A stretch of 44,155 nucleotides of DNA from Acidobacteria bacterium 37-71-11 (GTDB lineage Bacteria; Acidobacteriota; Thermoanaerobaculia; Thermoanaerobaculales; Thermoanaerobaculaceae), in the NCBI GenBank assembly GCA_002279285.1, contig NCBR01000001.1, forward strand, positions 1 to 44,155, given 5' to 3'. This document shows positions 1-44,155 of the stretch, one piece after another. The stretch's first letter is position 1; each line of letters starts with the position of its first letter. The notes under the pieces are model-generated. The model was given only the letters and a program-made list of their open reading frames with translations, had not been told where the DNA came from and did no database searches. A program made the translations under genes and the position numbers.

Positions 1-207
1 CGCAAACACCACCGCCAGCAGCAGGATCGTCCGGTTCTGCCGGCGCAGGAACGCCTCCGCCCCCTCCTTGATGGCGTCCGAGATCCGCCGCATCGCCGGA
101 CTCCCCGTCGAGAACTTCAGCACCCACCTCGCCAGGTAGACCGCGAACAACAACCCGAACACCGACAACCCGATCACCAGAAAAATCAGTTGTGCCGTGC
201 TGTGCAT
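1..207 (-). CDS. hppA: Membrane-bound H+/Na+-translocating pyrophosphatase, N-terminal fragment (gene continues past the left edge)
   Basis: Reverse translation from the ATG at 205-207 gives MHSTAQLIFLVIGLSVFGLLFAVYLARWVLKFSTGSPAMRRISDAIKEGAEAFLRRQNRTILLLAVVFA. This is TM1 followed by the conserved 'M..I..aI.EGA.AFL.RQ' N-terminal signature of membrane pyrophosphatases. A GGAGG lies upstream. It is absent from the ORF track because the ORF is truncated by the window edge. Confidence 0.75.
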   Translation of the reverse strand, partial: MHSTAQLIFLVIGLSVFGLLFAVYLARWVLKFSTGSPAMRRISDAIKEGAEAFLRRQNRTILLLAVVFA

Positions 208-319
208 GAGCGCTCCCCCCTCCTTCGAGAACCGCGACCGCGAAACCGCAAGTTGGCGGAGATGATACACGAAGGGCCGGCAGGCTCAACCCCCGCCGGC
301 CGCCCACGGGGAACCCTCT

Positions 320-1294
320 TCACCACCCCAAGCCGCCGGCGTGGCGGCAGTCGGCCATGACCGACGAGATCACCTCGCGCGCCCGCTCGCAGCCGTCGCG
401 CAGCGCGCTCTCCACGTAACCCCGGTCGCGGTCCAGCCGGTCGCGGCGCGCGCGCGCGTCGCGAAAGGTGTCGAGGATCAGGCCCAGGAGGCGTTTCTTC
501 AACTCACCGTAGCCGGTGCCCCCCTCGACGAACAGCCGCTTGGTCTCGGGCCAGGCATCCTCGGGGGTGAAGACCTTGAGCATCGCGTAGAGGGCGTTCC
601 CGCGCGTCGGTTTGGGGTCGGCCACCGGCGTGGAGTCGGTGACGATCGACATCACGCGCTTCTTGAGCTCCGCCTCGGGGGCGAAGATCTCGAGGGTGTT
701 GCCGTACGACTTCGACATCTTCTGCCCGTCGACCCCGGGCACCACCGCGACCTCCGGCAGGATCAGCTCCTCGGGGACGCGCAGCACGTCTTGCCCATAC
801 GTCTGGTTGAACGCCGCCGCGATGTCGCGCGTCATCTCGAGGTGCTGCTTCTGGTCCCTCCCGACCGGCACACGGTCGGCGCGCACGATCAGGATGTCGG
901 CCGCCATCAACACCGGGTACGCGAAAAGCCCGTGGTTCGGGGTGATCCCCTTGGCCACCTTGTCCTTGTAGGAGTGACCGCGTTGCAGCAGGCCCATCGG
1001 CGTCACCGTCGAGAGCATCCAGGCAAGCTCGGCGACCTCGGGCACGTCGGACTGGCGGTAGAGCACGGAGCGCTCGGGGTCGAGCCCGAGCGCGATGAAG
1101 TCGGCGGCGACGCGGAAGGTGTTGTCCCGCAGGACCGCGCCGTCTTTGATCGTCGTCATCGCGTGCAGGTCGGCGACGAAGTAGTAGCAGTCGTTGGCCG
1201 CGTCCGTCTGCAGCTGCACGAACTGGCGGATCGCCCCGAAGTAGTTACCGATGTGAAGTTTGCCCGAAGGCTGTACGCCCGACAGGATGCGCAT
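320..1294 (-). CDS. trpS: Tryptophan--tRNA ligase
   Basis: 324 aa. Class I aaRS motifs are present: 'GKLHIGNY' (HIGH) and 'KMSKS'. The size and overall sequence are typical of bacterial TrpRS. Confidence 0.93.
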   Translation of the reverse strand: MRILSGVQPSGKLHIGNYFGAIRQFVQLQTDAANDCYYFVADLHAMTTIKDGAVLRDNTFRVAADFIALGLDPERSVLYRQSDVPEVAELAWMLSTVTPMGLLQRGHSYKDKVAKGITPNHGLFAYPVLMAADILIVRADRVPVGRDQKQHLEMTRDIAAAFNQTYGQDVLRVPEELILPEVAVVPGVDGQKMSKSYGNTLEIFAPEAELKKRVMSIVTDSTPVADPKPTRGNALYAMLKVFTPEDAWPETKRLFVEGGTGYGELKKRLLGLILDTFRDARARRDRLDRDRGYVESALRDGCERAREVISSVMADCRHAGGLGW

Positions 1295-1347
1295 GAAACC
1301 TCCCGGGCCGGAATACTACCAGTTGACGGCGATCGGCCGTCCCGCTC

Positions 1348-2045
1348 TCACCGCAAACCGAGGGGCTGGAGGACCGCCGCCTCCCCGGGCCGATGGACGT
1401 TGGCGATCAGCGGCAGGCCGTCTTCGGCGGAGAGTTCGACAGGCAGCGCGCGGCGTGCCGGCCTCCCGAACCCGCCCGTGAGGACCGGCATCGTCGCGTC
1501 GCCGCGGTAGGCCATCAGGATCGCCTTCACGTAGTTCTGCGTCTCATTGTACGGGGGAACGCCCCCACTCCTCTCGACCGCCCCAGGACCGGCGTTGTAC
1601 GCGGCGAGGGCGAGCGCGATGTTGGAGTTGAAGCGCTGCAACAGGTCCTTCAGGTAGTGCACGCCGGCGCGGATGTTCTGCAGCGGGTCGAAGGCGTTCG
1701 CGACGTTGTACAGGCTCGCCGTTTGCGGCATCAGCTGCATGATGCCGCGCGCGCCTTTCGGGCTCACCGCGCGCGGGTTGTAGCCGGACTCCATGCGGAT
1801 GACGAGGTCGACGAGCCGGGGGTCGAGGCCGTGGCTGCGGGCCGCATCCTCGACCGCGGGCCAGAGTTCCGTCCGCCGGGCCGTCGCGCCCCGGGGGATC
1901 GTGATCGTGCCGGCGCCGTGGGCCGGGATGTTGACGATGCGGCGGGTGCCGTCCGGGGCGGTGAAGATGAACACGCCGGCGGAGCGCTCGGCGGCCGCAG
2001 ACCCCGCCGCCAGCGCCGCGATCGCAACGATCATGGCCAACCGCT

Positions 2046-2049
<4 letters not shown>
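1348..2049 (-). CDS. Lytic transglycosylase (SLT domain), secreted
   Basis: N-terminal signal peptide MKRLAMIVAIAALAAGSAAA. SLT motifs are 'ESGYNPRAVSPKGARGIMQLMP' (catalytic E-S) and 'AYNAGPG'. The start overlaps the alaS stop as ATGA (2046-2049). Confidence 0.85.
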
Positions 2050-4694
<2,645 letters not shown>

Positions 4695-5216
4695 GCGGCT
4701 CGTCTCTCCCGTTCTCGCGCAGGGCGCGGTTCACCAGGTCGAGGCTAAAACCGCGCGCGAGCAGATACCGTACCACTTTCCGCCGCTGCTCCGGAAGCCG
4801 CCGCCAGAAGCGGTGCTTCGCCGCCGCCTTGGCGAACGCGGCCGCGAGCGCGACGCCCTCGCCCTCCCCGGCGGCGAGCTCGGCGAGCGCCGCATCGGCG
4901 GCGTCCTTCGCCACCTTCCTCCGCTTGAGCGCCGCGATCACGGCGCGCCGGCCGCGCCCGGCCCGGAGCTGCGCTTGGCAGACGGAGCGCGCGAGGGCGT
5001 CCTCGTCGAGCAGGCCGGCGCGCTCGAGCCTCGCGATCTCAACGGCCACCGCCGGCACCTCGCCCCCCCGGCGCTCGAGCCTCTCGGCGATCTCGGCGTG
5101 CGACAGCGCCCGCCGCGCGAGCATCGCGAGTGCCGCTTCGTGGAGCGACTCCGCGCTCGGAGGCGCCGTGTTGCCACGCGCTCGATAAGGGGGGCGCATG
5201 CCGGAATTCTACGGCT

Positions 5217-6404
5217 TCACCGGCCCGGGGTCTCCTTGTTGCCGAACTCGAACGGGCTGTTGCCGACGAACGCCTCGGCGCCGGGGCTGCCCTCGAGCGT
5301 GCTTTCCATCTCCTCGCGCGAGACGTCGGAGGTGGACTGGATCCCCTGAATGCGGAGCTTGAACTCGTCGGGGTTGGAGGCGCGCCGGATCGCCTCGTCG
5401 AGCGTGATCAGGCCCGACTTGTACAGGCTGTACAGCGACTGGTCGAACGTCTGCATCCCGTACTGCGAGGTGCCGGCGGCGATCGCGTCGCGGATCAGCT
5501 TCGTCTTCTCCTTCTGCTCGATGCACTCGCGGATGTAGGCGGTCGAGATCAGGACCTCCACGGCCGGCACGCGGCCGAGCCCGTCGGCGCGGGGCAGCAG
5601 CCGCATCGAGATGATCGCCCGGAGCACGACGGCGAGCTGGATGCGGATCTGCTTCTGCTGGTGCGGGGGGAACACCGAGATGATGCGGTTGATCGTCTCG
5701 GTGGCGTCCAGGGTGTGGAGGGTCGAGAGCACGAGGTGGCCGGTCTCGGCGGCGAGCAGCGACGTCTCGATCGTCTCGTAGTCGCGCATCTCGCCGACGA
5801 GGATCACGTCGGGGTCCTGGCGCAGACCCGAGCGCAGCGCCACCGAGAAGCTTCGCGTGTCGACCTCGACCTCGCGCTGGTTGATGATCGCCTTCTTGTC
5901 GCGGTGCAGGAACTCGATCGGGTCCTCGATGGTGACGATGTGGCAGTTGCGGGTGCTGTTGACGTGGTCGATCATCGCCGCGAGCGAGGTCGACTTCCCC
6001 GAGCCGGTGGTCCCGGTCACCAGGACGAGGCCGCGCTCCTCCTCGGCGATCTTCTCGAGAACGGGCGGAAGCAGCAGTTCCTTCACCGTGAGGATGCGCG
6101 CCGGGATCAACCGCAGCACCAGGCCGACCGACCCGCGCTGCTGGAAGATGTTGCAGCGGAACCGGCCGAGACCGGGGACCGAGTACGCGATGTCGATCTC
6201 GAGGAACTGCTTGAACTTCTCCTTCTGCTGCGTCGACATCATCGAGAACGCCATCGCGATGGTGTCCTCCTGCATCAGGCGCTTGAACTCCACCAGCGGC
6301 ACGAGCGTGCCATCCACCCGGATGAGCGGGTGGGCGCCGACCTTCAGGTGCACGTCCGACGCCTTCCGCTCCGTTGCCGCTTTGAGGATGTCGTTGATGT
6401 GCAT
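5217..6404 (-). CDS. pilT: Type IV pilus retraction ATPase, PilT/PilU family
   Basis: 395 aa. Motifs: '[18 protein letters not shown]', Walker A 'GTTGSGKST', '[12 protein letters not shown]', '[12 protein letters not shown]'. It has a ~45-aa C-terminal tail beyond a typical PilT. Confidence 0.9.
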
Positions 6405-6449
6405 GGCCGTGCCCCCTTGCCGCCGCTTGCGTCCTTGTGCTCTCGAGAT

Positions 6450-6478
6450 ACCCTAACCCGACGGGCCCAAGGTGTCAA
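6450..6478 (-). promoter_or_regulatory. Candidate sigma-70 promoter for pilT (TTGACA-N17-TAGGGT)
   Basis: The minus strand reads cTTGACAccttgggcccgtcgggtTAGGGTatc. The -35 is at 6473-6478 and the -10 at 6450-6455. This lies ~45 nt upstream of the pilT ATG, with AAGGGGG as the SD between. Motif match only. Confidence 0.4.
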
Positions 6479-6508
6479 AGCAGCGACGCGCGACCGCTAC
6501 CCTCAGGC

Positions 6509-7948
6509 TCACTCCAGCTTCAGCAGCCCCCGCAGCGCGTCCTTGTCCACGGCCCTGGCGAGCGCCTCCTGGGCGTCCACCTTGCCGTCCCGCACCAGCT
6601 CGGCGAGGGAGTCGTTCAAGGTGCGCATCCCAAGGCGCTTGGCGGTCTGCATGACGGTGGGGATCTGAAACGTTTTCCCTTCGCGGATGAGGTTGGCGAC
6701 CGCGGGGATCCCAAGCAAGATCTCGTAGGCCGCGACCCTTCCGCCGCCGATGCGCTTCAGGAGGATCTGCGCGATGACGCCCTTGAGCGACTCCGCAAGC
6801 ATCACGCGGATCTGCGCCTGGCGGTCGGGAGGGAACTGGTCCACCAGGCGCTCGACCGTGGAGACGGCGGTGGTCGTGTGCAATGTCGCGAACACGAGGT
6901 GTCCGGTCTCGGCGGTCTCGATCGCGATCGCCATCGTCTCGAGGTCGCGCAGCTCGCCGACGAGCACGATGTCGGGGTCCTCGCGCAGCGCTGCCCGCAG
7001 CGCGCGCTTGAACGACCCCGTGTGGGTGTACACCTCGCGCTGGTTGACCAGGCACTTCTTGTTCTCGTGGACGAACTCGATCGGGTCCTCGATCGTGATG
7101 ATGTGGTCGTTGCGCGTGTCGTTGATGAGGTCGATCATGGCGGCGAGGGTGGTCGACTTCCCCGACCCGGTCGGCCCGGTCACGAGCACCAGCCCCTTGT
7201 TGAGCGAGCACAGGCTGCGCACGCACTCGGGCAGGCCGAGGTTGTCGAAGCTCAGGATCTGGTTCGGAATCTGGCGGAAGACGGCGCCGGCGCCGTGGCG
7301 GTCGCGGAAGAGGTTGACCCGGAACCTCGCCACGCCGGGGATCTCGTATGCGAAGTCGGTGTCACTCTCCGCCCGGAACTCGGTGCGGTTGACCGCGGCG
7401 GCGACCTCGTCGCACATCAGGAGCACGTGCTCCGACGACAGCGGCGTCGAAAACTCCGGCAAGGCGGCCATGTCGCCGTGGAGGCGCATCAGCGGCGGCC
7501 GCGACGCCGTCAGGTGCAGGTCGGAGCCCCCCAGTTCGACAAGGCGGCGCAGCATCCGGTCGAGGGGCCGCTCGAGCGCCGGCGGCACCGGGGGCGGGAC
7601 CGCCGTCGGCTGTGGCGGCGGCGGGGCTGGTGCCGCTACGGGCGCCGGCTCGGCCGGCGCCAGGTCGAGGGTGGCGCGGGGCTCCCCGCCAGTGCGACTC
7701 GCGCGCAGCGTGAGGTGTGCGCCCGCGACCTCGATCACCGCGGTGACCTCCTCGCCCAGTTCCAACGCCACCCAGCGCGCCGGCCCGACCGCGGTTTCGA
7801 TCCAGCGCTCCAGCTCCTCGCTGGCAACGACGGCTTTCCCCGCCTGGAGCATCGCGCCGCCGGCCACCAGCACCGCGGGCTTGCCGCCGCGCAGGTCGAG
7901 CCGCTCGCCGCCCTTCTGGCGCGCGGCCTTGACGAGTCTCTCGATCAT
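6509..7948 (-). CDS. PilT-family ATPase paralog with ~125-aa N-terminal extension
   Basis: I chose the ATG at 7948 ([11 protein letters not shown]...), preceded by GGGGAGGTGA. This gives 479 aa. The C-terminal 350 aa are canonical PilT ('[19 protein letters not shown]', 'GPTGSGKST', '[12 protein letters not shown]', '[12 protein letters not shown]'). The track ORF 6509..9628 runs far upstream through sequence antisense to the yyaL-like gene, so that part is discarded. Confidence 0.88.
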
Positions 7949-8095
7949 GCCGGTATCGCTCACCTCCCCATGGTAGTCCGGCTCGGCGGGGTTCACCAGG
8001 GGATTATTTCGGCTTCGCCGTGCTTTCTGGGGAAGCGGAGGGACCGATGCACACTCCTGCTGCGACGGTGCTCGCCGGTGGGTAAGCTCTCGCCC

Positions 8096-10168
8096 ATGAC
8101 CCCGGCGCAACCTGCAAACCGCCTGATCGGCGAACCGAGTCCCTACCTCAGGCAGCACGCCCACAACCCGGTGGCGTGGTACCCGTGGGGCGAGGAAGCC
8201 CTGATCAGGGCGAGGGAGGAGGACAAGCCGATCTTCCTCTCGATCGGGTACGCGGCGTGCCACTGGTGCCACGTCATGGAACGGGAGTCGTTCGAGGACC
8301 CGGCGATCGCGGCGCTCCTCGCCGGGCACTTCATCGCGGTCAAAGTGGACCGCGAGGAGAGGCCCGACCTGGACGCCGTTTACATGAACGCGGTGCAGGC
8401 GATGACCGGCTCGGGGGGCTGGCCGCTCTCGGTGTTCCTCACCCCCGACCTGAAGCCGTTCCTCGGGGGCACCTACTTTCCTCCGGAGCGCAAATGGGGA
8501 ACGCCGTCGTTCCGGGAAGTCGTGGCAGCCGTCGCCGACGCCTGGCTGAACCGCCGCGACGAACTCGACGGTGCGGCCGCCACCCTCGCCGCCCAGTTGG
8601 CGAAGGACGAGGAGCCGGCCCCAGGCTCCCTCGACGCCGCGGCGGCCGCTGCCAGCGCGCTCGGAACGCTGGCGGCCCAGTACGATCGGCGCTGGGGCGG
8701 CTTCGGCGCGGCGCCGAAGTTCCCGACCCCGTCGCGGCTCTTCTTCTTGATTGACAAGGCGCGCCGCGACCCGGCGGCGCGCGATCTCCTTGCCGGGACG
8801 CTCGACGGGATGGCGGCCGGCGGCTTTTGCGACTGGCTCGGCGGTGGGTTCCACCGCTACTCCGTCGACGAGGCGTGGCGCATGCCCCACTTCGAGAAGA
8901 TGGTCTACGACAACGCGCTGCTCGCGCGGGCGTACGCCGAGGCCGGCCTCGCCCTCGACCGCGCCGAGTGGGTGGCGGTCGCGCGGGTGACCGCCGACTA
9001 CCTGGTGGGCGAGATGCGCGGGCCGGAGGGAGCTTTCCTCTCCTCCACCGACGCGGACAGCGAGGGGCATGAGGGCCGCTTCTTCACCTGGACGGCGGCG
9101 CAGGTGCGCGCGGCCCTCCCCCCCGGCGAGGCCGACCTGGTGATTGCGCTGTGCGGGCTCGGTGCCACGAGCAACCTCGAGGGGGATGCCCGCGTGCTGC
9201 GGCCCGCCCTGCCGCTGGCGGAGGTAGCGGCCGAGTTCCAGCTCACGACCGACCTCGCGGCCGGCCGGCTTGCCTCGGCGCGCGAGCGCCTGCTCGCGGC
9301 GCGGCGGCTGCGGGTGCCTCCGGCCACCGACGATAAGCGCCTCGCCGGCTGGAACGGGATGGCGGTGTGGTCGCTCGCCTACCTCGGGGCGGCCCTCCCC
9401 GAACCTCGCTACCTCCAGACAGCCAGGACGGCGGGCCATTTTCTTCTCGCACGCACCGCCCCCGACGGGCGCCTGGAGCGCTCGTGGCGCGACGGTGCGG
9501 TATCGGGCGTCGAGACGCTCGAGGACGTCGCCTGGGTCGTCGCGGCGTTCTCCCAACTCTTCGAGGCGGACGGTGAGGTGGCGTGGCTGACGGCCGCCAA
9601 GGCGCTCGTCGAGCGGCGGTTGCCGCACTACCAGACGCGGTCGGGGGCGCTCTGCGACACCCCCGACGACGGGCCGGATCTGCTCCTGCGCCCTCGAACC
9701 CCTGCCGACGGCGCCACCCCCTCGGCAGCCGGCGTCCTCGCCGCCGCGTTGCTCCGCCTCGCCGCGCTGACTGGGGAAGAACGCTTCCGGGTAGCCGGCG
9801 AGTGCGCCGTCGCGGCCGAGGCGGGGCTCCTGACACGGGTCCCGGCGGCGTGCCTGACGCTCGTGCAGGCGGCCGAGGGCGCCGTGCTGCCGGGAATGAC
9901 CCTCGTGGTGGTCGGCGACCCCAGTTGGGTCTCGACGCGCGAGCTGCTCGCCACCGCCTGGCGCCGCAAGCCTGCGCGCTGCGTCCTGGCGCCCTCGGGG
10001 CCGCTCCCGTTGCGGGCCGAGTCCCTGCGCGCCGTGCCCCTGTTCTCGGGCCGGGAGACTGTCCCTCCTGGTCGGGCCCGAGCCTACCTGTGCGAGGGTG
10101 GCGCCTGCCGCATTCCGGTCGAAGAGCCGGCGGCGCTCGCGCGCCTCCTCGACGCGGCCGGAAGTTGA
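8096..10168 (+). CDS. Thioredoxin-domain protein, DUF255 / YyaL (SSP411-like) family
   Basis: Start at ATG 8096 ([36 protein letters not shown]). The '[23 protein letters not shown]' thioredoxin-like CxxC region is followed by a long alpha/alpha-toroid-like region. The upstream part of track ORF 6437..10168 is antisense to the pilT paralog and is rejected. Confidence 0.85.
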
Positions 10169-10187
10169 CTCGAGATCGGGCGCCGGG

Positions 10188-11033
10188 CTACGCCGCCGGA
10201 GCCTTGCCCGGCAGCAGCCCGCGCAGGAACTGGTACAGGGCGAACGCGGCGAGCGCGAACGGGGCGAAGCCGAGGAACCCGAACACGGGCATCTCGTACA
10301 GCTTCACCGAGCCGAGGAACGGCACGGTGTAGCGCCAGCGTGCCGACGCCAGCATGTTCCAACTCTCCCAGAGCAGGCCGCACGCGAGCCCGGACGCGAG
10401 CAGCGCGGCCGGCCGGGAGCGCCGCCCCTGCTCGAGGTCGCCCAGCACCGAGGGCCGGCCCATCCGGTGGTTGACCGGGTCGAGCAGGAGCGGCCAGGCC
10501 AGCCACACGTCGGCCGCAAAATAGACGGACGGCCACAGCAGCGGGATCGCCGCCAGGATGGCGCCGACACTCACCAACGCCGCCGACAGCTCGCGCGGGA
10601 CCCTCCCGCCCGCGCCGCGGCCGGCGAGCCGGACCGCCGCCGGTTCGAGGAGTTGGCCGAGCAGGATGATCGCCGGTGTGATGGTGGCGAACGACCAGGC
10701 GTAGCCGAGGCCGCGCCACGGCCACGGCGGCAACCCCGAGTAGTGCCACCACAGCTCGGGCCCGGCGCTGGTCCAGAACCTGGGCCGGTCGTAAAGCTCG
10801 TAGAGCAGCCACGACGGGATGGAGACCGCGGCCATGAGCGCGAGTTCGAGCGGCGCGTTGCGCAGCCACGAGCGGCCGCGCCTTGCCAGCAGTCCGTCCA
10901 CCGCCACGATGAAACCCGTCCAGCACAGCGGCGTGAGGTTCTGCGCGGCCGGCGTGACGCGCGCCGCCGCGAGCCCCATGCTGGCCGCGATGAGGGCGAC
11001 GCCGGGCCAGAACCACCACGCCGGACGGGCCAT
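10188..11033 (-). CDS. Hypothetical polytopic membrane protein
   Basis: ATG at 11033 (MARPAWWFWPGVALIAASMGL...), 281 aa. There are several hydrophobic Trp/Leu/Ala-rich segments. I recognise no family motif. Confidence 0.55.
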   Translation of the reverse strand: MARPAWWFWPGVALIAASMGLAAARVTPAAQNLTPLCWTGFIVAVDGLLARRGRSWLRNAPLELALMAAVSIPSWLLYELYDRPRFWTSAGPELWWHYSGLPPWPWRGLGYAWSFATITPAIILLGQLLEPAAVRLAGRGAGGRVPRELSAALVSVGAILAAIPLLWPSVYFAADVWLAWPLLLDPVNHRMGRPSVLGDLEQGRRSRPAALLASGLACGLLWESWNMLASARWRYTVPFLGSVKLYEMPVFGFLGFAPFALAAFALYQFLRGLLPGKAPAA

Positions 11034-11046
11034 GGTTGAATTGTAG

Positions 11047-11077
11047 CCAATCACCGGCGCGCCGGTGGCGCGATTGG
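11047..11077. promoter_or_regulatory. Palindromic element in a divergent intergenic region (possible operator or hairpin)
   Basis: Sequence CCAATCaccggcgcgccggtggcgcGATTGG. It contains the perfect 16-nt palindrome CACCGGCGCGCCGGTG (11052-11067) and flanking CCAATC/GATTGG arms. It sits between the divergent membrane-protein gene and the MacA-like gene. Confidence 0.3.
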
Positions 11078-11198
11078 ACCTGTGCCCGAATCTGCGTTTC
11101 AACGCCAATGTAAACTTTGAGAAGCTGTTTGTCGTATCGTATCCATGCGCCGGACCGCGGCAGGCCCGCGGTGTGCTCCGCACGGCGGGGAGGTTTCT

Positions 11199-12416
11199 GT
11201 GAGCAAGAGGGTACGGATCGTCGTGACGGTGGCAGCACTGGTGGCCGTAGCCGCGGCGGCATGGACCCTGTTCGGGAGAGACGACAAGGGGTCCTCGGCG
11301 TTCCTGACCGCGTTCGCGGACCGCGGCACCGTCGTTCAGAGCGTCGCGACGACGGGGTCGCTGACCGCGGTGACGACGGTCAAGGTCGGTTCCCAGGTCT
11401 CCGGCATCATCGCGACGCTGCACACCGACTTCAACCGGCAGGTCAAGCAGGGCCAGGTCCTCGCCACCCTCGACCCAACGCCGTTCGAGGCCACCGTCAG
11501 TGAGACCAGGGCGCAGCTCGACCGCGCTCGGATCGCCGCCCTCGACGGTGAGATCAAGCTCAAGCGGCAGAAGGCGCTGTTCGAGGCAACGCTGGTCTCC
11601 GAGGACGCGCTGCAGTCGGCCAAGGCGGTCTACGACCAGGCGACGGCCCAGGTGACGCAGCTCGAAGCGACGCTGAAGAAGGCCGAAACGAACCTGCAGT
11701 ACTCGGTGATCCGCGCGCCGATCGACGGGGTCGTGGTCTCACGCGACTACGACGTGGGGCAGACGGTCGCCGCGTCGTTCCAGGCGCCGACGCTGTTCAC
11801 GATCGCCGAGGATCTCACCCGAATGCAGCTGACCTGCCAGGTGGACGAGGCTGACATCGGCCAGGTCAAGGAAGGCCAGACCGTCCGGTTCTCGGTGGAC
11901 GCCTACCCGGAGCGCGACTTTCTCGGCAAGGTCTCGCAGATCCGCCTCGCGCCCCAGATCACCAACAACGTCGTGACCTACCCGGTGATCGTCGAGGTCG
12001 CGAACGCCGATCTGAAGCTGCTCCCGGGCATGACCGCCGACGTGCGGGTCCAGGTCGCCCAGGCCGAGAACGCCCTGCGGGTGCCGGCATCGGCGCTGCG
12101 GTTCCGCCCGGAGTTGCTCGGCATGAGCAGCCAGGGCTCGCCCCGGGCGGCGGACCCGGAGCGGGCCGCCACCCAGAGCCAGCGCCCGGGCGACGGCCAC
12201 CGCGCCGTTGGCCGCACGGCACGCGTCTACCTGCCGCCGGCAAAGCCCGGCGGCGACCCGGTCGCCGTCGAGTTCGTGCCGGGTCTGACCGACGGGCAGT
12301 TCGTCGAGGTCCGCAAGGGCGATCTGACCGAAGGCGCGAGGATCGTCGTCGGCGTTGCGACGGCGCAGGGCCAGGACATCGGCGGCCTCGCCGGCATGGC
12401 GCGCGGCCGGCACTAG
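11199..12416 (+). CDS. Efflux membrane-fusion (periplasmic adaptor) protein, HlyD/MacA-like
   Basis: The GTG at 11199 is preceded by GGAGG with 5 nt spacing. An N-terminal TM anchor is VSKRVRIVVTVAALVAVAAAAW. Lipoyl/beta-barrel motifs include 'VGSQVSGII..L..DFN..VKQGQVLA.LD' and 'IRAPIDGVV'. Confidence 0.85.
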   Translation: MSKRVRIVVTVAALVAVAAAAWTLFGRDDKGSSAFLTAFADRGTVVQSVATTGSLTAVTTVKVGSQVSGIIATLHTDFNRQVKQGQVLATLDPTPFEATVSETRAQLDRARIAALDGEIKLKRQKALFEATLVSEDALQSAKAVYDQATAQVTQLEATLKKAETNLQYSVIRAPIDGVVVSRDYDVGQTVAASFQAPTLFTIAEDLTRMQLTCQVDEADIGQVKEGQTVRFSVDAYPERDFLGKVSQIRLAPQITNNVVTYPVIVEVANADLKLLPGMTADVRVQVAQAENALRVPASALRFRPELLGMSSQGSPRAADPERAATQSQRPGDGHRAVGRTARVYLPPAKPGGDPVAVEFVPGLTDGQFVEVRKGDLTEGARIVVGVATAQGQDIGGLAGMARGRH

Positions 12417-12425
12417 GGGGCGGCG

Positions 12426-13646
12426 ATGTTCAACGTCTTCGAGATCTACAGGGTCGCGATCGTGGCGCTGCGGCGCAACCCGATGCGCACGCTGCTCACC
12501 ATGCTCGGGGTGATCATCGGGGTCGGATGCGTGGTCGCGATGGTCGCCATCGGCCAGGGGGCGACAGCCGCAATCCAGAGCCAGATCGGCGCTCTTGGCA
12601 CCAACTTCCTGCTCATCCACTCCGGCTCGCACGCCCGCGGCGGCGTTCACGGCGGCGCGGGCTCGGTGCAGAACCTCACCCCGGACGACGCCGCGGCGAT
12701 CGCCCGCGAGTGCCCGTCGGTCGCCCTGGCGGACCCCGCGGTGCGGACCGGCGCGCAGATCGTCTTCGGCGACCAGAACTGGGCCACGTCGGTGCAGGGG
12801 ACGGGCCCGAACTACCCCACCATCCGGGCCTGGGCGGTCGCCAGAGGCTCGTACTTCACCGAGGATGACGTCAAGGCCTCCAGCAAGGTCGCGGTGCTGG
12901 GCCAGACCGTCGTGGACAACCTCTTCGGCGAGGCCAACCCGGTCGGGCAGATCATCCGAGTGAAGGGGGTCCCGTTCCGCATCCTCGGCGTGCTCGACAG
13001 GAAGGGCGGCAGCGCGATGGGACAGGACCAGGACGACCTGATCTGCGTCCCCTACACCACGGCGCAGAAACGCCTGATGGGCGTCACCTACATTGGGAAC
13101 ATCATCATCTCGGCGGTCTCGCCGAAGAGCATCGGCCGGGCGACCGACGAGATCAAGGCCCTGCTCCGGCAGCGCCACCGGCTCGGACGGGCCCAGGACG
13201 ACGACTTCGAGATCCGCTCTCAGCAGGACATCGCCAACACCGCGACGCAGATGAGCGGCGTCATGACGATGCTCCTGGGGGCGATCGCGTCGGTTTCGCT
13301 CCTCGTCGGCGGGATCGGGATCATGAACATCATGCTCGTGTCGGTGACCGAGAGGACGCGGGAGATCGGCGTACGGCGCGCCCTGGGCGCCCGCCGCTCG
13401 GACATCCGCACCCAGTTCCTGATCGAGTCCTCGCTCATCTCGGGCCTCGGCGGGGCGGTCGGGATCGCCGTCGGGATGCTGGTGGCGCAGCTGATCGCAC
13501 GCTTCGTCGGCTGGCCCACGCTGGTGCAGCCGCAGGTCGTGGTCATCGCCTTCCTGTTCGCCAGTCTCGTGGGCGTCTTCTTCGGGATCTACCCTGCGGC
13601 CAAGGCCGCCCGCCTGGACCCGATCGAGGCGCTGCGCTACGAGTAG
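12426..13646 (+). CDS. ABC transporter permease, MacB/FtsX family (MacB periplasmic domain + FtsX)
   Basis: 406 aa. Motifs: 'LRRNPMRTLLTMLGVIIGVG', a periplasmic domain, and 'GGIGIMNIMLVSVTERTREIGVRRALGARRSDIRTQFLIES'. No ATPase domain is present in or next to this gene. Confidence 0.88.
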   Translation: MFNVFEIYRVAIVALRRNPMRTLLTMLGVIIGVGCVVAMVAIGQGATAAIQSQIGALGTNFLLIHSGSHARGGVHGGAGSVQNLTPDDAAAIARECPSVALADPAVRTGAQIVFGDQNWATSVQGTGPNYPTIRAWAVARGSYFTEDDVKASSKVAVLGQTVVDNLFGEANPVGQIIRVKGVPFRILGVLDRKGGSAMGQDQDDLICVPYTTAQKRLMGVTYIGNIIISAVSPKSIGRATDEIKALLRQRHRLGRAQDDDFEIRSQQDIANTATQMSGVMTMLLGAIASVSLLVGGIGIMNIMLVSVTERTREIGVRRALGARRSDIRTQFLIESSLISGLGGAVGIAVGMLVAQLIARFVGWPTLVQPQVVVIAFLFASLVGVFFGIYPAAKAARLDPIEALRYE

Positions 13647-13673
13647 AGGGACGCCGCCACCCAGGCCTCGAAC

Positions 13674-14399
13674 CTAACGCCCCCCGTGGCGCCCGTGCCG
13701 CGGCAGCGCCACACCGGCGAACGCGGTGACGCACGGCGGCCCGGCCGCAAAATGGTAGGCCGCGACCTCGGAGCCGGCCAGTCCGACAACCGACGAGCAC
13801 ACCGTACCGTAGGTCTCGCCGTGGCGGCAGAGCGGGTCCTCGCCCTCGTGGTCGGCGAGCAGGCGCTCCAGGTCGGCCCGGAGGACATCCGCAGGAAGCT
13901 CCCTCATCGACATCGCCCGCTCCGCCGCGCGCATCACTCGGTCGCCCGGCGCGCCGAGGGGGTCGTTGCCGATGGCCGCCACCGGCGCCTCGACGTGCTC
14001 GACCCGCGAGAACGGGTGGTTCGTCGCGAGCCACCGCTCGCGGCTGTCGCCGAGGAAGAGGTTGAAGAGGCCGTAGCGCGTCAGATCCTGCTCAGAGAGG
14101 AGCGCCAGCGCCTCGGGGACCGTGTGCTCGGCCGCGAGGTCCACGACGAGGGCGCCGCGGGAGCGCTCGCGGGGCAGGGCGCCGCGGCGCGCGTTGGTGA
14201 CCGCGACCACGAAACCCGCTTCGAGGTTGACCGCGAACCAGCTCCCGCCCCCGAGCACGTCGCGGCCGCCGAACACCGGCGGGTCGGGCCGCAGCACCCT
14301 CGGCGGTTCCCACGCGCGGTCCAGGCGCTCGTCCCGGTTGGCCGCGACCCAGAGTTCCCCCGCCGCGGAGCCGCGCGCGAGGGCGAGGAGGATGCACAC
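13674..14399 (-). CDS. NRDE-family protein (TANGO2/DUF833-like)
   Basis: A GTG start is followed by Cys2 (MCILLALA...) and the eponymous 'AANRDE' motif. 241 aa. Confidence 0.75.
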   Translation of the reverse strand: MCILLALARGSAAGELWVAANRDERLDRAWEPPRVLRPDPPVFGGRDVLGGGSWFAVNLEAGFVVAVTNARRGALPRERSRGALVVDLAAEHTVPEALALLSEQDLTRYGLFNLFLGDSRERWLATNHPFSRVEHVEAPVAAIGNDPLGAPGDRVMRAAERAMSMRELPADVLRADLERLLADHEGEDPLCRHGETYGTVCSSVVGLAGSEVAAYHFAAGPPCVTAFAGVALPRHGRHGGR

Positions 14400-14408
14400 C
14401 GCTCGGCC

Positions 14409-14852
14409 CTAGCTCACCTGGCCGAGCGCGCGGGTGAACCCGAGGTGGGTGCCGTCGCCCGCCTGCTCAACAAAGCCCAGGCCGCGCAGGAGTGCCGTGG
14501 CCTCGGCGTACTCCGCCGGCACCGAGCACGAGAGCGCCAGTGCCCCCGCGCCCTGCGCGCTGCGCATCGCCTGTTCGACCAGCGAGCGGCCGAGGCCGAA
14601 CCCGCGCCAGTCCGGTGCGAGGTAAAGCGAGTGCAGCTCCCAGGTGCCGTTGGTGCCCTCACGCACCCCGCAGCAGCCCACGATCTGGCCCCGGCCCGCC
14701 TCGACGACCCACATCAGGTCGACCGACCCTCCCCCGCCGGGCACCTCGGCGCCGCGCACGGCGAGGTGGAACTCCCGCCGCACACGCCGCGCCAACTCGG
14801 TGACCGCCTTGCGGTCCGCCGGCCGGGCCGGACGCACCCAGTACGAGGTCAT
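14409..14852 (-). CDS. GNAT-family N-acetyltransferase
   Basis: The ATG at 14852 overlaps the pepA stop as ATGA. 147 aa. The acetyl-CoA binding region is 'LYLAPDWRGFGLGRSLVEQA'. The upstream part of the track ORF (Arg/Gly-rich) is rejected. Confidence 0.8.
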   Translation of the reverse strand: MTSYWVRPARPADRKAVTELARRVRREFHLAVRGAEVPGGGGSVDLMWVVEAGRGQIVGCCGVREGTNGTWELHSLYLAPDWRGFGLGRSLVEQAMRSAQGAGALALSCSVPAEYAEATALLRGLGFVEQAGDGTHLGFTRALGQVS

Positions 14853-16342
14853 GGCTTCTCGGCCAGCTCGTCGAGCAACGCCATCAGCAGGCGGACGCCG
14901 AAGCCGGTCGCTCCCGGGGGCAGGCCGTTGTGGCTGCGGGATACGTACGCCACTCCGGCGATGTCGAGGTGCGCCCACCGCGCCTTCTCGGGGACGAACC
15001 GGGCGAGGAACGCCGCCGAGGCCGGCAGCGACCCCCAGCGCCCGGCGCTGTTCTTGATGTCGGCCCACTCGCTGCGCAGGAGGTGGCGGTACTCCGGCAA
15101 GAGCGGCAGGCGCCACACCCGGTCGCCGGTGGAGTGGCCGAGGCGCTCGAGCTGTTGCGCCAGGGGGTCGTCGTTGGCGAACATGCCGGCGAGTTCCGAT
15201 CCGAGCGCGACCTTGCACGCGCCGGTCAGGGTGGCCAGATCGACGACGATCTCGGGGTGGAACCGCGCCGCGTACGCCATTGCGTCGGCGAGGAGCAACC
15301 GCCCCTCGGCGTCGGTGTTGTCCACCTCGACGGTAGTCCCGTTGACCATCGTCACGATGTCGCCCGGCTTGAGCGCGCTCCCGGAGGGCAGGTTCTCCAC
15401 CAGCGGCAGGAGGCCCACGACCTTGAGCGGCGGAAGCTTCTCGGCCACCGCCCGCATCGCCGCCACGACCGCCGCCGCCCCGGCCATGTCGTGCTTCATC
15501 TCCGCCATCTCCGCGGCGGGCTTGAGCGAGATGCCGCCGGCGTCGAACGTGACCCCCTTGCCGACCAGGACAAGCGCGGCGCGCGGCTTCTTGGCGCGGT
15601 ATTCGAGCCGCAACATTCTGGGCTCCTGGACGGACCCTCGGCCGACGGCAAGGATCCCGCGCAGCCCGTCCTTCTCCAGCTCCTTCGCGCCCATCACGGT
15701 GACGCGCACGGCCGAGCCGGCGAACATCGCGCCCACCTCGGTCGCGAACGTCTCCGGCGTGAGGTCGTTCCCCGGCCGGTTGCCGAAGTCGCGCGCGAGC
15801 CTGACCAGCGCGTCCAGGCGCCTGGCCCGCTCCACGAGCGCGCCGAGCCCGGACTCGTCCTCGCCCGCGAGCGGCACCACGTGCACGGCGTCCACCTTGG
15901 TCGCCTCGTCGGGCCGCGACCGGAAGCGGTCGAAGCGGTAGTCCGCAAGGGCCAGCTCGCCGAGCGCGACGGCGCGGGCCTGATCCGGGGCGACGTCGCG
16001 AGCCACCACCGGGAGCGCGACCGCGATCTGATACTCGCGGTTGCGCCCCGCCTGCTCGAGCACGCGCCGGAGGAGCTTGCGCAGCGAGTGGACGGTGAAC
16101 TCCTCGGCCTTGCCGATGCCGAAGCACGCGATCCGGCGGAAGTTACGGCTCGGGCTGGCGGTGACCAGGACCTCGCCCTCGAGGCCGCGCACACCGAGCT
16201 CAGCGGTCGTGTGCCCGATAGTTCTGCGGTCGGCGCCGGGGAGAACGATGCCGTCGAGGGGATCCCCGCCTTCGTGGGTCACGAGATAGAGGCAGTCCAG
16301 CGGCTCGTCCGGGGCGTTCCACAGCTGTACAAGGTCTGCCAT
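14849..16342 (-). CDS. pepA: Leucyl aminopeptidase (M17 family)
   Basis: 497 aa. Motifs: 'GKGVTFDAGGISLKP', 'MKHDMAGAAAV', 'NTDAEGRLLLADA', 'ATLTGA'. Confidence 0.93.
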   Translation of the reverse strand: MADLVQLWNAPDEPLDCLYLVTHEGGDPLDGIVLPGADRRTIGHTTAELGVRGLEGEVLVTASPSRNFRRIACFGIGKAEEFTVHSLRKLLRRVLEQAGRNREYQIAVALPVVARDVAPDQARAVALGELALADYRFDRFRSRPDEATKVDAVHVVPLAGEDESGLGALVERARRLDALVRLARDFGNRPGNDLTPETFATEVGAMFAGSAVRVTVMGAKELEKDGLRGILAVGRGSVQEPRMLRLEYRAKKPRAALVLVGKGVTFDAGGISLKPAAEMAEMKHDMAGAAAVVAAMRAVAEKLPPLKVVGLLPLVENLPSGSALKPGDIVTMVNGTTVEVDNTDAEGRLLLADAMAYAARFHPEIVVDLATLTGACKVALGSELAGMFANDDPLAQQLERLGHSTGDRVWRLPLLPEYRHLLRSEWADIKNSAGRWGSLPASAAFLARFVPEKARWAHLDIAGVAYVSRSHNGLPPGATGFGVRLLMALLDELAEKP

Positions 16343-16390
16343 CGATACCCCCCGCGTGAAATAGCGCCCGAAACGGGCGCCCCGGTGAGT

Positions 16391-16933
16391 CTACCACGGG
16401 CGCCCCACCGCGGCGAGGAAGTGCGACGCGGTCTCCTCGTCGATGCTCACCAGGCGAACCTCGACGACCGTTCCCGCGGCGCCGTTGAGATGCCGGGCGG
16501 CCTCGTCGGCGATGACCCGGCACCCCGGGCCTTTCGGATAGCCGAAGATCCCGGTCGAGATCCCCGGCATCGCAACCGAGGCGAGGCCCATCTCCTCCGC
16601 CCGCGCCAGTGCGCTCCCAACCGCGCGGCGCAACTTCCCCTCTTCGTCCCCCTCGCCCCACACCGGGCCGACGGCGTGGATCACGTAGCGGCAGGGAAGC
16701 CGCCCGGCACCGGTGGCGACAGCGCCCCCGACCGGGACCGGAGCCAGTGCGTCCGACTCCGTCTGGATCTCGCGCCCTCCCCGGCGGACGATCGCCCCGG
16801 CAACGCCGCCGCCGTGGGCGAGCGCGCTGTTGGCGGGGTTGACGATGGCGTCCACCCGCTCCTCGGTAAGGTCGCCGAGGACAACAGAGATCTCGCCGCG
16901 CCCGACCGCAACCCTCGCGAGCACCGTGGCCAT
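16391..16933 (-). CDS. Macro-domain protein (O-acetyl-ADP-ribose deacetylase / ADP-ribose binding)
   Basis: The ATG at 16933 is preceded by GGAGG. 180 aa. Motifs: '[21 protein letters not shown]', 'VIHAVGP', '[15 protein letters not shown]'. Confidence 0.85.
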
Positions 16934-17000
16934 CGCGCCTCCGCTTGCCGAAAGGCTAGCACCGCTGGCCAAATGGCGCGGCGCCCCGTACACTTCTCGC

Positions 17001-17780
17001 GTGTTTGCGTTCCTCGTCCCAGCCGTCGCCGCCGTCTGCTTCACTCATCCCGCCGCCCTCGACCGGGAGGTCGGGCGCCGCGCGCTGCCGTGGCTGCCGC
17101 CGGACCTGGCGCGCCAGATTACCCACTACGAGCCGGAGTTCGCGGCAGGCGCCGCGGCCGCGGCGAGGTGGCCGCGCTCGTACCATCTCCCGGCCGGACA
17201 GCCGGGCCTCGAAGGCGCCATTCGCGCCCAGTGCGAGCGACTGGCGGCGGCGTTGCGCTCGCAGGCACCTTTCGCCGAGGTGGTCGGGGGTCTGGGCGCA
17301 CTGGCCCACCTCGCGGGCGACCTCGAGACCCCGTTCCTGGCCGCGCACGCCGACGACGCGTATGCTCGCTCCTTCGCCAGCTACCTCCCGACCGCCTCTC
17401 CCCGAATTCCACTGGTGTTCTACGGCCAGCAGCGCGCGGTCATCACCGGACCGGCCGCCGGCATAGGCGCCCTCGTCGCCGCGCGCAGGCGCGACGCCGA
17501 TGCGCTGGCGGGGATCGTCCGCGACGACCTCGACCGCCTGGGCGGGCCGGGGGCGTGGGCCCGCCTCGACGACCGCTCGTCGAGCTTCGGCACGGTTTCG
17601 TTGGTGCTCAACCACGCCGCGTCCGATTTCGCCAACCTCGCCTCGTGGGTCTGGTTCCACGGCGGCGGCCTGGTGCCGAAACTCCCATCGCAACAGGGTA
17701 TGATTCTGGTCTGGAAGGGAGAGCCTCAGCCCCGTGAAGCGCCAAGCCCTCGTCTCGGTTTCCGACAAGCGCGGCCTTGA
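17001..17780 (+). CDS. Hypothetical protein with possible short signal peptide
   Basis: In-frame GTG at 17001 ([20 protein letters not shown]...). The composition is protein-like and there is no competing gene on either strand. I recognise no family motif. There is no clear SD, and the 3' end overlaps the purH start by 47 nt, so the boundaries are uncertain. Confidence 0.45.
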
Positions 17781-19269
17781 AGGCTTTGCGCGCGGCCTCA
17801 TCGCGCAAGGTTTCGAGGTCCTCTCCACCGGCGGCACCGCCCGCGTGCTGCGCATCGCCGGTATCGCCGTACGCGAGATCAGCGAGCTGACCGGGTCCCC
17901 TGAGGTCCTCGGAGGCCGCGTCAAGACGCTCCACCCCAAAGTTTACGCCGGCATCCTCGCCGACCTGGACGACCCGGCACACCGCGCCGTGCTCGACGAA
18001 TGGGACGTTCCGCCCATCGCCGTCGTGGTGGTGAACCTCTACCCGTTCGCCGCGACGGCCGCCCGGCCGGGCGTGACCGCCGCCGAGGTGATCGAGAACA
18101 TCGACATCGGCGGGCCAACGCTCGTGCGCGCCGCGGCCAAGAACCACCGCCACGTGGCTGTCGTCGTGGATCCCGACGACTACGCCCCCGTGCTGGCGGC
18201 GCTCCAGACCGGCGAGCTGGACGAACCGTTCCGTCGCCGCCTCGCGGTCAAAGCGTTTCGGCACACCGCCGCCTACGACGCGGCGATCTCGCAGGCGCTG
18301 CCCGCACACCTCGGCCTGCCGGGCAGCCTGCTCCTGGATGGGATCGCGCCGTGGCTCGGGGCCGAGGAGATCCCACTTCGCTACGGCGAGAACCCGCACC
18401 AGGACGCGGTATTCGCCCGCCCGCGGACGCCGGCCGGGCTGTCTGCGTTCGCGCAGCTCCAGGGGAAGGAGCTGTCCTACAACAACCTGATGGACGCCGA
18501 CGGAGCCTGGCGCCTGGTGCACGACCTTCCCGGTCCGGGCGTGGTCATCGTCAAGCACGGGGGACCGTGCGGTGCAGGTCTCGGCGACCGGCCGGCCACG
18601 GCGTACGCGCGCGCCCTCGCGTGCGATCCCGTTTCGGCGTTCGGCGGCGTCATCGCCTCGTCCCTCCCGCTCGACGGCGAGGCCGCTGCCCGCATCGGAC
18701 AGCTGTTCGCGGAGGTCGTCGTCGCCCCGGCCGTCAACCAGGAAGCGCGCGAAGCGTTTCTCGCCAAGAAGAACCTCCGCGTCCTCACCGCCCAGCGCCC
18801 GGCGGCCCCGACCCCGCGCCTCCGGGTCATCGACGGCGGCCTGCTCGTGCAGAGCGCGGACGCCGGGTGGGACGAGTCGTGGCGCGTCGTCACCGAACGC
18901 ACCCCGAGCGCGAACGAGCTTGCGGCGTTGACGCTCGCCTGGCGGGTCGTGAAGCACGCGCCGTCCAATGCGGTCGTGATCGCCAACGGCACCGCGACAG
19001 TGGGGATCGGCGCCGGCCAGCCGAGCCGCGTCGATTCCTGCAGGATCGCGGTCGAGAAGGCCGGCGCCGCCGGTCTCTCGCTCGCGGGCACCGCCGCGGG
19101 CAGCGATGCCTTTTTTCCGTTCCCGGACGGGGTCGAGTTGCTGGCGGAGGCCGGCGTGAGCGCGGTGGCGCAGCCGGGCGGTTCGGTGCGCGACACCGAA
19201 GTGGTCGAGGCCGCGAACCGGCTGGGCATCGCGATGATGTTCACCGGACGGCGCCACTTCCGCCACTGA
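17734..19269 (+). CDS. purH: Bifunctional AICAR formyltransferase / IMP cyclohydrolase
   Basis: 511 aa with a GTG start. Motifs: '[11 protein letters not shown]', 'STGGTA', 'GGRVKTLHPKV', 'VVVNLYPF', 'ENIDIGGPTLVRAAAKNH', and the C-terminal 'MFTGRRHFRH'. Confidence 0.96.
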   Translation: MKRQALVSVSDKRGLEGFARGLIAQGFEVLSTGGTARVLRIAGIAVREISELTGSPEVLGGRVKTLHPKVYAGILADLDDPAHRAVLDEWDVPPIAVVVVNLYPFAATAARPGVTAAEVIENIDIGGPTLVRAAAKNHRHVAVVVDPDDYAPVLAALQTGELDEPFRRRLAVKAFRHTAAYDAAISQALPAHLGLPGSLLLDGIAPWLGAEEIPLRYGENPHQDAVFARPRTPAGLSAFAQLQGKELSYNNLMDADGAWRLVHDLPGPGVVIVKHGGPCGAGLGDRPATAYARALACDPVSAFGGVIASSLPLDGEAAARIGQLFAEVVVAPAVNQEAREAFLAKKNLRVLTAQRPAAPTPRLRVIDGGLLVQSADAGWDESWRVVTERTPSANELAALTLAWRVVKHAPSNAVVIANGTATVGIGAGQPSRVDSCRIAVEKAGAAGLSLAGTAAGSDAFFPFPDGVELLAEAGVSAVAQPGGSVRDTEVVEAANRLGIAMMFTGRRHFRH

Positions 19270-19276
19270 GGCTGCC

Positions 19277-19873
19277 ATGCTGACCACGCTCCTCCTCCTC
19301 GTCCTCGCCGCGAACCCGGCGCCCGACGCGCTCGACCGCCTCGCCGGTGCGTTGCGCGCCAGCCGGGGATGGCGGGCGGCATTCGCGCAGGAATACGTCC
19401 CTGAGGGGTTCGACACCGGAACGACGGAGCGCGGTACCGTCGCGCTCGCGCCGCCGGCGCGCCTCCGCTTCGACTACACCTCCGGCGCGCCCCGTATTTT
19501 CGCGACGGACGGCTCGGTCGGCCGCCTCGTCGACCCCGGGGCCGGCACGTGCGATGCGGTCCGTCTCGACGCGGGGGTCTGGGCCCGGCTACCGCTCTCG
19601 GCGGTCCTCGACCCCGGCGCCGCCCGTCGCGCCTTCGTCGTCGAGGCGAGCGGCGGAGCCATCCGCCTGATTCCCAGAGAGCCGACTCCCGACCTCGCGC
19701 AGGTAACGGTGACCATCGGCCCCGACGACCTCCCGCACGAGGTCACGGTGCGGGACGCCAGCGGCAACCGCAACCAGTTCACCTTCAGCGGCTGGCGCCC
19801 CGACCGCGAGCCTCCCCTCGCCTTCTTCCAACCCTCGCTCCCCGGCTCCAGGCCCTGCGTCCCGGAAGAGTAA
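19277..19873 (+). CDS. LolA-like outer-membrane lipoprotein carrier family protein
   Basis: 198 aa with a signal peptide (MLTTLLLLVLAANPA). The 'F.QE......G.....P.RLRFDY......I..DG......VDP' pattern is typical of LolA-fold proteins. Confidence 0.6.
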   Translation: MLTTLLLLVLAANPAPDALDRLAGALRASRGWRAAFAQEYVPEGFDTGTTERGTVALAPPARLRFDYTSGAPRIFATDGSVGRLVDPGAGTCDAVRLDAGVWARLPLSAVLDPGAARRAFVVEASGGAIRLIPREPTPDLAQVTVTIGPDDLPHEVTVRDASGNRNQFTFSGWRPDREPPLAFFQPSLPGSRPCVPEE

Positions 19874-19877
19874 TGAC

Positions 19878-20948
19878 ATGGGGCCGTGTTGCAGCTACGA
19901 TGGTCGCCGCCGCCGCGAGCGGCTGGAGGACGAAGCCCTGAACGCACCGCGTCCGTCACCGGACCCGAACGCAGCCTCGCTGGCGGCCAGCTTCGAAGTC
20001 GTGCGCCCCCGGCTCGAACTGGTGGAGCGTTTCATCGCCGAGCAGCTCGGCGGCGGCCCGGAACTCGTCCGGGAGGCGGGCGGTTACGTGCTTCAGGCCG
20101 GCGGCAAGCGGTTGCGCCCCGCGATCCTGCTGACGGTCTCGCGCCTTCTCGGCTATCACGGCGACCTCGACCTCCGCTACGGCGCGATCGTCGAGATGAT
20201 CCACACCGCCACGCTGGTCCACGACGACATCATCGACAGCGCCACGGTCCGCCGCGGCCGGGCGACCGCCAACCACCGCTGGGGGAATCAACTCACCGTC
20301 CTCCTCGGAGACTGGCTGTACCTGCGGGCGATCGACCTCGCGCTGCAGGTCGCGGACATCGCGGCGATGCAGCGCCTCTCGTTCGCCACCACGCAGATGA
20401 CCGAGGGTGAGATCCTCGGCCTTGCCCTGCAAGGGGTGGTCGGCGTGACCCGCGAGCAGTACCTCGAGATCACCCGGCGCAAGACCGCCGAACTCTTCGC
20501 CGCGGCGTGCTCCCTGCCGACCCACTTCTCACCCGCGTTCGAGCGCCACCGGCGGGCGCTCGACGAGTACGGGCGCAACATCGGCATGTGCTTCCAGATC
20601 GTCGACGACATCCTCGATATCGTGGGATCGCAACAGCGCCTCGGCAAGCCGGTTTTCTCCGACCTGCGCGAGGGCAAGCTCACGCTCCCGTTCATCCTGG
20701 CGCTTCCACGCATGGCCGCCGCCGAGCGCGCGATGGTGGAGAGCGTTCTCGTCAACGGCGACCTCCCGGACGCGGACCCCAAGAGCCTGCGCACCTTCCT
20801 CGACCGCCTCGGGGTCGTGGACGAGGCGCGCGAGATCGCGGACGAGTTCGGGCGCCGCGCGATCGCCGCCATCTCCGAGTTGCCTCCTGGGCCCGAACTC
20901 GACGCCCTGGCGGCCGCGCCCCGCTTCGTCGTCGAGCGCGAGTCCTGA
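19878..20948 (+). CDS. Long-chain polyprenyl diphosphate synthase (IspB/HepT-like)
   Basis: The first aspartate-rich motif is 'LVHDDIIDSATVRRG' and the second is 'FQIVDDILD'. 'GKRLRP' is also present. Product chain length cannot be read from the sequence, and the start codon is uncertain (the N-terminus is ~25 aa longer than usual). Confidence 0.88.
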   Translation: MGPCCSYDGRRRRERLEDEALNAPRPSPDPNAASLAASFEVVRPRLELVERFIAEQLGGGPELVREAGGYVLQAGGKRLRPAILLTVSRLLGYHGDLDLRYGAIVEMIHTATLVHDDIIDSATVRRGRATANHRWGNQLTVLLGDWLYLRAIDLALQVADIAAMQRLSFATTQMTEGEILGLALQGVVGVTREQYLEITRRKTAELFAAACSLPTHFSPAFERHRRALDEYGRNIGMCFQIVDDILDIVGSQQRLGKPVFSDLREGKLTLPFILALPRMAAAERAMVESVLVNGDLPDADPKSLRTFLDRLGVVDEAREIADEFGRRAIAAISELPPGPELDALAAAPRFVVERES

Positions 20949-20993
20949 TCATCTTGCCAGTTGACATTTCAGGTGTTAGATTGTTGATTGAGC

Positions 20994-21332
20994 ATGGTAG
21001 CGGCGATCTTGCGTCAGGTGGTCGGGCGGGAAAGCGAGTCCGAGGCGGATTACGCGCTCGTTTCGGCCTTTCGAGCGCAGATCGTGCGCGCGCTCGGCGA
21101 GGGCCGCTGGCGTTTTGCCGACCACTTCTGCGACAAGCTGCTCGCCGAAGAGCCGTGCAACCTCGAGGCCTGGCTGCTGAAAGGACACCTGGCCTGGCGC
21201 CACTTCCAGGACACCCGGGCCGCCCTCAACTGCTTTCAGCGGGTCGTCATTCTGGGGGGTTTCGAGTCGTCCAACGAGTACGTGGCACGGGCCCGAAGCT
21301 CCCTGGCACAACTCCTGGAGCAGTTGAGCTGA
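20994..21332 (+). CDS. Small TPR-like helical protein
   Basis: ATG at 20994; 112 aa. A TPR-like helix pair is 'CDKLLAEEPCNLEAWLLKGHLAWRHFQDTRAALNCFQRVV'. It sits just after a low-G+C intergenic stretch. Confidence 0.5.
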   Translation: MVAAILRQVVGRESESEADYALVSAFRAQIVRALGEGRWRFADHFCDKLLAEEPCNLEAWLLKGHLAWRHFQDTRAALNCFQRVVILGGFESSNEYVARARSSLAQLLEQLS

Positions 21333-22239
21333 ACTCCTCGGTTACGGGCCACACCTCGGCCCCCACCGGCCGCTGCGCCCCGAAGACGTAGATCCTCGCG
21401 ATCAGCCGCGGCACCGGGTCGAGCCAGCGGCGCTGTCCGCTGACGCGAGCCACCGGCTGCGCCCCCTCGCGGAGCGCCCACGGGTCGTCGGCGCTGCCGC
21501 CGGACGTCGCGACGAACGCCGCTCCGTCGCCGGCGAACTCGAGCCAGAGGTAGCCGAAGACCGGACGCGGCAAGGGAAGCTCCCACCCGCCGTTCGGCAG
21601 CGCCCGGATCGCCTTCCCCCCCAGCCGGACCGGCTCGTCCACCACGGCCTCGTCGAGCGTCCGGGGGTGCGAAAGGGGCTTCGGGTACCCCCAGGGGAAG
21701 TGCGGCGGGCGCCCCCAGTCGACCGGCGCGCGCGCGTCGAAAGGCTCGTGCGCCGCGAGCGAGAAGCGGGGCCGAGCCGCGAACGCCGGCCCGCTCACCA
21801 GCACGTTGCGGCCGACGCCGTCGACGTCGAGCGCCAGGAGCAGACCGCCGACCGGAGTGGGCGAGCGTACCTCGGCGGCGATCACGTTGTCCCCCTGGCG
21901 GAGCAGGTGGCCGACGTCGAAGAGGTCGAGGCGGAACCCGGGACGGCTCCAGCCGCACGCCGCCGCGGTCCCGTTCACGTATACCACGTACTCGCGGTCG
22001 CCGCAGACCTTCAGGAGCGCCCCTCGCGGCGGCGCGTCGAGGTGCACCGAGGCGACGAAAAGGGCGGCCTGTGGGTGGACCTCGTCAAGCTCGTCGGTGA
22101 CCCAGATCCAGCGGGCTGCCCCGGTGAGGTGGGACAGCTCCCGCTCCCAGAACGCGTGCAGGGCGAACGCCGCAGCCGCCACTCCGACGGCGAGAACGAG
22201 GAGCGTGAGGTGTTGCCGGCGGCGGGTCGGCTCGCGCAC
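21247..22239 (-). CDS. Hypothetical membrane-anchored protein with a possible galactose-binding-like beta-sandwich
   Basis: 330 aa. An N-terminal TM segment is LTLLVLAVGVAAAAFALHAF. The 'ARWIWV....ALFVASVHLDAPPRGALLKVCGDREYVVYVNG' pattern recalls the N-terminal sandwich domains of some glycosidases; this is inference only. The 3' end overlaps the convergent TPR-like ORF by 86 nt. Confidence 0.5.
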   Translation of the reverse strand: MREPTRRRQHLTLLVLAVGVAAAAFALHAFWERELSHLTGAARWIWVTDELDEVHPQAALFVASVHLDAPPRGALLKVCGDREYVVYVNGTAAACGWSRPGFRLDLFDVGHLLRQGDNVIAAEVRSPTPVGGLLLALDVDGVGRNVLVSGPAFAARPRFSLAAHEPFDARAPVDWGRPPHFPWGYPKPLSHPRTLDEAVVDEPVRLGGKAIRALPNGGWELPLPRPVFGYLWLEFAGDGAAFVATSGGSADDPWALREGAQPVARVSGQRRWLDPVPRLIARIYVFGAQRPVGAEVWPVTEEFSSTAPGVVPGSFGPVPRTRWTTRNPPE

Positions 22240-22281
22240 CGAGAGAGTGTAGCAACCCCGCCGCAGGAGAACGCGTTCCGT

Positions 22282-22310
22282 TTGACACCCACAGGCCGAT
22301 GCCTTAAAGT
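22282..22310 (+). promoter_or_regulatory. Candidate sigma-70 promoter for kdsB (TTGACA-N17-TAAAGT)
   Basis: TTGACA lies at 22282-22287, followed by a 17-nt spacer and TAAAGT at 22305-22310. The kdsB ATG is at 22322, so the predicted 5' leader is only a few nt and no SD is present. Confidence 0.4.
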
Positions 22311-22321
22311 GCCGCCACAGG

Positions 22322-25737
<3,416 letters not shown>

Positions 25738-25880
25738 AAAGGTGAGAGTTGGCGGAGATGGAAGAGGGTAGAAGGTAAAAGGACGAGGGAAGACAGGATC
25801 GGCCTCAGCTTTCCGTTTCCCTTCTTCCGTCCTCCTTCTTCGTTCAACCCTTCACTCTCAATTTCTCACTCTTCACTCCC
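25738..25880. repeat. Low-G+C intergenic element: purine-rich arm followed by a complementary pyrimidine-rich arm
   Basis: 25738-25797 is almost pure G/A (aaaggtgagagttggcggagatggaagagggtagaaggtaaaaggacgagggaagacagg). 25808-25880 is almost pure C/T (gctttccgtttcccttcttccgtcctccttcttcgttcaacccttcactctc...). The arms can pair imperfectly around a ~10-nt centre (gatcggcctca), for example GGACG with CGTCC and AGGGAA with TTCCCT. Confidence 0.5.
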
Positions 25881-25922
25881 GGCTTCGCCGCTATGCTAGC
25901 CTTACAACGCACCGGAGGCACC

Positions 25923-26483
25923 ATGGATCTGACCCCGAACGACATCCTCGACGGCCTCGGCGGCGACACGAAACGGTACGGGACGGAGGTCCCGATCGCC
26001 GGGGTGGAAACCTTGCCGCTGCGCCGGATCGTGGACGACCGCGGCCTGTTCATGGAGATCTATCGCAACGCTTCCACTCACTCCGGCAGCGAGGCGCTGG
26101 CCAGCTTCTTCGCCGGCGTGGAGGTGGCGCAGCTCAACTACTCGCTCGTCACCGCCGCCGACCACGTCAAGGGGTTGCACGTCCACCTCAAACAGAGCGA
26201 CGTCTGGTTCTGTCCACCGCCGTCGAAGCTCAAGGTCGTCCTCCTCGATGCGCGCAAGAACTCGCTGACATCCGGCCGCACCCAGGTCGTCGTCCTCGGC
26301 GAGGGACGCGACGCGTGGCTGAAAATCCCCCCGGGCGTGGCGCACGGCTACCGCCCGCTCACCGTGCCGTGCGGTCTCCTCTACGTGGTCACGCGCTGCT
26401 TCGACCTCGCCGACCCCGACGAGCGCCGCATCCCCTGGGACCACCCGGCGGTGAAGGATCTCTGGGCGGTCAGGAACGAGTAG
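25923..26483 (+). CDS. dTDP-4-dehydrorhamnose 3,5-epimerase-like cupin (RmlC family)
   Basis: The ATG at 25923 is preceded by GGAGG with 5 nt spacing. 186 aa. Motifs: 'DDRGLFMEI', 'QLNYSL......KGLHVHLKQSD.W', 'PPGVAHGY'. Confidence 0.75.
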   Translation: MDLTPNDILDGLGGDTKRYGTEVPIAGVETLPLRRIVDDRGLFMEIYRNASTHSGSEALASFFAGVEVAQLNYSLVTAADHVKGLHVHLKQSDVWFCPPPSKLKVVLLDARKNSLTSGRTQVVVLGEGRDAWLKIPPGVAHGYRPLTVPCGLLYVVTRCFDLADPDERRIPWDHPAVKDLWAVRNE

Positions 26484-26510
26484 CGCCGCGGGGCGCGGCC
26501 TGTCGCCGCT

Positions 26511-27848
26511 TCATTCCGGCTTCCACTTGTCGAGCAGGACGGGCTCCCCGACGTTGGTCCCGGCCAGCGGTGCCACCGCGAGGTCCCAGTCCGTGGCGCC
26601 CACGGCGTAGCGGGGCACGCGGAAGAACAGCAGCTTGCCGTCAGCCGACGGCACCGCCTCGAGCAACGGGCGCCGCTGCGCGCCGGGCAGCCTGACCTCC
26701 TGCACCACGCCGCCAGCGAAGAGGAGTTGGCGGTCCGCGCGGCAGAAGTACAGGCGGTTGTTGGCGCCGACTCGCGGCGCGTACTCCGGACCCATTGTGT
26801 TGATGCGCGGCTCGAGCGGCTGTCCCGGTTTACCCTCCGTCGAAAGCCAGAGGTCGGAGCTGCCCTGGTCGTACACCGTCCACACCAACGCCTTGAGCTG
26901 ACGGCCGAAGCGCTGGGCGTCCCCCACGCTCGGCCCGCCCGGCACGTCCACCTTCACGAGCGCCGCCCACGGGGCCTTCGTGCCCGCCCTCTGGCTCGAA
27001 TAGAGCCCCCGCACACCACCGCTGGGCTGCATCACCTCGACCAAGCATGCGGTCTCGCCGCCGTCGATCCAGGTCAACCGTGCGTTGACATCCGGGGCGA
27101 GGCCGGGGAACTCGACGGGCTGAGGTTCGGTCCAGGCGCCGTTCTCCCACGCCGTCCGGTACGGGCGGTACCCGCCGACCGCCCACGGCGCCAGCGCGCC
27201 TTTGGCGTCGCGCATCCCGGGCCGCACCGCCCCGACCGGAGGCGCGTCTTTGCCCGAGGTCGGGACCCCAGGGAGCAGGCCGGCCGCAAAGTACACGGCC
27301 TTGCCCTCCGCGGCCGGGAGCGGCGTCATCTCGAGGCCGGCCGAGTTGACCAGTTTCGGGTCATCGGGGGTGAACGCATCGGCGGGGATCGCCTGCAGCG
27401 ACCGCGGCAGGAAGCGCATCTGGTAAACGGAGAAGAGGTACACCTCGGCCGCGTCGGCAAGCAGCAGCTTGGTGCCGACCATCGCGGTGGTGCCGGGCAT
27501 CGGGTTGACCGCGACCTCCTGCCCGACCCGGAAATCGTCGAGGCCGGACGCGCGCTCCCCCGCCACGCACACCGTGTCGGCGGTGACCCTGATCCGCACC
27601 TTGACATCCTTGTCGAGCTTCGGCACGGGCTTGCCCTCGCGCCGCATCGCGGCCTGCATGGTCTCAGGGAGGCCCTCGTTGATCTCCAACTCCCAGACGC
27701 CCTTGTCGGCCGCCTCCCGGATCGCGGCGATCCGGCCCAAAATCAAGCTGTCCGGCTGCGGCACCGGTGTGGTCGTGTCCTGCATGTTGCAGCCCGCGAC
27801 CACGAGTACGGCGAGCCCCAGCACGGCGAAGTTGCGGTTGATGGTCAT
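26511..27848 (-). CDS. Lipoprotein with PD40/TolB-like beta-propeller-type repeats
   Basis: A signal peptide with lipobox is MTINRNFAVLGLAVLVVAG|C. Recurrent motifs of the form 'DGKLLFF', 'NRLYFCRADRQLLFAGG' and 'GKAVYFAAG' resemble PD40 blades. It lies 15 nt downstream of the nucleoside transporter gene. Confidence 0.6.
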   Translation of the reverse strand: MTINRNFAVLGLAVLVVAGCNMQDTTTPVPQPDSLILGRIAAIREAADKGVWELEINEGLPETMQAAMRREGKPVPKLDKDVKVRIRVTADTVCVAGERASGLDDFRVGQEVAVNPMPGTTAMVGTKLLLADAAEVYLFSVYQMRFLPRSLQAIPADAFTPDDPKLVNSAGLEMTPLPAAEGKAVYFAAGLLPGVPTSGKDAPPVGAVRPGMRDAKGALAPWAVGGYRPYRTAWENGAWTEPQPVEFPGLAPDVNARLTWIDGGETACLVEVMQPSGGVRGLYSSQRAGTKAPWAALVKVDVPGGPSVGDAQRFGRQLKALVWTVYDQGSSDLWLSTEGKPGQPLEPRINTMGPEYAPRVGANNRLYFCRADRQLLFAGGVVQEVRLPGAQRRPLLEAVPSADGKLLFFRVPRYAVGATDWDLAVAPLAGTNVGEPVLLDKWKPE

Positions 27849-27863
27849 CGTTCCATCCCCTTC

Positions 27864-29111
27864 CTACAGCAAGATACCGGCGATACAAGCGCTCACGAAG
27901 CTCGTAAGCGCCCCACCGATGAGGGCACGTACTCCGAGGCGCGCGAGGTCGTGCTGGCGGTTGGGCGCAAGCCCGCCGATACCGCCGATCTGGATGCCGA
28001 TCGAGCCGATGTTGGCGAAGCCGCACAGCGCGTACGTTGCGAGCACCGATGCGCGCTGCGAAAGCACCGGCACCGAGCCGGCCGCCTTCGCGCCACTGGC
28101 GATGAGCTTCGCGTTGTCGAGCAGCGTCTTCATGTCGAGGTAAGCGATGAACTCGTTGAGGACGGTCTTCTTGCCGAGGAGCACCCCGACGGTGCCACAC
28201 TCGCTCCAGGGGATTCCGATCAACCAAGCCACCGGAGCCAGGAGCCGCGCGAAGAACCACTCGAGCGAGAGCTGCGGCATCCCGGCCAGCCCGCCAACCC
28301 ACCCGAGTAGCGCGTTGACCAGCGCCAGCAGCGCCAGGAACGCGATCAGCATCGCCCCGACGTTCAGGCACAACCTCATCCCGTCGGACGCCCCGGAAGC
28401 GGCGGCGTCCACGCCGTTGACCCACGGCCGCTCCACGTGGGCACGGACCGTTCCCGCGGTCTCGGGCTCGCCATCCTCGGGGAAGAGCAGCTTCGCGATC
28501 GCGAGCGCGCCCGGGGCTGCCATCACCGACGCGGCGATCAGGTGGACGGCGGGAATCCCGAAGGAGACGTAAACCACGAGCACGCCGGCTGCGATGTGCG
28601 CGAAGCCCCCGACCATGATCGCGTGCAACTCCGACTGCGTGAGCGTCGCGAGGTACGGGCGGATCATCAGCGGCGCCTCGGTCTGGCCGACGAAGACGTT
28701 GGAGTCGCACAACGATTCGGCGCCGGAGGTGCGCATCGTCTTCATCATCAGCCAGGCGATCCCCTGTACCACCCGCTGCAAGATCCCGTAGTAGTAGAGG
28801 ATCGTCGTGGCGGCGGAGACGAAGATGATCGTAGGCAGCACCTTAAACGCGAAGAAGTGGTCGGTGTACTTCTCGCCGAACACGAAGCTTGCGCCGGCGT
28901 CGGAGAAATCGAGGAACTTCCTCGCGAGGTTGCCGAGGAAGCTGAACGCATCGTAACCCCACGGCGTCCTAATCACGATCACGGCCAGCGCGGCCTGCAG
29001 GCCAAGCCCCCACAGCACCGTCCGCCAGCGCACGCCCTTGCGGTTGTTCGAAAGCAGGTAGGCGACACCGACAAAGACCACGAGGCCGAGCGCCGAGATC
29101 GCACGTTCCAT
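27864..29111 (-). CDS. Concentrative nucleoside transporter, NupC/NupG (CNT) family
   Basis: I prefer the ATG at 29111 (MERAISALGLVVF...), preceded by AGGAGGG; the track starts at GTG 29138. Typical CNT segments are 'RWRTVLWGLGLQ', 'GASFVFG', 'LPTIIFVSA', 'ESLCDSNVFVGQTEAPL' and 'GFANIGSIGIQIGG'. Confidence 0.88.
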   Translation of the reverse strand: MERAISALGLVVFVGVAYLLSNNRKGVRWRTVLWGLGLQAALAVIVIRTPWGYDAFSFLGNLARKFLDFSDAGASFVFGEKYTDHFFAFKVLPTIIFVSAATTILYYYGILQRVVQGIAWLMMKTMRTSGAESLCDSNVFVGQTEAPLMIRPYLATLTQSELHAIMVGGFAHIAAGVLVVYVSFGIPAVHLIAASVMAAPGALAIAKLLFPEDGEPETAGTVRAHVERPWVNGVDAAASGASDGMRLCLNVGAMLIAFLALLALVNALLGWVGGLAGMPQLSLEWFFARLLAPVAWLIGIPWSECGTVGVLLGKKTVLNEFIAYLDMKTLLDNAKLIASGAKAAGSVPVLSQRASVLATYALCGFANIGSIGIQIGGIGGLAPNRQHDLARLGVRALIGGALTSFVSACIAGILL

Positions 29112-29154
29112 CAACCCTCCTGCCACTGCGGACGACACCGCGTATCATACCTCC

Positions 29155-29456
29155 ATGCTGCGCATGAACCGCGAGCTGTTCGAACGCGTCGTGGCCGAGG
29201 CGCTCGACGGCCTGCCCGAAGAGACCGCTTCGTTCCTCGACAACGTCGCGGTCGTGGTCGAGGACGAGCCCAGGGGATGGCTCTCCCCGACCGCGGCGGC
29301 AGCTACGGCAACGTCCTCCCGGACCGCATCGTCGTCTACCGCCACCCGTTGCTCGCCGAGTGCAGCGACCGGAGGGAGTTGATCAGCGAGATCCAGGACA
29401 CCGTCGTCCACGAGGTCGGCCACTACTTCGGCCTCGCCGAGGAGGATCTTCCCTAG
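29155..29456 (+). pseudogene. Small zinc metallopeptidase (DUF1025 / Zincin_1 family) interrupted by a frameshift
   Basis: The N-terminal half (MLRMNRELFERVVAEALDGLPEETASFLDNVAVVVEDEP) is in one frame. The C-terminal half (GMALPDRGGSYGNVLPDRIVVYRHPLLAECSDRRELISEIQDTVVHEVGHYFGLAEEDLP, with HExxH) is in the -1 frame. The switch point is at the ccc/gggg runs at 29269-29277. Confidence 0.65.
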
Positions 29457-29633
29457 CTTGGCTTGGCCGCCCGTCTTGCCCTCTTCCTTCATCTCCTTCC
29501 CATTGCCTGCGGATCTTTTCCCCGCAGCGCTCCGGGCCGTCGCTCGAGCTCAGAGATTCCTCTTCCACTGCCTGGACTCTTGCTTTGCCCCTCGGGTGAA
29601 GCGGCGTTCGGACCTTGCTCGCCCCCGCGCCAT

Positions 29634-30143
29634 GCTTCTCCTTTTCACTGCGTGAGGCTTTCTTGCTTGCCGGTCTCGAGGGTGGCCGGATGCGGGCCCG
29701 GGCGCCCCCGCGCCCGAGCCCGCATGCTCCTGTGCCCGCGACCGGACAGGGCGATCCGATGGCCACTCGCGGCACCGGCGGATCAACGACACCCCCCGCC
29801 CACACGTCGGAGGCCCTGCTGGAGGACGAAAGGCCGGACAATACCAAGAGCCAACAGCAGGATCTCCGCCAGGCGGGGGGATGGGAGGCCAAGACCGCCC
29901 AGCGGGCGGAGGCCGATGGCGCCGGAGCGTGCGGGTCCCGAGCGGCCAGAGCGACGGGTGGAAACGCCGGCCGAGCCGGAGCGGAGCGGAGGCGAGGAAC
30001 GGCGAGGGTCCGCCCGTCGATCTGGCCTGCTCGGTCGCACGCGCAGGCGGGTCGGAGGGCGGCGCTCGATGCGCCGCCCGAGCGACATCGGCCTCGGCCC
30101 GCGGGGCAAAACAAGACAGGCTCACGCAGTGAGCAAGGAGAGC
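29634..30143. repeat. ~510-bp G+C-rich non-coding segment bracketed by ~39-nt imperfect inverted repeats
   Basis: The left arm is 29634-29671 (gcttctccttttcactgcgtgaggctttcttgcttgcc). The right arm is 30105-30143 (ggcaaaacaagacaggctcacgcagtgagcaaggagagc). The core 12-mer TCACTGCGTGAG (29645-29656) is the exact reverse complement of 30121-30132. Overall about 33 of 39 positions are complementary. The interior holds strong local hairpins at 29690-29725 and 30057-30079. Confidence 0.6.
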
Positions 30144-30264
30144 GTAAGACGGGGCGCGGCCCGCGGTTACCAGCGGCGCGAGGAATCTGGCAGAATGCCT
30201 CGTCGCGGGGTCGGCTCGCAACGCCGGAGCCGGAGCATCCGTAAACGGATGAGGAGGCAGCGCT

Positions 30265-31434
30265 TTGAACAAGGAGCACATGGTCCAACGTGAGAGCGGG
30301 GGCGCGGCGCCGGACGACGGACTGCGCCCGGTCGAGAGCATCACCCCGCCGCTGATCTTGGAGGCGCTCAAAGGCGGCGTCCTCGGGCAGGACGACGCGC
30401 TTCGCTTCGTTTCGGTGGCGATCTACAAGCACACGACAGGCAAGGTACCCGGCAACATCATCCTCATCGGCAACTCCGGCACCGGCAAGACCACGATCAT
30501 GAACAACATCCAGCGGCTCTACGACGAGCTGCCGGAGTACGTTCCGTTTCGGGCGATGGCGCTCATCAACGCCAACCTGCTGGTGGACTCGGACCGCATG
30601 GAGTTTCGGCCGGAGCGGCTGCTGGCGGCGGTCGAGCAGCGGGCGCGGTCGGTGATCGGTCACCCCCCTACCGCCGCCGAGCTGAAGGAGACGATGGAGC
30701 GCGCCACAATCTGCGTCGACGAGATCGATAAGATGTCCTCGATCCTAGCCGGAAAGCCGAACGCCATCGGCGTCGCGCTGCAGCAGGGCATCCTGACGCT
30801 TATGGAGGGCGAGAGGATCCCGATCAAGACCCACGTGATGGCGGACGGCGAAGATAGGCCCGTGACCCTGGAGATCGACACCAAAGGCATGATGTTCATC
30901 TGCGGCGGCGCGTTCGAGGGCCTCTACGACCAGGTGTTCTCGCGCGTCACCAACCCGAGCAGCGGCGAGAGCCTGCGCTCCGTGGCGGTCCGCAGCGCCG
31001 ACGGCCAGGTTACGATCGAGGTGCGCTTCTCGCTCGCCGACTACTTCAAAATCGAAGACCTTTTCACCTACGGCATGGTCCCTCAGTTCATCGCGCGCCT
31101 CGACAACACGGTCCTGCTCGCCGACCTTGGGGTCAACGCGCTCAAGCAGATCCTCCTCTCCGCCTTCGACTCCCCGTTCGTGCGCTCGCGCCGCTACCTC
31201 GCCGTCATGGGGATCGACCTCGAGATCGAGGACCTGGCGGCGTCGATCATCGCCGAACAGGCGGAGAAACACTCGCGCACCGGCGCCCGCGCGCTCCGCG
31301 CGATCTTCTCCAAGATCATCAACCCGATCGAGTTCGACCCCTGGAACAACGGCGCGCTCGAAGATACGGCCAAAGGGCGCAAACGGCTCGTCGTCACGGC
31401 GGCCATGGTGCGCCGGCCGTTGGGCCTCGCCTGA
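30265..31434 (+). CDS. ClpX-like AAA+ ATPase lacking the zinc-binding domain, pore loop and ClpP-docking loop
   Basis: The TTG at 30265 is preceded by GAGGAGG with 7 nt spacing; an alternative ATG is at 30280. The sequence is collinear with ClpX: 'LGQDDALRFVSVAIYKH', Walker A 'LIGNSGTGKT', Walker B 'ICVDEIDKM', 'MFICGGAFEGL', Arg finger 'PQFIARL', sensor-2 'TGARALR'. Confidence 0.8.
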   Translation: MNKEHMVQRESGGAAPDDGLRPVESITPPLILEALKGGVLGQDDALRFVSVAIYKHTTGKVPGNIILIGNSGTGKTTIMNNIQRLYDELPEYVPFRAMALINANLLVDSDRMEFRPERLLAAVEQRARSVIGHPPTAAELKETMERATICVDEIDKMSSILAGKPNAIGVALQQGILTLMEGERIPIKTHVMADGEDRPVTLEIDTKGMMFICGGAFEGLYDQVFSRVTNPSSGESLRSVAVRSADGQVTIEVRFSLADYFKIEDLFTYGMVPQFIARLDNTVLLADLGVNALKQILLSAFDSPFVRSRRYLAVMGIDLEIEDLAASIIAEQAEKHSRTGARALRAIFSKIINPIEFDPWNNGALEDTAKGRKRLVVTAAMVRRPLGLA

Positions 31435-31512
31435 CGCACGGCGCTACCTGTCCACAGGCCCCCCAACCCGCATCGCGACCGGTACCCGCGCTGGGGAGCG
31501 ATGTCGGTCCAG

Positions 31513-31541
31513 TTGTCACCCGCCGACCGTCACGCTATCCT
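31513..31541 (+). promoter_or_regulatory. Candidate sigma-70 promoter for the ankyrin-repeat gene (TTGTCA-N17-TATCCT)
   Basis: TTGTCA lies at 31513-31518, followed by a 17-nt spacer and TATCCT at 31536-31541. This is ~20 nt upstream of the GTG at 31562, with GGGAGGG between. Motif match only. Confidence 0.35.
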
Positions 31542-31561
31542 CACACCTGGGAGGGCCGAGC

Positions 31562-32203
31562 GTGGACGCGATCCTGACGGAGGCGGTGCAGCGCGGCAGC
31601 CTGCAGGAAGTGCAGGGCCTTCTCAAGGGCGGGATCGACCTGCGGGACCGCGACGACGAGGGCGGCACCCTCCTCATGATCGCTGCGGCCGCGGGTCAGC
31701 TCTCGATCGTCAAGTTGCTCGTTGAAGCGGGCGCGGAGATCGACGCGCGCAACAACGCGGGCATGTCGCCGCTGCTGCTGGCGACGGCGATGCGCCAGCA
31801 GGAGATCGTCAAGTTCCTCGCCCAGCGCGGCGCCAACATCAACGGCGCCGACGAAGAGGGGCACACCGCCCTCATGATTGCCGCGCGCACGGGCTCGGCC
31901 CCGATCGTCGAATGCCTGCTCGCCGGCGGCGCCAACCCCAACGCGGCCAACCGCTGGGGGACGACGGCGCTCATGCAGGCGGCCCGTTCCTGGAATATCG
32001 CGGCCGCGAAGGCGCTGCTCACGGCCGGTGCGGACGCGACGACGACCGACGTCCTCGGCAAGCGCGCCTTATCCTACGCGAAGGAGAAAGGGCCGCCGCC
32101 GCCGTTCCTCGTCCGGCTCCTCAAAGGCGAAGCGACCGGCAGAATCGATCCCCCCGCCTCCCGCAACGCCGCCAAGCCCTGGTGGCGCTTCTGGGAGCGC
32201 TGA
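31562..32203 (+). CDS. Ankyrin-repeat protein (4-5 ANK repeats)
   Basis: The GTG at 31562 is preceded by GGGAGGG. 213 aa. Repeats are 'GGTLLMIAAAAGQLSIVKLLVEAGAEIDARN', 'GMSPLLLATAMRQQEIVKFLAQRGANINGAD', 'GHTALMIAARTGSAPIVECLLAGGANPNAAN' and 'GTTALMQAARSWNIAAAKALLTAGAD'. The basic/aromatic tail is 'KPWWRFWER'. Confidence 0.85.
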   Translation: MDAILTEAVQRGSLQEVQGLLKGGIDLRDRDDEGGTLLMIAAAAGQLSIVKLLVEAGAEIDARNNAGMSPLLLATAMRQQEIVKFLAQRGANINGADEEGHTALMIAARTGSAPIVECLLAGGANPNAANRWGTTALMQAARSWNIAAAKALLTAGADATTTDVLGKRALSYAKEKGPPPPFLVRLLKGEATGRIDPPASRNAAKPWWRFWER

Positions 32204-32279
32204 TCGGCCCAGACCGCAGCACTCGGGCACCGGGCCGCCATGGTCCGGAGCGGCCGGGAGCCCACTCGGGGGATGCGCC

Positions 32280-32810
32280 TCAGTCGTCGAGGTCGGCGGA
32301 TGCGACCGGGATCGGTGCGGGCGGCATGAGGCTGCGCACTCCCAGTTCGTGCACCAGACGGCCGCCGTTGTGCGCCGTGTTGGCGAGCACGATAGCGCCG
32401 GCGCCGTACACGCCCAGGAACAATAGCGTCAGCACGGTGGCTGGCACCCTTGCGAGCGGCCGCTTGAGAACGGCCGGCCCCGCCAGCAGGCCCGCGAAGA
32501 CGATCGTCAGGACCGTAAACGTCAGCCTGGTGCGTTCGGCCAGCTGCTCGTGGTGCTGGAGCACTTGGTTTACCTCGGGGGTGCGGTCGGCCAGCTTGCC
32601 GGCCGCCTCTCCGGTCGACACCGCCACGTAGCTCGCGGCGGTGCCCAGGACCATCAGGACCAGCGCTGAGGTCATGAACAGCGTCGAGTGGCGACCGACC
32701 AGAAGCGCGAGCACGATGAACAGCGGGGCGACCAGCAGCAGGGCGATCGGAAAGTGGACGATCAACGGGTGCAATCCGTCCCACGTGGGGATTGGGGGAA
32801 GCTCGAACAT
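32280..32810 (-). CDS. DUF2231-family integral membrane protein
   Basis: The ATG at 32810 is preceded by GGAGG with 8 nt spacing. 176 aa. The signature 'HPLIVHFPIALL' is followed by four hydrophobic helices and a C-terminal 'HNGGRLVHE'. Confidence 0.7.
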   Translation of the reverse strand: MFELPPIPTWDGLHPLIVHFPIALLLVAPLFIVLALLVGRHSTLFMTSALVLMVLGTAASYVAVSTGEAAGKLADRTPEVNQVLQHHEQLAERTRLTFTVLTIVFAGLLAGPAVLKRPLARVPATVLTLLFLGVYGAGAIVLANTAHNGGRLVHELGVRSLMPPAPIPVASADLDD

Positions 32811-32838
32811 GGGTCTGACCTCCAAGACAGCGCCGGAA

Positions 32839-32875
32839 CGGTCGCCCGCCAGACGGCAGGCCTGACGGGCGACCG
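32839..32875 (-). promoter_or_regulatory. Intercistronic stem-loop between the rubrerythrin and DUF2231 genes
   Basis: A perfect 10-bp inverted repeat is cGGTCGCCCG (32839-32848) / CGGGCGACCg (32866-32875), with a 17-nt loop that itself contains the palindrome CAGGCCTG. No U-tract follows, so it is not a canonical intrinsic terminator. Confidence 0.4.
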
Positions 32876-32907
32876 GTGGAGAAACGAGACGCGGCTCGCG
32901 CCGGCCT

Positions 32908-33558
32908 TCAGCTCACCTGGACGTACTTGTCCTTCGAGTTGAAGCACACCGGGCACTTCTCGAAGTTCATCTGCGCCGTCGTGTTGCCGCACACCGTGCA
33001 GACGTAGAACGGCTTGGCCTGGCTGCCCTTGAGGGCGCCCAGATTGTCGAGTGCGGCGGTGTACAGCTTGGCGTGCTCGGCCTCGACGCTCTTGGCGAAG
33101 TTGAACGTCTGGATGGCGTCGCGCTGACCCTCCTTGCGCGCTTGCGCCAGGAACTCGGGGTACATGGTGTCGCGCTCGTACGACTCGCCTTTGATCGCCG
33201 CCTCGAGGTTCTCCTTCGTGGACTTTACGTCCGGGACCTGGATGTCGGCCTTGGGGACGCCGCCGAGCTTCTTGATCACCGCGGCATGGTTGGCCGCGTG
33301 AATGCTCTCCGCGCGCGCGGCGGCGCGGAACAGGCTCGCGACCTCGCCGTACCCCTCCTCGCCGGCTTTGGCGGCGAACGCGAGGTAGCGGGCGTGAGCG
33401 TTGCTCTCGCCGTTGAACGCAGCGTTCAGGTTGTCCAGGGTCTTGGCCGTGGACGTGGCGGGAGCGGCCTCAATGCTGCGCAGGCCGAACCCGGCCACAG
33501 CGATCACGGCGACAAACAGGGCTAGCGCGGCGGGACGGACGAAACGGGGTGTAGTCAT
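32908..33558 (-). CDS. Rubrerythrin with N-terminal signal peptide / membrane anchor
   Basis: 216 aa. The signal-like N-terminus is MTTPRFVRPAALALFVAVIAVAGFGLRSIEA|AP. The ferritin-like di-iron domain has 'GESNAHARY' and 'EAEHAKLY' (ExxH). The C-terminal rubredoxin-like region is 'CTVCGN...CPVC'. A GAGGAGG SD is present. Confidence 0.85.
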   Translation of the reverse strand: MTTPRFVRPAALALFVAVIAVAGFGLRSIEAAPATSTAKTLDNLNAAFNGESNAHARYLAFAAKAGEEGYGEVASLFRAAARAESIHAANHAAVIKKLGGVPKADIQVPDVKSTKENLEAAIKGESYERDTMYPEFLAQARKEGQRDAIQTFNFAKSVEAEHAKLYTAALDNLGALKGSQAKPFYVCTVCGNTTAQMNFEKCPVCFNSKDKYVQVS

Positions 33559-33620
33559 CGATCTCTTCCTCCTCTTTCATGCGGTCGTGGAGCCGGTCTT
33601 CCGGCCCCGATTCTCAGCAG

Positions 33621-33636
33621 AGCAAGAGCGATGCCA
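33621..33636 (-). promoter_or_regulatory. Sigma-54 (-24/-12) promoter upstream of the rubrerythrin gene
   Basis: The minus strand reads TGGCATcgctcTTGCT. The consensus is TGGCAC-N5-TTGCW, and this site has correct GG/GC spacing. It lies ~64 nt upstream of the ATG at 33558 and immediately downstream of a sigma-54 enhancer-binding-protein gene. Confidence 0.7.
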
Positions 33637-33709
33637 GGCCATGGCGCGAGACCGATCTATTTCGACCACAATTACTTGCAGGATGAGCGAGCATCCCTGA
33701 ACGCGGCGC

Positions 33710-33749
33710 CCGTCAAGACTTCTGAACATCCGGGTCGCGTTCCGTCAAG
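33710..33749 (-). promoter_or_regulatory. Candidate upstream activator sites: two direct CTTGACGG copies
   Basis: On the minus strand, CTTGACGG occurs at 33749-33742 and 33717-33710, 32 nt apart (about 3 helical turns). These lie 75-115 nt upstream of the -24/-12 element. An A/T-rich stretch (gcaagtaattgtggtcgaaatagatc) sits between them and the promoter. The functional assignment is inference. Confidence 0.3.
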
Positions 33750-33767
33750 GGATTTATACGGCCGGCC

Positions 33768-35171
33768 TCACCGCGGCGCCTTGCCCCCACCCCTGACCTT
33801 CAGCTTGTACGCGAGGTGGCTGCGGGAGACTCCGAGCCGGCGCGCGGCTTCAGCCTGCACCCCGCCCGCCGCAGCCAGGGCGCGTTGGACCAGCGCGTCC
33901 TCCAAGGCATTCATAACGGCTGGCAGGTCAAGGGGATCAGGGAGCCCCGCGACGAGCTGCTCGACCCCGCTTCCATCTCGGCCCGGGCCGGCGCCCGGGG
34001 ACGCGCTCGCGGCCGCGAGGGGCACATCCTCCGCCTCGATGCGCGGTCCCGCGGCCAGGATCGCGGCCCGCTCGATCAGGTTGCGCAGCTCGCGGATGTT
34101 GCCGGGAAAGTCGTACGCGAGCAGCTTGGCCATTGCGGCCGGCGACACCGCCCGAGGCTCAACCTTGAGGTCGCGGGCCACGAGCGCGAGGAAGTGATCG
34201 ACCAGGTGCGCGATGTCGCTCCTGCGCGAGCGCAGGGGCGGGACCGCGATCGGCACCACCGCCAGCCGGTAGTAGAGGTCCTCGCGGAACACGCCCTCGC
34301 GGACGCGCCGCTCCAGGTCGCGGTTGGTCGCGGCGATGATCCTCACGTCCACGTGCCGCGCCACCGTCGAGCCGACGCGCACCAGCTCCCCGTTCATCAG
34401 GACGCGCAGCAGCTTGGCCTGCAGCGGCAGCGACATCTCCCCCGCCTCGTCGAGGAAGAGCGTGCCGAGGTGCGCGGCCTCGAAGACGCCCTGCCGGGGC
34501 CGGTCGGCGCCGGTGAACGCGCCGCGCTCGTGCCCGAAGAGCTCGCTCTCCAGGAGCGTCTCGGGAAACCCGGCGCAGTTGACGGCCACGAACGGGCGGC
34601 GGGCGCGGCCGCTCGCCGCGTGAATCGCCCGGGCCACCAGCTCCTTGCCCGTGCCGGTCTCGCCGCTGATCAGCACGGTCGCACCCGTAGGCGCCACACG
34701 GGCGATGAGTCCCCGGAGCGTGGCCATCTCCGGGCCGTCGCCCACCAAATCATCGGGCCCAGCGAGGCGGCGGACCTGGCCCCGCAACCTCTCGTTCTCC
34801 CGCAGCAGCTCGGTGCGCTCGCACGCCCGCTTCACGACGGCCCGCACGGCCGCGGGGACGAACGGCTTCGGGATCACGTCGAACGCTCCTTGCCGCATTG
34901 CATCCACCGCGAGTTCCACCGTCGCGTATGCGGTGATGAGGACGACGGGAACCGTCGGGTCCACCTCCTGGCAGGAGGCGAGCAGCGAGAGGCCGTCGCC
35001 GTCCGACATGCGCTGGTCGGTCACCACGAGGTCGAACGGCGACGCCGCAAACGCCTTGCGGGCCTCGTCCACACCGGCGGCCTCGACCACGTCGTGGCCG
35101 TCTCCCTGCAGGATGGCGCCCAGGACCCGGCGCATGTTGAGCTCGTCGTCGACCACGAGAAGCCGCGCCAC
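33768..35171 (-). CDS. Sigma-54-dependent response regulator (NtrC family: REC + AAA+ + Fis-type HTH)
   Basis: 467 aa with a GTG start. REC motifs are 'LLVVDDE' and 'DLVVTDQRMSDGDG'. AAA+ motifs are 'GETGTGKELVARAIH', the 'ESELFGHERGAFTGA' (GAFTGA) loop and 'LFLDEAGE'. The C-terminal HTH is 'AARRLGVSRSHLAYKLK'. Confidence 0.93.
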   Translation of the reverse strand: MARLLVVDDELNMRRVLGAILQGDGHDVVEAAGVDEARKAFAASPFDLVVTDQRMSDGDGLSLLASCQEVDPTVPVVLITAYATVELAVDAMRQGAFDVIPKPFVPAAVRAVVKRACERTELLRENERLRGQVRRLAGPDDLVGDGPEMATLRGLIARVAPTGATVLISGETGTGKELVARAIHAASGRARRPFVAVNCAGFPETLLESELFGHERGAFTGADRPRQGVFEAAHLGTLFLDEAGEMSLPLQAKLLRVLMNGELVRVGSTVARHVDVRIIAATNRDLERRVREGVFREDLYYRLAVVPIAVPPLRSRRSDIAHLVDHFLALVARDLKVEPRAVSPAAMAKLLAYDFPGNIRELRNLIERAAILAAGPRIEAEDVPLAAASASPGAGPGRDGSGVEQLVAGLPDPLDLPAVMNALEDALVQRALAAAGGVQAEAARRLGVSRSHLAYKLKVRGGGKAPR

Positions 35172-35175
35172 TCTT

Positions 35176-36384
35176 TCAGCCCTCCAAGACCACCGCCGGG
35201 TCGGCCGGGATGTTCAGCGCCAGGCGCACGCGGCCGGGTTTGTTGACTTCGAGGACGAGGTCGCCGCCGTGCCCGCGGGCGATGGCGCGCGAGATCGCGA
35301 GACCGAGGCCGGAGCCGCGCGGCTTCGTCGTGAAGAAAGGTTCGAACAGCTTCGGCACGACGTCCTCCGAAATCATCAGGTTCAGGAGAGCCTGGTGGAC
35401 CTGGAACGGGTCGAACGGCGCCACGAGGTCCTCGGCGCATTGCACCGTGAGTCGGAGGCCCGCCTGGCTCAGACGGGCTTGCGCCAGGCCGGCGACGTAC
35501 CCCACCGTCGTTGCGACCGGCGTGCGGCGCTTCTCGGGCTTTCTCTGGCGCGCGTACAGCAGAAAATCGCCGGTCAACGCCTCCAGCCGCCTGGCCTCCG
35601 TCCCGGCGACCTCCCGCCACTCATCCCTGCGGGCCGGGTCGGTGCTCGCGTCCTTGGCCAGTTCCAGCGAGCTCACGATCATCGCGACCGGGTTGCGCAC
35701 CTCGTGTGCGATCGCGCTCGCGAACCGTCCCACGGCGGCCAGCTTCTCCTCGGAGACCAGCCGGTCGCGGGCCCGCTCGAGCTCGGCCAAGGAGTGCCGC
35801 AACTTTCCCTGTTCCCGTCGCAACCGGCCCACCAGCAGCGCCACGACCGGGGCCACGACGCCGTAGACCAGCACGACGTTGGTTGCCTCGAAGTACTCCG
35901 TCGTCCCCATGGGAAGATGCCGCCGGTAGTAGATCCAGACCTCGAGGAAGGTGAGACCCGTGGTCGCGGCGACGACCACGGCAATCCCGGTGGCCCCGTA
36001 CCTGAACGCGGCCGCGATCACCGGGATGACCATCAGCACGACGTAGTGGGTCTCCTCCTTGCCGCCGAGCAGCGCGATCACGAACGCGAACGCGATGTTC
36101 ACCCAGATCGAGGCGCCGGCGTAGGTCCTGAGCGAGTGCACGTCGGGCGCGACCTGGCCCCCGTTGAGCCACGCGAGTTCGAGCGTCTGCATGAGAAACC
36201 GCCCCATCAGGACCACGAAGAAACCACGGCTCGGCGGCCCCAGCGCGGGCCCGAACAGCACGTGAACCACCGCGATCGCGGTCAGAAGGCACAGGTTCAG
36301 CAGGATGAGGATCGATTCCTGATCGCGCAGCGTTCTCGAATCCTCGAGGCTTGCGAGATCGGTCGAAGGGCGGTCCTCGGACAT
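35176..36384 (-). CDS. Membrane sensor histidine kinase with a truncated ATP-binding domain
   Basis: 402 aa. About five N-terminal TM helices are followed by the H-box 'FASAIAHEVRNPV'. After 'FQVHQALLNLM' the sequence jumps directly to 'ISEDVVPKLFEPFFTTKPRGSGLGLAISRAIARGHGG'. The F and G2 boxes are present, but the N box (NA..A) and G1 box (DxGxG) are absent. Confidence 0.85.
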   Translation of the reverse strand: MSEDRPSTDLASLEDSRTLRDQESILILLNLCLLTAIAVVHVLFGPALGPPSRGFFVVLMGRFLMQTLELAWLNGGQVAPDVHSLRTYAGASIWVNIAFAFVIALLGGKEETHYVVLMVIPVIAAAFRYGATGIAVVVAATTGLTFLEVWIYYRRHLPMGTTEYFEATNVVLVYGVVAPVVALLVGRLRREQGKLRHSLAELERARDRLVSEEKLAAVGRFASAIAHEVRNPVAMIVSSLELAKDASTDPARRDEWREVAGTEARRLEALTGDFLLYARQRKPEKRRTPVATTVGYVAGLAQARLSQAGLRLTVQCAEDLVAPFDPFQVHQALLNLMISEDVVPKLFEPFFTTKPRGSGLGLAISRAIARGHGGDLVLEVNKPGRVRLALNIPADPAVVLEG

Positions 36385-36461
36385 CGGCTCGCCGCGAGTC
36401 TACCATCGGCGCGCGCCCGTCGATCGGCCGGCGCGGGCCGTGGTCAGACGTGGAGGTCCAA

Positions 36462-38081
36462 CTAGACCCCGACGCCGGGGTGCTCGAGGTCCTCGGGCGG
36501 CGCCTCCCGGCTTTCCCGCGACAGGGACAGCAGCAGGAACATCGCCGCGAGCACCAGGTACGCGAGCGTGAACTGGTACGGGATGGCGCGTTGGAGCGAA
36601 CTCGCGAGCGTCCACGGCAGGTACATGTTGCCATCCGGCGAGGACGAGTGGATCACGCCGAAGAACGAGAACAGCGCCAGGATCCCGAGGTAGAGCGCGG
36701 AGCGCTTGAGGCGACGGTCGATCAGCTCGGCGAGGAACGCGCCCCAGAGCATCGCGGTGAGGATGAAGCCGTTCCCGAGTGCGACGGTCACGAGTGCCTC
36801 GGGCAGCTCCTTGCTCGCGGCCGCGAGCAGCTGCGCGAACTTGTCGGGCGGGATGAACGTGCCGTACTTGATCGCGAGCAGTCGCGCCACGGTCGGGAAA
36901 TACGCAAACGCCACCGCAGGCGCGTGCCGGGCAGGGCACGCGAGGAACGCTTGCACCATGATGTCGAGCGCCACGAAGATGAGGATCGGAGCGAGCACGC
37001 CGCGCGGGATCAACTCGACGATGTAGCCGACGTAGCCCAGGACGCCGCCCAGGCCGATGAACGCGCCGGTCAGCACGGTGTAGCCGGCGCGCGCCCCCAT
37101 CCCCTTGTATGCGGGTTGGCCGATGTACGGCGTGGACTGCGCGACGCCGCCGCACAGGCCGGCCACGAGCGTCGCGATCGCCTCGGTGAGCAGGATGTCG
37201 CGGGTCTTGAAGTCGTCGCCCGCCACCCTGGCGCTCTCGGTGACGTTGATGCCGCCGACCACGGTCAACAGCGCGAACGGCGCCGCCAGCGGCAGGTACT
37301 TCAGCGCCGCCACGAACCCCTTCACGAACAGCAGCGTCGGGACCGGAAACCCGAAGTGGAGGTCGGCGGCGGGGAGCGGCTTGTAGACGCCGCCGACCCA
37401 ACCGTGCGGCCCGAGCAGGTAGTAGAGCGCGGTGCCGATGGCGATCGCGGCCAATACGCCGGGGACGTTCTTCGGCAGCCGGATGCGCGCCACCAGGTTG
37501 TAGAGGATCAAGCCGAGCGCGATCATGCCGACGAGCGGCATCCCGAAGACGTCGAGCAGGGGCACGAAGCCGATCAGCGCGAGGCCGATGCCGGCCAGAG
37601 AGCCGAGAAGGCCGGCCTGCGGCACCATCCTCTGCACCCACCCGCCGCAGAACGAGAGCACGAGCTTGATCACCCCGATCATGACCATCGTGGCCATGCC
37701 GATGTACCAGGTCATCATCGCGGCGTCGTGGGGCGCCATCCCCTGCGCCTTGAGCGACACGAAGGCGGGGCCGAGCACCACGAGCGCGATCCCGATCGTC
37801 GAGGGCGTGTCGAGGCCGAGCGGCATCGCCGTGACCCTCGGGTTCCCCGTCTTCCGCGCCAGGCGGAACGCCATCCAGGTGTAGACGAGGTCGCCGAACA
37901 GCACGCCGAAGGCGGTGCCGGGGAACATCTTCGTGTACACGATGTCGGCCGGGAAGCCGAATGCGAACACGAGGATGCCGGCCAGGAACGACAGCACCGT
38001 CACGTTGTCGAACATCAGGCCGAAAAATCCGTTGACGTCGCCGATGGCGAACCACTCGTACCTGCTGCGACCTTGGGTCAT
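36462..38081 (-). CDS. Putative nucleobase (xanthine/uracil/NCS2-like) permease-family transporter
   Basis: The ATG at 38081 (MTQGRSRYEWFAIGDVNGFFGLMFDN...) is preceded by GGGAGA. 539 aa and polytopic. Glycine-rich helices such as 'PLGLDTPSTIG' and 'AQSTPYIGQPAYKGMGARAGYT' resemble permease-family proteins annotated as xanthine/uracil permeases. The family call is tentative. Confidence 0.55.
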   Translation of the reverse strand: MTQGRSRYEWFAIGDVNGFFGLMFDNVTVLSFLAGILVFAFGFPADIVYTKMFPGTAFGVLFGDLVYTWMAFRLARKTGNPRVTAMPLGLDTPSTIGIALVVLGPAFVSLKAQGMAPHDAAMMTWYIGMATMVMIGVIKLVLSFCGGWVQRMVPQAGLLGSLAGIGLALIGFVPLLDVFGMPLVGMIALGLILYNLVARIRLPKNVPGVLAAIAIGTALYYLLGPHGWVGGVYKPLPAADLHFGFPVPTLLFVKGFVAALKYLPLAAPFALLTVVGGINVTESARVAGDDFKTRDILLTEAIATLVAGLCGGVAQSTPYIGQPAYKGMGARAGYTVLTGAFIGLGGVLGYVGYIVELIPRGVLAPILIFVALDIMVQAFLACPARHAPAVAFAYFPTVARLLAIKYGTFIPPDKFAQLLAAASKELPEALVTVALGNGFILTAMLWGAFLAELIDRRLKRSALYLGILALFSFFGVIHSSSPDGNMYLPWTLASSLQRAIPYQFTLAYLVLAAMFLLLSLSRESREAPPEDLEHPGVGV

Positions 38082-38228
38082 TGGTGTCTCCCTGGAGGTG
38101 GAGGTTCGGGCGGCGCCGCGCCGGTCCCGCGTTGGGGACCGGTGCGCACGCACATTAGCGCTGCTCGCCCGATCATCGGCGAATACTAGCAAGAAAGCGG
38201 GGCGGCGCGACGAGGCGCGGCGAGGCGT

Positions 38229-39065
38229 TCAGCCGCGCACGAAGTCGGGGCGCGGGAGCCCCGGGATCAACCCGGCTTCGTGCGCGCGGCGGTAGAACAG
38301 CTCCACCCCCCGCCGCCCGCGCTCGCCGTAGTCGAGGGTCGCCTCGTTGACGTACATCCCGACGAAGCGGTCGCCCTTGGCGTGGTCCAGACCCCGGCCG
38401 AACGACAGCGCGTGCGCGAGCGCCTCCTCGCGATGCTCGAGCGCCCAGCGGATGGAGGCCTCGAGCACCCCGGCGACCCGGCGCATCAACGGCTCGCCGA
38501 GGTCGCGGCGGATCGCGTTGCCGCCCAGCGGCAGCGGTGTCCCGGTCTCGCCGGTCCACCACTCCCCGAGGTCCGCGACCTTGGCGAACCCCTCGTCGGC
38601 GAACGTGAGCTGGCCCTCGTGGATGACCACGCCCGCGTCCGCATCCCCGCGGCGCACCACGTCCATCACCGCGTCGAACGGGACATCGGTGCAACGCGCG
38701 GCGGGCTGCCAGAGCTGCAGGGCGAGACGGGCCGAGGTGAGCGCGCCCGGCGTCGCCACGGTCATGCCCGCGAGATCGCCGCGCGCCAGCGGCCGGCGGG
38801 CCAGGACCACCGGGCCGTAGCCGTCGCCGAGCGAGGCGCCGGAGTTGAGCAGCGCGTAGCGTTCGTCGAGGTGCGCGAACGCGTGCAGCGAGACCGCCGT
38901 CACCTCGTACAGCCCCTCCTTCGCCTTCTGGTTCAGGGTCTCGATGTCGGCAAGCGTTTCGGCGAAGCGCAGCCCCTCGGCCCCCACCTTGCCGTGCACC
39001 ACGGCGTAGTGCATGAAGGCGTCGTCGGCGTCCGGCGAGTGCGCGATGCGGATCAGTCGTGACAT
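38229..39065 (-). CDS. MqnA/MqnD-family protein (futalosine-pathway type periplasmic-binding-protein fold)
   Basis: 278 aa. The N-terminal 'IAHSPDADDAFMHYA' and the overall pattern are typical of the VitK2_biosynth (MqnA/MqnD) family. The sequence alone does not say which reaction it performs. Confidence 0.65.
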   Translation of the reverse strand: MSRLIRIAHSPDADDAFMHYAVVHGKVGAEGLRFAETLADIETLNQKAKEGLYEVTAVSLHAFAHLDERYALLNSGASLGDGYGPVVLARRPLARGDLAGMTVATPGALTSARLALQLWQPAARCTDVPFDAVMDVVRRGDADAGVVIHEGQLTFADEGFAKVADLGEWWTGETGTPLPLGGNAIRRDLGEPLMRRVAGVLEASIRWALEHREEALAHALSFGRGLDHAKGDRFVGMYVNEATLDYGERGRRGVELFYRRAHEAGLIPGLPRPDFVRG

Positions 39066-39119
39066 GGTCCCCCCGGCCCAAAGAGCGGGCGGCCGATTCT
39101 AGCCGACCGCGACGCCCGC

Positions 39120-39500
39120 TCAACCCTGCGCGGGCGGCACGCCCCCGGCGCCGCCATCCGCCTGGGACTCCATGTGAAAGCGCTGCAGGACGTGGTGGAT
39201 GACCGGAGCGAGCATGACGCCGGCGAGCACGAGGAAGACGACCCCGGCGAACAGGGCGTAGAGTCCGGCAAGCCACTTCCCTGCGGTCGTGCGCAGCGGG
39301 TCCACCGGACCCATCCCGCCGAGCAGCATCGCCGCGTTGAGGAACGAGTCCGGCCACGGCAGGCCCTCGACCCAGTGGTAGATCGCCATGCCGAGACCGA
39401 GCGTTCCAACGGCCAGCGGCAGGAGCGCGAACACGCCGGAGACCATGTGCCGGGCCAGGTGCCACGGCCGGCGGTGGAAATGAGTTTCGTTCGGCTTCAT
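39120..39500 (-). CDS. Small 2-TM ion-channel-like pore protein with a non-canonical filter
   Basis: The ATG at 39500 is preceded by GAGGAGG. 126 aa. The layout is TM1, a pore-helix-like 'WPDSFLNAAMLLGGMGPVDP', then TM2, which resembles Ion_trans_2 K+ channel pores. The TxGYGD filter is replaced by LGGMGP. Confidence 0.5.
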   Translation of the reverse strand: MKPNETHFHRRPWHLARHMVSGVFALLPLAVGTLGLGMAIYHWVEGLPWPDSFLNAAMLLGGMGPVDPLRTTAGKWLAGLYALFAGVVFLVLAGVMLAPVIHHVLQRFHMESQADGGAGGVPPAQG

Positions 39501-39615
39501 CACGCCTCCTCGGGCGCTGCGGCCGCGGGCCGAGCCCCGGTGGCGCCGCACCCGCTGTCGATCGGGATCTCGATGAGGAACGATGCTCCGACCGCCGGGT
39601 TCCGGCCGGCGGACG

Positions 39616-40845
39616 CTATTCCCACAGCAGGTCCAACGCCCGGGCCCGCGCCCGCAACCGCGCGTGGAGACCGGCAAGGGCGGTCCAGACCTCGTCCGCC
39701 ATCCGGCGGCCGGTGGGGTAGAGCCCCCAGGTCAGGCGCGCCGGCGCGCCGAAGTAGACCCCGTCCACGAACACGCTCGCGAGGGCCTCGCGACCGGCGA
39801 GCAGCGGAGGCAGCATCAGCCCGACTGACGACACTCCCGGCCCGACGTACGGCAGGTGCCCGAGGTCGCGCACCTTGAAGTTGCACTCCCGAGCCGCGCG
39901 GCTGAGCCGCTCCGAGCGAGTCCGGTCCGGCCTCGCGACGTCATCGAACGCGACGACCTCTTTGCTGTGCGGCCCGTACGCCGCCCCGGCCCTCGCAACC
40001 GTTTCGCTCCAACCCCGGCGGCGGGCGGCCGCGAGCGCCCGCGCCCACATCACGCCGAGGCCCAGCCCCGCGATCCGCTCCGGCGCCAGGCCGTCGCCCA
40101 CAAAGCGTCCCTGCCGGTCCGAGTTGCTGTCGAAGAACACCGACTGGGCGAGCCACTCCACCGGGTCGGAGACGATGAGGAACAGCCCTGCGAACGCCGC
40201 TCGTCGGGCCTCGGCGAGGAAGCCGCGCAGGATCGCGCGGTTGGGCGCCAGCTGGACCATGCGAACCTCGCCCCGGGTGCCGAGCGGCGGCACGCCGTCC
40301 GTCGCGGCGAACAGGAACGCGTCGCACCGCTCGAAGATCTCGCGGGGCCCGGCCGCCCGCACGAGGGGCAGCTCGCCCCGCCCCTGCCAGCGCGCGATCG
40401 AGCCCAGCTCGAGCAGCCAGCGCTGCTGGTTCGCCGCATCGACGTCATGGATCACCAGCTCGCGGATGCCCGACACGCGGCTCGGCGCCGCCGCAAGAAC
40501 CGTCGCGGCGACCCCGCCGACCCTGCCCAGGCCGGCGAGGCCGACCGAAAACCCGCGGGGGTCGGGCGGCGCGGCGAGCCTGGCCAGGTCACGCGCCACG
40601 CCCGGAGCTGCGGTCAGGTAGGTCCAGTGCGGCTGCCGCGCCGGCCCGTGTCTCAGCGTTTCGAGCCGGAGCGCCGGCCGGTACCACGGCGGCGCGACCC
40701 ACGGCTCGCGCCGCGGGTCCCCCTCGCGCGGCGAGAGAATCAACTCCGGGTCGGGCCGCGAGCGACGGCGCGTGCCCCAGCCAAGCCGCTCAGCGGTTGC
40801 AGGGTCGCCCACCAGGGCCGCGCGCCCCTGGCCGAACAGTCTCAC
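39616..40845 (-). CDS. Divergent LDH/MDH-like Rossmann-fold protein with ~105-aa N-terminal extension
   Basis: The GTG at 40845 overlaps the upstream stop as GTGA and is preceded by GGAGGGA. 409 aa. Motifs collinear with lactate/malate dehydrogenases are 'GLAGLGRVGGVAA', 'ELVIHDVD', 'GTRGEVRMVQLAPN', 'LIVSDPVE', 'GVMWARA' and 'YGPHSKEVV'. Confidence 0.6.
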   Translation of the reverse strand: MRLFGQGRAALVGDPATAERLGWGTRRRSRPDPELILSPREGDPRREPWVAPPWYRPALRLETLRHGPARQPHWTYLTAAPGVARDLARLAAPPDPRGFSVGLAGLGRVGGVAATVLAAAPSRVSGIRELVIHDVDAANQQRWLLELGSIARWQGRGELPLVRAAGPREIFERCDAFLFAATDGVPPLGTRGEVRMVQLAPNRAILRGFLAEARRAAFAGLFLIVSDPVEWLAQSVFFDSNSDRQGRFVGDGLAPERIAGLGLGVMWARALAAARRRGWSETVARAGAAYGPHSKEVVAFDDVARPDRTRSERLSRAARECNFKVRDLGHLPYVGPGVSSVGLMLPPLLAGREALASVFVDGVYFGAPARLTWGLYPTGRRMADEVWTALAGLHARLRARARALDLLWE

Positions 40846-43800
40846 CGCTCCCTCCAGCGTTCGCGGCCTGCGGCGTGCGTCTGGGGGTGCAACCGCGCCA
40901 GCGCCTCGATGTCCTCGGCGACCAGGTCGCTCGGGAAGCGGTCGCGCGGCGGCAGGAACCCTTGCGGCATCGGCGGGCACCGCGGCGTACGCACCACCGC
41001 ACCCAGGTCCTGCACCGCCAGCAGCCGTCCCTCGCGCTCGCGGAACGTCTCCTCGAGCGCCAGGAGAACGGCATGCGCATGGGCGAGCGCCAGGCGCGAA
41101 AAGTCGAACGCGTCGGAGCCCGAGAGCCCAAGGTGCCGCGGGTGGCGGTAGGGCAGGCAATCGTTGAGCGAGGGCAGCAGCGACCCGGTCTCCAGCGGGT
41201 CGCGCCCGACGATGCTCCATCCACCGACGTACGGGGCCGTCGCGCTCTCCCGCAGCACGCCGCGCCACCCCGGTACCACCGCGCCGCAGCGGTGCGGAAT
41301 CCCGCGCAGATCGAGCGTCGTCCGCACCGAGGCGTTGGTCACGCCGATCAACACCTCGCGCACGGGCAGGCCGGCCGCCTGCGCCGCATCGTTGACCTGA
41401 AGCACCGCTTCCGCGCTGTCGAGGAACGGCGCGAGCACAATGGCGTTGCGGCCAAGCTCGCGCGCAACCGCGAGCTGCAGCCCGAGGGAGGGGCTGCCGA
41501 CGCGGGGGGCGGTGCCCCCCTCCGAGCCCCGCCAGGTCAGGAGGCGCTCGAGGTCGATCGCGACGGTTGGGTACTCCCCGACGATGTCGCGCGAAAACTG
41601 CCGCCCGAGGCCGAGCGTCACCCAGCGGCGCCGGGCCGGCTGATCACCCAGGACCCCCTGCGCCCACTGCACGACCTGCCGCTTGAGCTGCTCCTCGTGC
41701 AGGTGGAGCAGTGCGTCGCCCGGAGCCAACGCCGCGAAGAACCCGGCGAGCGCCGCGCGGCCGGAGGCGAGCGCCCGCCGTACGGCGGGAGCGCCGGTGT
41801 ACGGGGGCTGCAGGACGTTCTCGATGTCCCAGAGCAGCACCAGCGGGTGCTCGAGGCGGAGGACGGCGAGGCCGCCGCCCGGCTGCGCGCCTCGCTGCGG
41901 GACGGCCGCCCCGAGAGGCCTAAGGGCGTCTGCGAGCGCCCCGCCGTCGCGCCCGTCGAGCGGCACCAGGGCGAAGAGCAGGCCCGCGTCGAGCCAGCGT
42001 CCGAGCACGTCGGAGAGCAACCGCTGCAGCGACCCGCCATCGCCCCCTGCCCCGGGGGGCCCGACGGTCTCGACGAGCGCCCCATCGCCGACCAGTCGCC
42101 CGTCGCTGACCGGCAGCGGACCTCCCCCTCCCGGGACGGTTGGCAACGAAGCCGCCGCGCCCGTGCGCCAACGGATCGAAGCGGCGGGGCCCTGCTCCGC
42201 GTCCGGGCTCTTCAGCTCGCACACCGTGACATCGTGGTGGCGGCCGGCGGCACGGCACTCGACACGGTCATCCGGAAGCGGCACCTGTTCCTTGTAGGCC
42301 GGGTAGTTGACGTAGAGCCGCCGCTCCAGCAGCGTCCGCGCGACGAGCGGGTGGCACAGCGCGTCCAGGTCGCCGCGGCGGTCGAGAGCGGCCCGCAACG
42401 CCGTCGAGGACACCGCCCGCACCTGGTCCGGTACCGGCACGACCGTGACCCCGCCGCGGAAGCCGCCGATCCTATCCCGCCAGCCCTCGGGGCCGGCCCC
42501 ATCCCGCACCACGACGAGGTGGGGGATCTCCCAGATCTCGCCTTCGGGCTTCGCATAGGCGCTGGCGCCGGACAGCACGTCGGAGCCGACGACGATCAGC
42601 AGCTCGCGCCGGCCGAACGCGCGCCGGAGCTGGCGCACGCCGGAAACCCGCCGCGCCAGGTTCACCGGCGGTCGGAACGGCGCCAGGTACGCGTCGGGCA
42701 TGTCGGCGAGCGCCATCCACGCGAGATCCTCCCGGAGCTGGCGCGGCAGCGCGTGCTTCCGCCACGAGTAGTCGTCCATCTGCACGACCGCTTCGGCGGC
42801 GTGCTCGAGAGCCCGGGCCACCACGGCCCGGTGCGCGCTCGTGAACGGGTCGAACGTGCCGGGGATGAACGCCACGGCGGGGCGCTCGGGGAAGCGCAGC
42901 GCCGGGTGCAACGATGCGATCGCGCGGTCGAGGCGGTTGAGTGCCGACCCGACGAGGAAGAAGCGCACCCGATCCCCGCCCCGGTGAGTGGTCAGCGTCA
43001 GGAGCTTCTTGCTCGCCAGGAGGAGGAACGCGCGCAGCCGACCGTCGTCGGGGCGCTCCGAGAGCCGCTCGAGCATCATCGCGATCTGCGCGAACCCCTC
43101 GACGGCCGTCGATGACCGCGACTCCGCGAGCGAGCCGAGCAGCATCCCGGTGAGACGCCGCAGCACCCCGCCCTGGAGGGTGGCGGCGTCGAGGGCGGTC
43201 AGGAGCCAGCCGGCGGTTTGCAGCAGGAGGCGCTGCAGCGGCTCGTTTCCCCGCCGCACGTTGCCCTCGATGTCGTCCAGCGCTTCGAGGAACTCCTGCT
43301 CGGGAAGACTCGCGAGCACCGAGGCGAGAAAGCGCGGGATGTAGCGCGTTACCGCCTCGACGTCGAGCTCCAGGGAGCGCAGCAGCTCGACCATGACGTC
43401 GTTGCGCTGCGGCACGGTCAGGAGGGGCAACAACGCCAGCAGGGAACGGCCGGCGTGGAACCGCGTGCCTTCGACGCGGCTCACCTTCAACAGGTTCGCG
43501 AAGTGCGAGGCGACCTCGTTGGCGAAGTACGAGCCGGGGTCGCGCTCCTCGGCGCGCCGCGCGACCGCGGAAAAGACGAGGAAGTCGCAGTTCACTTTCT
43601 TCTCGACCCAGTCCACGCGGCTCTTGAGGTTGCGCAGGAGGACCTCGCGAACGGGGTCGCGCCCCTCGAGCCTCAGCCTCCGGCTGAGCTCGGCAACGTG
43701 CGGCAGCGCGCACGCCTCGCCCATCTCCTCGAGCAGGAAGAGCTCGGCCACCAAGAAATCGCCGCCGCGATGACCGAGGGCCTCGACGCGACCGGCGAGG

Positions 43801-44132
43801 CCGGCGAGCGCCTCCGGCTGTCCGGCGGCGCCGCGCGCGAGCGCGAGCAGCAGCCGCCACGCCATCAACCGGGTCGCGGCGACCGGGTGCTCGCACCACG
43901 CCGCCGCGAACGCCACGAGGCCGGGCCGGTCCTCGACCGGAACGTGCTCCAAGCAAATCTCCAGCGACTCGCAGACATACAGGCCGACGAGCGGCCGGCC
44001 GTCGCGGAGGCGGCCCTCGAAGTTCGCCTTGACCCGCTCCCACGCCTGGCGTCGGAGGTCGGGCTCGGCGCGGCGGAGGAGGCGCCGCAGCACGATCGGC
44101 ACGGCGTACAGCACCCGCTCGGTCGCCGCCAT
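40842..44132 (-). CDS. Large multidomain protein with a central NadD/NMNAT/CitC-type nucleotidyltransferase domain
   Basis: 1096 aa. The composition is protein-like throughout and it is the longest frame. Residues ~418-600 carry 'AFIPGTFDPFTSAH' ((H/T)xGH-type motif) and 'VSSTALRAAL' (ISSTxxR-type motif) about 145 aa apart. The N-terminal ~410 aa are Leu/Ala/Arg-rich and helical. The C-terminal ~480 aa are unassigned. Confidence 0.7.
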   Translation of the reverse strand: MAATERVLYAVPIVLRRLLRRAEPDLRRQAWERVKANFEGRLRDGRPLVGLYVCESLEICLEHVPVEDRPGLVAFAAAWCEHPVAATRLMAWRLLLALARGAAGQPEALAGLAGRVEALGHRGGDFLVAELFLLEEMGEACALPHVAELSRRLRLEGRDPVREVLLRNLKSRVDWVEKKVNCDFLVFSAVARRAEERDPGSYFANEVASHFANLLKVSRVEGTRFHAGRSLLALLPLLTVPQRNDVMVELLRSLELDVEAVTRYIPRFLASVLASLPEQEFLEALDDIEGNVRRGNEPLQRLLLQTAGWLLTALDAATLQGGVLRRLTGMLLGSLAESRSSTAVEGFAQIAMMLERLSERPDDGRLRAFLLLASKKLLTLTTHRGGDRVRFFLVGSALNRLDRAIASLHPALRFPERPAVAFIPGTFDPFTSAHRAVVARALEHAAEAVVQMDDYSWRKHALPRQLREDLAWMALADMPDAYLAPFRPPVNLARRVSGVRQLRRAFGRRELLIVVGSDVLSGASAYAKPEGEIWEIPHLVVVRDGAGPEGWRDRIGGFRGGVTVVPVPDQVRAVSSTALRAALDRRGDLDALCHPLVARTLLERRLYVNYPAYKEQVPLPDDRVECRAAGRHHDVTVCELKSPDAEQGPAASIRWRTGAAASLPTVPGGGGPLPVSDGRLVGDGALVETVGPPGAGGDGGSLQRLLSDVLGRWLDAGLLFALVPLDGRDGGALADALRPLGAAVPQRGAQPGGGLAVLRLEHPLVLLWDIENVLQPPYTGAPAVRRALASGRAALAGFFAALAPGDALLHLHEEQLKRQVVQWAQGVLGDQPARRRWVTLGLGRQFSRDIVGEYPTVAIDLERLLTWRGSEGGTAPRVGSPSLGLQLAVARELGRNAIVLAPFLDSAEAVLQVNDAAQAAGLPVREVLIGVTNASVRTTLDLRGIPHRCGAVVPGWRGVLRESATAPYVGGWSIVGRDPLETGSLLPSLNDCLPYRHPRHLGLSGSDAFDFSRLALAHAHAVLLALEETFREREGRLLAVQDLGAVVRTPRCPPMPQGFLPPRDRFPSDLVAEDIEALARLHPQTHAAGRERWRER

Positions 44133-44155
44133 GTCCTCTTCGGGGTTCGCCTTCG

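Follow-up and report, generated by a model that had tools for sequence, protein, structure and literature searches.

At the end of the analysed stretch of 44,155 nucleotides (the window), a gene encoding a very large nucleotidyltransferase-containing protein overlaps with a gene encoding a divergent lactate/malate dehydrogenase (LDH/MDH)-like protein, which raises the question of what these two proteins are and what they do together.

Organization of the overlapping gene pair

Both genes are located on the minus strand. The first, here referred to as the giant gene (40842..44155), is represented by its 3' two thirds, corresponding to residues 489-1591 of the encoded protein, and runs off the end of the window. 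The second, the partner gene (39616..40845), starts with GTG and encodes a divergent LDH/MDH-fold protein of 409 aa. The TGA stop codon of the giant gene (40842-40844) and the GTG start codon of the partner gene (40843-40845) form a 4-nt GTGA overlap on the minus strand. Moreover, a Shine-Dalgarno-like GGAGGGA sequence (40849..40855, minus strand) is situated within the final codons of the giant gene, with 5 nt separating GGAGG from the partner's GTG. Both features, already reported in a preliminary description made from the sequence alone, were borne out, and comparison of junctions revealed that TGGAG is kept at Acidobacterial loci. As judged from the 4-nt overlap, the second gene is most probably translationally coupled to the first.

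Within the partner frame, GC3 amounts to 0.91 3' of the GTG at 40845 vs. 0.53 upstream of it in the same frame, and partner orthologues start at the residue matching this codon. Since both lines of evidence agree, the GTG at 40845 represents the true partner start. The giant gene (GC3 of 0.91) had been described as a complete ORF of 1096 aa; however, its frame is open as far as the window edge (44153), and the window's own database protein, P0001, comprises 1,591 aa and is 100% identical across the 1096-aa ORF. Therefore, the ATG at 44132 encodes an internal methionine. Approximately 495 N-terminal residues of P0001, including an HD domain missed in the preliminary layout of the protein, fall outside the window.

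Directly downstream of the partner gene, a small hydrophobic ORF of approximately 126 aa (39120..39500, minus strand) was found. Counterparts following the partner gene occur in the close relatives L003 (a 120-aa gene) and L007 (cluster c51); it is uncertain whether the ORF is part of the pair's unit.

Occurrence and gene neighbourhood

Scanning of species-representative genomes yielded at least 280 confirmed stretches. Hosts belong to the Acidobacteriota, the Atribacterota and many Clostridia, the latter including gut taxa such as Oscillibacter, Dysosmobacter, Faecousia and Lachnospiraceae, and the pair, a module of strictly anaerobic bacteria, stays together in hundreds of species. The length of the giant protein is fixed at 1,540-1,740 aa across the family (135 clusters at E<=1e-30), and identities fall to 23% among 26 aligned members.

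The partner gene is located directly downstream on the same strand at 71 of the 77 informative loci, i.e., those with enough downstream DNA, from Acidobacteriota, Bacillota and Atribacterota, and likewise in four of four further loci; six loci with ample downstream DNA are devoid of it. A recurrence of 71/77 is beyond chance. Same-strand adjacency holds in three phyla even where the giant proteins share only 23-30% identity. The commonest junction is an RTGA overlap (17/57), and most of the others range from -29 to +60 nt. Coupling of the two genes, as previously proposed, is hence a conserved trait, as seen from the adjacency at 71/77 loci and the RTGA junctions. No fusion of the giant protein to its partner was found among 150 representatives; the apparently longer protein P0025 was considered as a candidate and looks like a frameshifted read-through. 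Searching Rfam upstream of 11 Clostridial loci and in the window revealed no riboswitch or leader. A defence function was rejected: PADLOC provided no match for either protein at E<=1, and the context is of the house-keeping type.

In Bacillota, a gene for an FMN reductase (FMN_red) joins the pair (45 loci). Furthermore, a glutamate dehydrogenase (GDH) gene was observed near the pair in 12 of 86 loci, being placed beside or between the two genes in Holophagae, at one Thermoanaerobaculia locus and in Anaerovoracaceae-like Clostridia, and NuoE/F-like genes also occur near some pairs. Neither FMN-reductase nor GDH genes are present in the window. The recurrence of these NAD(P)-linked neighbours (FMN_red, GDH, NuoE/F-like) provides a context in keeping with dinucleotide chemistry.

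Domain architecture of the giant protein

P0001 comprises, in this order, an HD domain, approximately 570 aa of HEAT-like helices, a HIGH-type nucleotidyltransferase (NTase), an α/β region and a type-I phosphoribosyltransferase (PRT) fold. The HD domain is the most conserved domain of the giant protein. Residues H162, H195-D196, H214, H237 and D258 are invariant in 26 members, and these ligands fit the extended two-metal HD signature H..HD..H..H..D (defined in PMC8177086). Pfam PF01966 scored 16 bits for P0001 against a gathering cut-off of 22 and 27.6 bits, above the cut-off, for the member P0104, with matches at E<=0.5 in 13 of 26 members; best matches were weak and represent generic HDIG and HD-GYP families. 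Assignment to YqeK was rejected, since scanning 12 HD regions against NCBIfam (E<=1) gave no match to the YqeK (COG1713) model and returned TIGR00295, DVU_1551 NTP transferase and HDIG.

The visible part of the helical region (residues ~489-900; 42918..44153, minus strand) was assigned to HEAT-like repeats by Pfam HEAT (matches in 14/26 members, best E 6.6e-4) and by a PDB profile search (HEAT protein CAND2, E 0.005). The preliminary description was right in calling about 410 aa helical, but these represent only a piece of a region extending over P0001 residues ~330-900.

The NTase domain (residues 910-1105; 42303..42890, minus strand) carries the HIGH signature and is NadD/PPAT-like. Pfam PF01467 (CTP_transf_like) scored 24.2 bits for the window protein at a cut-off of 21 and matched 26 of 26 members, and PDB profile matches were obtained to PPAT (3.5e-10), NMNAT (1e-6) and, over its full length, NadD (5e-5). 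The (T/H)xxH ATP-binding motif PGTFDPFTSAH (residues 919-929; 42831..42863, minus strand) aligns to PPAT PGTFDPLTNGH, and the second signature, VSSTALR (residues 1069-1075; 42393..42413, minus strand), aligns to PPAT VSGTMVR. In the alignment of 26 members, P919, G920, T921, D923, P924 and H929 as well as S1071 and R1075 are invariant. These results confirm the HIGH-type core recognized earlier; the 'TSAH' element, however, had been regarded as an odd variant, whereas TxxH is the standard PPAT form. The domain also retains the NadD-like small-molecule motifs P..K...R and G.D. Scores stay below the cut-offs of the NadD equivalogs NF000842 (25.8 bits vs. 167) and TIGR00482 (22 vs. 112) and of the PPAT (CoaD) equivalog TIGR01510 (22.7 bits vs. 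103.3). Since they are far below these cut-offs, candidate substrates include NMN, phosphopantetheine, FMN, a phospho-alcohol and even a carboxylate.

The C-terminal 480 aa, previously described as being without any recognizable motif, fold confidently in the AF2 model (pLDDT 88.5), and their second half adopts a type-I PRT fold. Based on AF2 secondary structure, an α/β region (residues ~1106-1335; 41613..42302, minus strand) follows the NTase and precedes the PRT fold. Its predicted β-β-β-β-α-β-α-β order suggests a GNAT-like fold, an assignment that is unproven: of 30 members, only three gave weak Acetyltransf_1 matches (Pfam, E>=0.008), the acetyl-CoA loop shows no conservation, and the profile search gave no PDB match beyond chance level for this region. 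For the following segment, consisting of the type-I PRT-like fold and a C-terminal helical tail (residues ~1336-1591; 40845..41612, minus strand), Foldseek matched OPRT, APRT and XPRT, including a ppGpp-bound XPRT (E 6e-5 to 1e-3, probability 1.0; alignments of approximately 150-160 columns at 10-15% identity). The domain boundary was set from AF2 secondary structure; the Foldseek output does not list matched residues. On the basis of these models, the core of a PRT fold is predicted to be present in the second half of these 480 aa, and Pfam Pribosyltran scored below its cut-off (12.9 vs. 26.3).

The ortholog alignment located the PRPP-loop position at residues 1391-1405 (41403..41447, minus strand), where the window protein has the degenerate sequence NAIVLAPFLDSAEAV and Bacillota orthologues have PVILVDDLLHKGYRI. 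The hydrophobic strand and DD loop are kept as VILVDDLLHKGYR in Bacillota orthologues, and every member from Bacillota and Atribacterota has the canonical 'VILVDD' loop. The window protein shows VLAPFLDSAEA at this position, with neither the acidic pair nor a TGxT phosphate loop; the PRPP loop is lost across the whole Acidobacterial clade, where the gene pair is retained. Invariant residues of the C-terminal 480 aa are confined to Gly, Pro, Gln, Ser, Glu and Leu and to K1109, which sits at the boundary of the NTase domain.

The LDH-like partner protein

The proposed collinearity of the partner with LDH/MDH was substantiated by a profile search against PDB L-LDH (E 1.7e-8) and by Foldseek, which recovered the full two-domain fold (E 9e-14, TMt 0.76 against S. 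aureus LDH, 339 columns). By sequence, only short marginal matches to LDH were obtained for the C-terminal domain, and Foldseek supplied its fold. Family models remained below their cut-offs for the window protein (Pfam Ldh_1_N, 13.5 vs. 27; NCBIfam L-LDH, 16.3 vs. 303), and one Clostridial orthologue narrowly passed the Pfam threshold (30.1 vs. 27).

An N-terminal extension of approximately 98 aa (40552..40845, minus strand) is conserved and belongs to no known family; its residues W23, R26, G42, E47, W49 and W74 are invariant in the Acidobacterial set. It is followed by the dinucleotide-binding loop GLGRVGG (aa 105-111; 40513..40533, minus strand) and by Asp134 at the end of β2. The active-site segment (39967..40167, minus strand) is altered in comparison to LDH and features SDPV, GVMWAR and GPH. 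As had been noted, the canonical Asn is exchanged for Asp and the catalytic Asp is lost: Asp227 replaces Asn140 within SDPV, and Met266 replaces Asp168 within GVMWAR. Both substitutions are invariant in orthologues, with S-D-P, M, R and H of the segment being invariant in Acidobacterial and Clostridial sequences. R195 aligns with the GETR arginine, the equivalent of Arg109, and, by collinearity, Arg269 and His293 probably correspond to Arg171 and His195. The spacing from Arg269 to His293 is 24 residues, which, going by the LDH numbering, is presumably the same as that between Arg171 and His195. Moreover, the substrate loop is longer than that of LDH and contains an invariant VPP.

Comparison with known systems

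No model covering the giant-protein family was found in Pfam, NCBIfam or PADLOC, and full-text literature searches returned no description of this family, in agreement with the earlier view that the architecture matches no described family or system. The database names 'nicotinic acid mononucleotide adenylyltransferase' and 'phosphopantetheine adenylyltransferase' are over-annotations. The family of approximately 1,600 aa therefore constitutes an annotation gap, being without a family model or name in the databases searched.

A related arrangement is NadD-YqeK, in which a NaMN adenylyltransferase is fused to or clustered with an HD diphosphatase in mycoplasmas and other Firmicutes, the HD domain of the fusion hydrolysing NaAD analogues (PMC9426524). 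Both systems combine a HIGH NadD-like adenylyltransferase with an HD domain bearing the H..HD..H..H..D motif, and the hydrolase of NadD-YqeK cleaves the dinucleotide products of its transferase. In the giant protein, by contrast, the domains come in the opposite order, with HD at the N-terminus, HEAT-like repeats of approximately 570 aa separate HD and NTase, approximately 480 extra C-terminal residues include a PRT fold, and an obligate LDH-like partner is present; furthermore, its HD lacks a YqeK match, and its NTase is far below the NadD equivalog cut-off.

With PPAT, NMNAT and NadD, the giant protein shares the PGTFDPxTxxH and (I/V)S(S/G)TxxR motifs and the PF01467 fold family, yet unlike PPAT and NadD its NTase is one domain within 1,591 aa and scores below equivalog cut-offs. 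The C-terminal core fold is that of type-I PRTs (APRT, OPRT, XPRT), from which the window loop differs in the missing acidic pair and TGxT, and the domain order differs from that of CitC, where GNAT is N-terminal. The partner resembles L-LDH/MDH in both fold domains, in the GxGxxG loop with its Asp and in the equivalents of Arg109, Arg171 and His195, and departs from them in the invariant Asn140->Asp and Asp168->Met exchanges, the longer loop and the N-terminal extension of approximately 100 aa. In NAD salvage, NadM-Nudix, an NMNAT fused to an ADP-ribose pyrophosphatase, works with the nicotinamide PRT NadV. The giant protein would combine the same three functions, i.e., adenylyl transfer, nucleotide pyrophosphate hydrolysis and phosphoribosyl transfer; however, the hydrolase is HD rather than Nudix, the PRT is of type I and degenerate (NadV is type II), and a single chain carries all parts together with a HEAT scaffold.

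Functional interpretation

As predicted from sequences and models, the NTase, the two-metal HD, the PRT fold and the LDH-fold partner all suggest a chemistry of pyridine nucleotides or related dinucleotides, and the initial suggestion of synthesis or modification of an NAD-like nucleotide is plausible. The analysis showed the architecture, invariant catalytic residues in both HD and NTase, the two folds (LDH and PRT) and a pair conserved across phyla; beyond this, a tentative model, the likeliest of those considered, is proposed, namely a scaffolded enzyme whose NTase makes, and whose HD cleaves, an adenylylated small molecule of the NAD type, in complex with an NAD-binding oxidoreductase. In this model, the NTase would use ATP to adenylylate a small molecule that carries a phosphate, yielding an NAD/NaAD-like dinucleotide, and the two-metal HD would cleave the same or a related pyrophosphate-linked nucleotide for turnover or proofreading, as in NadD-YqeK. 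The partner would bind the giant protein at approximately 1:1, probably on the HEAT scaffold, and, with a 2-oxo/2-hydroxy acid as its substrate, may use or sense the pyridine dinucleotide. The Acidobacterial PRT-like domain, having lost the PRPP loop, would most likely serve as a ligand-binding or structural module and not as a catalyst. Points speaking against this model are the HD without a YqeK match, the NTase scores far below equivalog cut-offs and the six partnerless loci.

It is rather unlikely, in our estimation, that the giant protein is the synthase of a non-canonical dinucleotide cofactor, the PRT making a base-ribose-5'-phosphate from PRPP, the NTase adenylylating it and the HD trimming or recycling, with the LDH-like protein, and in Bacillota the FMN reductase, as dedicated user or maturase. 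One chain does hold a PRT fold and a NadD-like NTase, 'VILVDD' is present throughout Bacillota and Atribacterota, lineages with the canonical loop also carry FMN_red, and the partner's active site is invariant and non-LDH; nevertheless, the Acidobacterial clade lost the loop yet keeps the gene pair, the few residue types invariant in the C-terminal 480 aa argue against such catalysis, and the Pribosyltran score is below its cut-off. A regulatory writer/eraser seems distinctly unlikely. Here, in GlnD/GlnE or SpoT style, the NTase would adenylylate and the HD de-adenylylate a protein (GDH or the partner), or both would make and break a signalling nucleotide, and the PRT-/GNAT-like module would sense PRPP, (p)ppGpp or acyl-CoA. 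GlnD and Rel/SpoT combine HD and nucleotidyltransferase with C-terminal domains, a layout resembled by the HD, the NTase and the non-catalytic-looking C-terminal domains of P0001; PRT folds are known to bind (p)ppGpp and PRPP, and a ppGpp-bound XPRT is among the Foldseek matches, the HEAT scaffold suits protein-protein binding, and GDH lies beside or between the genes in the lineages named above. However, HIGH-type NTases are known only for chemistry on small molecules or linked to tRNA and not for protein nucleotidylation, the NadD-like motifs are kept, and GDH is near the pair in just 12/86 loci.

Very unlikely is a CitC-like ligase, in which the HIGH NTase would form an acyl-adenylate and the GNAT-like domain transfer the acyl group to an acceptor thiol or amine, the acid being a 2-oxo/2-hydroxy acid handled by the partner, e.g., one derived from glutamate via GDH. 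Weak Citrate_ly_lig matches in 2 of 26 members (E 0.019), an NTase beside a possibly GNAT-like region echoing the GNAT and NTase of CitC, the retained carboxylate-binding Arg of the partner and the GDH neighbours would agree with it. Conversely, Citrate_ly_lig reached 15.1 bits against a cut-off of 20.9, over the full domain NadD and NMNAT are the most similar, the GNAT-like fold is unproven and the acetyl-CoA loop non-conserved, and the invariant HD would be left without a role. That the genes are mere neighbours or decayed, with no functional link, is extremely improbable: the six loci with room for a partner but lacking one would fit, yet this reading is contradicted by the 71/77 adjacency persisting at 23-30% identity in three phyla and by the conserved stop/start overlaps, and decay is at odds with two intact frames, strong GC3 and invariant catalytic residues.

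Returning to the model of an enzyme that makes and cleaves an NAD-type molecule, identification of the substrate could reveal a new step in the synthesis, turnover or proofreading of NAD-like cofactors or, alternatively, a novel signalling nucleotide linked to the fermentation of amino acids. A more far-reaching and doubtful idea is that of a self-contained 'factory plus user' module for a novel adenylylated cofactor or signal of anaerobes, built by the NTase (plus the PRT in Bacillota) and destroyed by the two-metal HD of the HEAT-scaffolded giant enzyme, for which the remodelled LDH-fold partner would be the first dedicated dehydrogenase-type enzyme, tied to glutamate and NAD(P)H redox. As a separate observation, the Bacillota-specific 'DD' loop of the PRT and the FMN reductase hint at extra chemistry outside the dinucleotide model.

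Conservation and Translational Coupling of the Gene Pair

The gene for the giant protein, which combines HD, HEAT-like, HIGH-type nucleotidyltransferase (NTase) and phosphoribosyltransferase (PRT)-fold regions, and the gene directly downstream of it, encoding a 409-aa partner of the lactate/malate dehydrogenase (LDH/MDH) fold (39616-40845, minus strand), are translationally coupled. As reported in the preliminary description, the TGA stop of the large ORF occupies 40842-40844 and the GTG start of the partner 40843-40845 on the minus strand, resulting in a GTGA overlap; the sequence GGAGGGA (40849-40855, minus strand) is located close 5' of this GTG. The GTG represents the true partner start, since GC at codon position 3 (GC3) of the frame is 0.91 3' of it versus 0.53 5' of it, orthologues at 56-88% identity begin with the same residue, and an alignment of 37 partner sequences starts at this position. 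The 1096-aa ORF, previously taken as the whole gene, turned out to be a window-edge artefact, as its frame is open up to base 44153. The full-length database copy, P0001, is 1,591 aa long and matches all 1096 window residues at 100% identity; therefore, approximately 495 N-terminal residues lie outside the window.

In a scan covering one genome per species, relatives of the giant protein were confirmed in at least 280 stretches. Among the best 80 of these, originating from Acidobacteriota, many Clostridia and Atribacterota, tblastn placed the partner gene immediately 3' of the giant gene, in the same orientation, in 71 of the 77 loci with room. Four loci beyond this set carry it as well (4/4), so that the adjacency suggested for checking holds across genomes. 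In six loci (L006, L020, L044, L071, L072 and L077), where the giant gene is followed by 3.3 kb of DNA or more, no LDH-like partner was found nearby. The commonest junction is a 4-nt RTGA overlap (17/57), nearly all others ranging from -29 to +60 nt; in the clade of distant members P0104-P0109 (26-33% identity), the partner overlaps the giant gene by 29-62 nt. Among 1.84 billion representative proteins, HMMER identified 135 clusters at E<=1e-30. In this set, the length of full-length members always lies within 1,540-1,740 aa, and no giant-partner fusion was observed among them.

Domain Architecture of the Giant Protein

The HD domain (P0001 residues ~159-265) shows the highest conservation of the whole protein. 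Across 26 members with identities down to 23%, its residues H162, H195-D196, H214, H237 and D258 do not vary and fit the extended H..HD..H..H..D signature, by which a review recognises two-metal sites such as those of YqeK and the HD-GYP phosphodiesterases (PMC8177086). Sequence searches with this region returned weak generic matches (HD-GYP 4mcw, E 0.07; TIGR00295; the "DVU_1551 NTP transferase" model; HDIG) and no match to any YqeK model. The HEAT-like helical region follows at residues ~330-900; Pfam HEAT models match 14/26 members, and a PDB profile search matches CAND2.

The predicted HIGH-type nucleotidyltransferase core was recovered at residues 910-1105, where Pfam CTP_transf_like scores above its cut-off and PDB profiles match PPAT (3.5e-10), NMNAT (1e-6) and NadD (5e-5, spanning the whole domain). 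The motif PGTFDPFTSAH, earlier regarded as a variant form, aligns residue for residue to PGTFDPLTNGH of PPAT, and VSSTALR aligns with PPAT VSGTMVR. All NTase signature residues are invariant in the family alignment. Scores against the NadD and PPAT equivalog models are far under the cut-offs. Judged from sequence, the NTase placement holds at family level only, with the substrate outside the assignment. The HD and NTase domains keep every catalytic signature family-wide.

For residues 1105-1591, an AlphaFold2 model based on 34 aligned sequences reached pLDDT 88.5 and pTM 0.90. Foldseek against the PDB retrieved type-I phosphoribosyltransferases only (OPRT, APRT, XPRT; E from 6e-5, probability 1.0). 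The first half of this region shows a β-β-β-β-α-β-α-β order compatible with a GNAT fold; GNAT matches were weak (3/30 members), and a PDB profile search gave no match for this half. Invariant positions within the C-terminal 480 residues are nearly all Gly/Pro. The PRPP-loop position divides the family into three clades: Bacillota and Atribacterota members carry the canonical PVILVDDLLHKGYRI, the P0104-P0109 clade features PILADLFSLSGxTL, and all Acidobacterial members including that of the window possess NA(I/L)(V/L)LAPFLDSAEAV, from which the acidic pair is gone. The PRT-like domain of the window lineage, with its PRPP loop lost, probably serves for binding or as a structural element; its Bacillota counterpart, along with a flavoprotein, may have remained catalytic.

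The LDH-like Partner

The family profile of the partner matches L-LDH structures (4q3n, E 1.7e-8), and its AlphaFold2 model (pLDDT 86) superposes on full-length L-LDHs with E 9e-14 and TM 0.76 over ~335 columns, in agreement with the divergent LDH/MDH fold proposed before. Invariant positions include GLGRVGG, Asp134, Arg195 (matching the arginine of GETR in the alignment), Arg269 and His293. Arg269 and His293 are spaced by 24 residues, which equals the Arg171-His195 spacing in LDH numbering. The active site is remodelled yet conserved: the noted exchange of Asn for Asp and loss of the catalytic Asp correspond to Asp227 in place of Asn140 and Met266 in place of Asp168. Since both are kept without exception from Acidobacteria to Clostridia, they represent a conserved design and not decay. 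The N-terminal extension of ~100 aa is conserved in the Acidobacterial set and matches no known family.

Genomic Neighbourhood of the Pair

NAD(P)-linked neighbours recur around the pair. In 45 Bacillota/Atribacterota loci (e.g., L045:13358-14428, plus strand, and the same position in 44 others), the pair is followed by a third gene, whose ~356-aa product carries an NADPH-dependent FMN reductase domain at its C-terminus (FMN_red, PF03358, E 1e-20) and further contains a Cys-rich stretch and, at the N-terminus, a ~165-aa domain without family match. This gene is found where the giant protein retains an intact PRT 'DD' loop, and is absent from the Acidobacterial loci and the window. Furthermore, glutamate dehydrogenase (GDH) is associated with the pair in three lineages. 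In Geothrix and a Holophagae-like genome (L001:15378-16751; L089:13193-14566), its gene separates the giant gene from the partner; it lies two genes downstream in a relative of the window at 78% identity (L003:16842-18188), and immediately upstream in eight Clostridial loci (L023, L024, L028, L031, L033, L037, L057, L078). Three Acidobacterial loci (L087:14166-20218; L088:25-4183; L089:20550-20767) have NuoE/NuoF-like genes within 8 kb of the pair. No riboswitch was found ahead of the pair's operon, in the window or in 11 Clostridial loci.

Such NuoE/NuoF-like genes are known from complexes of electron-bifurcating hydrogenase or formate dehydrogenase, and in L089 a Rex-like gene adjoins them. 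Downstream of the pair, both the window (38229-39065, minus strand) and a 54%-identical relative (L088:15496-16335) carry an MqnA-like gene (menaquinone, futalosine pathway), and L003, L087 and L004/L005 feature UbiD-family genes upstream of their giant gene; this neighbourhood may reflect lineage synteny instead of a functional link.

Proposed Function and Novelty

Every domain falls in a known superfamily, and none passes the equivalog tests for NadD, PPAT, YqeK, L-LDH and catalytic PRT. Names given in databases, for instance "nicotinic acid mononucleotide adenylyltransferase", are over-annotations. Pfam, NCBIfam and PADLOC hold no model for this architecture, and full-text literature searches for the giant-protein family found no description, which bears out the initial impression that it is not a described enzyme or system. 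The one described HD and NadD pairing is NadD-YqeK, whose HD component hydrolyses NaAD analogues and Ap4A (PMC9426524); the giant protein represents a pairing of HD with a NadD-type domain in much extended form.

As a tentative best explanation, held with somewhat less than even confidence, the NTase would make and the HD domain would cleave an NAD-type dinucleotide, which a scaffold-docked partner would use or sense. The NTase would move AMP onto a phosphorylated small molecule, giving an NAD/NaAD-like dinucleotide, and the two-metal HD domain would split this product or a related pyrophosphate-linked nucleotide; NadD-YqeK works in this way (PMC9426524). The partner, produced in matched amounts, would dock on the HEAT scaffold. 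It appears unlikely that the pair produces or handles a so far unknown nucleotide cofactor or signal, and among the rival readings, a synthase dedicated to a new cofactor is about equally doubtful. A regulatory writer/eraser in the style of GlnD/SpoT is slightly less probable still, and a CitC-like acyl-adenylate ligase is improbable. Two genes without any functional link, to be weighed against an adjacency kept in most loci, would be very surprising.

Further Genes of the Window

The window is ordinary chromosome encoding TrpRS, AlaRS, PurH, CTP synthase, KdsA/B, a sigma-54 two-component pair, the MqnA-like protein and a permease; PADLOC returned no matches for either protein of the pair. Right after the partner, a small hydrophobic ORF (39120-39500, minus strand, ~126 aa, GC3 0.89) matches no Pfam family; in L003 the partner is followed by a 120-aa counterpart, and L007 contains an ORF resembling it. 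A 450-aa ORF (26511-27863, minus strand) without Pfam match shows a strong coding signal (GC3 0.91) and adjoins a nucleoside transporter gene (27864-29144). Moreover, a stop-to-stop frame of 1,264 codons (6509-10303, minus strand) has its T2SSE secretion ATPase domain confined to the C-terminal 350 residues; Pfam matches nothing in the 900 codons ahead of these, and GC3 is ambiguous (0.82). A second T2SSE ATPase gene is located at 5217-6452.
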